From assembly GCA_963758295.1 (NCBI GenBank), contig CAVWUU010000003.1:192001-256000 (forward strand): a stretch of 64,000 bases of DNA, read 5' to 3'. The notes under the pieces were generated by a model that saw nothing but the letters and a program-made list of their open reading frames with translations, searched no databases and was not told the origin of the DNA. Position numbers and translations under genes: made by a program. This document shows, one piece after another, positions 1-64,000 of this stretch. This DNA comes from Candidatus Eremiobacteria bacterium. GTDB taxonomy: Bacteria > Vulcanimicrobiota > Vulcanimicrobiia > Vulcanimicrobiales > Vulcanimicrobiaceae. Each line of letters starts with the position of its first letter. Position 1 is the stretch's first letter.

Positions 1-941
1 ACGTCGGCTCGGCCGGCTACGAATCGATGCGGCGCGAAGTCATGCAGGCGTTCCTGTCGCAATGGGATGCGCTCGAGGGCCGCACCGATGTGTGGATCGT
101 CGCCGGCGCTGCGGGGCGGGACGCGATCGATCCGGCGGTGCTTGCGCGTTTCGGTTCGCTCGTGGACATTACGTCCGCGGTCCGCTCCGAGCCGACGATA
201 ACAATCGATTCAGCGGGCGCCGGCGATCCGGCAATCGAGGATCCCGTGGCATTGCCCGAGGCGGTGCAAGAACGGATCCACATTTTTGCGGCGATGTTCG
301 CACACGTCGAAACGATGGAGCGCCAAGGGATCGTCGTTCCGCGCGGCGTCCTCATCACCGGGCCGTCGTTAAATGCGAAAAATACCGCGATTCAACGGCT
401 CGTTGCCCAAGCGGGCATTCCGCTCGTGCAAAGCGAGCTGGACGGCCTCCACGTCGCGTTCGCAAGAGCGCGGGAACTGGAGCGGGCAATCGTGGTCGTA
501 AACATCATTGACGACGGCGATCCCGGCGACGTCGCCCATCTCTGCGTCGAGATCGACGATTTGATCGCGATGCACGCACCGGTTTTTGTGCTTGGGTCCG
601 CGCAACAAGCGTCGACGCTCGATCCCGAACTGCGCTCCCGGTTCGGCGACGTGCTTGACATTCCGGCGTTGGATGCGACCGCGCGCCGGCGTCGCATCAC
701 CGAGCTGATGACCGGCAAGCCGGTCGATTTTGCCGTCGAGGATGAGCTCGACCGCTTTGAGATCCTGACGGACGGAATGAGCGAGGAACGTCTCCGCGAG
801 TACGTGGAGGAGGCAATCGGGCGTGCCGCCTTGCGCGCGATCGAAGTCGGTTCTCCGGATCGGGTCTGCGCGGTTCTCGCGGATTTCGGGCTCGCGCCCG
901 ACCGTTCGCTCGAGGGCCCGGCAGAGGCAGCTGCGACCTAA
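1..941 (+). CDS. AAA+ ATPase-like protein, 5' partial, degenerate motifs
   Basis: Frame is open to the window edge. AAA-like segments VWIVAGA..DAIDPAVLARFG and VFVLGS..LDPELRSRFG; PRGVLITGPSLNAKN is a degenerate Walker A. Confidence 0.6.
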   Translation, partial: VGSAGYESMRREVMQAFLSQWDALEGRTDVWIVAGAAGRDAIDPAVLARFGSLVDITSAVRSEPTITIDSAGAGDPAIEDPVALPEAVQERIHIFAAMFAHVETMERQGIVVPRGVLITGPSLNAKNTAIQRLVAQAGIPLVQSELDGLHVAFARARELERAIVVVNIIDDGDPGDVAHLCVEIDDLIAMHAPVFVLGSAQQASTLDPELRSRFGDVLDIPALDATARRRRITELMTGKPVDFAVEDELDRFEILTDGMSEERLREYVEEAIGRAALRAIEVGSPDRVCAVLADFGLAPDRSLEGPAEAAAT

Positions 942-988
942 GGCGACGAGGCACGCCTACACCATGAGGCGAACGCACTTCTCGTCCC

Positions 989-2404
989 ATGGATTACCGT
1001 ACTTATGCATCGCCGTTCTCTTGGAGATACGGCAGAGCCGAGCTACGCTCGCTTTTTTCCGAGGAAGAACGCCGGAAGCTTTGGCGCGCGGTATGGGTTG
1101 CGCTCGCGGAAGCTCAGTCGCGCAAAGGCCTTGTCTCGGCCGAAGAAGTTGAGGATCTTCGTGCGCACGCCGGCGACATCGATATTGAAGCTGCGCTCGC
1201 AATTGAACGCGAGATCCATCACGATCTCATGGCGGAGATTCGCGTATTCGCGTCGCAAGCGAAGACCGGCGGCAAAAAGCTGCATCTCGGCGCGACTTCG
1301 ATGGACATCGAAGATACGGTCGAGACGTATCGCCTGCGCCTCGCGCTTGCGATGGTCGGCGCTAATCTGCGCGAGCTTCTTGCGAGTTTTGCCGGCCGCG
1401 TCCGGCGGCACAGCGATCTCGTCACCATGGCCTTCACGCATTTGCAGCCGGCCGAACCGACGACCCTCGGGTACCGGCTTGCCGTGTACGCTCAGGATCT
1501 GCTGATCGACGACACAAATCTGCGATTCGTCTTCGAGCAGCTTACCACCAAAGGGCTGCGCGGCGCCGTCGGTACGGCGGCTTCATACGAGCATCTGCTC
1601 GACCATAGCGGCACGTCGGGTGAATTGGAAGTGTTTGTGCTGGACCGGTTCGGCTTGCAAGCGCGAGACATCAGCACGCAAACGTACCCGCGCAAACTCG
1701 ACTATCTTTTGCTCTCGGCGCTTGCGGGCGTCGGCGCGTCGCTTTCGAAGTTTGCGGCCGACATTCGCATCCTCAGCAGCCCCGAATTCGGCGAGGTCGC
1801 CGAGCCGTTCGGAAAATCACAGGTCGGCAGCTCGGCGATGCCGTTCAAACGCAATCCCATCATTTGCGAACGCATCGATTCGCTTGCGCGCCTGCTTGTC
1901 GGCTACTCCGACGTCGCGTGGCAGAACGCCGCGACCAATTATCTGGAGCGGACGCTCGACGATAGCGCGAACCGCCGCACGATTCTTCCCGAAGCGTTCC
2001 TTTGCGCCGACGAAATCATTACGCTTGCTCGAAAAGTAATCGACGGTTTGCGCGTCGAGGAACGTCGCATTTCGCATAATCTGCGCACCTACGGACCGTT
2101 TGCCGGCACGGAAGCGGTTATGATGGAAGCAGCGCGTGCGGGCGGCGACCGCCAAGAACTGCACGAGCAGATTCGCAGTGCGGCGATGGAGGCGTGGGGA
2201 GCACTCGCGCGCGGCGAAGACAATCCGCTCTCGCAAACGCTGGTCGAGGATAAAGCCTTAACCGCGTTGCTCGATCCGGCGGAAATTCGCCGCCTGCTCG
2301 ATCCCGGCAAACACGTCGGCACGGCGCCGGTGCGTGCGCGGGCGCTAGCCGACCGAATCGACGCGACTCCCGAGTTTCCGAAACAACGCACCGTAACCGT
2401 CTAA
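989..2404 (+). CDS. purB: adenylosuccinate lyase
   Basis: LHLGATSMD, FTHLQPAEPTT and the GSSAMPFKRNP signature; pur context. Confidence 0.95.
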   Translation: MDYRTYASPFSWRYGRAELRSLFSEEERRKLWRAVWVALAEAQSRKGLVSAEEVEDLRAHAGDIDIEAALAIEREIHHDLMAEIRVFASQAKTGGKKLHLGATSMDIEDTVETYRLRLALAMVGANLRELLASFAGRVRRHSDLVTMAFTHLQPAEPTTLGYRLAVYAQDLLIDDTNLRFVFEQLTTKGLRGAVGTAASYEHLLDHSGTSGELEVFVLDRFGLQARDISTQTYPRKLDYLLLSALAGVGASLSKFAADIRILSSPEFGEVAEPFGKSQVGSSAMPFKRNPIICERIDSLARLLVGYSDVAWQNAATNYLERTLDDSANRRTILPEAFLCADEIITLARKVIDGLRVEERRISHNLRTYGPFAGTEAVMMEAARAGGDRQELHEQIRSAAMEAWGALARGEDNPLSQTLVEDKALTALLDPAEIRRLLDPGKHVGTAPVRARALADRIDATPEFPKQRTVTV

Positions 2405-2425
2405 CGATTTAAAGAGAAAACGAAC

Positions 2426-3629
2426 GTGAACAAAGGCATCGAAATCGCCCGCGGTAAGACGAAAGTGCTGCACGAGTATCCGGGACAGCCGGATCAGCTG
2501 GTGGTCGCGCAAACCGACTCGATCTCCGCCGGCGACGGTGCTCGCCGCAACGAGATTCCGGGGAAAGGTCGGCTTGCGGCGCAGACGACGGCGCGCGTGT
2601 TCCGGCTGCTGAATCTTTGCGGATTGCCGACGCACTACCTCAACGGCGGCGAAGACGACGACAATAACGAGATGCTCGTTCGCCGATGCAACATGATTCC
2701 GCTCGAGGTCGTCGTTCGCGGTGTCGCGGCCGGCTCGTTCGTGAAGCGCAACCCCGGCATTCAGCGCGGCGCCTTGCTCGTACCGCGCGTCATGGAGTTC
2801 TTCTTCAAGGACGACGCCAATCACGATCCGATGATCGCCGCCGACGAGATCGTCTCACGCAATATCGCAACGCCGCAGGAAGTCGGCGCGATGACCGAAC
2901 TCGCGCGGCTCACTTTCGAGATTCTTTCGCACGCCTGGCGCAAACGCGACGTGCTGCTGGTGGATGTGAAGGTCGAGTTCGGGCGGTTGACGGCAGGTGA
3001 AAATAAAGGCCAGCTGGTCATCGCCGACGTCATCGACAACGATTCATGGCGCATTTGGCCGCAAGGGCGCGAAGATCTGATGCTGGACAAGCAGATGTAT
3101 CGCAACCTCCCCGAAGTCACGGCCGAAGCGCTCGATCGCGTCAAGAGACTCATACGAACAGGTTGCCGATCTGGTCGGCACGTTTCCGGTGATGCGGCCC
3201 GGAATGGCTGCGGTTATAGCGGATCACCCCGATCGCATGAATCACGCGAATGCCGTCCTGCAAACGCTCGCGCAGCTCGGACTTCCGACCATCCGCCACG
3301 TAGCGAGCCCGTCGCAGACGCCCGGCTACGTGCTGCAACTGGTCCAGCAAATGGAGGCGACCTTCGCGCGTCTATTCTTCGTTGCGGTTGGTGAGAACGA
3401 CAGCTTGCGCGCGATGCTCGAATCGGCGTCCTCTTCGCCCGTGTTCGACGGCAACGCGGAAGCGCAACACGTAGCGATTCAATGCGCGAAAGTTCTTGGA
3501 CTTGAAGACACGGTCTTATACGGCCGCACGTTGTTAATGCAGGCGAATGCGCGTTCGGCGATCTTACACGCCGACGCGATGATGCAGCAGCAGGCCGGGC
3601 AGCCGGGTCCCGGAGCCGTTCTTGGTTAG
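2426..3629 (+). CDS. purC: SAICAR synthetase with C-terminal PurE-like domain (PAICS-like); one extra base near 3143-3152
   Basis: GKTK, IPLEVVVRGVAAGSF, EFFFKDD, DVKVEFG, ADVIDNDSWR. The reading continues as YEQVADLVGTFPVMRPG in the shifted frame; span 1204 nt = 3n+1. Confidence 0.85.
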
Positions 3630-5931
3630 TTTCGCGGTAGAAGGGCGAAACGACGAAACGCTGCGCACCGCGGCCGCGAAGGCGGGCGTGGCGCTGCGGC
3701 CCGACGAGCTTCGGCGCATCGCACAAACGTTGCGGCGCGACCCCACGATGGTCGAGCTTCAAGCGTTCGACGCGCAATGGAGCGAGCATTGCAGCTACAA
3801 GTCTAGCCGCCATCACCTAAAGAATCTGCCGACGAGCGGCACGATGGTTGTGCTCGGACCGGCCGAGGATTCGGGGATCCTCCATCTCGGGGAACATCGC
3901 GGCGAACGATACGGAATCGTCATCGCGCACGAGTCGCACAATCATCCCTCGCAAGTCGTTCCCTTTGAGGGAGCGGCCACCGGCATCGGCGGCATCGTTC
4001 GCGACGTGCTGTGCATGGGTGCCGAAGTCATCGCCGTCGCCGATCCGCTGCGCTTTGGAAAAATCGATCCGGGAACGCATCAGCGGTATGTTGCCCAAGG
4101 CGCCGTTGACGGCATCAGCGCGTATGGGAACGCGATCGGCGTTCCGAACATCGCGGGAGACGTATATTTCGATGAACGCTTTGACGACAATTGCCTAGTC
4201 AACGTCGTGGCGCTCGGAATCGTCAAAGAATCCGAAATCATCCATTCGTATGCGCCGCGGGGCGCCGACGGCTGGGACATGATTCTAGTCGGCAAAGCGA
4301 CGGATCCGAGCGGATTCGGCGGCGCCTCGTTTTCGTCGGTAACGCTCGACGCGGCCGACGAAGAGTCGAACAAAGGCGCGGTTCAGGTTCCCGATCCGTT
4401 CTTGAAGAACGTGCTGATGCGCGCAAGCTATCGCGTATTCGGACTTCTGCGTGAAAAGAAGGTGACCGTCGGATTCAAAGACCTCGGAGCCGGCGGCATC
4501 ATGGGCTGTTCGGCGGAGATCACGTCGGCCGGCGGTTACGGCGCGCAAATCGATCTCGACAAGGTGAACGTCGCGATCGAAAACATGCCGCCGGAAGTCA
4601 TCGCAATCGGCGAAACGCAGGAACGCCTCATCTGGGTCGTTCCGCCGGAAGTCACGCCTGAGATTCTGCGCATTTACAATCAAGAGTTTACGCTTCCGCA
4701 GATCGCTTATAACGCCCGTGCCGTCGTGATCGGGAAAGTGACGGAAGACCGCCGTTACGTGTTGCGCTTCAACGGCGAAGTCGTGATGGAAGTCGACAGC
4801 GAATTTCTTACCGGCTCGATTCGCGACGAATTGCCGTTCGACGACGTGCCCTCAGTCGATCATCAAATCGTCCGGCCTCTCGTCACCGGCATGCAGCTTG
4901 AGGAGATGCTCGAGCGCGTGCTGGCGCATCCCGACGTGTGTTCCCGCGAACCGCTGTATCGCCGGTACGACAGCGTCGTGCGCGGCCGCACCGTCGTCGC
5001 GCGCGGCGAAGGCGACGCGGGCGTCTTGGCGCCGGTTCCCGGGTCGCCGCTTGGCATGGCTCTCAGCGTTGCGGGCAATCCGCGCTTCGCGAAAGTCGAC
5101 GTCGCCGGCGCAGCGCGGCACGCGGTGTACGAAGCCGTTCGCAAGGTGACGGCCGTCGGCGCTCGAGCCATCGGCTTGACGGATTGCTTGAATTTCGGTA
5201 ATCCTCGCAAAGTCGAGCACTACAGCGAATTCGTTACGGCCGTGAAAGCGCTTGGATCCGCCGCGCGTGAATTCGAAACACCGTTCGTTTCAGGCAACGT
5301 CAGCCTGTACAACGAATCCGCATCCGGCAAAGCTATCCCGGCGTCGCCGGTCGTCGCTTGCCTCGGAACGATTCAAGACGTTTCCAACGTCGTTACAATG
5401 CGCTTGAAACACGCCGGATCGGTACTGTATCTTGTCGGGCATCCGCAGGGGCGTCTTGGCGGGTCGGTTTTGGCAAGTATGCTCGGACGCAACGAAGAGC
5501 ATTTGCCGCACGTCGACTATGAAACGGCGAAGGCGCATCACGAATTCATCTGGCAAGCCTCGCAAGCGCGATTACTGCGCGCGGTGCATTCGATCGGGAA
5601 CGGCGGCCTTGCTGCTGCCGTCTGTGAAATGGCGTTTGCCACGATTCGCAGCGGTCACGCGCACGTCGGCGTGCAGATCGACGACGCCTGGCAGTGGACG
5701 CACGGCTCTGTCGGTAATCTTGAAGCGTTGTTCAATGAGGCCGGCGGTTTCATCGTTGAGGTCGCAGCGCATGACGTTGAAACCTTCGAGGGACTCGCGG
5801 ACAACGTGGACGGCGTTTACGAAATCGGCGTCACGATAGAACAGCCGGTCGTCGCGATCGACGACGAAGCGTTCGACCTGCGCCGTCTGTACGAAATTTG
5901 GTCTAAGCCGCTCGAGGAGGTTTATCCGTGA
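3622..5931 (+). CDS. purL: FGAM synthase subunit PurL
   Basis: WSEHCSYKSS, ESHNHPS, DLGAGG, ETQER, DCLNFGNP, SGNVSLYNE. Confidence 0.97.
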   Translation: MVSFAVEGRNDETLRTAAAKAGVALRPDELRRIAQTLRRDPTMVELQAFDAQWSEHCSYKSSRHHLKNLPTSGTMVVLGPAEDSGILHLGEHRGERYGIVIAHESHNHPSQVVPFEGAATGIGGIVRDVLCMGAEVIAVADPLRFGKIDPGTHQRYVAQGAVDGISAYGNAIGVPNIAGDVYFDERFDDNCLVNVVALGIVKESEIIHSYAPRGADGWDMILVGKATDPSGFGGASFSSVTLDAADEESNKGAVQVPDPFLKNVLMRASYRVFGLLREKKVTVGFKDLGAGGIMGCSAEITSAGGYGAQIDLDKVNVAIENMPPEVIAIGETQERLIWVVPPEVTPEILRIYNQEFTLPQIAYNARAVVIGKVTEDRRYVLRFNGEVVMEVDSEFLTGSIRDELPFDDVPSVDHQIVRPLVTGMQLEEMLERVLAHPDVCSREPLYRRYDSVVRGRTVVARGEGDAGVLAPVPGSPLGMALSVAGNPRFAKVDVAGAARHAVYEAVRKVTAVGARAIGLTDCLNFGNPRKVEHYSEFVTAVKALGSAAREFETPFVSGNVSLYNESASGKAIPASPVVACLGTIQDVSNVVTMRLKHAGSVLYLVGHPQGRLGGSVLASMLGRNEEHLPHVDYETAKAHHEFIWQASQARLLRAVHSIGNGGLAAAVCEMAFATIRSGHAHVGVQIDDAWQWTHGSVGNLEALFNEAGGFIVEVAAHDVETFEGLADNVDGVYEIGVTIEQPVVAIDDEAFDLRRLYEIWSKPLEEVYP

Positions 5932-6698
5932 GCCGCCGCATTGCGGTCCTCGTTTTTCCGGGAACGAATTCGGAAGAAGAAACGCTCATGCTTCTGCGCG
6001 ACTGCGGCGGCGACGCCCATCTCGTGCACTGGAGCCGGGCCGACATGCTGCCGCATTTTGACGCGTACGTTCTGCCGGGCGGATTTGCGTACGAAGACCG
6101 CATCCGGGCCGGCGCGATTGCCGCGCACGAGCCGATGATGGATCACGTGATTGCGGGTGCTCGAGCGGGAAAACTCGTCTTCGGCATTTGCAACGGCGCG
6201 CAGATTTTGCTCGAGGCCGGCCTGATACCGGGAACCGGCGAAGTCCGGCGGCCGACCGCGGCATTTACCCGCAACGGCCCCGTGCCGCATTTTGTTTGCA
6301 CGCACACGCACGTAAAGCTGAAGATCGATCCCGCGCGTTCCCCCATCACGGCATCGCTCTCGAAAGACGCGTTGATCCCGGCATGGGCCGCGCACGGTGA
6401 AGGCCGCTTGGCGGCGAACGAGACGGAGCTGCAGAAACTCGAGGAAGGCGGTCATGTCGCCTTCGTGTACGCGCATCGCAACGGGCGCGTCGATGCATCG
6501 GCCGTGCCCAACCAATCGGCGCTCGGCGCAGCGGCGCTTATCAACAAACCGGGCAACGTGTTAGCGATCATGCCGCATCCCGAGCGCGACGGCTGGAGCT
6601 TCAACCATCCCGATCAGCGCGGAAAGCACGCGATCCTCGAACCCTCCGGCGGCTCCGTGCTTTTTCAAAGCTTCGTGAACGCGGTGACCCTGCGATGA
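5928..6698 (+). CDS. purQ: FGAM synthase glutaminase subunit PurQ
   Basis: FPGTN, LPGGF, GICNGAQIL, AHGEG, MPHPER. Confidence 0.95.
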   Translation: MSRRIAVLVFPGTNSEEETLMLLRDCGGDAHLVHWSRADMLPHFDAYVLPGGFAYEDRIRAGAIAAHEPMMDHVIAGARAGKLVFGICNGAQILLEAGLIPGTGEVRRPTAAFTRNGPVPHFVCTHTHVKLKIDPARSPITASLSKDALIPAWAAHGEGRLAANETELQKLEEGGHVAFVYAHRNGRVDASAVPNQSALGAAALINKPGNVLAIMPHPERDGWSFNHPDQRGKHAILEPSGGSVLFQSFVNAVTLR

Positions 6699-7138
6699 AA
6701 GATCGCGCCGTAGCGATTTCACTGAAGATTCCCGACAACGAAGCGTATACCACGCTCACCGCGCTTCGCCGTCTGGGAGTCGGGGTCGAAAAACTGGAGC
6801 GCAGCGAGATTTGGCAAGTCGAAGATCGCGGCGACGAAACGACGTTTCTTTCACGCATCGAGAGTAACGAGACCATTTTCAATCCAAACAAGCACCGCCT
6901 TACGATCGTCGAGGGTTCCCAGCCGCGCGACGGCGAGGTATGGATCGAAGAACTCGGGCGCCACAACGAAGTGCGCGAACATCTTGGCGGAAAGGTCATC
7001 CCCGGCATCGGAAATGCGCGCCGGTACGTAGGCTGGCGAATGCTGCAAGCCGACGGCTCGCCCGCCGGAGCCAACGTACTCCGCGCCGCCGTGGAGCAGC
7101 TCCTGTGCAACCCGGCCATCGAAAAACCAATCTACTAG
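6695..7138 (+). CDS. purS: PurS-like FGAM synthase subunit (longer than the usual single-domain PurS)
   Basis: ATGA-coupled to purQ; C-terminal EQLLCNPAIE resembles the PurS LLxNPVIE motif. Confidence 0.7.
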   Translation: MKDRAVAISLKIPDNEAYTTLTALRRLGVGVEKLERSEIWQVEDRGDETTFLSRIESNETIFNPNKHRLTIVEGSQPRDGEVWIEELGRHNEVREHLGGKVIPGIGNARRYVGWRMLQADGSPAGANVLRAAVEQLLCNPAIEKPIY

Positions 7139-7145
7139 AGGCAGA

Positions 7146-8168
7146 ATGAATCGACCGTATACCATTGCGACGCTAGGGTCGCACTCGGCCCTGCAGATTC
7201 TCAAGGGTGCGCATGACGAAGGTTTCAAGACCCTCGCTATTGCGAATCGCGAAACGGAGCGGCTCTACCGGTCGTTTCGTTTCATCGACGAAGTCATCGG
7301 CGTCGACAAGTATTCGGAGTTTCTTTCGCTCATCGGCGAACTCGAACGCCGCAAAGTCATCATCGTTCCGCACGGATCCTTCGTTGCGTACTTGTCGCTG
7401 GAAGAGCACAAGCAGATGACGGTGCCGTACTTCGGCAACAAAGCCGTGCTCGATTGGGAAGCAAGCCGCGAACTTCAACGCGACTGGCTGACGCGTGCGG
7501 GAATCACGATGCCGCGTCAGTTCAAGAGCGGCAAAGAGATCGACCGGCCCGTCATCGTGAAGCTCTACGGAGCGGGCGGCGGTAAAGGGTATATGTTCAT
7601 CCGCGACGCTTCCGACTTCGAAGCGCGGACTGCACATTTGCACGAACAGTTCACGATCCAGGAATACATCATCGGCGTTCCGCTTTACATCCATTATTTC
7701 TATTCGCCGATCGAAGACAAGTTGGAAATCATGTCGATGGACCGGCGCTACGAAACGAACGTCGACTCGCTCGGACGCATTCCGGCGGCCGCGCAAGAAG
7801 GCATGGACGTGAGCCCGTCCTACGTCGTGGTCGGCAATCAGCCGGTAAGCTTGCGCGAATCGATGCTTGCCGAAGCGCTGCGCATGGGTGAAAACGTGGT
7901 GCGCGTGAGTAAAGAAATTTGCGGGCCCAAGGGTCTCTTCGGAGCATTTTGCATCGAGACGATCATCACGCCGGACATGCAATTTTACATCATGGAGATT
8001 TCGGCCCGTATCGTCGCGGGAACGAACTTGTTCATCGACGGGTCGCCGTACTCGTACCTGAATTATTCTGAACCGATGTCCACCGGACGCCGCATCGCGC
8101 GCGAGATCAAGAACGCACTTCTCACCAACAATTTGCGTTTAGTCCTTGATGACTCGAGCAAGCTTTAG
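7146..8168 (+). CDS. purP: formate-dependent AICAR formyltransferase (FAICAR synthetase), ATP-grasp, archaeal type
   Basis: IATLGSHSALQILKGA.DEGF, PHGSFVAY, GGKGY, DRRYETNVD, EISARIVAGTN, EPMSTGRRIAREIK. Confidence 0.9.
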   Translation: MNRPYTIATLGSHSALQILKGAHDEGFKTLAIANRETERLYRSFRFIDEVIGVDKYSEFLSLIGELERRKVIIVPHGSFVAYLSLEEHKQMTVPYFGNKAVLDWEASRELQRDWLTRAGITMPRQFKSGKEIDRPVIVKLYGAGGGKGYMFIRDASDFEARTAHLHEQFTIQEYIIGVPLYIHYFYSPIEDKLEIMSMDRRYETNVDSLGRIPAAAQEGMDVSPSYVVVGNQPVSLRESMLAEALRMGENVVRVSKEICGPKGLFGAFCIETIITPDMQFYIMEISARIVAGTNLFIDGSPYSYLNYSEPMSTGRRIAREIKNALLTNNLRLVLDDSSKL

Positions 8169-9300
8169 CCCCAAGACCCTGCTGCGCGCGGCGCGCGGGC
8201 TAGCGCCGGCGCTGCTGGCGCTAATTCTCGTGCCGGCGCCCGCCGGCGCGACCTTGGTTGCCGACCCGCAAGTGTTATACGCGCAAATGAAAAGCGCATA
8301 CGATAAAGCGGGCGCGAACGGCTGGGACTTCCACGATCAGGAAGTCTATCTTTCGACGATCTTCAACGCGGGACGAGCGTATTCGCTGCAACGGCCAAGC
8401 GACGCTGCATATGGCGAAATTGCAACGCTGACCGTGCAAATCGGCAGCTCGCTGCATTTCAACCCGCTTACCAATCATGACGCGACCGCGTGGTACGTGC
8501 GCGAAGCCGCCGAGTGGGTCACCAAGAATTCGACCGACAAGCAGCTGCTGGACGGTGCTCAGGCGCTATTGCAGCGCGTCAATTCGGAAGAAGATCCCGA
8601 AGCGTTAGCACGGCTTGCGGATCAAGACGCAAAGGCCAACGTCGACGCATATCCTCACAACGTCGATTCGTCTCTGCAAGAGGTCGAGGCAAATTGGCGC
8701 TCGTGGCTGCTGACCCACGACGCCTCGTGGCGTTCTCTCGCGCTCGAGCGCGCGTCGCAGCCGGATTTCCCGCTCGCTCATCTGCCGACGTCCTGGGGCC
8801 CCGAGTTCCTTCAGTCCGCAAACAACGCCGCATCCGGCGTCGACGGCTTCACCTCGGGCGATCAGAAGAACGGCAAGATCATCACGGAACGCGTGAAGAG
8901 CCTTCCCGAACTGCGCGTCATTGCGAGCGTCAAAGCGGTGCCGCACGACGTCTACCTCTCGACGCTTGCGCCGGCCGACGAATACTTCGGACGCATGGGC
9001 TACTCGGTGCTTGGCATTCAGAACGAGCTCAAGCACATCAACTTCATGCTCGACTATAAGTACGGCAATCGCGAAGCTTCGCAGACGCTCCTCGTCGCCG
9101 AAGCGATCGACGACATGCACAAGGTCTATCCGCGCGACCGCGACATGCCGAAGCTGCTGCTCTCGTGCATGACGACGTTAGACCGAATGACGAGCGGCGA
9201 CACGAAAGCGGAATCGTCGCATTTGCGATCGATTTTGACGGTCGAATACCAGGATTCGCCCGAAGCGCGAAAGGTCTTAAACCCCGAGGCAGCATCGTAA
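8146..9300 (+). CDS. hypothetical secreted, predicted helical protein
   Basis: 384-aa ORF with N-terminal signal peptide (..LALILVPAPAGA); start position uncertain. Confidence 0.7.
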   Translation: MMTRASFSPKTLLRAARGLAPALLALILVPAPAGATLVADPQVLYAQMKSAYDKAGANGWDFHDQEVYLSTIFNAGRAYSLQRPSDAAYGEIATLTVQIGSSLHFNPLTNHDATAWYVREAAEWVTKNSTDKQLLDGAQALLQRVNSEEDPEALARLADQDAKANVDAYPHNVDSSLQEVEANWRSWLLTHDASWRSLALERASQPDFPLAHLPTSWGPEFLQSANNAASGVDGFTSGDQKNGKIITERVKSLPELRVIASVKAVPHDVYLSTLAPADEYFGRMGYSVLGIQNELKHINFMLDYKYGNREASQTLLVAEAIDDMHKVYPRDRDMPKLLLSCMTTLDRMTSGDTKAESSHLRSILTVEYQDSPEARKVLNPEAAS

Positions 9301-9338
9301 TACACTTCTTGTAGAAGCCTGTCCACGGAGGTGCCGGG

Positions 9339-10685
9339 ATGGATGTCGTTATCGCCGACCGCATTCAATTTGCGTTCACGATCATGTTCCATTACCTCTT
9401 TCCCATCACGACGATGGGACTCGTTCCGTTCGTAGCTCTTTACACGATCAAGGCGGCGCGCGGCGATACGGAATCGGCCGCTGCGGCGGCGTTCTGGACG
9501 AAAATTTTTGCGATAAACTTCGCAATCGGCGTCGTTACCGGGATTCCCATGGAATTTCAGTTCGGCACCAACTGGGCGGCGTTTGCCGCGCGCAGCGGCT
9601 CGGTCGTCGGGCAGCCTCTGGCTATGGAAGGCATCTACGCATTTTTCGCCGAGTCGATTTTCCTCGGCGTTTTGTTTTATGGACGCGACCGTCTGCCGGG
9701 CGCATTGCATGCGGCGTCGGCCGTTCTTGTGTGGTTCGCGGCGTGGCTGTCGGGCTTTTTCATTACGGTCACCGATGCGTGGATGCAACACCCCGTCGGC
9801 TATCGCGTAGCCGCTGGGGGCCAAATCGAAATGACGAGCCTGGCGTCGGTGATCTTCTCGCCGTTCGCCTGGTGGCAATACGTGCACGTCATTACCGGAG
9901 CGCTCGTGACGGGCGGCTTCGTCGTTGCCGGCATCGGCTCATACTACTTGCTCGCGCGCCGTGAGACGTCGCTCGGACGGCGATTTGTCCGGTCCGGCAT
10001 AATCGTCGCACTGATTTTCTCGCTGCTTGCGGTCTTTCCGACGGGCGACCGCAACGGTGCAAACGTCACGCAGTATCAACCTATCAAACTTGCCGCCATG
10101 GAAGGGCTTTTCGAAAGCTCGAACGGCGCGCCGCTTGCGATCATCGGCATGCCCGATACGAAGAACCACAAACTCATCGATCCCGTCCTCGTTCCCGACG
10201 TTTTAAGCTTTCTCGCATACGGCAACTTCAACGCGCCGGTAAAAGGCTTGCGCGGCTACGCCACGGAGCTGTGGCCACCCGTAGAACTGACGTATTACGC
10301 ATATCACGTTATGGTGGGGCTCGGCACGATCTTCGCCGGCGTTGCGGCGCTCGGGGTGCTGCTGCTTTTGCTCAAACGGCTCTTCCAAACGCGCTTGATG
10401 CTCTGGCTGATCATGCTGGTGATGCCTTTCCCGTACGTTGCGAACGAAGCGGGTTGGGTCACAACTGAAGTGGGACGGCAGCCGTGGATCATTTACGGCA
10501 TCATGCGGACCGCCGATGCGACGTCGCCCACCGTCGTTACGGGCGAGACAATTTTCACGACGATCGGTTTTGCAGGCATGTATTTCTTGCTTGGCGTGCT
10601 GTTCTTATACTTAGTCCTGCGGGAAATCGGCAGCGGTCCGAGTGCGGCCGGCGAACACGGCGGAGTCGTGGAGGCGATGTCATGA
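9339..10685 (+). CDS. cydA: cytochrome bd ubiquinol oxidase subunit I
   Basis: FHYLFP, GIPMEFQFGTNW, QPIKLAAMEG, YHVMVG, EVGRQPW. Confidence 0.95.
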   Translation: MDVVIADRIQFAFTIMFHYLFPITTMGLVPFVALYTIKAARGDTESAAAAAFWTKIFAINFAIGVVTGIPMEFQFGTNWAAFAARSGSVVGQPLAMEGIYAFFAESIFLGVLFYGRDRLPGALHAASAVLVWFAAWLSGFFITVTDAWMQHPVGYRVAAGGQIEMTSLASVIFSPFAWWQYVHVITGALVTGGFVVAGIGSYYLLARRETSLGRRFVRSGIIVALIFSLLAVFPTGDRNGANVTQYQPIKLAAMEGLFESSNGAPLAIIGMPDTKNHKLIDPVLVPDVLSFLAYGNFNAPVKGLRGYATELWPPVELTYYAYHVMVGLGTIFAGVAALGVLLLLLKRLFQTRLMLWLIMLVMPFPYVANEAGWVTTEVGRQPWIIYGIMRTADATSPTVVTGETIFTTIGFAGMYFLLGVLFLYLVLREIGSGPSAAGEHGGVVEAMS

Positions 10686-11668
10686 GCATCACGGCCTTCG
10701 TCGTTATCGCCATAATGCTCGCTGCATATGCGGTTCTCGACGGATACGATCTGGGCGTCGCTTCGATTGCACCACTCGTTGGAAAGACCGATAGCGAGCG
10801 GTTCGCCTCCATGCAGGCCATCGGCCCGTTCTGGAACGGGAACGAAGTGTGGCTCATCGCTGCAGGTGCGGCGCTTTTCGCGTTGTTTCCGCGCGCGTAT
10901 GCTTCGGCGTTCTCAGGCTTTTATCTGCCGTTCATGGTGATTCTGTGGCTGCTGATGTTTCGCGGCGTCGCGTTGGAGCTGCGCTCGCATTTCCCCAGCG
11001 AGATGTGGCACACGTTTTGGGACGCGTGCTTTTCTGCCGCAAGTACGCTGCTGGTTCTCATCTTTGGCGTGGCACTCGGCAACTTGATTCGCGGATTGCC
11101 GCTCGACGACAAAGGCTTCTTTCAGGGCACGTTCGCGTTTTTACTCAACCCATACGCATTGCTTGTCGGTCTTTTCGCCGTCGTAGCGCTTGCGCAGCAC
11201 GGCAGTGGATTTTTGTTGCTTCGGCTCGAGGGAGCGCCGGCGGACCGCGCGCGCAAGATGCGCCCGCGCCTTCTGGCCGGAACGCTCGCGTTTTTTGTAG
11301 CGGTCTCGGCCGTAACCGCCCACATGCGTGGAATGCCGGGCACGCCCTGGGGCGTTATCGTACCGTTGCTAGCGTTGGCGGCGTTGGCATGGACGTGGTT
11401 TGAAAACGGCCGCGCGCGATACTTGCAAGCGTTTGTCGCCTCCTCGCTCTTCATCGCGCTGTTGGTCGTTACGGCCGCGATGACGATGTATCCGTATTTG
11501 CTCCCCTTGTATCCGGCAGGCGGGGGCCTCTCGATCTACGATGCGTCGCCGTCGCCTACGGCGCTCGCCAGCGCACTGACGGTCACGATCGTCGGTCTGT
11601 GCGCCGTCCTGATTTACGGCAGTTGGGTCTGGCGCCGTTTGGCGGGAAAGGTCCGCGTTGGCGAATAA
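10682..11668 (+). CDS. cydB: cytochrome bd ubiquinol oxidase subunit II
   Basis: LDGYDLG and IGPFWNGNEVWLI; ATG at 10682 overlaps the cydA stop. Confidence 0.93.
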   Translation: MSITAFVVIAIMLAAYAVLDGYDLGVASIAPLVGKTDSERFASMQAIGPFWNGNEVWLIAAGAALFALFPRAYASAFSGFYLPFMVILWLLMFRGVALELRSHFPSEMWHTFWDACFSAASTLLVLIFGVALGNLIRGLPLDDKGFFQGTFAFLLNPYALLVGLFAVVALAQHGSGFLLLRLEGAPADRARKMRPRLLAGTLAFFVAVSAVTAHMRGMPGTPWGVIVPLLALAALAWTWFENGRARYLQAFVASSLFIALLVVTAAMTMYPYLLPLYPAGGGLSIYDASPSPTALASALTVTIVGLCAVLIYGSWVWRRLAGKVRVGE

Positions 11669-12815
11669 CCGCGCTGGCGTGAACGACAACGCCGCTCGAG
11701 CCCTCGAAAAATACGACCGCTCAAAGCTCACTCTTTGTTCCATCGGAAGCCATTCGGCGCTGGAAGTGGCCTACGGCGCGCGCGCACAGGGCTTGCGGAA
11801 TCTTGTCGTAACTGCGAAGGGCCGCGAACGCACGTACACGGAGCATTACCTGCGCAAGGAATCGCCGGTACCGCGCGGATGCGTTGATTCGGTCCTGGAA
11901 CTGGAGAAGTTCACCGACCTCTTAAACGACGGCGTCCAACAGCGGCTGCTGGACGAAAACGTGATCTTTCTTGCCAACCGGTCGTTCGAAGTCTACCTGC
12001 ACCAAAAATTCAGCTACGACGAAATCGAGAACGGCATGCGAGTGCCGTTTTTCGGCAACCGCTTCTTGCTGCGCGCGGAAGAACGCGACGAAGCCTCAAA
12101 TCAGTATTCATTGATGCAGAAGGCGGGCATCCGTCATCCGCAGCAGTTCGATTCGCCGGATCAGATCGACCGGCTAGTGATGGTGAAAGCGCCGCACGCC
12201 AAAGTCAGCTTCGAGCGAGCCTTCTTTGTGGTGTCGTCGCCACAGGAGTACCGTGAGGTCAGCGCCCGGCTCATTCGCGACGGAATGCTTACCGAATCCG
12301 GTTTACGAGACGCCGTCATCGAGGAGTACGCGCTCGGACCGTCGGTCAACCTGAATTTCTTTTATTCGCCGATTCTCGGCGAGTTAGAGCTTAGCGGAAC
12401 GGACACGCGGCGCCAAACCAATCTCGAGGGATTCCGTAACGTCCCGCCGTCGGTATTCGAGGCGCTGCGCAACGTCCCGATGCGTCTGGAAGAGGCGGGA
12501 CATATCGCCGCGACGCTTACCGAGTCGACGCTGGAGAAGGCCTTCGAGATGGGCGAGCGATTCGTTGCCGCCGCACGCGAAGCCAATCCGCCCGGCGTAA
12601 TGGGACCCTTCGCGCTGCAGTGCGTAATCGTCGCCGGACCCCCCAAAGAATTTGTTTGCTACGATGTGTCGTTGCGCATCCCGGGATCGCCCGGCACCCG
12701 CTACACCCCGTATTCGGCATACCGATGGGGGCGCGATGTGTCGGTGGGCGAGCGAGTCGCAATGGAGCTCGTAATGGCCCGCGACGCCGGCCGGCTGGGG
12801 GAAATTCTTACCTAA
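11658..12815 (+). CDS. second PurP-like ATP-grasp protein
   Basis: SIGSHSALEVAYGA, NRSFEVY, DTRRQTNLEG, GPFALQ, YDVSLRIPGSPG; clearly diverged from the first purP. Confidence 0.85.
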   Translation: MANNRAGVNDNAARALEKYDRSKLTLCSIGSHSALEVAYGARAQGLRNLVVTAKGRERTYTEHYLRKESPVPRGCVDSVLELEKFTDLLNDGVQQRLLDENVIFLANRSFEVYLHQKFSYDEIENGMRVPFFGNRFLLRAEERDEASNQYSLMQKAGIRHPQQFDSPDQIDRLVMVKAPHAKVSFERAFFVVSSPQEYREVSARLIRDGMLTESGLRDAVIEEYALGPSVNLNFFYSPILGELELSGTDTRRQTNLEGFRNVPPSVFEALRNVPMRLEEAGHIAATLTESTLEKAFEMGERFVAAAREANPPGVMGPFALQCVIVAGPPKEFVCYDVSLRIPGSPGTRYTPYSAYRWGRDVSVGERVAMELVMARDAGRLGEILT

Positions 12816-12879
12816 CTTAGGTTCATATGGGTGTATGCGCCCGCTTCCCAGCCCTGGAATGCTTAAGACTTCCGGACCG

Positions 12880-12908
12880 TTGCCTATTTTAGTCGGGCAT
12901 GCTAGGGT
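12880..12908 (+). promoter_or_regulatory. sigma70-like promoter for the zinc-ribbon gene
   Basis: TTGCCT-N17-TAGGGT with TG upstream of the -10. Confidence 0.5.
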
Positions 12909-13001
12909 GAGGGGTGTCTAGGTATCGCAGTCGGTTACCATGTTTGGTCTAGCGAGTCGATTCCGAGAACAATAACTACCAAGTCCGAGGAGTCCTCGTT
13001 A

Positions 13002-13331
13002 ATGTATCAAGATGAGTATTTGAACTGCGTCGATTGTTCGCGTCAGTTCGTTTTCTCGAGCGGCGAGCAAGAGTTTTTCGCCATGAAAGGCTTTCAAAAT
13101 AAGCCGAACCGTTGCCCCGACTGCCGTGCGGCCCGTAAAGGCCAGCAGGGTGGCGGACGCGGCGGCAGCCGTGGCGGCGGCTTCGGCGGCGCCGGTGGCG
13201 GTGGCCAGCGGGAAATGTTCCGCGCGACCTGCAGCCAGTGCGGCGGTGTGGCGGAAGTTCCGTTCCAACCGCGTGGCGACAAGCCGGTTTACTGCCGCGA
13301 CTGCTTCAGCAGCCGCCCGTCCTACCGCTAA
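13002..13331 (+). CDS. zinc-ribbon / CxxC-x17-CxxC domain protein with Gly/Arg-rich linker
   Basis: CVDC..F.FS.GEQEFF..KGF.NKP.RCPDC; MF.ATCSQCG..AEVPFQP..KPVYCRDC. Confidence 0.85.
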   Translation: MYQDEYLNCVDCSRQFVFSSGEQEFFAMKGFQNKPNRCPDCRAARKGQQGGGRGGSRGGGFGGAGGGGQREMFRATCSQCGGVAEVPFQPRGDKPVYCRDCFSSRPSYR

Positions 13332-13344
13332 ACCGCGATAGTAC

Positions 13345-13385
13345 AAAGAAAAGGCCCGCAGCGATGCGGGCCTTTTTCTTTTTGT
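13345..13385. terminator. bidirectional intrinsic terminator
   Basis: AAAAGGCCCGCA-GCGA-TGCGGGCCTTTT between convergent genes. Confidence 0.85.
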
Positions 13386-13386
13386 C

Positions 13387-13683
13387 TTACGAGCGGCGCA
13401 TTTCGCCGGCGCGGTAGCGGTAGACGATCCGGCCTTTGGTGAGGTCGTAGGGCGACATCTCCAGATCGACACGATCGCCAAGAAGAATCTTGATGCGATG
13501 GCGGCGGAGACGGCCGGCGAGGTGGGCGAGCACGGTGTGCCCGTTCTCCAACTCAACGGCGAAGGTCGTGCTTGGGTAGATCTGACGAACGGTGCCAAAA
13601 ACCTCGAGAGGCGCCTCTTTGGCGGGCTCAGTCGGGCGATCGCTGGGAGGGCGCGGAGGCGCCGAGCGGCGACGGCCGGCTAT
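13387..13683 (-). CDS. infA: translation initiation factor IF-1 (not in ORF track; proposed ATA start)
   Basis: Manual translation: ..[71 protein letters not shown]. Identity is clear; the start is inferred. Confidence 0.9.
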
Positions 13684-13785
13684 GGCCGGCCTGCTTTCAA
13701 TGAAGTCATCCCCGAGAGTATATACGCAACCGGGCTGTGGGGGAAGGCCTTATGGTGGTGCGAACCAACTGCGCCGGAGGAAATA

Positions 13786-14328
13786 ATGGCTACGCAATCG
13801 TTACAAGAGCGCCAGGGCGCAATCACGTTCAAGGGCGGCCCGATGACGCTCGTAGGCCCGGAACTAAAGGCCGGCGACACGGCGCCGGACTTTGTCCTTA
13901 CCGGGCAGGATCTCTCCGTCAAACGGCTCGACGATCTGCTGGACGGGGGCAATCGCGCGGCGATGCTGATCGTTGTCCCCTCGCTGGATACGGGCGTCTG
14001 CTCGACTGAGTCGCACAAGTTCAACGCGCGAATGGGCGAGTTGCCGGCGGATGTGAAAACATATGTCGTCAGCATGGACCTGCCGTTTGCGCAGGCCCGC
14101 TGGTGCGGCAACGAAGGCGAGGTCAAATTTGAGACGCTTTCGGACTATCGCGACCATAGCTTCGGCCGGAACTACGGTCTGCTGATCAAAGAACTGGGTT
14201 TGCTCGCTCGCGCCATTGTAGTGATCGGCGCTGACAAAACCATCAAATACGTGCAACTTGTTCCGGAAGTCGCGAGCGAGCCGGATTACGATGCAGCCAT
14301 CACGGCGGCTCAAGCGGCGGCGAAGTAG
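13786..14328 (+). CDS. tpx: thiol peroxidase (Tpx)
   Basis: VPSLDTGVC, SMDLPFAQARWC, LLARA, EPDYD; GGAGG SD before ATG 13786. Confidence 0.93.
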   Translation: MATQSLQERQGAITFKGGPMTLVGPELKAGDTAPDFVLTGQDLSVKRLDDLLDGGNRAAMLIVVPSLDTGVCSTESHKFNARMGELPADVKTYVVSMDLPFAQARWCGNEGEVKFETLSDYRDHSFGRNYGLLIKELGLLARAIVVIGADKTIKYVQLVPEVASEPDYDAAITAAQAAAK

Positions 14329-14373
14329 CATCGAGCATGGAGCGGGGGCAATCGAGCCGAATCAGCACGGCCA

Positions 14374-15918
14374 ATGCCCCCCACCGTTTTCATTTTCGAC
14401 TTTGGCGCGCAATATAGCCAACTGATAGCGCGCCGCTCGCGCGAGCTCGGCGTTTACAGCGAGATCGTTCCTTACGACACCACGTGGTCCGCGATCGCCG
14501 GACGCAGTCCGGCCGCGATCATTCTTTCGGGCGGTCCCGAAAGCACGCTCGTGCCGGGCGCACCCGACATGGACCCAGCCGTTCTAAATAGCGGCTTGCC
14601 GATTTTTGCAATCTGTTACGGCATGCAACTGATCGCGCGTCACAACGGCGCCGAACTGGTGAAATTGGATCACGCGGAATATGGCCCCGCGATGCTGCAC
14701 GTCGATAAGCGGGACGCTCGCATTTTCGACGGCGTTCCGGCCGACTCACGCGTTTGGATGTCGCACGGCGACTCGGTCGTGAAACTTCCCCCGGGATTCG
14801 AAGAACTTGCGTCGACCGAACGCTGCAACGTTGCGGCGATAGGCAATGCCGAACGCAAAATCTACGGAACGCAGTTTCACCCCGAAGTCGTGCACAGCGA
14901 ATACGGCCGGCTGATGTTGGCGAATTTTCTGCATGGGGTAGCCGGGCTCGCAAGCGACTGGGAGATGGAATCGTACGTCGATCGCGCAATCGAAGAGATT
15001 CGCGAAGCGGTCGGTCAGGACAAAGTCATCTGCGCGCTCTCCGGCGGCGTCGATTCCGCGGTCGCCGCCACGCTTGTATCACGTGCGATCGGGGAACAGC
15101 TGACCTGCGTCTTCGTCGATCACGGACTGCTTCGCAAAGGCGAAGCGCAATCCGTGATCGAGGCGTTCCGCGATATCTTGCATTTGAATCTCGTCGTGGT
15201 CGACGCGCGCGAACGGTTCTTGACAAAACTTGCGGGCGTCATTGACCCCGAGCGCAAGCGCATCATCATCGGCCACGAGTTCATCTCCGTGTTCGAAGAA
15301 GAAGCGGCGAAGATTCCCGGGGTGAAGTATCTCGTTCAGGGAACGCTTTATCCCGACGTCATTGAATCCAAAACGCCGCAAAGCAAGGCGGGACACAAGA
15401 TCAAGTCGCATCACAACGTGGGCGGCTTGCCCGAGAAGATGAACTTCAAGCTCATCGAACCGCTGCGCGCGCTCTTCAAGGACGAAGTCCGCGCGCTCGG
15501 ACGCGTTCTAGGGCTGCCGGAACACATTGTGGCGCGCCAACCGTTTCCCGGACCGGGACTTGCGGTTCGCATCATCGGTGACATCACCGACGAGCGCTTG
15601 GAAGTGGTTCGCAACGCCGATGCGGTTGTGCGTGAAGAGATCGACAATGCCAAAGACTTGCAGCCGCATCCGTGGCAGTACTTCGCCGTGCTTACGCCGG
15701 TGCAAAGCGTCGGTGTGATGGGCGACGGCCGCACGTACGCGAACCTGGTCGCTGTACGCGCAATTACGAGCGAGGACGGCATGACGGCCGATTGGGCGCG
15801 CTTGCCGCACGAACTCCTGGAGCGAATCTCGACGCGAATCGTGAACGAAGTGCCCGGCGTGAATCGCGTGGCGTACGACATCACATCGAAGCCGCCCGCA
15901 ACGGTGGAGTGGGAATAG
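14374..15918 (+). CDS. guaA: GMP synthase
   Basis: DFGAQY, ICYGMQ, QFHPEV, SGGVDS, IKSHHNVGGLP, KPPATVEWE. Confidence 0.97.
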   Translation: MPPTVFIFDFGAQYSQLIARRSRELGVYSEIVPYDTTWSAIAGRSPAAIILSGGPESTLVPGAPDMDPAVLNSGLPIFAICYGMQLIARHNGAELVKLDHAEYGPAMLHVDKRDARIFDGVPADSRVWMSHGDSVVKLPPGFEELASTERCNVAAIGNAERKIYGTQFHPEVVHSEYGRLMLANFLHGVAGLASDWEMESYVDRAIEEIREAVGQDKVICALSGGVDSAVAATLVSRAIGEQLTCVFVDHGLLRKGEAQSVIEAFRDILHLNLVVVDARERFLTKLAGVIDPERKRIIIGHEFISVFEEEAAKIPGVKYLVQGTLYPDVIESKTPQSKAGHKIKSHHNVGGLPEKMNFKLIEPLRALFKDEVRALGRVLGLPEHIVARQPFPGPGLAVRIIGDITDERLEVVRNADAVVREEIDNAKDLQPHPWQYFAVLTPVQSVGVMGDGRTYANLVAVRAITSEDGMTADWARLPHELLERISTRIVNEVPGVNRVAYDITSKPPATVEWE

Positions 15919-15920
15919 GG

Positions 15921-17189
15921 ATGCGAATTCTCGTCGTAGGAAACGGCGCGCGTGAGGATGCGCTCTCGTGGCGTTTGGCGCAGTCGCCGTCGTGCGAAGC
16001 GATCTTCGCTGCACCGGGTAACGCCGGTACGGCTCTGCGCGGCACGAATTGGAATATCTCCGCGACCGACGGCAAAGCGATCGTCGAAAGGTGCCGCGAG
16101 GAGAACATCGATCTCGTGGTGCTCGGTCCGGAGTCTGCAATTGCGGCGGGAGTCGGTGACCGCTTACGAGACGCCGGCTTCGCGGTGTTCGGCCCGAACC
16201 GCAGCGGGGGCCGTCTTGAGTCCAGCAAAGTCTTCTCCAAACGCTTCATGGAACGCCACGGCGTTCCGACGGCGCGCGCGATGATCGTCCACTCGGAACC
16301 GAGCGCGATGAAAGCGCTCGACGAGTGGCCGGGAGGCGGTGTGGTTATCAAAGCCGACGGTCTCGCCGCAGGTAAAGGCGTCGTAGTTTGTGACGACGTC
16401 GATACGGCCCGCGGTGTGCTCAAAGAATGGTATGGCGCGAGTAAAATTCCCGGCGGCGGCAGCGATGTGCTGCTCGAAGAAAAATTAACCGGACGTGAGG
16501 TGAGCGTGTTTGCGCTCGCAGACGGCCGCGCGATGGTTCCGCTCGCCGCGGCGTGCGATTACAAACGAGCCGGCGACGGTGATACCGGTCCGAACACCGG
16601 CGGAATGGGCGCGTATTCGCCGCCCCTTGATTTCCCGATCGACATGTACGATCAGGTGCGCGAGCGCATTCTTGCGCCCGTCTTACGCGGATTGCTCGCC
16701 GAAAGTGAAACCTATATCGGCGTTCTGTATTGCGGCCTTATGTGGACCGAGAACGGCCCCTACGTCATCGAGTTCAACGCGCGCTTTGGGGATCCCGAAA
16801 CCCAAGTGCTAATGCCGCGCATTCACGGCGATTTCGCGCAATTGCTCGCTTCGGCGGCGGAGGGCGCAATGGACTTGAGCCTCGCAACGCTGGGCAACGA
16901 CTGCTGCGTGGGCGTGGTGCTTGCAACGAGCGACTATCCGCGCTCGAGCACGCCGCTGCGAGGTTTGAATTCGAACGTAGCGTTGCCGGGTAATGCGGTC
17001 GTGTTCTGGGGCGGCAGCACCGTTGAAGAGGGCACGGTCAATACCGGCGGCGGTCGTGTGTTGACCGTAACCGCTTGCGGCTCCAACGTCACCGATGCCC
17101 GCGAAAAAGCGTATGCCGCCGTCAAGACACTCGCCGGGAGAATCGGCACCACGGACTTGACGTACCGCACCGACATCGCGAAGTTCTAA
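15921..17189 (+). CDS. purD: phosphoribosylamine-glycine ligase
   Basis: MRILVVGNGARE, KADGLAAGKGV, GPNTGGMGAY, EFNARFGDPE. Confidence 0.96.
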   Translation: MRILVVGNGAREDALSWRLAQSPSCEAIFAAPGNAGTALRGTNWNISATDGKAIVERCREENIDLVVLGPESAIAAGVGDRLRDAGFAVFGPNRSGGRLESSKVFSKRFMERHGVPTARAMIVHSEPSAMKALDEWPGGGVVIKADGLAAGKGVVVCDDVDTARGVLKEWYGASKIPGGGSDVLLEEKLTGREVSVFALADGRAMVPLAAACDYKRAGDGDTGPNTGGMGAYSPPLDFPIDMYDQVRERILAPVLRGLLAESETYIGVLYCGLMWTENGPYVIEFNARFGDPETQVLMPRIHGDFAQLLASAAEGAMDLSLATLGNDCCVGVVLATSDYPRSSTPLRGLNSNVALPGNAVVFWGGSTVEEGTVNTGGGRVLTVTACGSNVTDAREKAYAAVKTLAGRIGTTDLTYRTDIAKF

Positions 17190-17262
17190 CGCCGCGGCGT
17201 TAGATGCGGGATTAGCCTCGGTGAGTCAATACGGAGAAAAGCCATGCGGGTATACCGTCCCT

Positions 17263-17742
17263 ATGCGAAACGTAATGATCGGCGCGATCGCCGGCGCGGC
17301 TGGGACGATGGCTCTTGATATCGCAAGCTACGGCGACATGGTGGTGCGCGGAAGGCAATCGAGCAACATGCCGGCGGAAGTGGTGCGAAGGCTCGCCGAG
17401 AAAGCGGGCGTCGAACCGCTCGCAAAACCCGACGAAGCGGTTGATGACAAAACGAAAAATCGTCGCAGTGCGCTTGGCGCTCTATCCGGCTACGGCGTAG
17501 GTCTTGCCATCGGCGCGCTTTATGGCGCGACGCGTCCGCTGACGAATCGCCTTCCCCTAGCTTTTGCTGCCCTTGGCGTCGGCGCTGCGGCGATGCTGGC
17601 GGCCGACGTTCCCGCCGTGCGCCTGGGCGCGACGGATCTGCGCGACTGGACGGCAGCATCTTGGATCTCGGATGTCATCCCGCACGTGGCCTTCGGCCTT
17701 ACGACCGTTCTTGTCGTAAATGCCATCGCCGGCGACGAATAG
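17263..17742 (+). CDS. hypothetical membrane protein
   Basis: Hydrophobic segments; ATG lies 9 nt after a GGGTAT motif. Confidence 0.65.
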   Translation: MRNVMIGAIAGAAGTMALDIASYGDMVVRGRQSSNMPAEVVRRLAEKAGVEPLAKPDEAVDDKTKNRRSALGALSGYGVGLAIGALYGATRPLTNRLPLAFAALGVGAAAMLAADVPAVRLGATDLRDWTAASWISDVIPHVAFGLTTVLVVNAIAGDE

Positions 17743-17751
17743 CGAAGATCG

Positions 17752-18639
17752 TTACGCCAGCAAGCTCAATTGGAGTGGGACGTGCGTTTGAATTTGCGAT
17801 GAGCGACGCGCAGGGAAAGCCTTGAGCGCCGCTTCCACTTTCGTGTCGATGGCTTCGGCAATTGCTCGCGGCGCATACTTGCCCTTGTAAATTTCGGCGT
17901 ATTCGGCAAGTAGCTCCGGTTTCGATTCGCGCAAGTAATCGAAGAATGCCTCGCGCGTGATTTCATGAAGGTACAGGGCGTTGTGCCACACGTTTGAAGC
18001 ACCCGCTTCGCGAGCGGCGCGCACGACGGCTTCGATCTCTTCGGGCGTATCGGTAATACGCGGCAGCACCGGCGCCAAGGCAACGCTAACGGCTATTCCG
18101 GCGTCGGCAAGCATCTTTACCGCGCGCAGACGTTGCGGCGGAGGCGCAACCGTCGGCTCGATTTCGCGAGCTAGGCGCTCGTCCATCGTGGCTATGCTTA
18201 TGGACACGTGCGCACCCGCGACTCGCGCCAGTCGCGAAAGCACGTCGATATCGCGCACGACGAGCGGCGAACGTGTTACGATGCCGACGGGCGTTTCATA
18301 GTCGGCAAGTGCTTCTAAGATACCGCGGGTGAGCCGGTACTTTCCCTCGAGCGGCTGGTATGGGTCGGTAACGGTTCCGATGGAAACGCGCTCGTGACGC
18401 CACGTCCGCTTCGCGAGTTCGGCCCGGATAACGGACGGTGCATTGATCTTTACATAGATCCGGGAGCCCCAGCGGCCGACGCCGTCCTCTTCCAGATACT
18501 GATGCGTGCGGCGGGCGTAGCAAAACCGGCATTGATGATAGCAGCCGCGATAGGGATTTACCGACCACTTGAACGGCATGCCTTTGACGGCGTTTATCAC
18601 GCTTTTGGCCGGTTGCTCGATTATCTCGACGCCGCGCAT
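17752..18639 (-). CDS. radical SAM protein, SplB / Rv2578c-like DNA-repair family
   Basis: NPYRGCYHQCRFCYAR (CxxxCxxC), TDPYQPLE, RDIDVL, IEP. Confidence 0.88.
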   Translation of the reverse strand: MRGVEIIEQPAKSVINAVKGMPFKWSVNPYRGCYHQCRFCYARRTHQYLEEDGVGRWGSRIYVKINAPSVIRAELAKRTWRHERVSIGTVTDPYQPLEGKYRLTRGILEALADYETPVGIVTRSPLVVRDIDVLSRLARVAGAHVSISIATMDERLAREIEPTVAPPPQRLRAVKMLADAGIAVSVALAPVLPRITDTPEEIEAVVRAAREAGASNVWHNALYLHEITREAFFDYLRESKPELLAEYAEIYKGKYAPRAIAEAIDTKVEAALKAFPARRSSQIQTHVPLQLSLLA

Positions 18640-18645
18640 GGTAAG

Positions 18646-18674
18646 ACTATAGTGCGAACAGGTGTTCGATTCAA
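18646..18674 (-). promoter_or_regulatory. sigma70 promoter with Gram-positive-type LexA (SOS) box in its spacer
   Basis: Minus strand TTGAAT-N17-TATAGT-N6-ATG; CGAACAGGTGTTCG at 18655-18668 fits GAAC-N4-GTTC. Confidence 0.85.
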
Positions 18675-18742
18675 GACCCTTGGCGGAGATTCGAAACGCC
18701 GCCTGTAACCACTGACGCGCACGGAGGTTAGTAGAGAGCAGT

Positions 18743-19408
18743 ATGGCTTACCGCTTCCCACCCAACACATACGGCCGGCCCATGCCGGCTGTTGCGCCGC
18801 AGAGCTTGCTCGGCCAGGTGCTCGGTATCACCGCACTCGGCTTATGCGTGTCGGCGCTCGCAATCTACCTGTTCCGCGACAGCGTCGGAAGCGTCGCCGG
18901 CTTGGTCGCGATGCTAATCGGCTTCGGCCTGCTCCTCGCGATCAACGCAACGCGAGCCAACCCGGTCCTTTCGCTGATGCTCTTTTACGCATTCGCGTTT
19001 GCCGAAGGCATCGGCATAACGCCCATTGTCTCGTACTACCTGCATATCGCGCCCAGCGTCGTCTACAACGCGGCCCTTACGACGGGCCTCGGAATGTTCG
19101 CGCTCGGTGCCATCGTCTACGCGACCGGTCTGGATCTGCGGCGCTTCCAAGGCATTTTCATGATTGCGCTGCTTGGGTTGATCGTGGTCGGCATCATCTC
19201 GGTCTTCGTGCATTTCATTGCGCCGACCACGTACTCATACCTCACGCTCATCATCTTTGCGGGCTTCACGCTCATCGATTTTGCCCGTTTGCGTGCAGGC
19301 GGCGACTACTATACGCCCGTGCAACTTGCGACCCAGATCTACTTAGATGTGGTGAATATCTTCCTCGCCTTGCTACAAATCTTCGGAAGCCGGCGTTCTG
19401 ACGACTAA
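18743..19408 (+). CDS. Bax inhibitor-1 / YccA family membrane protein
   Basis: About 7 hydrophobic segments; C-terminal ATQIYLDVVNIFLALLQIF. Confidence 0.88.
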   Translation: MAYRFPPNTYGRPMPAVAPQSLLGQVLGITALGLCVSALAIYLFRDSVGSVAGLVAMLIGFGLLLAINATRANPVLSLMLFYAFAFAEGIGITPIVSYYLHIAPSVVYNAALTTGLGMFALGAIVYATGLDLRRFQGIFMIALLGLIVVGIISVFVHFIAPTTYSYLTLIIFAGFTLIDFARLRAGGDYYTPVQLATQIYLDVVNIFLALLQIFGSRRSDD

Positions 19409-19456
19409 AAGCCGAAGCCGGAACGCCTCTCAAGCTGTTAGAATGAAGAAGAAACC

Positions 19457-20827
19457 ATGTGCGGGATAACGGGAATCTTTTCACCGGGGCGTGACGCGGC
19501 ACGCCTCGCGTATTTTGGGCTCTACGCGTTGCAGCACCGGGGCCAGGAATCGGCCGGTATTGCTGCAGCCGATGGAGGCACCATCCGCTCGCACAAAGAC
19601 ATGGGCCTCATCGGAGCGATCTTTGACGAAGAAAGTCTCACCGCGCTCGGCGGCCACATTTCAATCGGCCATACCCGGTACTCAACGACCGGTTCGTCGA
19701 TCGTCGTAAACGCTCAGCCGCTTCTGGAGCGGACCGAGCTCGGTGATTTTGCCTTCGCGCATAACGGCAACATCACCAATACCGACGAGATGCGTGCCTC
19801 GCTCGCGCCCAGCACGACACTTCAGGCCACCTCGGACTCCGAAGTAATGGCCAAGACGCTCGTCGAGGCTCGCGGATCGATGCTCGACCGGATCCGTCAG
19901 GTCCTCAGCGTGGCCCGGGGCGCATACTCGATCGTCCTCTGCACCGAAGATGAGCTCTTCGCATTCCGTGATCCGTGGGGCGTGCGTCCGCTATGCATCG
20001 GCACTTTCGGCGACGGCGGCTACGCGGTCGCTTCCGAATCGTGCGCATTGCCGACGATCGGCGCCCAGTACTTGCGTGAAATAGAAGCGGGCGAAATCGT
20101 CCGCATTACCGCGCAGGGGCTGGAGTCGTTCAAGACGCCGACCGACAACGCCCGGCCGGCGCTCTGCATGTTCGAATACATTTATTTCGCGCGGCCCGAC
20201 TCGAGTTTAAATGGCCGCTCGATCTACATGGCGCGCTACGAGATGGGACGTCAACTTGCAAAAGAGCATCCTATCGACGCAGACGTCGTCATGGCTGTTC
20301 CGGATTCCGCCGTTCCCGGCGGCATCGGCTATGCCGCACAAAGCGGCTTGCCGTACGTCGAGGGACTGATCAAGAACCGCTACATCGGCCGGACGTTCAT
20401 CAGCCCGGATCAGGGCATGCGTTCGCGAGGCGTGCAACTGAAGTTCAATCCCGTCGTAGAGAACCTCAAGGGTCAGCGTGTCGTGGTGGTGGATGACTCG
20501 ATCGTTCGCGGCACGACTACTCCGCGCATCGTTTCGCTACTGCGCGAAGCCGGCGCGAAAGAAGTTCACCTGCGCATCACTTCGCCGCCGATCAAGCACC
20601 CGTGCTATCTCGGCGTCGACATGGCAACGTACGACGAACTCATCGCGGCAAATTACACGGTCGAGGAAATTCGCCAAAAGACGGGCGCCGATTCTCTGGG
20701 CTATTTGAGTCTTGAGGGACTAATAGAAGCTAGCGGAAGAAAGGGCGGGGAGATGTGTCTCGGCTGCCTTACCGGCGAATACCCGAACGTCCCCGCCTCG
20801 CATGAAAAGCGCGTTCTAGCGGTTTGA
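19457..20827 (+). CDS. purF: amidophosphoribosyltransferase
   Basis: MCGI, QHRGQESAG, GHTRYST, VDDSIVRGTT, CLGC Fe-S ligands. Confidence 0.97.
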   Translation: MCGITGIFSPGRDAARLAYFGLYALQHRGQESAGIAAADGGTIRSHKDMGLIGAIFDEESLTALGGHISIGHTRYSTTGSSIVVNAQPLLERTELGDFAFAHNGNITNTDEMRASLAPSTTLQATSDSEVMAKTLVEARGSMLDRIRQVLSVARGAYSIVLCTEDELFAFRDPWGVRPLCIGTFGDGGYAVASESCALPTIGAQYLREIEAGEIVRITAQGLESFKTPTDNARPALCMFEYIYFARPDSSLNGRSIYMARYEMGRQLAKEHPIDADVVMAVPDSAVPGGIGYAAQSGLPYVEGLIKNRYIGRTFISPDQGMRSRGVQLKFNPVVENLKGQRVVVVDDSIVRGTTTPRIVSLLREAGAKEVHLRITSPPIKHPCYLGVDMATYDELIAANYTVEEIRQKTGADSLGYLSLEGLIEASGRKGGEMCLGCLTGEYPNVPASHEKRVLAV

Positions 20828-21472
20828 TTGCTTCCCGTGACGCACGTAGCGCACGTGTGTGGCCCGGGGACCATCGAGAACCTTGTCAATGCGGAACTGG
20901 GGCGCGGGCTCGTTTAAGTTCTCGAACAGACGCCTCCCGCCGCCGAACAACACGGGCGCCAAGGCGATTTCCAGCTCGTCAACGACACCAAGATTGAGGT
21001 ACTGCTGAATTACCTCCGCTCCACCCGCGATGCGAACGTCGCGGATGCCCGCCGATTCTCGAGCGAGTTTTAGCGCGCGCTCCGGTCCGTCATTGACGAA
21101 GTAAAACGTCGTCCCGCCGGGACGCACCCACGGTTCGCGTTTCTCATGGGTCAGAACGTATACCGGTGTGTGAAACGGAGCGTCTTCCGGCCAGGAACGC
21201 TCGCCTTGGTCGAACATTCGCTTGCCCATAATGTTTGCGCCGATGCGCTCCGTGGTGCTACGAACCAGGTCGTTGACCGGGCCCGTCTCTCCGCCTGGAC
21301 CGAAGTTGAGGTTCTCGCGGAAGTACTGGAGATTGATCAGCCAGCCCATCAGCGCACCCCACTTGGATCCCCAGTCCTTGTACTGAGGCTCGTCCCAATT
21401 TTCGATGGTCATTCCGTCCGGTGACGTGTAGCCATCGAGGCTAAGTCCGATATTGACGAATACTTTGCTCAT
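20816..21472 (-). CDS. dihydrofolate reductase / RibD C-terminal family protein
   Basis: SLDGY, IMGKRMF, IAGGAEVIQQYL, APVLFGGGRRLF. Confidence 0.85.
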   Translation of the reverse strand: MSKVFVNIGLSLDGYTSPDGMTIENWDEPQYKDWGSKWGALMGWLINLQYFRENLNFGPGGETGPVNDLVRSTTERIGANIMGKRMFDQGERSWPEDAPFHTPVYVLTHEKREPWVRPGGTTFYFVNDGPERALKLARESAGIRDVRIAGGAEVIQQYLNLGVVDELEIALAPVLFGGGRRLFENLNEPAPQFRIDKVLDGPRATHVRYVRHGKQSNR

Positions 21473-21641
21473 GAAGTTCCTCTCGCATGTTCGGGTGCCG
21501 GCCTAACGAATTTTCCACACGGAGAAGCGCAACGGGAACGCGCGCAAGGCTACCTCGTGAAAATAAACTTCGCGATGATTGAATCGTGGCCGCTTTGATG
21601 CGGATCCAAAGCAGTCCTATAAGACCGTCTGACGTTACGCG

Positions 21642-23085
21642 TTAGCGGACGATGTAAGGGCGTAGATCGATCGCATGGCCGGCGAGATCGCTGCCGGCTG
21701 AAGGTTCGAGCGTGATCGTGTGCGTGCCCGGCGTTTTCCAGCGCCAAGCGAAGAAGACGGAGTCGCCGTCGGGCATCGAGTAATTCTGCCAGAGCCCGGT
21801 TTGATCGAACGTTTCGACGCCATCGATAAGCACGTGAACGTGCGCGTTTTGGCAAGCTTGGGCGAGCGTGCCCATAAGTGCGATTCCGGATCCTTTGACG
21901 GTAATGGTCGCCGGCAGCGTTGTAAGCGCCGGCGCGACGTAGAAGTCGCTCCAAGCATCGGTCGTCAAGACTTGCGCGTACGGATCGAGCGAGGCCGCCG
22001 CGATCTCGAGCGCCAGGCCACCATTACTTTCCCAAATCGACGCCCGCTGTTGCGCCGGGCCGTCGAAGAATCGTGCGAACGTACCGTCGGAAGCGCGTGC
22101 GGAAAGCGCCGCTTCGGCGTTGCGCACGACCCACGCTTCCGCAAATGATTCGTGGTTTGCGGCCAGTTCGTACATCGCTTCGACCAGCGGCTCGACGACG
22201 TCGTTTTCGCCTTGCACGTTTGCGAAAATTCCGCGCTCGTCGGAAAGGTTGGTGTCTACGGCATGCGCCGTCGCTAGCGCTTGATCGTAGAACTCGCGAT
22301 TCCCGGTGATCTGCGAGAGCGCAATGCCGTTCCAGATCATGTCGCCGTTGACGGAGGCGAAGAAGCGGTGCGGCTGTTGAACGCACGACTGGCCGTCGTC
22401 GCGTACGTGCACCGTGTATAGCGGCGTATCGGCGTCCAGATAATACTCGCGCGCGGAGGCGTACCGGCTTAGCGCCGCATCGAGGTACGTGTGATCTTGT
22501 GTTGCGCGATAGAGCAGGATCCCGGCCTTGACGGCGTTGGCTTCCGTTTCGAGCGACTTCACGAAGTAGATCGACGGCTGCGGGTGTTGATAGCGAATGC
22601 CCGGGCAGGCTCCCGTAGCAAAAGTCTTCGATCGTTCGACGAAGGCGTAAGCCGCTTTGGCGCGTTCGAGAGCCTGCGGGTCGTCGAGAACTTGGTACTC
22701 GCGCATGAACGTGACCGCATCCCATTCGGGCGTGTCACTCCACGTCGAACAGCCTTGGTCGCCGCAGGTGGGATAGTGAGGACCAGCGTCCAGCAAGCGA
22801 GCGACAACGAGCTTAACTTGCGGATCGTGCGTTGTCTTCCAACGAAGGTAGAGTGCGTCCGTGGCCGAGTCTACGCCCCAGTCGCTATTGGCTTCGCGGC
22901 ACTCCACGTCGTTACAGGCGCGCCAGCGTCCGTCGCCGGCGTAGAACACATTCAGCAGCGTAGTTGTCGCATGAACGCCTGCTTGGGCGAAGCTCACGGG
23001 CTCGCTCGCGCCGGGCATACCGAAAGCAACCCGCAACAAAGAACAGGGCTAGTGCAAACGCGCAAAAGCGACTCCGGGAAGTCAT
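21642..23085 (-). CDS. secreted GH76-like glycoside hydrolase with C-terminal beta-sandwich; apparent extra base near 23010-23025
   Basis: Helical-barrel GH-like ORF 21642-23039. An out-of-frame signal peptide MTSRSRFCAFALALFFVAGC starts at 23085; span = 3n+1. Confidence 0.6.
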
Positions 23086-23155
23086 TCAATCAATTATCGG
23101 TTTGTGTCGCAAAGCGCGTAACTTGCCCGCCCTGCGAAGAGAACTAGCGCGTGGT

Positions 23156-23794
23156 TTATCGCTCGTAGAGCGTTGTCGAGCGTTCGTCGAGGTTTTCCCA
23201 GCCGGTGCGATGGAGTTCGGGCACGGAGGAATGTTCTTGTGCATGGCCGACGCACAGATAGGCGACCAATTGCCAGGACTCCGGCACCTCGAGGGTGCGC
23301 GTGACCGCGTGCGGCTCGAGAATCGAAACCCAGCCGACGCCGATGCCGCGCGCGCGTGCTGCCAGCCAGAACGTATAGATCGACATCGCGACGGAATACG
23401 CCAGCGTCTCGGGCATGGTGCGCCGTCCGAGGCCTTTGCCGGTTTCCGTTTCCGCATCGCAGAAGACCGCGATGTGCACCGGCGCTTCACGCAGTCCTGA
23501 AAGCTTCAGGTTCGCATAGCGCGCCGCGTCGTCGCCGTTGTAGCCGCTCAGTGCCCGGGCGTTCGCGCGTTCGAACGAAGTCTTCACGAGATCGCGGCGT
23601 TCCGGTGTGTTGACCATCACGAAACGCCACGGCTGCGAATATCCGACCGAAGGCGAATGCGTCGCTTCGCGAACCAGCTCCTCGACCGTTTCGCGTGCGA
23701 TGGGATCGCGCCGGAAATGGCGCACGTCGCGGCGCCACGCGAATAGCTGCGAAAGCCGTTCGCGGAACGCTTCGTCAAAGTCCGGTTCCTTCAC
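23156..23794 (-). CDS. bluB: 5,6-dimethylbenzimidazole synthase
   Basis: WRRDVRHF, SPSVGYSQPWRF, LKLSGLREAP, LGRRTMPE, GVGWVSIL. Confidence 0.92.
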   Translation of the reverse strand: MKEPDFDEAFRERLSQLFAWRRDVRHFRRDPIARETVEELVREATHSPSVGYSQPWRFVMVNTPERRDLVKTSFERANARALSGYNGDDAARYANLKLSGLREAPVHIAVFCDAETETGKGLGRRTMPETLAYSVAMSIYTFWLAARARGIGVGWVSILEPHAVTRTLEVPESWQLVAYLCVGHAQEHSSVPELHRTGWENLDERSTTLYER

Positions 23795-24624
23795 GACTCG
23801 GGGAAATGTTTCTCCCGAACGGCGTCGGCGTAGTCACGCAACGCTTCGGTCGCCACGCGCCCTACTTCGGCGAATCGCTTTGCAAAGCGCGGTGAATGAG
23901 GATACATGCCGAGCGCGTCGTGCAGCACGAGGACCTGCGCATCGCAGTACGGGCCGGAGCCAATCCCGATCGTAAGAATAGAAAGCTGCTCGGTGAGTTC
24001 GCGTGCGATTTCGAAATCGACGACTTCCAGCACGATGGCGTATGCGCCGGCGTCCTGCACGGCAAGCGCATCATCGAGAAGGCGGTCGCGATTCGTGCGC
24101 ATCTTATAGCCCGGACCCATGCCGGCTGTTTGCGGTGTGATGCCGATGTGACCGACGACCGGAATACCGGCCGCCGTAATCGCTCGAATACGAGCTGCTT
24201 CGTGTTTGCCGCCTTCGAGTTTCACGGAAGTTGCGCCGGCTTCTTTTACCAGACGAATTGCGTTGCCGAGCGCGTCGCCGTCGCTGACTTGATACGAGCC
24301 GAACGGCATGTCGCAAACAATATGTGCGCGGCCCGTGCCCCGCATCACCGCTTGAGCGTGATGAATCATTTGTTCCATCGTCACGGGCGTCGTCTCGTCG
24401 AAGCCGAGAACGACGTTGCCAAGACTATCGCCGACGAGGATCCAATCGATGCCGGCCTCCTCGGCAAAGCGAGCGAATGCCGCGTCGTATGCCGTGATCA
24501 TCGGGACCGTGGAGAGACCTTTACGGCGCTTGATTGCGCCTGCAGTTACGCGGCGTAGTGCCGGCGCCTTCGCCGGCTCGTAGGGGCGTGAGTCATCTTT
24601 GACCCCCTTGATCGTGCTCGCCAT
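23791..24624 (-). CDS. panB: 3-methyl-2-oxobutanoate hydroxymethyltransferase
   Basis: MITAYD, LVGDSLG, DMPFGSY, VKLEGG, GHIGITPQ. Confidence 0.95.
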   Translation of the reverse strand: MASTIKGVKDDSRPYEPAKAPALRRVTAGAIKRRKGLSTVPMITAYDAAFARFAEEAGIDWILVGDSLGNVVLGFDETTPVTMEQMIHHAQAVMRGTGRAHIVCDMPFGSYQVSDGDALGNAIRLVKEAGATSVKLEGGKHEAARIRAITAAGIPVVGHIGITPQTAGMGPGYKMRTNRDRLLDDALAVQDAGAYAIVLEVVDFEIARELTEQLSILTIGIGSGPYCDAQVLVLHDALGMYPHSPRFAKRFAEVGRVATEALRDYADAVREKHFPES

Positions 24625-24685
24625 AATGGTTGCTCGCTTCTCCGCTGTGGCGAAAAATGCCCGCACCCGCGGGTACTATGAAGAT

Positions 24686-24928
24686 ATGAAAGACAGCAAA
24701 AGCGACCATACTATCAGCGGTCAGATCGAACGCGGAGTCAAGGACGTGCGCGACGGCGCGCATGAAGTGATGCATCGCTCGACGGCTGAAGCCGAACACA
24801 CTCGCCGGGAAACGGAAGGCGATACGATGACGCCGGGAGAGAAAGTCGCCTCGGGCGTGAACGAAGCGAAGAATCGCGTTGAGGCGGAAGGCGACAAAGC
24901 CAAACGCAACGTCCGCGATAACACGTAG
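24686..24928 (+). CDS. small hydrophilic, general-stress-like protein
   Basis: 80 aa, highly charged (hydrophilin-like composition); GGGTAC 9 nt upstream. Confidence 0.65.
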   Translation: MKDSKSDHTISGQIERGVKDVRDGAHEVMHRSTAEAEHTRRETEGDTMTPGEKVASGVNEAKNRVEAEGDKAKRNVRDNT

Positions 24929-24929
24929 C

Positions 24930-25754
24930 CTAAGCCGAAGGCAGAGCTTGCGCGCGCTCCCATGCGAGGAGCGCGCGTTTGCGTTCCTGACCCCAACGAT
25001 ATCCGCTCATCGCGCCGCTTTGCGCGATGACGCGATGACATGGAATTAGAAACGCGACCGGATTGCTACCGACCGCCGTCCCAACAGCGCGCGCACCGGT
25101 CGCCATCGAAAGCGATTGAGCAAGGCGGCCGTACGTCGTCACGGCTCCGGGCGCAATTCCGAGCAGCGCGTTCCAAACACGCAATTGGAAATTCGTTCCG
25201 CGTACGTGGAGTGGAATCGTTGAATTCGAGCGTTCGCCGAAAACTTCTCGGACGATCGACTCGGCAGCGTGGTCATCCCGGCGATAACCTGCGTTCGGAA
25301 GGCCTGCCGTTTGCGGATCGAAATGCGGCTTAGCAACGAAATGGAGCATGCAAATGCCGCGCGGCGTGCGCCCTGCGAGCATCAAGCCGAACGGCGTCTG
25401 CGCGAACCCGTAGGTGATCTCGAGCGCCGCGCCGCCCGATTTATACTCGCCCGGCGACATCGCTTCGATGGATACGAAATGATCGTGCAAACGCGCGGGG
25501 CTCGAGAGACCGACGTCGAGCGAGGCGTCGAGGACCGTCGCATCTTTATCGAGCAGAGCCTTCGCGCTTTCGACGGTAAGCGCGGCGAGAAACTGTTTCG
25601 GCGTGACGCCCGCGTACCGGCGAAAGGTGCGTTGAAAATGGAACGCGCTCAGTCCTACCTGCCCGGCGATCTCTTCGAGCGGCGGCTGGTCTGCGGCGTG
25701 TTCGACGATAAACTCGATGGCGTCGGCGACGCGGCTGTAATCGGTGTCGGTCAT
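24930..25754 (-). CDS. AraC-HTH + methylated-DNA-protein-cysteine methyltransferase (Ada/Ogt-like)
   Basis: HFQRTFRRYAGVTPKQF, GTNFQLRVW, active site PCHRV; no N-terminal Zn domain. Confidence 0.9.
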   Translation of the reverse strand: MTDTDYSRVADAIEFIVEHAADQPPLEEIAGQVGLSAFHFQRTFRRYAGVTPKQFLAALTVESAKALLDKDATVLDASLDVGLSSPARLHDHFVSIEAMSPGEYKSGGAALEITYGFAQTPFGLMLAGRTPRGICMLHFVAKPHFDPQTAGLPNAGYRRDDHAAESIVREVFGERSNSTIPLHVRGTNFQLRVWNALLGIAPGAVTTYGRLAQSLSMATGARAVGTAVGSNPVAFLIPCHRVIAQSGAMSGYRWGQERKRALLAWERAQALPSA

Positions 25755-25888
25755 GGCCTCTTTATTCTACGTTCGGGACGCCGTCAGGGCCCACCCGGAA
25801 CTTGCTTCACTGCCGGAGGCGGGCGGGAAAGCCCGTCGCGAGCGGGTATGTTGCCACCAGGAGGTCCCTTACTATCCTGACCGCCCGT

Positions 25889-28444
25889 GTGGTTCGCTCG
25901 CGAATCAACGAACGTTTCGCCCGCGCCAATCGCTACCCAGTCACGTTGATCGTGGCGCCGGCCGGGTTTGGCAAGACGGTAGCACTTCGCGACTACCTCG
26001 CCTCGTCCGGCGCGGACGCCGCGTCTTACGACGTGCGTCCGGAACATGCTACGCTGACGTCTTTCGCGCGCGGCTTGGCTACGGCGGCTGCGCCGCTGGT
26101 CCCCGACGCGCCGGCGGCTTTCGCGCTTTTGCAGCAACGGTTGCTCGGCGAAGAAGATCAGCTTGGCGTGCTGACCGATTGGTTCGTGGAACACTTCAAA
26201 GACGTTTTCGGAACGGTCGTCATCGACGATCTCCATTATGCGATGGAAGACCAGCGCACCGTTCCGTTTCTCGTTTCGCTAATCGAACGCACGTCCGGAC
26301 GATTGAAGTGGATTCTATCGTCACGCAATGACGCAGGCTTACCCATCGCTTCTTGGCTCGCCTACGGGCGCATCGACGTTCCGGTTCGCGAAGAAGATTT
26401 GCGCTTCTCCCGCGACGAGGCGGTGAGCGTCACGTCTGGTGAAGGCGTCGACGATCGCGAGATTGAGGCGCTGCGATCCTTGACCGGCGGCTGGCCGGTG
26501 GCGCTTACCCTTGCGTTGCATTCGCGAACGCATGCCTCGGACTTAGCAGGCATAGCGACAGGCACGCGAGACTTGTTGTATCGCTATTTGGCCGAGCAAA
26601 TCTTCAATGGCTTGGACGAACGGTCGCAGTCGATTTTGCTTCAAACGAGTGTGGCAGGCGCCTTTGGATTATCGCTCACCGAAGCGCTTGGCATCCGGCG
26701 TGTAGAGGTAGACCAGCTGCGCTCGGCCGTCGGATTTCTCACCGAAACCGCTCCGGGCGCCTATCGCTATCACGATCTGTTCCGCGAGTTCTTGGAAGCG
26801 CAACTTCACGCGGCCGGCGCTACGCAATGGCGCAACGTTTGTGAAACCGTTGCGGGCGCGCTTCGCGCACAAGGCGAGGACGTCGCCGCGTTGCGCCTCT
26901 ACACACGCGCCGCATGCGCCGGCGGCATCATCGAGATTCTGCAGCGAAACGGCACGGCACTTTTCGAACGGGGCGAAGGCGAAGCCCTGAGCGAAGCACT
27001 GGCGAGTCTCAACGGATCGCAGCGTTTGGACGCCTCGGTTCTGGGCGTAAAAGCGATGCTAGAAGCGGCGCGCGGGCATTTCGAGCTTGCCGAGCGCGAC
27101 TTTCTCGACGCGATCGACCGCGCACAAGATGGCAAGCTTCGCCTTACCCTCGTTCATCGCTACGCCATCGAGTTGATCCGGCACGAGCGTAATGCCATTA
27201 CGCTGCTCGAGCCATACGTTCGCGACGCGACGCTCCCGCCCAATCTGCGCGTGCCGATGCTGGCGACGTTCGCTACGGCGCTAGCGCGCGCGAACCGGCT
27301 CGACGAAGCAGCGCTCAACATCACGGCCGGAATCAACGCGATCGACGGCAGCGTAAACGACGACGCCCGCGCGCGATTTTACCAGCAGGCCGCGTTCGTG
27401 CACCATTTGATGTCCTCGCGCGGCCACGCTTGGAATTACGCGAATCTTGCAATCGAACTGGCGGTGAAAGACGGTCTTTACGAAGTAGCCGCTCGCGCGT
27501 ATAGCGTCCTCTACACGATCGTGTACGACGACGAAGACGATCCGCTTGAAAGCCTGATTCTGCTCGATCGCCTTATCGAATGCGCACGAAAGGGCGGTAG
27601 CGTGCAAACGCGCTTGTATGGGCTAATGGCGTCCTTCGAAATTCAAGCGGAACGCGGCGACGATTTTGCGATCGAACGCCTCGAACACGAAATGGAACGC
27701 ACCGCCGGCACGCTCATGCAAACGCGCGCCGAGACGCTCCTGCCGGCGCGCGCAATGCGCTCGGCATCCGAGGGCGACTTCCAGCATGCCTTCGCCTTGC
27801 TCGACGGCACCGGCGAATCGCAGTCGAATCCGGAACGGCGCGCGCTTCGCGAATCGGAAATCGCCCTTTACGCTTACGCAACCGGACAAACGGCGGATGC
27901 AGAAGCAGCGCACGCCCGGTCGTCTGCGGCGCTCGCGCAATGTCAAAACGTGACACGCAGAACGACGCGCACGCGGGTGATGCTCGCCCTTTGCGAATTG
28001 ATTCGGGGTCATTCGTCGGCGGCGCACCGCTTCTTAAGCGAAGCCGAACGGGCCGGCTCGATCAGGTCGCGTCGTTTGCGCTCGCTCGTGACGGCTGCGC
28101 GCGCGTTATACCGGCGTACCCTGGATCAAGTCGACGCCGAAGACGTCGAAGCCGCGTTGGAGCGCTTGCGAACCGATCAATTCGGCGGAATCGCGCGCAT
28201 GCTCGAAGCGTTGCCGTTGGCACCGGAAGGACAGCACGGCGGTTATGCGTTGCTCACGCCGTCCGAACGGCGCATTTTGAGCGCGCTTGCGCGCGGCGGG
28301 ACGTCGAAGGACATCGGTACGGCGAGCGGGCGCAGCGCGCAAACCGTCGACACGCACATTCGCTCCATTTGCCGCAAGCTGAAGTGCAGCGGAAGGCGTG
28401 AAGCGGTCGCGTTAGCAATTCGGTCCGGCTGGGTAGAGACGTAG
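25889..28444 (+). CDS. MalT-like ATP-binding LuxR-family regulator
   Basis: APAGFGKT, VVIDDLH, TGGWPVAL, YRYHDLFREFL, C-terminal LuxR HTH; start uncertain (25802-25889). Confidence 0.88.
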   Translation: MVRSRINERFARANRYPVTLIVAPAGFGKTVALRDYLASSGADAASYDVRPEHATLTSFARGLATAAAPLVPDAPAAFALLQQRLLGEEDQLGVLTDWFVEHFKDVFGTVVIDDLHYAMEDQRTVPFLVSLIERTSGRLKWILSSRNDAGLPIASWLAYGRIDVPVREEDLRFSRDEAVSVTSGEGVDDREIEALRSLTGGWPVALTLALHSRTHASDLAGIATGTRDLLYRYLAEQIFNGLDERSQSILLQTSVAGAFGLSLTEALGIRRVEVDQLRSAVGFLTETAPGAYRYHDLFREFLEAQLHAAGATQWRNVCETVAGALRAQGEDVAALRLYTRAACAGGIIEILQRNGTALFERGEGEALSEALASLNGSQRLDASVLGVKAMLEAARGHFELAERDFLDAIDRAQDGKLRLTLVHRYAIELIRHERNAITLLEPYVRDATLPPNLRVPMLATFATALARANRLDEAALNITAGINAIDGSVNDDARARFYQQAAFVHHLMSSRGHAWNYANLAIELAVKDGLYEVAARAYSVLYTIVYDDEDDPLESLILLDRLIECARKGGSVQTRLYGLMASFEIQAERGDDFAIERLEHEMERTAGTLMQTRAETLLPARAMRSASEGDFQHAFALLDGTGESQSNPERRALRESEIALYAYATGQTADAEAAHARSSAALAQCQNVTRRTTRTRVMLALCELIRGHSSAAHRFLSEAERAGSIRSRRLRSLVTAARALYRRTLDQVDAEDVEAALERLRTDQFGGIARMLEALPLAPEGQHGGYALLTPSERRILSALARGGTSKDIGTASGRSAQTVDTHIRSICRKLKCSGRREAVALAIRSGWVET

Positions 28445-28448
28445 CCGT

Positions 28449-29690
28449 ATGCGTCGTGCGCTTGCTCTGTCGATGTTGTGCTCTCTTCTCGCAGCATGCG
28501 GTGGGAGCCAATTGGGCAGCTCCGCCGGAGGGCCAGTTCTTCCGGCACGAGCCGGCTCGCACACGAATGACGCTGCCACGGCACTCCCCGGCGATGCGGC
28601 TACGGCTCTTCCCGGCGATGCTGCAACGGCGCTTCCCGGGGACGCGGCAACCGCGCTCCCCGGCGACGCAGCGACCGCATTGCCCGGCGCAACGCTCGCA
28701 TGCCCCCTCGTGCAAGCACCCGGACAAGGCAACTGTTCCGTCGCCATCAACCTTTCGTTCGCGCCGCTAGCCTCGCTCGCGCCCGGCTCCATTATCCCAG
28801 GCCTGCACCCCTCCGATCTAACGACACGCTATGCGCTGCCAGCGTCACCGGGAGGGACCGTGGCGATCGTCGATGCGTATGACGATCCGGTCGCGGAATC
28901 CGACTTGGCGATGTACCGCGCGGCGTTCGGCCTGCCGCCGTGCACCACCGCAAACGGCTGCTTAAAGAAAGTCGACGAACGCGGCGGCTCTTCGCTCCCG
29001 TCGCTTAATATCGCCTGGGCGCAAGAGATTTCGCTCGATCTGGATATGGTGTCCGCCGCCTGCCCGTCATGTTCCATCTTGCTCGTAGAAGCGAAAAGCG
29101 CCTCGATCGACGACCTCGGAACAGGCGTCGATACGGCCGCTGCAGCCGGCGTGCGCGCGATTAGCAACAGCTACTACGCGGCGGAGTGGAGCGGCGAAAC
29201 GAGCGAAGACGCACATTACAATCATCCCGGCGTGCCGATCGTCGCGAGCGCCGGCGACGCACCGTATCCCTTCTATCCCGCGTCCTCGCCGAACGTTATT
29301 TCGGTTGGCGGCACGTCGCTTTCGAAGTCGGGCGGAACGTTCACGGAAACGCCGTGGCAATACGGCGGTCGCGGATGCAGCGGTTATGAGACGCAGCCCG
29401 ACTATCAGAAGAAGCTCACGACGTGTAAGACGCGTTACGCCGTCGACATTGCGGCGGTTGCCGATCCGAATACAGGCGTCGCGATGTTCGACTCGCTCTC
29501 GGGCGGCTGGCTCGTGGCAGGCGGAACGAGCGTCGGTGCCCCGCTCGTTGCCGCTGCATATGCGCTCGCGCGCAACGGCGCGCCGCCGTCGCAAGCCTAC
29601 GCGCACTACACTTCATTCTTCGACGTGCCGCCCGCAGGCTTCGATGCCGCAACGGGACTCGGATCACCTAACGGCCTCGGCGGTCTCTAA
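28449..29690 (+). CDS. lipoprotein S53 (sedolisin-like) serine protease
   Basis: LAAC lipobox, EISLDLD, ASAGD, GGTSVGAP, GFDAATGLGSPN. Confidence 0.85.
   Translation: MRRALALSMLCSLLAACGGSQLGSSAGGPVLPARAGSHTNDAATALPGDAATALPGDAATALPGDAATALPGDAATALPGATLACPLVQAPGQGNCSVAINLSFAPLASLAPGSIIPGLHPSDLTTRYALPASPGGTVAIVDAYDDPVAESDLAMYRAAFGLPPCTTANGCLKKVDERGGSSLPSLNIAWAQEISLDLDMVSAACPSCSILLVEAKSASIDDLGTGVDTAAAAGVRAISNSYYAAEWSGETSEDAHYNHPGVPIVASAGDAPYPFYPASSPNVISVGGTSLSKSGGTFTETPWQYGGRGCSGYETQPDYQKKLTTCKTRYAVDIAAVADPNTGVAMFDSLSGGWLVAGGTSVGAPLVAAAYALARNGAPPSQAYAHYTSFFDVPPAGFDAATGLGSPNGLGGL
28569..28688 (+). repeat. 5 x 24-bp coding tandem repeat (DAATALPG)
   Basis: Five identical octapeptides encoded with different synonymous codons. 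Confidence 0.95.
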
Positions 29691-30934
29691 CCGCCTTCCT
29701 TCGGATGTAACGCGTCGTAGTCGCGCAGCGATGGGAAAATCAGAGCCCACAGCGCGATAACGGCGAGCGTTGCGCAGCCGCCGGCAATGATAGAAGCGCG
29801 AGTGCCGATCAACGCCGCAAGCGTCCCGGATTCAAAGGCCCCGAGTTCGTTTGAAGCGCCGATGAATACGCCTTCAACCGCGCCCACACGTCCGCGCATG
29901 GCGTCGGGCGTCGTCAACTGCACGAGCGCGCCGCGAATCACCATACTCACCATGTCGAAGCCGCCTGCGATAGCGAGTGCTCCGAAAGAAAGCCAGAAAA
30001 GGTTTGAGGCGCCGAAGACGATGGTGAAAATGCCAAAACCCGCGACGACGAAAAACAATACCGGGCCGGCGTGCCGGCGGATCGGATGCCGCGTAACGTA
30101 GATTGCGACGATCGCAGCGCCGAGCGCCGGCGCGGCGCGCAACACTCCGAATCCGGTTGCGCCCGTGTGCAGAATCTGCGTGGAAACGGCCGGCAAGAGC
30201 GCCGTCGCGCCGCCGAAAAGTACCGCAAAGAGATCGAGCGAGATGGCGCCGAGAATCGTTCGTTGCGTGAAGATGAAACGCACGCCTTCGGTAGCCGATT
30301 GCCATAACGATTCCGCTTGCGTCGCGGCGCTCGGGCGCGCTCGTAAAAACCATGCAGCTACGGCGGAGACGCCGTAAAAGCACGCCGCACATGCGAAAGC
30401 GAGCGGAGTAGAAAAAGCGATCAAAAGTCCGGCCAATGCCGGCCCGGCGATCGTAATGAGCTGCCCCGACGTCGATGCAAGCGCCGAGGCTCGAACGTAG
30501 TCTTCACGGTCGACGATCGTGGCTAGGAGCGATCGTTGCGCCGGCGGCCCGAACGAATGGATGATTCCAACAAGGAGTACGACGGCGAGGTTCAGCGGCA
30601 ACGACGTGACGTGGAACAATGCGAGCGCGATGAAGAATCCGAGCCCGAGCATTTCGCAAAACGGGACGGTGATTGCAATCGTCCGGCGATCGACGTGATC
30701 GGCAAGATATCCGGCGGGAAGCGCCAGAATCAGCTGCGGCAAGAAAAGCAGCAAGCCGACCAGGCCCAAATCAAAGGGCTGGTGGCGGATTGAAAAGACC
30801 TGCCACGCAACGGCGACGTCTTCGATGCCGTAGGCGAGCCACGTCGCACTGCGCGTCAGGAAATACGCCGCAAACTCCGGGTGACGAAAAAGAGCCCGGA
30901 GCGAGCCGGGCTCTTTTCGGTTTTGCGTTGACAC
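29687..30934 (-). CDS. MFS transporter (EntS/H+ antiporter-like)
   Basis: About 12 hydrophobic segments, AGYLADHVDRR, TPDAMRGRV. Confidence 0.88.
   Translation of the reverse strand: MSTQNRKEPGSLRALFRHPEFAAYFLTRSATWLAYGIEDVAVAWQVFSIRHQPFDLGLVGLLLFLPQLILALPAGYLADHVDRRTIAITVPFCEMLGLGFFIALALFHVTSLPLNLAVVLLVGIIHSFGPPAQRSLLATIVDREDYVRASALASTSGQLITIAGPALAGLLIAFSTPLAFACAACFYGVSAVAAWFLRARPSAATQAESLWQSATEGVRFIFTQRTILGAISLDLFAVLFGGATALLPAVSTQILHTGATGFGVLRAAPALGAAIVAIYVTRHPIRRHAGPVLFFVVAGFGIFTIVFGASNLFWLSFGALAIAGGFDMVSMVIRGALVQLTTPDAMRGRVGAVEGVFIGASNELGAFESGTLAALIGTRASIIAGGCATLAVIALWALIFPSLRDYDALHPKEGG
30886..30918 (-). terminator. intrinsic terminator-like hairpin after pepA, inside the MFS 5' end
   Basis: AAAAGAGCCCGG-CTCGCT-CCGGGCTCTTTTT. 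Confidence 0.7.
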
Positions 30935-30944
30935 GCGATCGAGC

Positions 30945-32471
30945 TTAGGCGCTGACTTTCGCGGCGCCGTTCGCGTGCACGACCGGTGCGCCGGCGAGCG
31001 TTTCGACGAACGAAACCAGCGCTCGGACCGGCGTTCCCGTCGGGCCTTTGGCCTGCCATGCCGACTCGTTGTCCAAATACGCGGTTCCTGCGATATCGAG
31101 ATGGATCCACGGCTTGTCGTCGACGAACGACTTCAAGAACGCGCCGGCCGTTAACGTGCCTGCTGCACGGCCGCCGGTGTTCTTCAGGTCGGCGATGTCG
31201 CTCTTCATGGCGTTGGCGTAGTCGTCATAGAGCGGCATTTGCCAGTACCGTTCGCCGGTCGGCTTCGCCGCGCTCAAGAACGATTGAATGAATTCGTCGT
31301 TGTTCGAAACCGCGGCCGATGCAGCATGCCCGAGGGCGACGACGCAAGCGCCGGTAAGCGTTGCGGTGTCGATCATCTTCGTTGCGCCCAGCTTCGCGGC
31401 GTAGCAAAGCGCGTCAGCGAGAATCAAACGGCCTTCGGCATCGGTGTTGATCACTTCGATCGTTTTGCCGTTCATCGCTTTGACGATGTCGCCCGGCTTC
31501 GTCGCCTTGCCGCCCGGCATGTTTTCCGTCGCGGGAACGAGCCCGACAATGTTGATTTTCGGTTTCAACTTTCCGATTGCGGTCATGGCGGCAATGACCG
31601 CTGCGCCGCCCGACATGTCGTACTTCATCTCTTCCATGCGGTCGGGGGGTTTTAGCGAAATGCCGCCGGTGTCGAACGTGATGCCTTTACCAACGAGCGC
31701 GAGCAGCTCTTTGCTGCCCGGATCGCCGTTGTACCGCATAACGATGAACTTCGGCGGTTGCGCGCTGCCTTGCGCGACCGAAAGAAACGATCCCATGCCT
31801 TCGTTGCGTGCGCGCGCTTCATCCAACACTTCCACGTCCAGGCCGGCGTCTTTCGCCGCGCGCGTTGCTTCGTCGGCAAGAATCGTCGGCGTCATGTCGC
31901 TCGCCGGCGTGACCGCGAGACGGCGCGCGAAGTTCACCGCTTCGCCGACCACGATGCCGCGGTCGAGACCTGCTTGTGCCGCTCCATTATCGAGGTCGTT
32001 GAAGAGTACGGTGACGGTGTTTACCTCAAGGCGCGAATCGGGCTTTTCTTGATAGATGGATGTTTGGAACGTTCCGGCGATCGCACCTTCGGCGACGAAC
32101 GACGCGCATTCGGTTTCGTGCCCGGCGACCTGCGCCGGAAGCGCAATCGCGATTTCGCCGACGTTTTTGCGCCCGAGATTGCGCACGGCCGTACCCGCGT
32201 AACGCGCGAGCAATTGCGGCTCGAACTTTGCGCTTTCGCCCAAACCAACGATGAGCACCCGGTGGAACGGCTGATCTTTCGCGTGAACGAGTGCCGTTTC
32301 GTTGGGTTTGCCTTTAATTTCGCCCGACGACAACACGTCGGCGATCGCGCCACCGAGGACGGAATCGACGGCCTTTGCCGCACCGGTCAGTTCTCCGTCG
32401 GAAAACACCGGAACGACCAATGCTCCGGCGTGAACTGCTGCCGGCGCATCTTGAGCGATACGGACTTGCAT
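30945..32471 (-). CDS. pepA: leucyl aminopeptidase
   Basis: VGKGITFDTGG, MKYDMSG, NTDAEGRL, ATLTGA, HLDIAG. Confidence 0.95.
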   Translation of the reverse strand: MQVRIAQDAPAAVHAGALVVPVFSDGELTGAAKAVDSVLGGAIADVLSSGEIKGKPNETALVHAKDQPFHRVLIVGLGESAKFEPQLLARYAGTAVRNLGRKNVGEIAIALPAQVAGHETECASFVAEGAIAGTFQTSIYQEKPDSRLEVNTVTVLFNDLDNGAAQAGLDRGIVVGEAVNFARRLAVTPASDMTPTILADEATRAAKDAGLDVEVLDEARARNEGMGSFLSVAQGSAQPPKFIVMRYNGDPGSKELLALVGKGITFDTGGISLKPPDRMEEMKYDMSGGAAVIAAMTAIGKLKPKINIVGLVPATENMPGGKATKPGDIVKAMNGKTIEVINTDAEGRLILADALCYAAKLGATKMIDTATLTGACVVALGHAASAAVSNNDEFIQSFLSAAKPTGERYWQMPLYDDYANAMKSDIADLKNTGGRAAGTLTAGAFLKSFVDDKPWIHLDIAGTAYLDNESAWQAKGPTGTPVRALVSFVETLAGAPVVHANGAAKVSA

Positions 32472-32570
32472 GGTCAACCTTTCAAGTGGGTGAACTACTG
32501 CGCCTGATATGGCGAAGAATTTTGGAGTTTGTTCGTGCGTTGAGGCGCACCGGCCCTGCGGGAGGCGAAA

Positions 32571-33605
32571 ATGAGCGATGAAAGTCGCACGCAGGACGCA
32601 TACGCGCGCGCCGGCGTCGATATCGCGGCCGGCAACGAGGCGGTGGCGCGCTATAAAGGCGTGCTGGGTGCCTGGCGCCACCCCGATCAGCTCGATGCTA
32701 TAGGCGGCTTTGGCGGCGTCTTCCGGCTCCCGGGCGGGGGAGAACAGGCCTTGGTTGCCTCGGCAGACGGCGTAGGCACCAAAATTCTGATCGCGGCGGA
32801 GCTTCAACGCTACGACGGCGTGGGACGCGATCTGGTGAACCATTGCGTCAACGATATTCTCGTCGTCAACGCGTCGCCGATGTTTTTCCTTGATTATCTC
32901 GCGGTCGGTAAACTCGATCCCGAGATCGCGGCGCAAGTCGTGCAGGGATGCGCGCAAGCATGCCGCGCACACAATTGTGCGCTGCTCGGCGGCGAAACGG
33001 CGGAGATGCCGGGATTATATTCTCCCGGGCATTTCGATCTGGCCGGCACGATCGTCGGCATCGTGAACGTCAACGATGTCCCGGCGCCCGAAACAATTGA
33101 AACGGGCGACGCGATAATCGGACTGCCGGCAGTAGGCCTTCATACGAACGGCTATTCTCTGGCGCGCGCGCTTATTGCGCCCGACGAATGGAACGCGCCC
33201 TTTAACGGCACGACGTACGCCGACGCGCTGCTCGCCGAACATCCGTCATACTATGACGCGGTGCGCGCGATTCAAAAAGTAGCGCGCGTAAAGACGATGT
33301 CGCACATTACCGGCGGCGGTTTACTGGAAAACGTCCCCCGCACGCTGCCGGCAAACGTCAAAGCCGTTTTCGAACAAGCGCGTTGGAAAGTGCCGCCCAT
33401 CATGCAAGAGCTTGTGCGGCGCGGGAAACTTCAACACGAGGAGAAGTATCGCACGCTCAACATGGGGATCGGATACACGCTTGTCGTCCCGCTCGCCGAC
33501 GCGCAAAAGGCCGTCGACGCAGCGCAAGGCGCGAAGGTGGTCGGTTGGATCGAGGCGCGCAATGACGATGAGCCGCAGGTCTTGATTCACGAGGCGCGGT
33601 CATGA
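32571..33605 (+). CDS. purM: AIR synthetase
   Basis: YARAGVDI, DGVGTK, GGETAEMPG, HTNGYSL, HITGGG. Confidence 0.96.
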   Translation: MSDESRTQDAYARAGVDIAAGNEAVARYKGVLGAWRHPDQLDAIGGFGGVFRLPGGGEQALVASADGVGTKILIAAELQRYDGVGRDLVNHCVNDILVVNASPMFFLDYLAVGKLDPEIAAQVVQGCAQACRAHNCALLGGETAEMPGLYSPGHFDLAGTIVGIVNVNDVPAPETIETGDAIIGLPAVGLHTNGYSLARALIAPDEWNAPFNGTTYADALLAEHPSYYDAVRAIQKVARVKTMSHITGGGLLENVPRTLPANVKAVFEQARWKVPPIMQELVRRGKLQHEEKYRTLNMGIGYTLVVPLADAQKAVDAAQGAKVVGWIEARNDDEPQVLIHEARS

Positions 33606-33937
33606 GCGGCGATGCTTTGCTCAAAGGAATTACCGCCGCGGCAACGGCGGAAGGCCAGACGCGTGAAGAGCGCGCGCAGCACGTGGCGCAAATCGTGCGG
33701 GATCGCCGCAGTTATAAGTGGGTCGGCGTTTTCGACGTAGACGAAAACGAAGAAGGCGTTTTGCTCGGCGAAGCGGGCAACGGTCCCTCCGGCGATCATT
33801 TGAGCATGCCGATCCTGGGACCGGAAACCGGGGCGCTTATGGGGACGCTCGACGTCGAAGGACGCGAAGATCTCACGCACGACGACGAAATCTTCCTCGA
33901 AGACTGCAGCGCTGCGCTTCTGGCGATCTACGAATAG
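33602..33937 (+). CDS. small truncated GAF-like protein
   Basis: YKWVGVF, SMPIL, GTLDV; ATGA-coupled to purM. Confidence 0.55.
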   Translation: MSGDALLKGITAAATAEGQTREERAQHVAQIVRDRRSYKWVGVFDVDENEEGVLLGEAGNGPSGDHLSMPILGPETGALMGTLDVEGREDLTHDDEIFLEDCSAALLAIYE

Positions 33938-33940
33938 CCG

Positions 33941-35074
33941 TTGACCGAAATGCTGAATCTGCTCGTCGAACTCGACGAGCGTTTTGACGAGGCCGCGAGC
34001 GCAGCCGCATTGCAAACTATCGAAAATGCCGGCTTTGACGTTCGCGACGCTCACGGCGCCGACGATCGAACCCTCGCATGGATCGACGACGTCTTCGGCG
34101 GCGCCTGGAGTTCGGAGGCAAACGCTTCAAGCAACATCGTTGCGACGAAGGACGGCGCTCCCGTCGGGTTTGCGAGTTACGATCCCGCGGAGTTACGTTT
34201 CGCGTGGTTACGCGGCGCCGCTGCGCAGGATGACACGGCGGTCTTCGGACCGTTCGGCGTCGATCCGGCGCACCGGGGCGGACCGCTCGGGCCGGCGTTA
34301 TTGACGGCAGCGCTGGCAGGGCTTCGCTCGCGCGGCGCGCGCAGTGCCTGCATTGCAGCCGTCGGAAACCGTAAACTCGTCGAGTACTATGCGCGTCACG
34401 CACGAGCTCGCGTCGCTGAAGAGTTCGATTTGCGTTCGTTTACGCCGAAACCGGTTCGCACGGTGGTTCTCGCCTCCGGAAGCGGGTCCAATTTTCAGTC
34501 GGTGCTGGACCGCGTGGCAGACGGATCGTTGCCGCTCGAGATGCGAGCCTTGGTTTCGAATAAATCGTCGGCGTTTGCCATCGAGCGCGCGAATTTGGCG
34601 AACGTGCCGCACGTGCACGTGTTGCCGTGGAAGCGTGCCGAACAAACGCGTGAAGCGTACGACGAACTGCTTTTAGAGACCGTCGCCGCGGAAGAGCCGC
34701 AACTCGTGCTGTTGCTGGGATGGATGCATCTGTTGGCGCCCTCGTTCGTCACGGCGTTCCCGGAACTCATCAACGTGCACCCCGCGTTCTTGCCGCTTGA
34801 TTCGAGTTGCGATTTCGTCGGCATGCCCGACGGTGCGACGATCCCGGCATTTCGCGGAGCGTTTGCCGTGCGCGACGCCCTCCAAGCCGCGAGTCCATGG
34901 ATCGGCGCGAGCGTGCATGTGGTAACGCCGATAGCGGATCGCGGCCCGATTCTTGTTCGCAAACCGTTGCGCGTGCAAGCCGATGAAACCGAGGAGCGGT
35001 TGCTGGAACGCTTGCATCCGGTCGAGCATTCGTTGGTAGAACGCGGCATTCGCCGATGGCTTTACGAGCGCTAA
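33941..35074 (+). CDS. purN: GNAT-like domain fused to phosphoribosylglycinamide formyltransferase
   Basis: FGPFGVDPAHRGGPLGPALL (GNAT motif A); LASGSGSNFQ, GWMHLL, INVHP, DRGPIL. Confidence 0.85.
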   Translation: MTEMLNLLVELDERFDEAASAAALQTIENAGFDVRDAHGADDRTLAWIDDVFGGAWSSEANASSNIVATKDGAPVGFASYDPAELRFAWLRGAAAQDDTAVFGPFGVDPAHRGGPLGPALLTAALAGLRSRGARSACIAAVGNRKLVEYYARHARARVAEEFDLRSFTPKPVRTVVLASGSGSNFQSVLDRVADGSLPLEMRALVSNKSSAFAIERANLANVPHVHVLPWKRAEQTREAYDELLLETVAAEEPQLVLLLGWMHLLAPSFVTAFPELINVHPAFLPLDSSCDFVGMPDGATIPAFRGAFAVRDALQAASPWIGASVHVVTPIADRGPILVRKPLRVQADETEERLLERLHPVEHSLVERGIRRWLYER

Positions 35075-35156
35075 AGCGAGCAGCGGGTTCGCTGTCTATC
35101 CGCGCGGCGCGGGTAGAATCTTCCGGCATAAAATCTCTAGCATAAGGAGATCGTTC

Positions 35157-35630
35157 GTGAGAAAAACTACCATTGCGTTCGCTGCCCTGCTTGCGGGAGC
35201 GTTGAGCGTAGGAATCGCGCCGGCGCAGGAAACCGCTCCGCCGCCGCCCGCTGGGACGACGACGCAACAAACGACAACCACCACAACCACAACGACGAAC
35301 AACGACACCGATACCACCGTCGATCCGGCGGACGTAGGTCCCAACAATCAGTACGGCGATCCGATCTGCGGCACATGGACAAACGGAACTTGGACGGATA
35401 ACGGCCATTGCCCGGGCTATGCCGTCGGCCCGCGCCGCTCGCACGTTGTCGGGACAATCACCGCCGTTAAGGGGCATCTGGTAACCGTTCAGCAGTCGAC
35501 CAAGACCGTTGTCATCAACGACACGCCGGCGTTAAACAATCAAACCACCGGCAAAGTGGCCGTGGGACGTCAGATCGATGCCTATGGATACTGGAAAGAC
35601 GGCAACTTTTACGCGACGCACATTCTCTAA
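35157..35630 (+). CDS. secreted protein with Thr-rich linker and beta-rich C-terminal domain
   Basis: TAAGGAG SD, signal peptide, poly-Thr tract. Confidence 0.7.
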   Translation: MRKTTIAFAALLAGALSVGIAPAQETAPPPPAGTTTQQTTTTTTTTTNNDTDTTVDPADVGPNNQYGDPICGTWTNGTWTDNGHCPGYAVGPRRSHVVGTITAVKGHLVTVQQSTKTVVINDTPALNNQTTGKVAVGRQIDAYGYWKDGNFYATHIL

Positions 35631-36616
35631 ATACGACCGTCGCTAACGGGGGAGACCGGCTCGCTTCGCGGGCCGGTTTCTTTTTCGTTTAGGATTGCTC
35701 CGAGCAACTCCGCCACTTGGCTCGCTTCCGCCAGAAAGGCATCGTGTCCGTGATCGCTCGCAAGCTCGAAATACGGCGCGTTGAAACGGTGCGCCGTCTC
35801 CTCGATGTCTCGTGGACGGAAAAGCCAATCCGAGCTAATGCCTATGAAACTAAGCGGGGCGCATTCATCGTGCACGCGGTCGCGAACGTCGAAGGAATCC
35901 ATCGCGTGTGTAAGCGCTACGTAGGACGATGATTCCATTCGATCGCGGAATTTGTGCGCCTGATGGTTAAGATACCCTTCGACGTCGAATAAATCGGGGT
36001 TCGTGCGGTCGCGCCGACGGCCGTGCCGCGTTTCCAGCAGGTCTTCCGATTTGTACGTAAGCATTGCAACTTTGCGCGCGAGGCCGAGGCCTCGTTCGGG
36101 ATCGAGTTCGATGCATTCCCGTTGAATCGCGTTGAGGGCAACGGCCATCGGCGTACACCGGTCGTGGGCGCCGATAATGACAGCTCGTCCGACGTCGTGA
36201 GGAGCATCGAGTGCCCATTGAAACGCCTGCATGCCGCCGACGGATCCGCCGGTGACGACCGCGAGGCGCGATAGTCCAAGTGCAGTCAACGCCATCCGCT
36301 GCGCGCGCACGATATCGCGGATCGTGATGCGCGGAAATTTCGTCGCGCCTGACGGTTGCGTAGAGCCGTAACAACTGCCCAGCGCGTTGATCCCTACGAC
36401 GCACCAATGCGCGGGATCGAAAAATGCGCCCGGTCCGGCAATCCCGGGCCACCATTCCATCACGCGACTCGATCCGGTGAGAGCGTGCGGGATGAGGACG
36501 ACGTTCCCGCCGTCCTCCGCCGCATCTCCGTAGATCGTCACTCGCTGCTCGACTGCCGGAAGCACCGTCCCGTTCTCCAGCGGCAAGGCGCCGATACAAA
36601 CGGTCTTTTCGATCAC
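35627..36616 (-). CDS. metX: homoserine O-acetyltransferase
   Basis: HALTGS, GSCYGST, GGSVGGMQA, SSDWLF, HGHDAFL. Confidence 0.9.
   Translation of the reverse strand: MIEKTVCIGALPLENGTVLPAVEQRVTIYGDAAEDGGNVVLIPHALTGSSRVMEWWPGIAGPGAFFDPAHWCVVGINALGSCYGSTQPSGATKFPRITIRDIVRAQRMALTALGLSRLAVVTGGSVGGMQAFQWALDAPHDVGRAVIIGAHDRCTPMAVALNAIQRECIELDPERGLGLARKVAMLTYKSEDLLETRHGRRRDRTNPDLFDVEGYLNHQAHKFRDRMESSSYVALTHAMDSFDVRDRVHDECAPLSFIGISSDWLFRPRDIEETAHRFNAPYFELASDHGHDAFLAEASQVAELLGAILNEKETGPRSEPVSPVSDGRI
35652..35685 (+). terminator. intrinsic terminator
   Basis: GAGACCGGCTCG..CGGGCCGGTTTC followed by a T-run; overlaps the metX 3' end on the other strand. Confidence 0.65.
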
Positions 36617-37914
36617 GCGCTTGCGTCGAGAGATCGAGCGAGATCGCCAATGATGTCGCGCTTGTCTTCGATTCCGACGGACAGCCGGATCGTCGATCCG
36701 GTTACGCCGCTTTGCAGCCGCTCTTCGTCGCTGAGCTGCTGATGCGTCGTACTCGCAGGATGAATCACCAGCGATTTTGCGTCACCGACGTTGGCAAGCA
36801 GCGAGAAAAGTTGCAGCCGGTCGATAAACGAACGAGCCTCGCGTTCTCCGCCATCGATTTCAAACGTCAGAATCGCTCCGGAACCTTCCGGTAAGTAGCG
36901 CTTCGCGCGAGCGCCGGCGGCATCGTTGCGAAGGCCGGGATAAGACACAGCCTTTACTTTCGGGTGAGCGGCGAGGAATTCTGCAACGGCGAGCGCGTTG
37001 CTGCTGTGGCGCTCCACGCGAAGCGCCAGCGTCTCGAGGCCCTGAAGCAGCAGCCACGCATTGAAGGGCGAAAGAGCCGCGCCGACGTCGCGCAGCAATT
37101 GGACCCGCGCTTTCAAGATGTAGGCGATGTTGCCGAAGACGCGTGCGTATTGCAATCCGTGATAAGACGGATCCGGGTCTACGAATTCCGCGAAGCGCTC
37201 CGCATTGGCCCAGTCGAAGGTTCCACCGTCTACGATGACGCCGCCGATGGCGGTGCCGTGGCCGCCGATGAATTTCGTCGCCGAATGTACGACGATGTCG
37301 GCGCCGTGTTCGATGGGCCGGAGCAGAACCGGCGTCGCCAGCGTGTTGTCGACAATGAAAGGCAACCCGTTTCGATGCGCGATATCCGCGAATAGTGCGA
37401 CGTCGAGTACGTCGATTTTGGGATTGCCGATAGTCTCGGCAAAGATGGCCTTGGTGTTCGGCCGGATCGCCGCTTCCACGGCGGAGGGGTCGTTGAAGTT
37501 CACGAGGCTCACCTCGATTCCGAACCGCTTGAGTGTATGCGCGAACGCGTTGTACGTTCCGCCGTACAGCGAGGAAGAACTGACAATGTGATCGCCCGCT
37601 TTTGCAAGCGTGAGAATCGAGTAGACGACAGCGGCCTGGCCGCTCGCGACGGCAAGAGCTGCGGCGCCTTTTTCCAGTGCCGCTAGGCGCTGTTCGAGAA
37701 CGTCGGTCGTGGGGTTGTTGATCCGCGTGTAGATATTTCCAAACTCTTCAAGGGCGAAGAGTTTTCCGGCGTGTTCGGTGGAGTCGAAGAGATACGACGT
37801 CGTCTGGTAGATGGGCACGGCGCGCGCTTTGGTGGCGGGATCGCCGTTGTGGCCGCCATGGATGGCGATAGTATTGAATTGCTGTTGGAGCGGAGATTCA
37901 AGGGTAGTGCTCAC
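36613..37914 (-). CDS. metY: O-acetylhomoserine sulfhydrylase
   Basis: PIYQTTSY, GNIYTRINNPT, HSATKFIGGHG, LANVGDAKSLVIHPASTTHQQL; GTG start after a GGAAAGGA SD. Confidence 0.92.
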   Translation of the reverse strand: MSTTLESPLQQQFNTIAIHGGHNGDPATKARAVPIYQTTSYLFDSTEHAGKLFALEEFGNIYTRINNPTTDVLEQRLAALEKGAAALAVASGQAAVVYSILTLAKAGDHIVSSSSLYGGTYNAFAHTLKRFGIEVSLVNFNDPSAVEAAIRPNTKAIFAETIGNPKIDVLDVALFADIAHRNGLPFIVDNTLATPVLLRPIEHGADIVVHSATKFIGGHGTAIGGVIVDGGTFDWANAERFAEFVDPDPSYHGLQYARVFGNIAYILKARVQLLRDVGAALSPFNAWLLLQGLETLALRVERHSSNALAVAEFLAAHPKVKAVSYPGLRNDAAGARAKRYLPEGSGAILTFEIDGGEREARSFIDRLQLFSLLANVGDAKSLVIHPASTTHQQLSDEERLQSGVTGSTIRLSVGIEDKRDIIGDLARSLDASA

Positions 37915-37921
37915 TGAGGTA

Positions 37922-39082
37922 TTATCCTTTCCCGGCAATGAGTGCGTCCGGTTCGGACGATGCCGGCGCGTCGGTGAGTGGTTTGAGGCAACGTTCGTCC
38001 CACACGCGATAGCGTGGGAGTTTCGCATGGGACCGCAACTCCGAAAAGAGCGGTAAGACTTCGAATGCCGGCGCAAGCGAGTGCCGCTGCGCGCGGTAGG
38101 TTAGGTCGTGGCGTTCGCCGATGGCGCGCAGCGCGCTCACGGCATCGCCGAGTACCGCGGAAGCAGTAGCGCGGCCGCCGGCGCCGACTCCGTGCAGAAG
38201 AAGCGAACCGGCATCGCGCGCCTCTACGTGCACGGCATTTTCCGCGCCGCGAGCCCGTGCGAAGGGATGCTCGCGTGGAACGAGCACTGGCGCAACTTCT
38301 GCTGCAACGCCCGTAGACGTGGCACGGGCCGCCGCAAGCAGGCGGATACGGAAACCAAGCCGGTCCGCAAACTGCACGTCGGCGCGCGTTATGCCGGTGA
38401 TTCCACGGTGTCGAATGCGCGGCGAGATGACCGCAAGTCCGAACGCGAGCTGAACTAGTACGGCAAGCTTATGCGTCGCATCCGTGCCGTCCACGTCGTA
38501 TGCCGGATCGGCCTCGGCGAAGCCGAGCTGCTGCGCTTTCGCGAGTGCTTCCTCGAATTCGGCCCCGCCTTCCATTGCGCTCAGAACGTACGTGCATGTG
38601 CCGTTCACGACGCCTGCGAGCGCGTGGGTGCGATCTCCGGCAAGGGCCTCGTCCAGCATCCGAACGATCGGAACGGCGCCGCAAACGGCCGCCTCATAAC
38701 GCATGGTAACGCGTCGCGCATCGGCGAGGGCCCGCAGGCGCGGTCCTTGCGTCGCAAGCAGATCTTTATTGGCCGTAACGACGTGGCGTCCGCGATCGAG
38801 CGCGCGTTCGATGAGCTCTGCGGCGTCGGTAGTGCCGCCGATGCACTCGATCAATAGATCGACGAGCGGATCGTCGATTAGCGCGTGCGGATCAGAAGTG
38901 AGAAGGGAATGCGGAATTGCGGCCGTGCGTGGTTTTGCGGTATCGCGAACGGCAATGCCGCGAAGCGTGAAACGAACGCCGCTCCGGCGTTCTAAGGCGT
39001 CGCTTTCGGTTAGCAAACGTTCGGCGACGGCCGTTCCGACCGTGCCGCACCCAAGCAAACCGATGCCTAAAGTCCATTGCAT
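37922..39082 (-). CDS. hom: homoserine dehydrogenase, no recognisable ACT domain
   Basis: GLLGCGTVG, VVTANK, YEAAVCGAVP, NGTCTY, GFAEADP, GAGG..TASAV. Confidence 0.92.
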   Translation of the reverse strand: MQWTLGIGLLGCGTVGTAVAERLLTESDALERRSGVRFTLRGIAVRDTAKPRTAAIPHSLLTSDPHALIDDPLVDLLIECIGGTTDAAELIERALDRGRHVVTANKDLLATQGPRLRALADARRVTMRYEAAVCGAVPIVRMLDEALAGDRTHALAGVVNGTCTYVLSAMEGGAEFEEALAKAQQLGFAEADPAYDVDGTDATHKLAVLVQLAFGLAVISPRIRHRGITGITRADVQFADRLGFRIRLLAAARATSTGVAAEVAPVLVPREHPFARARGAENAVHVEARDAGSLLLHGVGAGGRATASAVLGDAVSALRAIGERHDLTYRAQRHSLAPAFEVLPLFSELRSHAKLPRYRVWDERCLKPLTDAPASSEPDALIAGKG

Positions 39083-39114
39083 TCCGTGCTTCCTTTTGAG
39101 ACGGGAAAGCGAGG

Positions 39115-39150
39115 AAACAAAAATGCCCCGCCGGTTCTCCGGCGGGGCAT
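39115..39150 (-). terminator. attenuator-type intrinsic terminator upstream of hom
   Basis: ATGCCCCGCCGG-AGAA-CCGGCGGGGCAT-TTTTGTTT, perfect 12-bp stem. Confidence 0.9.
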
Positions 39151-39186
39151 CTGTGAAACTCGATTGGTGCTCTTACATGAAGCCTT

Positions 39187-39267
39187 TCATCGGTTCACGA
39201 CGTTGCCCGCCGGGTGCATTTGCATCCAACACATGGGGCGCATCGTGGCGACGAAGCTTGCTAACAT
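39187..39267 (-). CDS. putative leaderless Met-rich leader peptide, 26 aa
   Basis: MLASFVATMRPMCWMQMHPAGNVVNR*, 5 Met and 1 Cys; its 3' half is complementary to the terminator 5' arm. Confidence 0.75.
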   Translation of the reverse strand: MLASFVATMRPMCWMQMHPAGNVVNR

Positions 39268-39274
39268 TTCGGAA

Positions 39275-39303
39275 AGGCTAACACACACCCTCGGCGCCGT
39301 CAA
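39275..39303 (-). promoter_or_regulatory. sigma70-like promoter of the met operon
   Basis: TTGACG-N17-TAGCCT with TG extension; leader ATG 7 nt downstream. Confidence 0.75.
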
Positions 39304-39338
39304 GTGACGGTGATGGAACTCGTGGGTACCATGCCGTT

Positions 39339-39569
39339 ATGGCACAAGAAAAGTCGGGCGATCATAAGCATCACGAACACGAGCCTACGGCAGCCGAAGC
39401 ATCGCAACGCGCCGCGCAAGAACGGGAGCAGCAGCGAATTCGCGAGTTAAACGATCTCTCTCGTCAAAACCGCGGCGTTGAAAGGGGAGCGACGGACCTT
39501 GCTCCGCACGAAAACATGACGCCGGCGGAAGAACATCGCGCCGGACCCTTACCCGATCAAAAGCGCTAA
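39339..39569 (+). CDS. small hydrophilic hypothetical protein
   Basis: 76 aa, charged; GGGTAC 9 nt upstream. Confidence 0.6.
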   Translation: MAQEKSGDHKHHEHEPTAAEASQRAAQEREQQRIRELNDLSRQNRGVERGATDLAPHENMTPAEEHRAGPLPDQKR

Positions 39570-40048
39570 CAGCGTCGCGCGCGCATGTCGGCGTGCAATT
39601 GCCGGAGGCGATCGGAAACATAGCCGCGTTCGTCTTGCGTCAGCGTTGAATTTTTCAGTTCGGCGCTTTCGTACGCGATCATCGACTTGTCTGCATCGCA
39701 CGATCCATAGTAGATGTGAGGGACGGCAAATGCGCCCTGTGCGAGCGGCGCCGCAGAAAAGGGTGCGCCGGCGCTGGAATTCGGAATCAGCGGAGGCGGC
39801 GTCGGTGCGCCGGGCGGTTTAGATATGAGCGGCCGCGTATTGATCCGGTACTGCAGCTCCGAAATCTGCTCTTGAATCGCTAACCGCTGTTGCTGCGAAA
39901 CGCCCGGTTGCGTCAACTGGTACTGAAGTTGCGCGATCGTCTGCCGGTCGACGGTTGACTGCGGCAGCGTTTGGGCGGTTGCTATGGCCGGCGTCAGAGC
40001 TGCCGATAGCATGACTATTCGGGCAAGGTGCGCGGCATCGAGAATCAT
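39566..40048 (-). CDS. hypothetical secreted protein
   Basis: Signal peptide ..IATA-Q; Gln/Pro-rich. Confidence 0.6.
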   Translation of the reverse strand: MILDAAHLARIVMLSAALTPAIATAQTLPQSTVDRQTIAQLQYQLTQPGVSQQQRLAIQEQISELQYRINTRPLISKPPGAPTPPPLIPNSSAGAPFSAAPLAQGAFAVPHIYYGSCDADKSMIAYESAELKNSTLTQDERGYVSDRLRQLHADMRARRC

Positions 40049-40159
40049 GTTTTAGTATACCCGTCAGCGAAGCGAACGCCGCGCAACTTCAGCGGCTACG
40101 TAGTTCGACCAATTCGCCGCCATCGTTCCACTTCAACAGGTACGAAAAAGCAGCTTTTT

Positions 40160-41161
40160 TCAACTGAACGGAAGATTCGGATCGGCCGAGAGCGTTAAGG
40201 GATCGGCCAACACGCTGTTGTCTTGATACGAGGCGACCGCGGCAATCATCGCGGCATTGTCCGTGCAGTATTTCGGCGGCGGTATAAACGCCGGTACGCC
40301 GTTGCGGACGCTCCACCGGCGCAGGGCATCTTGCAGTGCGGAGTTAGCCGCGACGCCGCCCGAAAGAACGACGGCGCGGTAAGAGGCGGCCGCGAACGCG
40401 CGATCGATTCTTGCAATCAAAACGTCGATGACCGCGGCTTGGAATGATGCCGCGACGTCTTCGGGCTTCGCATCGCGGCCTGCATCCGATTCTAGGAAGT
40501 AGCGTACCGAAGTCTTCAATCCGGAGAAGCTGAGATCGAGCGTACCCGGATCGGGACGATGTCGAGGAAACGCGTAGGCCGTTGCATTCCCGTTTTGCGC
40601 CAAACGATCCAAGTGCGGGCCGCCCGGATAGGGCAGTCCCAGCAATCGCGCCGTTTTGTCGTACGCTTCACCCGCCGCATCGTCCCGCGTGCGTCCGATA
40701 ATGCGCATAGCTTGCGGCGAGTGCACTTCGACCAGTTGCGAATGACCGCCGGAAACGAGCAGTGCGAGAAACGGAAACGGCGGTGCCTCTTTGCGGTCCA
40801 AGAAGGCGGCGAAGATGTGTCCGTGAAGATGATTCACGGCGTAAAGCGGTTTCTCGAGTGCGAAAGCGAGCGCTTTAGCTGCAGCTACGCCCACAACCAG
40901 GCTTCCGATCAACCCCGGTCCGCGGGTAACGGCGATGCCGTCGAGGTCTTGGAATGGCGTTCGCGCGCGCTCTAACGCGTCTTCCACCGCAGCAGAAAGC
41001 AACGCGACGTGTTGCCGGCTGGCGATTTCGGGAACGATGCCGCCGTACTTGGCGTGAAACGTGTCTTGATTGGTCGATACGCTGGCAAGGACTTCACGTC
41101 CGTCGCGAACCACGGCCGTCGCCGTATCGTCGCACGACGTTTCTATTCCAAGCAGAAGCAT
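40160..41161 (-). CDS. tsaD: tRNA N6-adenosine threonylcarbamoyltransferase
   Basis: LGIETSCDDT, GGIVPEIASRQH, NHLHGH, SGGHS, DDAAGEAYDK, CTDNAAMI. Confidence 0.96.
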   Translation of the reverse strand: MLLLGIETSCDDTATAVVRDGREVLASVSTNQDTFHAKYGGIVPEIASRQHVALLSAAVEDALERARTPFQDLDGIAVTRGPGLIGSLVVGVAAAKALAFALEKPLYAVNHLHGHIFAAFLDRKEAPPFPFLALLVSGGHSQLVEVHSPQAMRIIGRTRDDAAGEAYDKTARLLGLPYPGGPHLDRLAQNGNATAYAFPRHRPDPGTLDLSFSGLKTSVRYFLESDAGRDAKPEDVAASFQAAVIDVLIARIDRAFAAASYRAVVLSGGVAANSALQDALRRWSVRNGVPAFIPPPKYCTDNAAMIAAVASYQDNSVLADPLTLSADPNLPFS

Positions 41162-41198
41162 TGCCGTTCTTATGGCGTTGCGGGGTTGGGAACCCTGC

Positions 41199-41585
41199 TT
41201 AGGTGCGCGCGCTTTCCGCGCCGAGGCGCCATAAGCAAAGCAACAAGGCGACGAGCCCCGCAGCCGCGACAAACGGTGACCAGAGCAGGCCGGTAAGCAT
41301 GAAAACGCAGCTCAGTGCCACTAAGATCGGCCAGGCGCTTTCGATAGTGAAGATGCCGAGATCTTCGCCGGCTGCCGCGGGCGCAAGCATATCTTGGCGA
41401 TCGCCGTCCAAATTCGCGTTTCTTTCCGCGATCACGGCGTAGCCGGCCGTGAACGTGAGAGCTGCCGTCATGATGCCGAGGAGCATCGTTCCCGTCGCTT
41501 CTTCGTGCGCGACGAACCAGTAAGCCACCCCTATCACGACGCCGAAAATCGCCGAGCTGATAAAAAGCTGAACGAAGGTCTTCAT
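41199..41585 (-). CDS. ctaF: cytochrome c oxidase subunit IV, actinobacterial CtaF-like
   Basis: Four hydrophobic segments, GEDLGIF..SAWP; coupled to subunit I. Confidence 0.75.
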   Translation of the reverse strand: MKTFVQLFISSAIFGVVIGVAYWFVAHEEATGTMLLGIMTAALTFTAGYAVIAERNANLDGDRQDMLAPAAAGEDLGIFTIESAWPILVALSCVFMLTGLLWSPFVAAAGLVALLLCLWRLGAESART

Positions 41586-43153
41586 GCCTTCGCGCCGTGC
41601 TTCATGTCCCACACGGGCCGTTCGCTTCGAATCGGCGGAATGGATGTGAAGTTAAATTCCGGCGGCGGTGACGACGTAGCCCATTCGAGCGTGTAAGCAT
41701 CCCAAGGGTTGGCGGAAACCGCTTCGTTCTTCCATGCCGAGAGCCAAACGTTTATGAAGAACAGCGCGACGCCGAACGCCATGATCAACGCGCCTATGCT
41801 GGCCACGGCGTTCAGCGCCGGCAAGTGCTCGTAGGCGGGATACGTGTAAACACGGCGCGCCATGCCTTCCATGCCCATGAACGCCATGGGGAAGAACGTC
41901 GTATTGAAACCTATGAAGAGCAGCGCAAAGCACCACTTGCCGAGCCGCTCGTTCAACTGCACGCCGAAGATCTTTGGGAACCAGAAGAAGAGCGCCGCAA
42001 AGATCGCAAATAGACTTCCGCCGCCGATCGTGTAGTGGAAATGATGCACGATGAAGTAACTGTCATGCGCTTGATAATCGATCGGCGGTGAAGCAACCAT
42101 TACGCCGGTGATGCCGCCGACGAGAAAATTTAACATGAAGCCGATCGCAAACCACATTGCGGTGGTGAGCCGGATCGAGCCCTTCCACATGGTGCCGATC
42201 CAATTGAAGAACTTGATGCCGGTCGGAACGGCAATGAGAAACGACACGGCGGAGAAAAACGGATTGCTTACGGCACCGGTCGTGAACATGTGATGCGCCC
42301 AAACGCCGATCGAAAGCCCGGCGATCGCAAAGGCGGAAAGGACCAGTCCTAGATAACCGAACACGGGCTTTCCGGAGAACGTCGCGACGACTTCGGTGAT
42401 GACTCCGAAATACGGCAGGATCATGACGTAGACTTCCGGATGCCCGAAGAACCAGAACAGATGCTGGTAGAGGATCGGATTGCCGCCGAATGCCGGATCG
42501 AAGAAGTGTCCGCCGAGATGCCGGTCGATCAGGACCATCGCGAACACGCACGCGAGCGATGGAAAAGCCATCAAAATCAAGACGGCCGTCGCCACGATTT
42601 CCCAGGTGAAGATCGGCAAACGCCACATCGTCATGCCGGGTGCACGGAAGAGAAAGACCGTTACCATCAGGTTGATCGCCGTGAGAATTGTCGAGATGCT
42701 CGCAAGCAGCAGCCCGATAAACCACAAATCTTGACCGGCGCCGGTCCCTTCGGCGATTTCCGATAGCGGAGCGTAAGAGGTCCATCCGGTCGCAGCCGCG
42801 CCCCCATAGGCCGCGAGACCGCAGAAAACCGTAATGCCTCCGATAATGAAAAGCCACAGCGACGTCGCGTTCAAACGCGGGAACGCCATGTCCGGAGCGC
42901 CGATCTGCAGCGGCACGAGAAAGTTCGCCAAGCCAAGTCCGAACGGCGCGACCACAAAGAAGATCATGGCCGTGCCGTGCAGCGTGAAGATTTGATTGTA
43001 GAGATGCGGCGGAATCGCCGTGTTGTCAGGACGTGCGAGCTGCCAGCGAATCATCATCGATAGAATCCCGGCAATAACGAAAAACGTCATCGTCGAGACG
43101 ATGTATAAAATCCCGATCTTCTTGTGATCGGTCGCGGTGAGCCAAGCAATCAC
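41582..43153 (-). CDS. ctaD: heme-copper oxidase subunit I (A1 type)
   Basis: TDHKKIG, PDMAFPRLN, WFFGHPEVY, VWAHHMF, PTGIK, HFHY. Confidence 0.96.
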   Translation of the reverse strand: MIAWLTATDHKKIGILYIVSTMTFFVIAGILSMMIRWQLARPDNTAIPPHLYNQIFTLHGTAMIFFVVAPFGLGLANFLVPLQIGAPDMAFPRLNATSLWLFIIGGITVFCGLAAYGGAAATGWTSYAPLSEIAEGTGAGQDLWFIGLLLASISTILTAINLMVTVFLFRAPGMTMWRLPIFTWEIVATAVLILMAFPSLACVFAMVLIDRHLGGHFFDPAFGGNPILYQHLFWFFGHPEVYVMILPYFGVITEVVATFSGKPVFGYLGLVLSAFAIAGLSIGVWAHHMFTTGAVSNPFFSAVSFLIAVPTGIKFFNWIGTMWKGSIRLTTAMWFAIGFMLNFLVGGITGVMVASPPIDYQAHDSYFIVHHFHYTIGGGSLFAIFAALFFWFPKIFGVQLNERLGKWCFALLFIGFNTTFFPMAFMGMEGMARRVYTYPAYEHLPALNAVASIGALIMAFGVALFFINVWLSAWKNEAVSANPWDAYTLEWATSSPPPEFNFTSIPPIRSERPVWDMKHGAKA

Positions 43154-43806
43154 GGCGTCACGGCTCCGTTCGAAGCGATGTAACGGTCGAACGCTTTGCC
43201 GGGAACCACCTTGACCTCGAAAGACATTAGCGCATGATCCAATCCGCAGAATTGCGCGCAACGGGAAACAAACGTTCCCAGCCGGTTCGGAGTGAGATCG
43301 AAGCGATTGATCATCCCCGGAATGGCGTCGCGTTTGAAGAGGAAGTCGGGAATCCAGAACGAGTGATTGACGTCCGCCGTGCGAAGCGCGATTTCGGTGG
43401 TGCGGCCGAGGGGCAAATAAAGGGTCGGCGGGTGCAACGGCTGACCGGCGACGCGAATACTTGATCCGGGGTACTCGAACTCCCAGGACCAGCGAAAAGC
43501 GGTCACATCGACAATTGATTGCGGGTGGGCCGAAACCGCGTCGACCGATAGCTCATGCGTGTACGTATAGACAAACAGGCCGATAACGATGAGCAACGGG
43601 ATGATGACGGATATGATTTCAAGGGGTGGATTGCCGTTGAAATTTGCCGCTTCGCGTCCGGCTTTTTGCCGCCATAGCACAAGCGGAAGGAGGATCAAGA
43701 CGTATACAATCAGTGCGACGACCGCTGCGGCCGCGATAAAAACGTACCAATCATCGCGCATCGTCAGGCCCTGGGCGGACGCCGGATGAAGCAACAAGTG
43801 CATCAT
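43150..43806 (-). CDS. ctaC: cytochrome c oxidase subunit II (CuA)
   Basis: WSWEFEY, DVNHSFWIP, CAQFCGLDHALM. Confidence 0.92.
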   Translation of the reverse strand: MMHLLLHPASAQGLTMRDDWYVFIAAAAVVALIVYVLILLPLVLWRQKAGREAANFNGNPPLEIISVIIPLLIVIGLFVYTYTHELSVDAVSAHPQSIVDVTAFRWSWEFEYPGSSIRVAGQPLHPPTLYLPLGRTTEIALRTADVNHSFWIPDFLFKRDAIPGMINRFDLTPNRLGTFVSRCAQFCGLDHALMSFEVKVVPGKAFDRYIASNGAVTP

Positions 43807-43861
43807 CTGCTCCCTTACCCACAGGACGAGTAAAAAACGCGCGTCTCGGGTACCTACGAAC

Positions 43862-44455
43862 GTGTCCAGCAGCGTAAGGAATGACGTTCGTCACCGGTTA
43901 GCTCCGCTGCCGGTTCGGGCGCATCCGCTCGTCCTCGGAGTCGTCCTGTTTTTAGCGTCGGAACTGATGTTCTTTGCGGCGCTCTTCGCTTCGTATTTCA
44001 GTCTTCGTGCTAACAGAACGGCGTGGCCGCCGCCCGGCGTTCACCTCGATCCCATTGAAGCAAGCTTTGGAACCTTGTTGTTACTTTTATCGAGCGTTGT
44101 CATGGTGCTTACAACGCGCGCAATGGACCGGGGACGCGTGCAAGCCGCTCGTTGGTGGACCGCGACCGCAATACTTTGCGCAGTTGCTTTTGTGGCAGTT
44201 TCGCTGCACGGCTATTTCAAGAATTCCTTTACGATCGCGACGAATGCCTATGGTTCGATCTATTACGCGATGACCGGATTTCATTTATTGCACGTGACGG
44301 CGGGGATCGGGTTGTTGCTTGCGCTCCTCGTAGGCTTGCAAAGTCCGGCGTTGCGCGTGAACCATCGTGCCGGTGCCGAAGCAATGACGTACTACTGGCA
44401 TTTCGTCTTCATTGTATGGGTCGGCATCTGGGGAACGATTTACTTTATCCGATGA
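43862..44455 (+). CDS. ctaE: cytochrome c oxidase subunit III
   Basis: FLASELMFFAALF, TGFHLLHV, YYWHFV. Confidence 0.9.
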   Translation: MSSSVRNDVRHRLAPLPVRAHPLVLGVVLFLASELMFFAALFASYFSLRANRTAWPPPGVHLDPIEASFGTLLLLLSSVVMVLTTRAMDRGRVQAARWWTATAILCAVAFVAVSLHGYFKNSFTIATNAYGSIYYAMTGFHLLHVTAGIGLLLALLVGLQSPALRVNHRAGAEAMTYYWHFVFIVWVGIWGTIYFIR

Positions 44456-45261
44456 CTGCGAAAGACCGATGGATCGCCGCATCTTTGATCGCCGCTATCG
44501 CCGGGAGCGTGCTGTTTATCGTCGCTTACGCGACGGGCGGAGATCGTTTGTACGAAGGGCTCGCTCTTGCGTTCGCTTCGGCCGGTTTCGCGGCTGCGGC
44601 GGCCGGCTGGGCATTTTGGATTTTGCCGCCGGAAGAAGTGGTGGACCAACGAAGCAACTATCCGTCGCCGCCGGCCGATCGTTTCGCCCAAAGCGGCGAA
44701 ATTGCGACCGCCGAGCGGGAAATTACACGCCGCCGGGTCTTAACGCGCTTGCTCTACGCGGCGCTCGGCGCGTTCGGCTTAGCGTTGATCGTGCCGATCC
44801 GTTCGCTCGGCAACGGCCCGGGCAACACCCTGTTTCACACCAAGTGGCGCCGCGGTTTACGCCTTACACGGGAAGACGGCCGGTTTATCCACGTAAGCGA
44901 ACTCAACGTCGATTCCGTAGTAACCGTCTTTCCGCAAAACGCGGTTCAAGACTCGCAGTCGCAGACGCTTTTGATTCGCTTGCCCGAATCGATCGAAGGC
45001 ACCGCACAAGGCTATATTGCCTACTCAAAAATCTGCACGCACGCCGGCTGTCCCGTCGCGCTTTATCGCGCGAGCGCCAAAGAACTGATGTGTCCGTGCC
45101 ATCAGTCGATTTTCAACGTAACGGGAGACGGCGCGGTCGTTTCCGGACCGGCAGATCATGCCTTGCCGCGACTCCCGATCGAGGTCGACGGCGACGGCTA
45201 TATCGTCGCGAGCGGAGATTTTCCGGAACCGGTCGGACCCGGATTTTGGGAGCGCGGATAA
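44452..45261 (+). CDS. qcrA: Rieske iron-sulfur subunit of bcc complex
   Basis: CTHAGC, CPCHQS, GPA..LP; N-terminal membrane helices. Confidence 0.9.
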   Translation: MTAKDRWIAASLIAAIAGSVLFIVAYATGGDRLYEGLALAFASAGFAAAAAGWAFWILPPEEVVDQRSNYPSPPADRFAQSGEIATAEREITRRRVLTRLLYAALGAFGLALIVPIRSLGNGPGNTLFHTKWRRGLRLTREDGRFIHVSELNVDSVVTVFPQNAVQDSQSQTLLIRLPESIEGTAQGYIAYSKICTHAGCPVALYRASAKELMCPCHQSIFNVTGDGAVVSGPADHALPRLPIEVDGDGYIVASGDFPEPVGPGFWERG

Positions 45262-46625
45262 TGGTCGAGCGATTCTTCTTGTGGATCGACGATCGCTTAG
45301 GAACCGCGCATTTTGTGCGAAAGGCCTTGCGCAAAGCCTTTCCCGACCATTGGTCGTTCATGCTCGGCGAGATCAACGTCTACTGCTTTCTCGTCCTCGT
45401 CGCCACCGGAACCTTTCTGGCGCTTTTTTTTAATGACTCCTCTTCCAACGTAACCTACAACGGCCCGTACTTGCTGCTCGACGGCGTGAAGATGTCGGAG
45501 GCATTTGCTTCGACGATGCGCTTGAGCTTCGAAGTTAACGCCGGTTTGCTGATCCGTCAGGTGCACCATTGGGCGGCCTTGGTGTTTGTGGCCGGAATCA
45601 TTACGCACATGGCGCGGATCTTTTTCACCGGCGCCTTTCGTAAGCCGCGCGAGATCAACTGGGTGATCGGCGTGGCCTTGTTTGTCCTTGCGATGGGTGC
45701 AGGCTTCACCGGCTATTCCTTGCCGGACGATCTGCTGAGCGGAACGGGGTTACGAATTGCCGATTCGGTGATGTTATCCATTCCGTTCGTCGGGACGTGG
45801 GCGTCTTTCTTGTTGCTCGGGGGAGCGTTTCCGACGGAGCAGATGATCTCGCGGCTCTTCGTCACGCATGTGTATCTGCTCCCCGCTGCGATAGCGACGT
45901 TGATCGGGTTGCACGTTTCAATTCTTTGGCGGCAGAAACACACGCAGTTTCCGGGGCCGGGAAAAACCGAAACAAACGTCGTTGGATCGCCCCTGTTTCC
46001 AAAGTATGCGGCGAAGTCGCTCGCGTTGATGGCGGCCACCGTTGCAGTACTTTTAGCGCTTGGGGCGCTCGTGCAAATCAATCCGATCTGGCTTTACGGT
46101 CCGTACGAGCCGTGGCAAGTGCTGAGTCCGGCACAGCCGGACTGGTACGTCGGCTGGCTCGACGGTGCGCTACGGTTAGGACCGCCCGTCGCAATGCATC
46201 TTTTCGGCCACACGATTCCGTCGCCGTTTTGGGTCGGGGCGTTGCTGCCGGGCATCCTCTTCGCATTGTTGCTGTGCTGGCCGTGGATCGAAGGGGCGTT
46301 CGGCCGCGACCGGCGCGATCATAATCTCCTGGATCGGCCGCGAGATAACCCCCTGCGCACCGCTATCGGCGTCGCGCTCTTTCTTTTTGCGCTCGGTCTC
46401 ACCTTAGCCGGAAGCGGCGACGTTCAGGCCCGGTACGTTCACGAGTCGATCACGACGATCACGCAGATTTACCGCTTGTTCTGCATCCTGGCGCCGATCG
46501 CGGGATTTATTTTGACGTACGCGTTTGCAAACGAACTGCGGGCGCGAAGCGGCGTGCAAAAGGCCCCGCGCGTGAGGCTGCGGCGAAACGCTGAAGGCGG
46601 CTTCGAAGAGGAACCACTCGCATGA
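45261..46625 (+). CDS. qcrB: cytochrome b subunit of bcc complex
   Basis: FPDHWSFMLGE, RQVHHWAA, GYSLPDDLLSG, QPDWY. Confidence 0.93.
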   Translation: MVERFFLWIDDRLGTAHFVRKALRKAFPDHWSFMLGEINVYCFLVLVATGTFLALFFNDSSSNVTYNGPYLLLDGVKMSEAFASTMRLSFEVNAGLLIRQVHHWAALVFVAGIITHMARIFFTGAFRKPREINWVIGVALFVLAMGAGFTGYSLPDDLLSGTGLRIADSVMLSIPFVGTWASFLLLGGAFPTEQMISRLFVTHVYLLPAAIATLIGLHVSILWRQKHTQFPGPGKTETNVVGSPLFPKYAAKSLALMAATVAVLLALGALVQINPIWLYGPYEPWQVLSPAQPDWYVGWLDGALRLGPPVAMHLFGHTIPSPFWVGALLPGILFALLLCWPWIEGAFGRDRRDHNLLDRPRDNPLRTAIGVALFLFALGLTLAGSGDVQARYVHESITTITQIYRLFCILAPIAGFILTYAFANELRARSGVQKAPRVRLRRNAEGGFEEEPLA

Positions 46626-47323
46626 GAACGCGGTATCGAAACGTCCTCTGCGCCGTGCTTGCTGCGGCTATCGCGGCGGCGGTCTTGACGCCGTCGTTCG
46701 ATGCGTTGTGCGACCGTTCTTTCGCGTGGCACATGACGCAGCACCTCGTCTTATTCTTCATCGTGCCGTTTCTCGTGCTGCTTGCCGATCCGTTCCACGC
46801 CGTGTTGGCTATTGCGGGAAAGCGGCGCACCGCCGCACTCGTCCGTTTCACGGAACCACTGCGTGCCTTGGCATCGCCGCCCGTAGCGCTCGTGCTGTTC
46901 GTCGGGGCGTTGTGGTCCGTGCATTTTTCGCCTTTGTACGAAGCCTCGCTCGAAAATGAATGGGTGCACGTTCTCGAGCATATAGCGTTCGTAATGGCCG
47001 GAACGATTTTTTGGCTTCCGGTTCTTGCGCCGCCGCCCGTACGGCCCGTTCCGTTTCCGGTCCGCTTGTTCTACTTGATGATCGCATTGCCGCAAGGAGC
47101 TTTGCTTGCGGTGGCAATCGACAGTGCGCGTGCGCCGTTGTACGAACATTACGCGCGGATCAGCGGCGCCGCGGCTGCGCTGAGCGACCAAAGCAATGCC
47201 GCCGCAGTGATGTGGATCGGCGGCGGAATGATGGTGTTCGCTGCGTTCATCGCGACCGCGGCGGCGTGGGGCGCACGAGAACGGCGGGCATTGAACGGAC
47301 GCCTCCCTGGAGAACCGGCATGA
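46622..47323 (+). CDS. caa3-type CtaG cytochrome oxidase assembly protein
   Basis: WHMTQHL, HVLEH, DQ..AA.VMW. Confidence 0.8.
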   Translation: MRTRYRNVLCAVLAAAIAAAVLTPSFDALCDRSFAWHMTQHLVLFFIVPFLVLLADPFHAVLAIAGKRRTAALVRFTEPLRALASPPVALVLFVGALWSVHFSPLYEASLENEWVHVLEHIAFVMAGTIFWLPVLAPPPVRPVPFPVRLFYLMIALPQGALLAVAIDSARAPLYEHYARISGAAAALSDQSNAAAVMWIGGGMMVFAAFIATAAAWGARERRALNGRLPGEPA

Positions 47324-47376
47324 AGTTGACGCCGATCTTCAAGAGCATCCCGGCTCAGCGCTGCATGCGTTCACGC

Positions 47377-47730
47377 CTATAGCGATTGGACGTAGGCCGC
47401 AACGTCACGCACTTCGTTGCGACTAAGAACTTTGGGATACAGGTGAGGCATCGGCGGTTGAGGATCTCGAATCCACGAAACGGTCGCGGCATAATCCATG
47501 CGCGTGTCTTCGTGGCGAAGCGACGGGGCAACAGTTCCGCCTTCGACGCCGGTCGCGCCGTGGCACGTTGCGCAATTGTTCTGATAAACGAGCTTACCGT
47601 TTTCCTTATCGCCGTTTATTACTGCGCCCGGTGTGGCTGCCGTCGTATTCGTTTTCTCGCTTACGGCCGGCGCACATGCCGTCAGTAACGCGGCGATTGC
47701 GGCTCCCGCGCATAGAGGCAAGATTCGCAT
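47377..47730 (-). CDS. monoheme cytochrome c lipoprotein
   Basis: LTAC lipobox, CATCH, PPMP distal Met. Confidence 0.88.
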   Translation of the reverse strand: MRILPLCAGAAIAALLTACAPAVSEKTNTTAATPGAVINGDKENGKLVYQNNCATCHGATGVEGGTVAPSLRHEDTRMDYAATVSWIRDPQPPMPHLYPKVLSRNEVRDVAAYVQSL

Positions 47731-47776
47731 GCCAATCCTCCCGACGCGTTTTACCCAGAACCGGGTAAAAGCTCAA

Positions 47777-48499
47777 GTGATGAAGCCGGCGGCGGGCATT
47801 CTCTTTGCATGGGCGATTGTCGCGGCGCCAATCTTCGTTGCGGCGCAACCGCAGAGCGGACGGGCGCTCTACGAGCAAAACTGCGCGTCCTGTCACGGCG
47901 AGAAAGGCAAGGGATCGAGCCTTGCGCCGTCGTTGATTGATGTGCGCGCATCGGATATCCATTTGATGCTTGATACCGGGCGGATGCCGGCCGCCGAGCC
48001 CTACGCTAACGAAATCCACACCTCGCCGCGCTTCTCGCAAGAGGAGATGGGCGTAATCGTCGATTACGTGCAATCGTTCTCGGCTTCTCCCGATCGGTCG
48101 CTGCCGGTTCTTGGTGCAGGAAACGTAACGCGGGGTCGAGCGCTTTTTGCGGAAAATTGTGCGCACTGTCATGGAGTCACGGGAAATGGCGCGTCCGTCG
48201 GGGCGGCCAACGTTGCGCCGTCGTTAATGCATGCGACGGTGTTTCAAGTTGCCGAAGCAATTCGCGGCGGTCCGGAAAATATGCCGCGATTCGGCCCCGA
48301 CGTTCTCACTAATCGCGACGTTTCCGACATTGCCCGCTACGTGAACTACATGCAGACGCAAGCCGAAGTGCCGAAAGGCGAAAATGCAGGCGGCTTCTCA
48401 CTTGCCCATGTAGGGCCCGTTGCCGAAGGCTTCATTGCTTGGTTCTTTGGCCTCGGCGCACTGGCACTGTTTGTGCGGCGGATCGGAACAACCACCTAA
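47777..48499 (+). CDS. qcrC: diheme cytochrome c subunit of bcc complex
   Basis: CASCH and CAHCH, TGRMP, GPENMP, GPVAEG plus C-terminal membrane helix. Confidence 0.88.
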   Translation: MMKPAAGILFAWAIVAAPIFVAAQPQSGRALYEQNCASCHGEKGKGSSLAPSLIDVRASDIHLMLDTGRMPAAEPYANEIHTSPRFSQEEMGVIVDYVQSFSASPDRSLPVLGAGNVTRGRALFAENCAHCHGVTGNGASVGAANVAPSLMHATVFQVAEAIRGGPENMPRFGPDVLTNRDVSDIARYVNYMQTQAEVPKGENAGGFSLAHVGPVAEGFIAWFFGLGALALFVRRIGTTT

Positions 48500-48616
48500 C
48501 GCACGAGTGTTTGCCGAGAAACACTTTTCATTATTAAGAACTGCAACGGGTATAGAGTAACTACCGGAAATTTCGCGATTTTCAGCGGAATCTTTTTTAT
48601 GCGGGAGCCATTCTAA

Positions 48617-50392
48617 GTGAACACAAGCGATTTCCTGATGCAGCGCCTGATCGATTGGGGCGTCACGCGGATCTACGGATATCCCGGCGACGGCATCAAC
48701 GGCATAATGGGTGCTTTCGACCGCATCGACGGCAAGATTCAGTTCATTCAAGTGCGGCACGAAGAAATGGCCGCTTTCATGGCATGCGCGCATGCGAAGT
48801 TTACGGACGAAGCGGGCGTTTGTATGGCCACGTCCGGTCCGGGCGCGATTCATCTGCTCAATGGATTGTACGACGCAAAGATGGATCACGTGCCTGTCGT
48901 CGCTATCGTGGGCCAGGCATCCACGACCGCGCTTGGCGGGTCGTACCAGCAGGAAGTCGATTTACAACAACTCTTCGAGGACGTCGCAGATTACGTCTAC
49001 ACTGTCGCGAGCCCGATGGCATTACGGCACGTCGTCGATCGCGCGTTTCGCGTAGCGCACGGGTATCGGGCCGTAACCGTCGTCATCGTACCGAAAGACA
49101 TTCAAGAAGAAAAGTATGTCGATCCGCCGCACAAGCACAACACGCTTCATTCAAGCGTCGGACTTGCAAAACCGGTGATCGTACCCCAGCGCACCGATCT
49201 CGCGGCCGCAGCCGAAATTTTAAACGGCGGCGAGCGTGTGGCGATGCTCGTGGGCGCCGGCTGCCTGAATGCAACCGACGAAGTGCTGCAGGTCGCGAAC
49301 CGGCTGGGCGCCGGAATTGCAACGGCGCTTCTTGGAAAGGCCGCCGTTCCAAACGATCTTCCGTACGTAACCGGCACGATCGGCTTGCTCGGAACGGCTC
49401 CGAGCTTTGAGATGATGGAGCACTGCGACACGCTGTTGATGGTGGGCACCACGTTTCCGTACGCCGAGTTTCTTCCGAAGGAAGGCAAAGCTCGCGGCAT
49501 TCAAATCGATATCGACCCGAAGAATCTCGGATTGCGCTTTCCCACTGAACTGAATCTGGTCGGCGACGCAGGGGCAACATTGCGCGAACTGCTTCCATAC
49601 TTGGACGACAAGACCGACCGCTCGTGGCGCAACCGGCTAGAAAAAAGCAAAGAAAAATGGATAAAGTCCGAAGAAGCGCGCGCTCAGGTGACGGCCGACC
49701 CGATGAACCCGCAGATGGTGTTCGTCGAGCTCAACAAGCATTTGCCGGACGACGCTATCTTAACCGGCGATGCAGGAACGGCGACTAATTGGTACGCCCG
49801 CAACGTGATGCTGCGCCGCGGGATGAAAGGGTCGCTCTCCGGCGGCCTTGCAACCATGGGAAGCGCCGTACCTTACGCTATTGCGGCCAAATTCGCTTTT
49901 CCCGACCGTGTGCCGATTGCTTGTACCGGTGACGGAGCCATGCAGATGAATGGGCTCGCGGAGCTGCTTACAGTCCGCAAGTATATGGATCAATGGGCCG
50001 ACAAACGCTTGATCTTCATTGTCTTGAATAACGACGATTTGAATCAGGTGACGTGGGAGATGCGAATCATGAGCGGCGACCCGAAGTTCGACGCGTCCCA
50101 AGACCTGCCGAAGTTTTCGTACGCCCAGTATGCCGACCAAATCGGCCTGATGGGTATACGGGTCGAATCGGTGGACGAACTTGCCGACGCTTGGGAGCGC
50201 GCGTTTTCTGCGGACCGGCCGGTCGTATTCGATGCGCACGTATCTCCAAATATTGCGCAGCTTCCGCCACACATTACATTCGAAGAAGCACATAAGTACT
50301 TCTCCGCGCTCGTTAAAGGCGATCCTAAAGAAGCCAGTATCATCAAGGAATCCATCAAGAGCGTCGTTGCGGGCGTAATTCCGCACGAATGA
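48617..50392 (+). CDS. thiamine pyrophosphate-requiring protein (pyruvate oxidase/PoxB-like)
   Basis: GYPGDGIN, RHEE, TSGPGAIHLLNGLYDA, GDGAMQM..NN. Confidence 0.9.
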   Translation: MNTSDFLMQRLIDWGVTRIYGYPGDGINGIMGAFDRIDGKIQFIQVRHEEMAAFMACAHAKFTDEAGVCMATSGPGAIHLLNGLYDAKMDHVPVVAIVGQASTTALGGSYQQEVDLQQLFEDVADYVYTVASPMALRHVVDRAFRVAHGYRAVTVVIVPKDIQEEKYVDPPHKHNTLHSSVGLAKPVIVPQRTDLAAAAEILNGGERVAMLVGAGCLNATDEVLQVANRLGAGIATALLGKAAVPNDLPYVTGTIGLLGTAPSFEMMEHCDTLLMVGTTFPYAEFLPKEGKARGIQIDIDPKNLGLRFPTELNLVGDAGATLRELLPYLDDKTDRSWRNRLEKSKEKWIKSEEARAQVTADPMNPQMVFVELNKHLPDDAILTGDAGTATNWYARNVMLRRGMKGSLSGGLATMGSAVPYAIAAKFAFPDRVPIACTGDGAMQMNGLAELLTVRKYMDQWADKRLIFIVLNNDDLNQVTWEMRIMSGDPKFDASQDLPKFSYAQYADQIGLMGIRVESVDELADAWERAFSADRPVVFDAHVSPNIAQLPPHITFEEAHKYFSALVKGDPKEASIIKESIKSVVAGVIPHE

Positions 50393-51486
50393 GCAGTACG
50401 GTTCCGATCGAGGCGGTCGACGTTTCGATCTACCGCGTTCCGACGGACGGCGGTCCCGAATCCGACGGGACCGCGGTCTGGGACGCGACGACGATGGTGT
50501 TCGTTGAAGTTCGCGCCGGCGGAAAGACCGGTATCGGGTACTCCTATGCCGATCGCGCCACGGCGGACGTGATTCGTGACGACTTTCGCGACTTGCTGAC
50601 AGGATGCGATGCGCTGGAAACCGGCAAACGCTTTGCGGACATGCAAGCCAAGATCCGGAATATGGGACGCGACGGGATCACCTCTATGGCCATCTCCGCC
50701 GTTGACATCGCGCTTTGGGACCTCAAAGGAAAGCATTTCGATGCGCCGGTCTGCACGCTGCTCGGGACCGCGCGAAGCGCCGCACCGCTCTACGGCAGCG
50801 GCGGATTCACATCTTATACGGTGGACCGATTGCGCGAGCAGCTTTCCGGCTGGGTGAACGACGGCATTCCGCGCGTCAAAATGAAGGTTGGAAGAAGCCC
50901 CGCCGATGACGTGGATCGCGTGAAGAAAGCGCGCGACGCGATTGGCAAGGACGCGGAATTATTCGTCGATGCGAACGGCGCTTATTCGCGTAAACAAGCA
51001 CTACGAATCGCCGAAATATTTGCAGATGCGAACGTGAGCTGGTTCGAGGAGCCGGTGTATCATCAAGACTTCGAAGGCTTGCGCCAAATTCGCGAGCGCG
51101 CTCCTGCATGTATGGACGTAGCATCCGGCGAGTATGGATACGGCCTGTATCACTTCTGGCGAATGCTCACCGCCGAAACGGTCGATTGTCTACAGGCCGA
51201 CGCGTCGCGCTGCGGCGGGTTCACCGGCCTGCTGGCCGTTGACGGGCTGTGCCAGACGGCCATGATGCCGCTGTCGACGCACTGCGCACCGCATCTGCAA
51301 CTCCACGCCGCTCTCGCATGCAAGATGTTGCGGCATATGGAGTTCTTTTACGATCACGTGCGGATCGAGCGAATGCTGTTCGAGGGCGTTGCACCGCCGA
51401 TAGACGGCGCACTCGAGCCCGATCTGACCCGTCCCGGCATCGGTCTCGAATTGAAGCGCGCCGACGCGGCGCGATATGCAATCTAA
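50389..51486 (+). CDS. mandelate racemase / enolase superfamily protein
   Basis: KMKVG, VDANG, WFEEP, SGEYG. Confidence 0.88.
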   Translation: MSSTVPIEAVDVSIYRVPTDGGPESDGTAVWDATTMVFVEVRAGGKTGIGYSYADRATADVIRDDFRDLLTGCDALETGKRFADMQAKIRNMGRDGITSMAISAVDIALWDLKGKHFDAPVCTLLGTARSAAPLYGSGGFTSYTVDRLREQLSGWVNDGIPRVKMKVGRSPADDVDRVKKARDAIGKDAELFVDANGAYSRKQALRIAEIFADANVSWFEEPVYHQDFEGLRQIRERAPACMDVASGEYGYGLYHFWRMLTAETVDCLQADASRCGGFTGLLAVDGLCQTAMMPLSTHCAPHLQLHAALACKMLRHMEFFYDHVRIERMLFEGVAPPIDGALEPDLTRPGIGLELKRADAARYAI

Positions 51487-51513
51487 ATCAATTTTCAAAG
51501 GGCAACAAGGTCG

Positions 51514-54500
51514 ATGATCAAGATTTTAGGCACGGTCGAGTCGCGGCGTGGCGCGGCGAACGGTTCCTCCCCCATTCCGACGGATCGCCGTGATGCCGTC
51601 AACGCACCGGCCGATGAGAACACCGAGTTGCTGGAAGCGGCGCTACGCGCTGCCGTCCGCGGTGAAGTCCGGTTCGACCGGGGAACGCGGGCGATGTATG
51701 CGACGGATGCGTCGAATTACCGGCAAGTGCCGATCGGCGTGGTAATACCGCGCGACTCGGATGACGTTGTGGCCGCCATCGCCGTCTGCCGGCGGTTCAG
51801 CGCGCCGATCGTTTCACGCGGCGGCGGAACGAGCCTCGCCGGGGAAACGTGCAATGCCGCCGTTGTCATCGACTTCAGCAAGTACATGAATGCCATCGTC
51901 GAGATCGACTGGGCCGGTAAAAAAGCGCGCGTGCAACCGGGATTGGTGAATGACGATCTGCGCGACAAGGCCGAAGAACGGCATCTGACGTGGGGGCCCG
52001 ATCCGGCCACGCACAACCGCAATACCTTCGGCGGCATGCTGGGCAACAACTCGTGCGGCATGCACGCACAGATGGCAGGCAAGGCCGAAGACAACACTGA
52101 GGAACTGGAGATCGTCACGTACGACGGCCTCCGGATGCGCGTCGGTAAAACGCCCGACGAAGATCTAGAGCGAATCATTGCCGAAGGGGGCCGCCGCGGC
52201 GAAATTTACTCGAAGCTGAAAGCGCTGCGCGATCGGTACGCCGATTTGATTCGAAAGCGCTTCCCGGATATTCCTCGCCGCGTCTCGGGCTTCGCGATCG
52301 ACCAGCTGCTGCCGGAAAACGGCTTCGACGTTGCGCGAGCCCTGGTGGGTTCCGAAGGCACGTGCGTCACGATCACCGAGGCGACGGTCCGCCTCGTGCA
52401 CAGCCCGCCGTGCCGCGCGCTCGCGCTCTTCGGGTTTTCCGATATTGCGACGGCCGCCGATCACGTACCGTTTTGCAACGAGCACGGACCGATTGCGCTC
52501 GAAGGTCTGGACGAGTCGATGTTCCGGTACATGCACGATAAAGGCGAATCGACGAAGAGCCGCTCGATGTTCCCTGACGGAAACGCTTGGCTCATTGTCG
52601 AGTTCGGCGGCGAAAGCGCCGATGAAGCCGACGGAAAAGCCAACGCGCTGGCCGAGGCCTTTAAAAAGAACAGCGATCCGCCGAGCTATAAGCTTATTGA
52701 AAAAGACGATGAAGAGCAGCGTCTGTGGGCCCTACGCGACAACGGCCTCGGCGCTACGTCGAAGATTCCGAACGAGCCGGATTTTTATCCCGGCTGGGAA
52801 GATTCCGCGGTCGATCCCAAAGAGCTCGGCGACTACTTACGCGACTTCCAGAAGCTCATGGATGAATTCGGCTATGTGGCTTCGCTTTACGGGCATTTCG
52901 GTCAGGGCTGCCTGCATTGCAGCATCAATTTTGATTTGTTCACGGCCGAAGGCATCGCACGCTACCGGCAGTTCGTAACAAAAGCCGCCCATTTGTGCGT
53001 GAAATACGGCGGTTCGCTATCGGGCGAGCATGGCGATGGTCAGGCGCGCGGCGAGCTCTTGTCGATTATGTACGGCGACGACCTTTGCCAAGCGTTCTGG
53101 GACTTCAAAAAGATCTGGGATCCCGATGAAAAGATGAACCCGGGCAAGGTCGTGCATCCCTATAAGCTTGATGAGAACTTACGCTGGGGCGTCAACTACG
53201 AACCGTGGGATCCGCCGACGCACTTCCATTTCACCGAAGATAAGGGCAGCTTCGCTTTTGCCGCTAATCGCTGCGTCGGCACCGGCAAATGCCGCAAACA
53301 CGACTCCGGAACCATGTGCCCAAGTTACATGGCAACGAAAGAAGAATCGTACTCAACGCGCGGACGCGCGCGGCTGCTCTTTGAAATGCTGCAGGGCAAT
53401 CCGCTCGAGAACGGTTGGCGCAATGAAGCGGTAAAGGACGCGCTCGAGTTTTGCCTTGCGTGCAAAGGCTGCAAGGGCGAGTGTCCCGTTAACGTCGATA
53501 TGGCGACCTACAAAGCGGAATTTTTATCGCACTATTACGACGGACGCATCCGCCCGCGCAACGCGTATGCATTTGGGCTAATGTACTGGTGGGCGAAGGT
53601 TGCGGCGCTCGCGCCGGGTGTCGCCAATATGGCAGCGCAAACGCCGGGCTTGAATTGGATCGCTAAGCGGCTTACCGGGATGGCGCCGCAACGGCGCATT
53701 CCGACGTTCGCGCCTCAAACGTTCCGCGCGTGGTTCAAAGCGCGTGGCGAGCGCAATGTCGGAAAATCGAAAGTCCTTCTTTGGCCTGACACCTGGAACA
53801 ATCACTTTCACCCCACGACCGCCATGGCCGCCGTCGAAGTCCTGGAAGATGCCGGTTTCCACGTAACGATTCCTAAGACGCAACTCTGCTGCGGCCGGCC
53901 GCTGTACGACTACGGCATGCTGGACCTTGCAAAAGAACTGCTGATTCGTACGCTCGATTCCCTTCGCGACGAGATTCGCGCCGGTACGCCGGTCGTGGGA
54001 CTGGAACCGAGTTGCGTTTCCGTCTTTCGCGATGAAATGGTCGATCTGCTCGGGGACGATCAAGACGCTTCCCGGCTGAAATCGCAGACCTTTCTCTTCA
54101 CGGAGTTTCTCGAGAAGGCCGCACCCGACTATGCACCGCCTAAACTTCAAGGCAAAGCGATCGTTCATCAGCACTGTCATCACAAGTCCGTTCTAAACAA
54201 GGCGAGCGAAGAAGCGGTATTCAAGCGTACCGGGCTCGACTTCAAAGTGCTGGACGACGGCTGCTGCGGAATGGCGGGAGCGTTCGGGTTCGAGGAGACG
54301 CATTACGACGTTTCTCTCGCGGTCGGCGAACGCGGACTTCTCCCGGCGGTGCGCGGCGCGGCGGACCAAACGATCCTTGTTGCCGACGGATTCAGCTGTC
54401 GCGAGCAAATCGCGCAAACCACCGACCGGCTTGCCCTGCATCCGGCGCAGGTGTTGAAGCTTGCGATCGATCAGCGGGGCGAAGCGTTGACGGACGCGCG

Positions 54501-54636
54501 GCCGGAACGGCGCTACATGGACGATCCGCGTGAAAGCGCGCGGAAGGCCGCCCGCGCGGGAACGGTCGCGGCCGCGGCCGCCGTGGCGATCTCACTCGTT
54601 GGTATTGCAGCGTTCATGCGAAGGAAACGAGGCTGA
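51514..54636 (+). CDS. FAD-binding and 4Fe-4S oxidoreductase (GlcD/GlcF fusion type)
   Basis: RGGGTSLAG, GEHGDG, CVGTGKC, CLACKGCKGECP, CCG domains. Confidence 0.9.
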   Translation: MIKILGTVESRRGAANGSSPIPTDRRDAVNAPADENTELLEAALRAAVRGEVRFDRGTRAMYATDASNYRQVPIGVVIPRDSDDVVAAIAVCRRFSAPIVSRGGGTSLAGETCNAAVVIDFSKYMNAIVEIDWAGKKARVQPGLVNDDLRDKAEERHLTWGPDPATHNRNTFGGMLGNNSCGMHAQMAGKAEDNTEELEIVTYDGLRMRVGKTPDEDLERIIAEGGRRGEIYSKLKALRDRYADLIRKRFPDIPRRVSGFAIDQLLPENGFDVARALVGSEGTCVTITEATVRLVHSPPCRALALFGFSDIATAADHVPFCNEHGPIALEGLDESMFRYMHDKGESTKSRSMFPDGNAWLIVEFGGESADEADGKANALAEAFKKNSDPPSYKLIEKDDEEQRLWALRDNGLGATSKIPNEPDFYPGWEDSAVDPKELGDYLRDFQKLMDEFGYVASLYGHFGQGCLHCSINFDLFTAEGIARYRQFVTKAAHLCVKYGGSLSGEHGDGQARGELLSIMYGDDLCQAFWDFKKIWDPDEKMNPGKVVHPYKLDENLRWGVNYEPWDPPTHFHFTEDKGSFAFAANRCVGTGKCRKHDSGTMCPSYMATKEESYSTRGRARLLFEMLQGNPLENGWRNEAVKDALEFCLACKGCKGECPVNVDMATYKAEFLSHYYDGRIRPRNAYAFGLMYWWAKVAALAPGVANMAAQTPGLNWIAKRLTGMAPQRRIPTFAPQTFRAWFKARGERNVGKSKVLLWPDTWNNHFHPTTAMAAVEVLEDAGFHVTIPKTQLCCGRPLYDYGMLDLAKELLIRTLDSLRDEIRAGTPVVGLEPSCVSVFRDEMVDLLGDDQDASRLKSQTFLFTEFLEKAAPDYAPPKLQGKAIVHQHCHHKSVLNKASEEAVFKRTGLDFKVLDDGCCGMAGAFGFEETHYDVSLAVGERGLLPAVRGAADQTILVADGFSCREQIAQTTDRLALHPAQVLKLAIDQRGEALTDARPERRYMDDPRESARKAARAGTVAAAAAVAISLVGIAAFMRRKRG

Positions 54637-55910
54637 TGCCGCATGTCGTTATTTTGGGCGGCGGCTTTGCCGGATTCTCCGCGGCACGCGAGTTCGAGCG
54701 CCGGCGCGCGCGCGTCAAAGATCTTCGCGTGACGCTGATCGACCGGAACAATTTCATGCTCTTCACGCCCATGCTTCCCGAAGCCGCCACCGGATCGGTC
54801 GAGATCCGGCATATCACCGAGCCCTTTCGAGCAAGTCTGCATAACGTGGAATTCGAGCTCGGCGATGTGTTGGGGATCGACGAGGGCGAACGCTCGGTGC
54901 ATGTTACGCACCCCCTTACGCGTGATACGCGCTCGATCCGGTACGACGAGCTGGTGTTCGCGTTGGGGTCAACGCCCTCAACCATGGGCGTTGCGGGCGT
55001 TGAGCGATGCACGATCCCGCTTCGAAGCGTGCACGACGCCGAACGCGTACGCAACGCGGTGCTCGGTTCGATCGAAGTCGCGGCGCAAACCTCCGACATT
55101 TCAGAACGCGACCGCCTGTTGCGATTCGTGATTGTCGGCGGCGGTTTTACCGGAGTCGAAGCCGCAGGCGAGCTCACTGCGTTCATCCACGCGATCTTAA
55201 AGTACTACGCGATCGAAGAGCGCGCGGTAGAGATCGTGCTTGTGCAAGCTGAAAAGCGCCTTTTGCCGCATCTTCCCGAGCGCTTTGGAAAGTATGCGGC
55301 GCGCTCGCTGCACGACCGCGGCGTGCGCATACTTCTGGGAAAAGAAGTCGACAGCGTCGATCCCGGGGGCGTGGAACTCAAGGGCGGCGAGCGTATCGAG
55401 AGCCGGACGATTCTGTGGGATGCCGGGGTGGAGCCTTCGCCGGTCGTTAAGCGGCTCGGTTTAAAGACAAGCTCGCACGCGGCAATAGAAGTCGAGCGCG
55501 ATTTGTCGGTTCCTGGGCACGCACATCTGTGGGCGATCGGCGATTGCGCCGCCGTGCCCCGCAAGAGCGGTGGTACGTATGCGCCGCTTGCACAAAATGC
55601 CGTTCGCGAAGGCCCGCTGTTGGCACGCAACGTGATCTCCAGGCTTCGAGGGCGATCGACAAAAGCGTTTTCGTACAAAGAGCTTGGGCAGATGGCGTCT
55701 CTAGGCAACCGCCAAGCATTAGCCGAGCTTCCGGGGCGCAAGATGTTGACCGGACTCCCCGCTTGGTTCTTGTGGCGTAGTTATTACCTTAGCCGCGTGC
55801 CCGGCGCGGGACGCAAGACGCGCGTCGCCTTGGACTGGACGCTCGGTCTCGCGTTCCCGCCGGAACTCGCGCGGCTTCCCATGATGGAGCGAGATGAGAC
55901 TCAACGATAA
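54636..55910 (+). CDS. type II NADH dehydrogenase-like FAD oxidoreductase
   Basis: GGGFAG, GGGFTGVEAAGEL, WAIGD. Confidence 0.88.
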   Translation: MPHVVILGGGFAGFSAAREFERRRARVKDLRVTLIDRNNFMLFTPMLPEAATGSVEIRHITEPFRASLHNVEFELGDVLGIDEGERSVHVTHPLTRDTRSIRYDELVFALGSTPSTMGVAGVERCTIPLRSVHDAERVRNAVLGSIEVAAQTSDISERDRLLRFVIVGGGFTGVEAAGELTAFIHAILKYYAIEERAVEIVLVQAEKRLLPHLPERFGKYAARSLHDRGVRILLGKEVDSVDPGGVELKGGERIESRTILWDAGVEPSPVVKRLGLKTSSHAAIEVERDLSVPGHAHLWAIGDCAAVPRKSGGTYAPLAQNAVREGPLLARNVISRLRGRSTKAFSYKELGQMASLGNRQALAELPGRKMLTGLPAWFLWRSYYLSRVPGAGRKTRVALDWTLGLAFPPELARLPMMERDETQR

Positions 55911-56661
55911 AGTAGCGATCGTGACGGGCGGCGATACGGGAATCGGTAAAGCGATTTCGCTTGCATTCGCGCAAGAGGGCGCGCGTGTCGTCATCGATTA
56001 TTTCGGTAACGAACAGCCCGCCGCAACGCTGGTGGACCGCATCGAAAACTTCGGCGGGCGCGCGCATGCGATTGCAGCCGACGTTTCAAAAGCCGATGAA
56101 GTCGACGAACTCATCAAGGGAACCCTCAAACACTTCGGCGCGCTCGACATTTTGGTGAACAACGCAGGGATCGAACAAAAACACCCATTCCTCGAGATGC
56201 CGCTTGAGGTCTGGAACAAAGTTATCGACGTAAATCTCACCGGTCCGTGGCTATGCTCGCAGGCGGCGGCGAAGCAGATGGTGCGGCAAAAGCGAGGGGG
56301 ACGTATCATCAACATTTCGTCCATTCACGAAGAGCTTGCTATGCCGACCAACGCGCCCTACTGCGCGTCGAAGGGAGGCTTGCGAATGTTGATGCGAACG
56401 ATTGCCGTAGAGCTTGCGGCGCATGCGATCACCGTAAACGACGTCTGCCCAGGAGCGGTTGACACGCCAATGGACGAGCCGCTGAAGCGCGACAAGAAGG
56501 AGTACGATGCGTTGATTGGCGAGATTCCGCTGCGCCGCATGGCGAAGCCGGAAGAAATTGCCGAACTCTGCGTCTTTCTCGCGTCTGATACCGCCGCATA
56601 TATTACCGGGGCTTCCTATGTCATCGACGGCGGTATGACCAAACAATCGGGCAGCCTATGA
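55894..56661 (+). CDS. SDR oxidoreductase, glucose 1-dehydrogenase-like
   Basis: TGGDTGIG, NNAG, SSIHE, YCASKGG. Confidence 0.88.
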   Translation: MRLNDKVAIVTGGDTGIGKAISLAFAQEGARVVIDYFGNEQPAATLVDRIENFGGRAHAIAADVSKADEVDELIKGTLKHFGALDILVNNAGIEQKHPFLEMPLEVWNKVIDVNLTGPWLCSQAAAKQMVRQKRGGRIINISSIHEELAMPTNAPYCASKGGLRMLMRTIAVELAAHAITVNDVCPGAVDTPMDEPLKRDKKEYDALIGEIPLRRMAKPEEIAELCVFLASDTAAYITGASYVIDGGMTKQSGSL

Positions 56662-59093
56662 TCGCGAAAATCACCGGCTCCGGCGAGCGCATTACAACCT
56701 ATGAAGTCGAAGACACGCAAATGGCGACGGGCAGTACGCTCGGGTCGCCGGTTGGCGTCATCGAGATAAAAGCTAACGGCTCGATCAAGAAATTCTATTC
56801 GGCGGACGCGGGGCAGGTGCTCATTGCGGGAATGCAGGTGCGCTTTTGGGACGACCGTTCCGGCGTAACTCTCGGAGCCCTTCCCGGCGAGTTTATCATC
56901 CATCCCGACCGTCAAGAGCACATTTTCGAACTTACGAACGGGATCGTAGTTCACGAAAGCGTGTTTATTTTAAACGGGCCGCCCGAACTGCATCAGGCCG
57001 ATCCGTTAATCGCGTACTACTCCGTGAAAATGTCCAACAATACGGGTCGCGACGTTAGCATCGATTCGATTGCCGCGGCCGACATGCGTGGGGGCACGCT
57101 CCCCGACGTTCGCGTTCGGTATGATGCGAGGCTCGAAGCGTTCGTGGCCGACAATAAAGGCTTGCCCGAATTTGCGCGAGCTTTTGGAAGTTCGCGGCGC
57201 CCGACCAGCTGGGAACTGACGCACGACCACGGCAAATGCAGTCGTCCGGCGTTTCCGGGAAAGCTTCCTAACTGCGTGACTCGCGAACAAGGCGAAGAGT
57301 TTATCGCCTTGCTGCATCACCATCACCGGCTGAAGAACGCAAGCGAAGTGGAGGTGACCTACGTCTTGGCCGGTTCTTCCAAGGGGACCCGCGGCGCACG
57401 CAACGTCTACGCAGGCGCGCCGAGCGTCTCCGAAGCGTTGAAACGCACGCGCGCGCGGTATCACATGATTCTGAATCGTGCGGTCGTGATGACGCCGAAC
57501 CAGGAAGTCAACCGCGGCGTGCTCTGGGCCAAGGCCAACATGCTGCGTACGCAATTGCTGGCGCCGACCGGCTGGTGCTTCGTCAATGACCCGACTCGAT
57601 CGAACAACAGTGTCGGCCGCGATACCGCGTGGTTCGCGTTTGGCTCCGACTACGTGATGCCCGACTTTTCGCGCGAGTCGCTGCTCTGGTATATCGAGCA
57701 TCTGGAGAAACGCGGAATGGTCGTCGAATACTACGACGTTCGCAACGGAAAAGCGGAAGATTACGGCCTGAACATCAACGATAACACGCCGCTGATTATC
57801 TTGGCGGCGTGGCATCATTACAACGCGACCGGCAACGAAGGGTTCCTCAGGCGAATCTACCGGCCGTGTAAGCGCGCTGCGGAATACATTCTCTCGCAAC
57901 AGAACGAACTCGGACTTGTGTGGTGCACGGCCAACGCGACTTCGGACTGGGGCATCGTCGGTTGGCGTAACGTTATCCAGGGGTATCGCCTGAGCGGCGC
58001 GACGACGGAAGTGAATTCGGAATGCTATGCGGCACTCTCGGCCGTAAGCAAAATGGCTGCCCGGTTGCATAAGGAGAAGGACGCCGACTTTTTCCGTCAT
58101 CGGGCCGACTCGCTACGCGTCGCAATCAACAAGCATTTGCTCGATCCGGAAACCGGCCTTTATTATCTGAATATCGACATCGACGGATCGAAGCGCTCCG
58201 ACGTTACGTGCGATCTTGTATTTCCGGTGATGTTCGGCGTAGCGGAGCGTGAAACGGCGGCCCAGATCGTGAGCCGCTTGAGCATGGACGCGTTTTGGAC
58301 GGACGCCGGTATGCGAACGGTTCCGCGCGATGATATCGACTACGGTCCGACGCACGGGTACGGGCTTCTCGGCGGTGTCTGGGTCGGCGTAGCCTTCTGG
58401 TATGCGTTCGCCGCTTCGAGGTTCAACCCGGACTTCATGGCCTCGTCATTGAGTGAAAGTTTCAAGCATTACTCGCGCGACCCGCGGCGGAACAACACCG
58501 TGCCCGGACAGTTTTCCGAGTGGCTGCATGGCGAAACGCTTACTAATCAAGGCATGATGCTCTCGCCTTGGTTTCCGCCTCGCTATTTGTGGGCGGCCAT
58601 CGAAGGGGCTGCGGGCTTGGATCTCTCCGGCGACGAGCCAAGCTGTAACCCGCACCTGGCTCCCGAATGGCGCTGGCTCGGCGTTCGGAACCTGCGGTTT
58701 CGCGGAAGCTTTGTTTCCTGGTTCGTGGTCCGCGCACCGGAACCCATTATGTTCGCCACCTTCCGTTTCGGGCACTCGATGGAGTATCACGCTTACGACG
58801 AAGATGTGACGGACGGGCTGCTGCAAGTGGTTGGCGACGACGTAACGGCGATTGCGATGCGGCGAGACGGTCAGCTTGTAGTCTTCATTGGGAATACGGC
58901 GGATCGCACGGTGACGACTTCGCTTCAGTTTCTCCAGAAGCTCAGCGGAACCATGAGTGCTCGCTTTTATAGCAGCCTGCGAGGCGAATGGATTGAACGA
59001 GCGGTTACCGGCGACGAACTATTCCGCGGCATTCCGATTCAAATCGACCGCAAAGGCTTTTCGGTAATCGAGTTGCGGAGGCATTATGAATGA
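56658..59093 (+). CDS. six-hairpin glycoside hydrolase (amylo-alpha-1,6-glucosidase/MGH1-like)
   Basis: GRDTAW, GMRTV, GGVW, FSEW; family not resolved. Confidence 0.7.
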   Translation: MIAKITGSGERITTYEVEDTQMATGSTLGSPVGVIEIKANGSIKKFYSADAGQVLIAGMQVRFWDDRSGVTLGALPGEFIIHPDRQEHIFELTNGIVVHESVFILNGPPELHQADPLIAYYSVKMSNNTGRDVSIDSIAAADMRGGTLPDVRVRYDARLEAFVADNKGLPEFARAFGSSRRPTSWELTHDHGKCSRPAFPGKLPNCVTREQGEEFIALLHHHHRLKNASEVEVTYVLAGSSKGTRGARNVYAGAPSVSEALKRTRARYHMILNRAVVMTPNQEVNRGVLWAKANMLRTQLLAPTGWCFVNDPTRSNNSVGRDTAWFAFGSDYVMPDFSRESLLWYIEHLEKRGMVVEYYDVRNGKAEDYGLNINDNTPLIILAAWHHYNATGNEGFLRRIYRPCKRAAEYILSQQNELGLVWCTANATSDWGIVGWRNVIQGYRLSGATTEVNSECYAALSAVSKMAARLHKEKDADFFRHRADSLRVAINKHLLDPETGLYYLNIDIDGSKRSDVTCDLVFPVMFGVAERETAAQIVSRLSMDAFWTDAGMRTVPRDDIDYGPTHGYGLLGGVWVGVAFWYAFAASRFNPDFMASSLSESFKHYSRDPRRNNTVPGQFSEWLHGETLTNQGMMLSPWFPPRYLWAAIEGAAGLDLSGDEPSCNPHLAPEWRWLGVRNLRFRGSFVSWFVVRAPEPIMFATFRFGHSMEYHAYDEDVTDGLLQVVGDDVTAIAMRRDGQLVVFIGNTADRTVTTSLQFLQKLSGTMSARFYSSLRGEWIERAVTGDELFRGIPIQIDRKGFSVIELRRHYE

Positions 59094-59959
59094 ATCAGCG
59101 TGAGGGCTATCGATTCGGTCTGAGCGAGTTCACGACGTGGCCTTGGTCATTCGAGCACGATTTAGAACGCTATGCCGCGCACGGGCTCGACACGATCGAA
59201 GTCTGTGAGTTCAAACTCAATAAGGACGATTACGGCCCGCAACTCCGGCGAATTTCCGAGGCCGGAATGCAGGTAAGCTCGGTGCAGACGGAGGTTCATT
59301 CGCTCTTTCCCGACTCGCTTGCGCCCACGCCGCTCGATCCGGCCGACCGGCTGCATCACATCATGCATGCTATGGAACGGATAGCGCCGCACGTACCGGA
59401 AGCAACGCCGTTCGTTCTAATTACGGGCGCAGCGCCGCGTGGAGATTGCGAACACGTTTGCGAGTACGCCGTGGAGGCTTTCTCGCGGCTTGCGTACTTT
59501 GCGGCGTCGTTGAAAATGCGCGTAGCGTTCGAACCGCTCAATCCCATTCTTTTTAACACCGACACGGCGCTGTGGGGACTCGATCGAGCACTGGAGCTTA
59601 TCGGACGGGTCAATCATCCTTCGCTCGGCCTGTGCGTTGACACGTGGAACATCTTTGAGACGCAAGATGTGGAAAGCGTCATCGGCACGTGCGGTGAGAA
59701 GATCTTTCTCGTTCAAGTGAGCGACTGGCGCCGGCCGCGGAGCAACGCGGACCGCCGTTCACTTGGCGAGGGCGAGATTCCGACCGTCTCGCTGTTAAGC
59801 GCGATTCGCCGAGCGGGCTATGTCGGGCCGTACGTACTCGAGATCTTTTCGTCGGAATTCTTGCCGGACTCACTGTGGAAGGCCGACATGGACGCGGTGA
59901 TCGATCACAACATCGTGGAGTTCGACCGGATGTGGGAAGAGAGCGAGATTCCCGCGTGA
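59090..59959 (+). CDS. sugar phosphate isomerase/epimerase (TIM barrel)
   Basis: FEPLNP, DTWN, DR..LGEGEIP, LEIFS. Confidence 0.82.
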   Translation: MNQREGYRFGLSEFTTWPWSFEHDLERYAAHGLDTIEVCEFKLNKDDYGPQLRRISEAGMQVSSVQTEVHSLFPDSLAPTPLDPADRLHHIMHAMERIAPHVPEATPFVLITGAAPRGDCEHVCEYAVEAFSRLAYFAASLKMRVAFEPLNPILFNTDTALWGLDRALELIGRVNHPSLGLCVDTWNIFETQDVESVIGTCGEKIFLVQVSDWRRPRSNADRRSLGEGEIPTVSLLSAIRRAGYVGPYVLEIFSSEFLPDSLWKADMDAVIDHNIVEFDRMWEESEIPA

Positions 59960-60630
59960 AGATTCCAACGAAGATTTACGATTTGAGCCAGCCGGTCTTC
60001 AGTAATTGCCCGCAGTATCCGGACACCACGCCGCGTCCGGTCGAAGTCCGTTGGATGTACATTCACGGGGTTGAGCCGGTCAACAAAGAAATCGTGGAAA
60101 TGAGCACGCACACCGGCACGCACTGCGATGCGCCGTTTCATTTCTTCGCCGATGGAACGCCGATCGATGCAGTGCCGCTGGAGAATTACGTCGGACGCGC
60201 GGTGACGATCGACGTTCGTGGCAAACAGCCTGGTTCATCGATCGATCGCTCCGACGTGGAGCCGCACTTGGATCGCGTCGCGGAAGGCGACGTCGTGTTG
60301 CTCAATACCGGCTGGGGGCATAAGCGCGCTAACACCAAGGAGTTCCTAACTCAATACGTCTGGTGCAGCGGTGAAGCCGCAGAAGCGATCGTGCGGCGCG
60401 GCGCAAAAGGCGTGGGGATCGACGCGGTCAGTTTCGGCGGATACAACGATCCGGCAAAAGCCGGCCCGGCACATCGAGCGGTGCTTGGCGCCGGAAAATT
60501 CGTCATCGAGGAACTGTTCTTTCCCGACGAGATCATGGACGGCAAAGAACGATTGTTCGTGTGCGCGCCCGTGAAGCTGCAAGCTTGTAGCGGCGCCTGG
60601 ACGCGTGCCGCCTTGTGGGAATTCCAATGA
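59956..60630 (+). CDS. cyclase family metal-dependent hydrolase (KynB-like)
   Basis: HTGTHCDAPFHF, GVGIDA. Confidence 0.88.
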   Translation: MKIPTKIYDLSQPVFSNCPQYPDTTPRPVEVRWMYIHGVEPVNKEIVEMSTHTGTHCDAPFHFFADGTPIDAVPLENYVGRAVTIDVRGKQPGSSIDRSDVEPHLDRVAEGDVVLLNTGWGHKRANTKEFLTQYVWCSGEAAEAIVRRGAKGVGIDAVSFGGYNDPAKAGPAHRAVLGAGKFVIEELFFPDEIMDGKERLFVCAPVKLQACSGAWTRAALWEFQ

Positions 60631-61629
60631 GTGCGGCGGGCCGCGGGTTGCGGGAGCGGATCGGTCGAGACGATCAACTCGGGGGCATCATGCCGTTGCG
60701 CTTGGAGAACGGCGTACGGGCGGCGCGCATTCAGACGCTTGGGGGAATCGACGCACTGGTGATTCTCGATCGCGCGATGGATATCGCCCACTGCTCGTTT
60801 CTCGGCGTACCGCTCGTATGGCACGGTGCCGGCGGCATCCTGCCCGCTCATCCCGGAACGCTATCCGAAGACGAATTCCAACGCCGCTTTTTCGGCGGCC
60901 TCTTAACCACGTGCGGCCTCGAAGCCTTTGGGCCGGCTGGAAGCGACGAGTTCGGAACGTGGGGCCCGCACGGACACGTAAACCATATCGCCGCCGAAGA
61001 AATAACGACTCGCGACGATTTTGGACGCGCCGGAACCGTTCCTCGAATTGGCCGGCGTCGTAACGCAAGCGCGCATGTTTGGCGAATCGTTACGGCTCGA
61101 GCGGACGTGGCGAGCGCCGCTTACGGGAAACACGCTGTCGCTGCATGACGTCGTGATCAATGAAGGAGCGACCGCCGTGCCGCACATGCTGCTCTATCAT
61201 TGCAATGCCGGTTATCCATTAGTCGACGAAAGTGCTGAAGTGTTCGTGTCGCAATCGTCGATGCGAGCTCGCGATGCAGAAGCGCAAGCGGGCCTGCCGG
61301 ATTGGAACCGCGGCGCGCCTCCGGCATCCGGTTTTAAGGAGCAAGTCTACATTCATGCGCCGATTGCCGAGGCCGGCGGATGGGCTGCGGCCGGCATTGG
61401 TAATGCTTCGCTTCAACGCGGTTTTACGGTGCAATTTCGGCCCGAGGAGCTGCCCGCATGTTTCTCTTGGCGAATGCTGGCACCGCGTATTTACGTGCTC
61501 GCCGTTGAGCCCGCAAACTGCCCGACGATTCAAGGACGCATCGCCGCGCGCACTGCCGGAACGCTGCCGATGCTTCAGCCCGGCGAATCCGTCGAATACC
61601 ATCTGCGCTTTTTATTCGCATCATCGTAA
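60627..61629 (+). CDS. aldose 1-epimerase-like (DUF4432) protein, one extra base near 61019-61022
   Basis: DRAMDI, FFGGLLTTCGL, HG, then MLLYHCNAGYPL in the shifted frame; span 1003 nt = 3n+1. Confidence 0.78.
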
Positions 61630-61671
61630 GCTTTTCGGCGCATCCAAGCTTTGACGGCCATGACGGAATAG

Positions 61672-62907
61672 CTATTCGGAAGCGGTGAAGGAGATGTCGC
61701 GGCGTTCTTCGCGGACGAAGAAGCCGAGGAGCGTCATGATGATGACGCCGGCGAAAACGAACTCCATGAACGTGGACATTGCGCGAGCATAGTCGGCGGC
61801 GCCGTTCGCCATCGCGAAACGGCCGGCGGCGAGCGCCGCGATAATTTGCAGGGTGCCGGATGCGATGAGGTTGCCGAGCTGATAAACGAAGCCGGGGAAC
61901 GTTCCCCGTGCAAGTGGCGGGGCAATTTCGTTGAGGTGCGCGGGGATAATGCCCCATGCGCCTTGCACCATGAATTGCATCACGAAACCGCCGAGCGCCA
62001 GCGTCGAAATCGTGCTGCTGAATGCCCAGAGCGGAATCACCACTAAGCCCAAGACCGCGCATGCGATGATGCAAATGCGGCGGCCGAGGCGTTGCGATAG
62101 CCAACCGAAGAAGATGCCGCCCGCAATCGCACCGATCGAGGCGATGGTATTGATGTAGCCCACGGTTGCCGGCGTAAAGCCATGTTGCTTCGTAAGGAAC
62201 GTGGCGTAAGGGTCTTGCGTTCCGTGCGACATGAAGTTGAACGCGGCCATGAAGAACATGCCGTAGAGAAACAGCGGCAAGTATCGCTTGAGCGACGCGA
62301 GCAGGACATCGCCCTGCATTCCGAGGCGCTCGCTCGCATGCGCTTGCCACGCGGGCGATTCCGGGACGCTCGTGCGGATGAAGAAAATGAGAAACGCGGG
62401 CAAGGCCCCGACGATGAACATGCCACGCCAACCGATTCTTTCGAATAAGAACCAAAACGCGAGGCCCGCCAAGAGATTTCCTACGGCATAACCCTCTTGC
62501 AGAATGCCCGAGAACAAGCCGCGCCGCTTCGCGGGAAGCGACTCCATGGCGAGCGCAGCGCCAAGGCCCCATTCTCCGCCCATCGCGATACCGAAGACCG
62601 CGCGCAGAACTAAAAAGACCGCGAAGTTCGGTGAAAACGCGGTCAAAAGTTCGATGAGTGAGTAGAGCGCGATATCGACCATCAGCGGAACGCGACGTCC
62701 GTAACGGTCCGCGAACCAGCCGAAAACGATCGCACCCACGGGGCGCAACGCGAGCGTCAACGTGACGGCAAACGCCACCTCCACGACCGAACGATGGAAG
62801 TCGGCCGCGAGATGCGGCACGACGACGATGACTAAGAAGAAATCAAACGCATCGAGCGTCCACCCGAGAAAACTCGCGACGAACGTTTTCCAGGCGGACG
62901 CCGTCAT
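61672..62907 (-). CDS. MFS carboxylate/sialate:H+ symporter family transporter
   Basis: GWTLDAFDFF, ADRYGRR, GIAMGGEWG, SHGTQDPY, GFVYQLGNL. Confidence 0.88.
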   Translation of the reverse strand: MTASAWKTFVASFLGWTLDAFDFFLVIVVVPHLAADFHRSVVEVAFAVTLTLALRPVGAIVFGWFADRYGRRVPLMVDIALYSLIELLTAFSPNFAVFLVLRAVFGIAMGGEWGLGAALAMESLPAKRRGLFSGILQEGYAVGNLLAGLAFWFLFERIGWRGMFIVGALPAFLIFFIRTSVPESPAWQAHASERLGMQGDVLLASLKRYLPLFLYGMFFMAAFNFMSHGTQDPYATFLTKQHGFTPATVGYINTIASIGAIAGGIFFGWLSQRLGRRICIIACAVLGLVVIPLWAFSSTISTLALGGFVMQFMVQGAWGIIPAHLNEIAPPLARGTFPGFVYQLGNLIASGTLQIIAALAAGRFAMANGAADYARAMSTFMEFVFAGVIIMTLLGFFVREERRDISFTASE

Positions 62908-63885
62908 TTACGGCTTGGTGCTCGGTGGGCTCGATGGTGTCGCAGCAGATGCATCCGGTGACGGTTCCGTTCCCGGCATTGCCGGATTCTCGCCCGGCAT
63001 GGCGGGATTTCCGGCCGGCAATTCGGATGCGCTCGGATTGGGTGACGGCGATGCAAGGCGGTCGCCGTACAAAACGACGAGCCACGTCTCGCCTTTCTTC
63101 ACCGCCAGCTTCGGCGCGTTGAACGTGAAGCTTAGGGTCTGATCGAGAAGCTGCGATTCCTTGTACGAACCAACGAAGTTGTCGGCCGGCTTTTTGTTCT
63201 TCTTGACCGTTTCATGGAAGAGTTGAATTGCGAATCCGCGTCCCTTGGTAATCTGCTCTTTCGGAAGCGTAAAGCGCGCGCTCGCGTTTCCTTGGAACAC
63301 TACGTTGTCGGTCGTCGTCAAACGCAATGCGACAAGCGCAACCACCGGCGGGCCCTTCGGATCCGGGTTGGCCATCGCAGGCGCGTCTTGCGGCGATACG
63401 GTGAACGCGATGTTCATCTGTGCGCTCGAAGGCGTTGGCGAAGAGGACGGTGACGCCGACGGACTTGCCGATGATTCCGGCGTCGGGGTCGGTGTGGGCG
63501 TCGGTGTTGGAGACGGGGTCGGCGTTGCCTTGTTTCCGTGCTTACCTGGCGACGGCGACGGCGTCGCATCGAGCGCCGCCAATTCGGCATCCGTCATGTT
63601 GAAATACAACGTGCACGAATAGCCCGCTTGATCCGGACACTTCAATCCCTTATTCGCTTGCGCGAACGAATGCGTTGCGGTTTGTTCCGGTTCGCCGCTT
63701 GCCTGCGGGTTAACCGTCACGTCGGCAGCGGGCGAGGGATTCATTTGACCCTGTGCCGGTCCGTTGACTGGCGGATTCATGCCGCCAGGAGCCGCCGTGC
63801 CGCCGCTTCCAAAACTTCCTTGGCAGGCTCCAAGCGCTAGACCAAAGGCAGCGACTGCGAACCCGATTCGCAGGGATGATCTCAT
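62908..63885 (-). CDS. hypothetical Pro/Ser/Thr-rich lipoprotein
   Basis: LGAC lipobox; PT/SP repeats. Confidence 0.7.
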   Translation of the reverse strand: MRSSLRIGFAVAAFGLALGACQGSFGSGGTAAPGGMNPPVNGPAQGQMNPSPAADVTVNPQASGEPEQTATHSFAQANKGLKCPDQAGYSCTLYFNMTDAELAALDATPSPSPGKHGNKATPTPSPTPTPTPTPTPESSASPSASPSSSPTPSSAQMNIAFTVSPQDAPAMANPDPKGPPVVALVALRLTTTDNVVFQGNASARFTLPKEQITKGRGFAIQLFHETVKKNKKPADNFVGSYKESQLLDQTLSFTFNAPKLAVKKGETWLVVLYGDRLASPSPNPSASELPAGNPAMPGENPAMPGTEPSPDASAATPSSPPSTKP

Positions 63886-64000
63886 TGTTTCGCAGCGACC
63901 TTTCGTTCGAGTTCTTCAGCGAATGTGGCAACGCTGACGGTGCGCTTTTCTTCCGTGCCGCGCTCGTTTACGTTGACGGTGCCGTCGGCCGCTTCTTGTT
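63882..64000 (-). CDS. thrS: C-terminus of a class IIa aminoacyl-tRNA synthetase, probably ThrRS (partial)
   Basis: QEAADGTVNVNERGTEEKRTVSVATFAEELERKVAAKQ* resembles the end of the anticodon-binding domain; only 38 aa visible. Confidence 0.6.
   Translation of the reverse strand, partial: QEAADGTVNVNERGTEEKRTVSVATFAEELERKVAAKQ

Follow-up and report, generated by a model that had tools for sequence, protein, structure and literature searches.

A probable leaderless Met/Cys leader-peptide attenuator upstream of hom-metY-metX in Eremiobacterota

The hom-metY-metX operon in the window, as we call the whole 64-kb stretch of DNA analysed here, is probably under the control of a leader-peptide attenuator of transcription, in which the translating ribosome reports on the supply of charged Met-tRNA and Cys-tRNA. 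An earlier sequence-only reading had proposed a leaderless methionine attenuator in front of this operon, and all of its parts were found on the minus strand where it had placed them; the sequence-level checks that it had named all favoured its interpretation, which is amended here in some points. Comparison with relatives indicates that the element belongs to a family which would control at least four kinds of sulfur genes. In this family we observed the parts directly, along with how they are conserved, the reading frame, covariation, and a codon content that is specific to the gene. The operon consists of hom (homoserine dehydrogenase, 37922-39082, minus strand; NF004976, 388.8 bits), metY (O-acetylhomoserine sulfhydrylase, 36613-37914, minus strand, with a GTG start at 37914; TIGR01326, 672 bits) and metX (homoserine O-acetyltransferase, 35627-36616, minus strand), the top matches of the last being the MetX models TIGR01392 (264.7 bits) and NF001209 (259.4 bits), both with scores under the curated cut-offs of the models.

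When hom loci were fetched by protein alone, 26 loci were obtained in 23 of 41 genomes, and 8 of the 26 had the promoter, the leaderless Met/Cys ORF, the terminator and a downstream motif all present. Conservation of the Met-rich ORF, on which the sequence-only reading depended, was thus seen in loci found without reference to the leader and then in a wider set. Motif scans extended the collection to 129 loci with 87 distinct leaders from Eremiobacterota MAGs, mostly Baltobacteraceae; these were mostly gathered via the conserved motif and a promoter regular expression, so that frequencies among the 87 are biased; related sequences, moreover, are non-independent. Translated, the leaders give 75 different peptides, which group into 23 clusters at 60% identity. 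One hom-metX locus from another family (L018) had a Met/Cys ORF and a terminator without the motif. A conserved stretch before hom in L006, L007, L010 and L012-L017 was rejected as an RNA motif, as reading of the sequences revealed an N-terminal coding extension (LTQPAH).

The putative promoter (39275-39303, minus strand) consists of a -35 box TTGACG at 39303-39298, a 17-nt spacer and a TG-extended -10 box TAGCCT at 39280-39275, with the TG one base upstream of the box, and the ATG at 39267 follows 7 nt on, as had been described. The layout TTGAC-N17/18-TAnnnT is common to the 87 distinct leaders, and in 82 of them the distance from the -10 box to the ATG is likewise 7 nt. The promoter scan tool did not flag the window promoter because TAGCCT agrees with TATAAT at only 3 of 6 positions, a weak -10 box, and it is called a candidate promoter because relatives have theirs at the same, conserved place. 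The proposed lack of a Shine-Dalgarno sequence (SD) before the leader ATG was borne out, with no SD-like 4-mer within 20 nt upstream in the window and one in only 1 of the 87 leaders. In the window's own genome the same promoter pattern gave 2-8 long ORFs at each distance from 3 to 13 nt to an ATG or GTG; leaderless long genes showed no visible enrichment there and no clear peak at 6-7 nt, so that leaderless initiation is assumed for these leaders in particular.

The leader ORF (39187-39267, minus strand) comprises 26 codons and a stop and encodes MLASFVATMRPMCWMQMHPAGNVVNR, with Met at positions 1, 9, 12, 15 and 17 and Cys at 13, exactly as first read. The regulatory cluster of Met9, Met12, Cys13, Met15 and Met17 occupies 39217-39243 (minus strand), and a total of 5 such residues among 25 codons, 4 of them internal Met and 1 Cys, is more than expected from the neighbouring genes (binomial p = 3.6e-4). 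Across the 87 leaders, in which the ORF has 21-29 codons in relatives, Met makes up 16.1% and Cys 7.4% of codons compared to 1.7% and 0.9% in neighbouring genes, i.e. together about a quarter compared to 2.6%. The enrichment belongs to one frame: ATGs account for 326 of 2031 in-frame codons, and for 49/1944 and 3/1944 in the other two frames, and in all 87 leaders internal ATGs are most numerous in the frame of the 5' ATG. The Met9 column, where the first internal Met codon stands, shows conservation of 90% or more, and outside the Met/Cys codons nucleotide conservation of the ORF region is low. A sequence 3' of the cluster, CGTCGTG, is conserved and yet read in three different frames, and the position of the stop is variable, which indicates that it is the RNA that is conserved in the downstream part and the codons in the upstream part.

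The claim that the element senses methionine was supported, with an amendment. The Met codons are conserved, whereas methionine as the single signal does not fit with the MCC, CMC and MCPMCC runs in the leaders of relatives and with the Cys-rich leader of cysH, suggesting that Cys is co-sensed; the sequences thus support an attenuator that senses Met and Cys together rather than Met alone. A consecutive Cys run at the 3' end of the ORF is absent, the window ORF having one Cys and the relatives at most CC to CCC mixed with Met. Many leaders are predicted to form a local hairpin across the Met/Cys cluster (z mostly -1 to -3), which is missing in the SsuA group (z about 0) and is at most a candidate for a fourth, trp-like anti-antiterminator segment. 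Many leaders also hold GCAUGC palindromes, for which RNA hairpins are possible.

The codon content of the leaders differs according to the gene that follows. Leaders of hom contain on average 4.0 Met and 1.7 Cys codons and those of metB-like (cystathionine-synthase-like) genes 3.0 Met and 0.7 Cys, while SsuA-like (sulfonate-binding protein) leaders have 2 Met and 2 Cys, and the cysH leader is Cys-rich with 2 Met and 4 Cys. Outside of sulfur metabolism, the same genome has a leaderless AWWWH ORF with a terminator upstream of DAHP synthase, ORFs rich in W/Y/F precede the DAHP synthase orthologue in the 8 closest of 16 matches examined, and monocistronic copies of hom have Ile/Thr-rich leaders. 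That the leader codons track the downstream pathway supports ribosome-mediated attenuation, as judged from these sequences. No other Met/Cys leader with a terminator was found in the window's own genome (82% complete), where a second ORF with 4 Met/Cys at C4:126662 was discarded as it came without a convincing terminator. In the same genome metH and metK had no leader and no Rfam match, and metE was not found.

Between the ORF and hom lies a candidate intrinsic terminator (39115-39150, minus strand), the previously noted perfect 12-bp hairpin at 39150-39123 with an AGAA loop, followed by TTTTGTTT to 39115. A scan tool called a terminator-like site at 39152-39121, one of 3 such sites in the region compared to 1.1 expected in shuffles. 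The terminator is present in 87/87 leaders, with 86.7% of the alignment cells paired, changes on both sides in 11 of 15 pairs, and a covariation score reached by none of 500 shuffles, while the loops are not conserved. The sequence-only reading had further proposed that the terminator is mutually exclusive with a second pairing, and this is what the sequence allows: the antiterminator 5' strand (CCGGCGGGC...GTGAAC..., 39188-39213, minus strand), within the last 9 codons of the ORF, can pair with a 3' strand (39139-39164, minus strand) that takes in the terminator 5' arm (39150-39139). In the window the antiterminator is seen in the minimum free energy (MFE) fold of the nascent RNA (-44.6 kcal/mol, z -1.93), and its duplex of -26.9 kcal/mol compares to -15.0 for dinucleotide shuffles and was reached by 0 of 200.

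Over the family, pairing, energy and covariation at positions outside the terminator stem support the antiterminator. Alignment columns 70-99 and 136-159 are paired in 79.4% of cells in the 87 leaders compared to 42-56% with the partner slid, and the duplex has a mean energy of -24.4 kcal/mol compared to -17.4 in shuffles, with p <= 0.05 in 69/87 leaders. Cells changed on both sides numbered 57 compared to 23.8 in shuffles (reached by 0/500); the number of pairs with both-side changes, 9, was equalled by 191 of 500 shuffles, and we regard the covariation of the antiterminator, as read from the alignment, as moderate. In 12 sequences a C-G pair has become U-A, its 3' base topping the terminator 5' arm or lying in the loop of the variant sequences; these variants may come from one clade. 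In the predicted nascent folds of 52/87 leaders, the last 36 nt of the ORF bind 6 or more of the 9 bases that form the core of the terminator 5' arm, and in 35/87 the antiterminator is not the MFE. The full-length MFE prefers the terminator state (mean -78.6 compared to -67.9 kcal/mol), which means that the outcome hangs on kinetics.

The position of the codons relative to the antiterminator strand, which is inside the ORF in all leaders, sets where a stall could act. A typical ribosome footprint size is assumed here. The first Met/Cys codon lies a median of 33 nt and the last a median of 4 nt upstream of the strand. The caveat raised earlier, that a ribosome stalled late in the cluster could cover the antiterminator, is thus real and limited to the one or two regulatory codons nearest the strand. 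These do not fit the model, whereas the codons before them do; stalls at the last Met/Cys codon would favour termination.

From this arrangement we infer where transcription starts, that the ORF is translated and ribosomes stall on it, and which way and how far the operon would respond. Transcription would begin at or beside the A of the ATG at 39267, giving a leaderless mRNA on which a ribosome is proposed to load once the 5' end emerges. With Met and Cys plentiful, the ribosome would cross the cluster and the antiterminator 5' strand, the terminator arms would pair, and RNA polymerase would halt at the U-tract before hom. With Met-tRNA or Cys-tRNA scarce, it would stall at Met9, Met12 or Cys13, 14-28 nt upstream of the antiterminator strand, which could then take the terminator 5' arm and allow read-through into hom-metY-metX. 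In case no ribosome is present, the nascent RNA is predicted to fold into the antiterminator; as untranslated RNA would default to antitermination, we propose that a shortage of initiator Met-tRNA also switches the operon on.

Downstream of the terminator, a 29-nt motif (TTCCTCGCTTTCCCGTCTCAAAAGGAAGC, 39088-39116, minus strand) with the SD GGAAG (39093-39089) inside its bounds is almost invariant and by far the most conserved part of the leader. The earlier reading had missed this stretch between the terminator and the SD, which on sequence grounds is part of the regulatory unit. It was first spotted in the hom-based loci, fetched without reference to it, and was then seen also upstream of SsuA-like, cysH and metB-like genes, four kinds of sulfur genes in total; in 5 hom loci the promoter is fused straight to the motif and the ORF and terminator are gone. 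A predicted pairing joins the SD to GCUUUC within the motif, and it shifts only modestly between the predicted terminator and antiterminator states (SD openness 0.26 compared to 0.33, in the expected direction in 72/87 leaders). The idea that the terminator 3' arm frees the SD by pairing with the motif was set aside as weak (mean pairing probability 0.36). The motif may add, as a weakly supported second layer of control, sequestration of the SD. The motif variants TTCCTCGCTCTCCCACCT and TTCGTCGCTTTCGCATCT were discarded as leaders, being located within a conserved membrane-protein reading frame, at a guess that of an NADH-dehydrogenase subunit, and matches in Cohnella, Paenibacillus, Spirochaetales, Cyanobacteria, Chloroflexota and Saccharibacteria were put down to chance, as they were without leader context.

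Could a known type of RNA, or one that has not been described, do the same work? The possibility of a SAM riboswitch, T-box or other known family over the leader was dismissed by the Rfam check: at gathering score there were no matches in the window, and at E <= 10 over 38900-39600 nothing relevant was found, the weak sRNA matches merely mirroring the terminator hairpin. No SAM-I or SAM-IV riboswitch was detected in 61 Baltobacteraceae genomes, one per genus. An undescribed RNA switch binding a ligand or a protein (e.g. SAM, Met or a sulfur metabolite), using the same terminator and antiterminator, with the ORF incidental or the 29-nt motif as the sensor, seems to us unlikely. The motif does give it a foothold: it tops the leader in conservation, is common to the four sulfur gene kinds and persists in the 5 hom loci lacking the ORF and terminator, and the GCAUGC palindromes could form hairpins. 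Against a switch are the Rfam result, the terminator loops without conservation, the weak nucleotide conservation of the ORF region outside the Met/Cys codons and the internal ATGs, which keep to the frame of the 5' ATG in every leader; moreover, the enriched amino acid varies with the downstream gene, which an aptamer would not predict.

The specificity of the codons bears also on a general translation-coupling sensor, in which overall translation capacity is reported and any slowing of the ribosome leads to read-through. The architecture would work with any stall, and the window leader is predicted to default to antitermination when no ribosome is present; however, the high share of Met and Cys compared to neighbouring genes, the strong conservation of the first internal Met codon and the tracking of the pathway by codon identity in five other leader types make such a sensor quite improbable. 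We give very little credence to a functional Met/Cys-rich micro-protein (e.g. metal- or redox-active) co-transcribed with hom, with the hairpin as a leaky terminator only. Recurrent MxC and CxxC-like spacings would suit such a protein, while the 23 peptide clusters share little beyond Met/Cys, the frame of the C-terminal part differs among leaders and the stop is variable, and the ORF always overlaps the antiterminator strand. The attenuator sensing Met and Cys is thus the reading we prefer. A broader version of it is possible and is offered tentatively, as a proposal that may well fail: the Baltobacteraceae sulfur regulon (hom-metY-metX, SsuA-like, cysH and cystathionine-synthase-like genes) would run on modular attenuators, in which an exchangeable leaderless Met/Cys codon cassette is joined to a common platform of terminator and 29-nt motif, the motif acting as a second, independent control via SD sequestration, a trans factor or a small ligand, and default antitermination answering a shortage of initiator Met-tRNA. 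Such a default would explain how a Met-codon attenuator works at all, given that AUG codons would serve as sensors although initiation itself needs Met-tRNA, a question that the element raises.

Classical leader-peptide attenuators are trpL, hisL, thrL, leuL, pheL and ilvL, and the control of methionine genes is generally ascribed to SAM riboswitches, T-boxes and protein repressors. Among the leader-peptide attenuators usually listed (trp, his, thr, leu, ilv, phe) we know of no methionine member, and no published Met-codon or Met/Cys attenuator was found in the literature outside subscription journals. The window leader resembles the classical attenuators in its short ORF rich in codons of the pathway product, in the exclusive antiterminator and terminator, in the U-tract and in its place before the first biosynthetic gene. 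It differs in that the family would sense AUG and UGY, the ORF is predicted to be leaderless and has no SD, and a 29-nt motif follows the terminator; in addition it looks three-segmented (ORF-end strand, terminator 5' arm and 3' arm), and a conserved hairpin for pausing or anti-antitermination is not evident. In other phyla, SAM riboswitches (S-box/SAM-I, SAM-IV) and Met T-boxes act on these genes (metY, metX, hom) by a choice between terminator and antiterminator, whereas the sensor proposed here is the translating ribosome and not an aptamer or a tRNA-binding leader. The leader-peptide attenuation model of amino-acid operons is described in bioRxiv 10.1101/834739 and PMC11802643.

Comparable leaders for sulfur amino acids have been published. 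Mycobacterial polycysteine leaderless short ORFs (Canestrari et al. 2020, bioRxiv 10.1101/834739) have, according to the text available, consecutive Cys codons and no terminator, with translation controlled via pairing between the Cys tract and the SD. With the attenuator proposed here they would share a leaderless ORF, sensing of a sulfur amino acid by stalling and sulfur-metabolism genes downstream, while in the window Met dominates (4 Met, 1 Cys), the intrinsic terminator covaries and the host belongs to a different phylum. Seliverstov et al. 2005 (PMC1262725), like us, predicted sulfur-amino-acid leader peptides by comparative genomics; in the accessible portion of that paper the Cys-codon leaders, before cys/cbs operons of Actinobacteria, are without terminator hairpins, and it is stated explicitly that no conserved RNA structure precedes methionine operons. 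If true, a Met/Cys-codon attenuator would be a new specificity for a classic mechanism, and it would show how sulfur amino-acid synthesis is controlled in an uncultured soil phylum, with no SAM-I or SAM-IV in the 61 family genomes.

In Corynebacterium glutamicum the aroR and trpL transcripts are reportedly leaderless. The attenuators themselves (Neshat et al. 2014) are described in the available text of PMC11802643 and PMC3890552, where aroR is an aromatic-codon leader in front of aroF, the gene for DAHP synthase. The AWWWH leader of the present genome corresponds to it, and aroR shows such a device in a Gram-positive lineage, for aromatic amino acids and not for Met/Cys. For the sulfur leaders, the natural series offers ready-made controls: four target gene types, varied Met:Cys ratios and the five loci in which promoter and motif stand without the cassette.

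The element upstream of hom-metY-metX was confirmed on the minus strand, where promoter, leaderless-type ORF, terminator and hom stand in the order that the sequence-only reading had described, as seen in the sequence itself and, for the terminator, in a scan. The -35 box TTGACG (39303-39298) is followed after 17 bases by the -10 box TAGCCT (39280-39275), which a TG precedes by one base, and an ATG 7 nt past the -10 box opens the leader ORF (39267-39187), the product of which is MLASFVATMRPMCWMQMHPAGNVVNR. A perfect 12-bp hairpin (39150-39123), continuing as TTTTGTTT to 39115, was scored as terminator-like, and downstream lie hom (homoserine dehydrogenase, start 39082), metY (O-acetylhomoserine sulfhydrylase, GTG start 37914) and then metX (homoserine O-acetyltransferase), all on the minus strand. 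The promoter was left unflagged by the promoter scan because its -10 box agrees with the consensus at only 3/6 positions. The upstream neighbour is a divergent ORF of 76 codons on the plus strand (39339-39569, MAQEKSGDHKHHEHEP..., rich in His, Glu and Arg) starting about 70 nt from the leader ATG, and therefore the terminator cannot be that of another gene. Two further minus-strand ORFs, which flank the operon, gave no NCBIfam match, one of 160 codons (39566-40048) and one of 235 codons (34770-35477) which, given its place directly after metX, might be part of the operon.

The Rfam check proposed for excluding SAM riboswitches and T-boxes matched no family: there were 0 matches in the whole window at gathering score and nothing relevant in 38900-39600 at E <= 10, where weak sRNA matches were dismissed as they cover the terminator hairpin only. 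No SAM-I or SAM-IV riboswitch was detected in 61 genomes of the window's family, one per genus, in a search whose controls gave matches in Bacillus, Thermus, Deinococcus and Corynebacterium. Within the window's own genome, which is 82% complete, metH and metK carry neither a leader nor an Rfam match, metE was not found, and no second Met/Cys leader with a terminator was found elsewhere. The metK match in this genome, outside the window (G000:C4:947259-948423, minus strand), is in two pieces with a TGA within the longer one, which may reflect a frameshift, a misassembly or a disrupted gene, and it comes directly after a gene ending ...YMASWSEGT that we take to be a putative S-adenosylhomocysteine hydrolase.

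The Met-rich ORF is kept upstream of hom in relatives. Conservation was first searched for in 41 related genomes using the Hom protein as the query, the leader sequence playing no part in selection, and hom was present in 23 of them at 26 loci, with metY after it in 18. At the closest loci the -35 box is TTGAC and the -10 box TAnnnT, with an ATG about 7 nt on, a short ORF with a Met/Cys cluster and a GC-rich terminator, and a conserved stretch, TTCCTCGCTTTCCCRTCTCA..AGGAGGC, precedes the hom start. The ORF product is MFAAHAMMCPMCCMQMYAARAVMER in the sole same-genus genome with hom, and MFTRPTTMICPMCGMQEACGGDRRA and MSILTSRMFCMCCGGEQAARVFA in further relatives. The full design, including the near-invariant 29-nt motif of the untranslated region, was found at 8/26 loci, all eight with metY after hom. 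At one locus from another family of the class (L018, genome G033) the Met/Cys leader MKRRRTCCTMMTGTRREFRSRCMREE and a terminator stand upstream of hom-metX with the ATG 10 nt from the -10 box and the 29-nt motif missing, so that the Met/Cys cassette must predate the motif or be spread more widely.

With at most 2 mismatches, the motif occurred in 161 of 401 sampled genomes of the phylum and in 132 of 296 of the window's family, tallies that include chance matches inside a membrane-protein gene, later removed by inspection. These numbers, like those of the SAM-riboswitch survey and the DAHP-synthase search, take in four unpublished genomes (G245, G024, G004, G036), of which the sequence-level claims are independent. 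Scanning a single genome of each species for the exact pattern gave 106 loci, nearly all in records named Eremiobacterota, Vulcanimicrobiota, Baltobacteraceae or Candidatus Cybelea; matches in records of other phyla were few, lacked leader context and were rejected. Of 204 loci, 129 combined the motif with a promoter-like pattern, a 15-40-codon ORF and a gene downstream, and these represent 87 distinct leaders; loci at contig ends, loci with variant -35/-10 boxes, chance matches and five ORF-less hom loci were left out. The downstream gene is hom in 73 leaders, a gene for an SsuA-family sulfonate-binding protein in 10, a cystathionine gamma-synthase/lyase-family gene in 3 and cysH in 1. The motif and a promoter regex served to find most of these mutually related leaders, and the invariance of the motif in the alignment is therefore partly circular.

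In the 87 leaders 326 of 2031 in-frame triplets are ATG (16.1%, start and stop excluded) compared with 49 and 3 of 1944 in the other frames, and in six neighbouring genes Met accounts for 1.7% and Cys for 0.9% of codons. In 87/87 leaders the 5' ATG sets the frame in which most internal ATGs stand, an agreement required by no selection step, among 75 distinct peptides falling into 23 clusters at 60% identity. In the alignment, conservation of the first internal Met codon reaches at least 90%, and the adjacent codons are variable. The distance from the -10 box to the ATG is 7 nt in 82/87 leaders, and only 1/87 has an SD-like 4-mer within 20 nt upstream of the ATG. The sequence CGTCGTG, 3' of the Met/Cys cluster, is conserved, but it is read as GTC-GTG, CGT-CGT or TCG-TCG-TGA depending on the group, and the stop codon shifts by up to about 17 nt, so this region is conserved as RNA and not as peptide.

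The terminator hairpin is present in all 87 leaders. In a MAFFT alignment 86.7% of its cells pair (46-67% in slid controls) and 11/15 pairs change on both sides, a covariation reached by 0/500 shuffles. The proposed antiterminator, in which the 3' end of the ORF pairs with the terminator 5' arm plus the nucleotides immediately preceding it, and which is mutually exclusive with the terminator, was likewise supported by pairing, duplex energy and, moderately, two-sided changes. It pairs in 79.4% of cells compared with 42-56% when slid, and two-sided changes affect 57 cells, where shuffles give 23.8 (0/500 reach 57), although the number of pairs with two-sided changes, nine, is unexceptional (191/500 shuffles reach it). 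Two pairs are informative, switching from C-G to U-A in 12 sequences and from G-C to U-A in 10; in both, the 3' base is positioned at the tip of the terminator 5' arm or, in the changed sequences, immediately past it in the loop. The terminator stem by itself accounts less well for these switches, which may nevertheless go back to no more than one or two events in evolution. The strongest duplex that the ORF end forms with the 5' arm has a mean energy of -24.4 kcal/mol compared with -17.4 in dinucleotide shuffles (p <= 0.05 in 69/87 leaders), and that of the window is -26.9 compared with -15.0 kcal/mol (0/200 shuffles reach it). When the RNA preceding the 3' arm is folded, at least 6 of 9 core 5'-arm bases enter the antiterminator helix in 52/87 leaders, the window's included.

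The antiterminator 5' strand lies inside the ORF in every leader, the first Met/Cys codon a median of 33 nt and the last a median of 4 nt upstream of it, and the UGA stop of many relatives sits in a second antiterminator helix. With a ribosome footprint that extends roughly 12 nt past the A-site codon, stalls at Met9, Met12 and probably Cys13 would leave the strand free, while those at Met15 and Met17 would hide part of it. The concern that stalling at Met15 or Met17 partly covers the antiterminator is thus real for those two codons, but as a starved ribosome would reach the upstream Met/Cys codons first, it limits the model and does not break it. A ribosome translating to the stop would pass over the strand.

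An aptamer sensing a ligand, or a sensor of translation in general with no specificity for Met and Cys, could be proposed instead of a leader peptide, but the codon content changes with the downstream gene, which counts against both. A hom leader contains a mean of 4.0 Met and 1.7 Cys; the peptide is MSNLHIMCHMC... in the SsuA-like leaders, MSSLLGTMCRCCRNC... in that of cysH and ...RMRMYAAGSL in the cystathionine-synthase-like ones. Other, monocistronic hom copies at three loci (L021, L022 and L027, in genomes G007, G009 and G018) are preceded by leaderless leaders, each with a terminator after it, in which either Ile/Thr (MTAHAAIMGISTITSS..., MSARCITSTIMCATSITW...) or Met/Thr/Ile (MTLSMSMAITMSMITTC...) residues are abundant. 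Outside the window, in the same genome, TTGACG-N17-TAAGCT-N7-ATG opens the leaderless ORF MTTLRTFAWWWHLSAAFAGEARAFVMT (G000:C4 ~718570, L205:1688-1771, minus strand), followed by a terminator with the arms CCGTCCGG/CCGGGCGG and a T-run and then by DAHP synthase (L205:787-1605, minus strand). ORFs rich in W/Y/F and leaderless occur in all 8 closest of the 16 DAHP-synthase matches examined in relatives and are absent from the 8 more distant. By analogy, this element is a putative aromatic-amino-acid attenuator resembling aroR of Corynebacterium glutamicum, an aromatic leader before aroF according to the account of it in a review (PMC11802643). That codon content tracks the gene matches the known logic of leader peptides.

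Methionine sensing by leader-peptide attenuation is supported, as far as sequence analysis goes, by the frame, the terminator, the antiterminator and the gene-matched codons. The element is probably a leaderless Met/Cys leader-peptide transcription attenuator, and by these comparisons it is one member of a family of sulfur-gene leaders in Baltobacteraceae. The mycobacterial leaderless polycysteine ORFs, in the relevant passages of Canestrari et al. (bioRxiv 10.1101/834739), act on translation and have no terminator, in contrast to the covarying terminator of the Baltobacteraceae leaders. Cys leader peptides without terminators have been predicted in Actinobacteria, and no conserved RNA structure was reported before methionine operons, according to the corresponding sections of Seliverstov et al. 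2005 (PMC1262725). A published Met-codon attenuator, or RNA regulation in Eremiobacterota, was not found in a full-text search of the literature outside subscription journals.

The 29-nt motif (TTCCTCGCTTTCCCGTCTCAAAAGGAAGC, 39116-39088, minus strand) lies between the U-tract and the hom start codon and is nearly unchanged across genera and four downstream genes (hom, SsuA-like, cysH and metB-like). At five hom loci (L111, L156, L176, L177 and L193, the last being the same place as L059) the promoter abuts the motif directly and the ORF and terminator are missing, which suggests an attenuator module that was either gained at the transcription start or lost from it. The motif may be a translational second layer or the binding site of a trans-acting factor, and covariation cannot test its structure because it hardly varies. 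Folding predicts that its GCUUUC pairs with the SD (GGAGGC, in the window GGAAGC), at a probability of 0.66 in the forced terminator state and of 0.39 in the forced antiterminator state; the openness of the SD rises only from 0.26 to 0.33, and 72/87 leaders shift in that direction.
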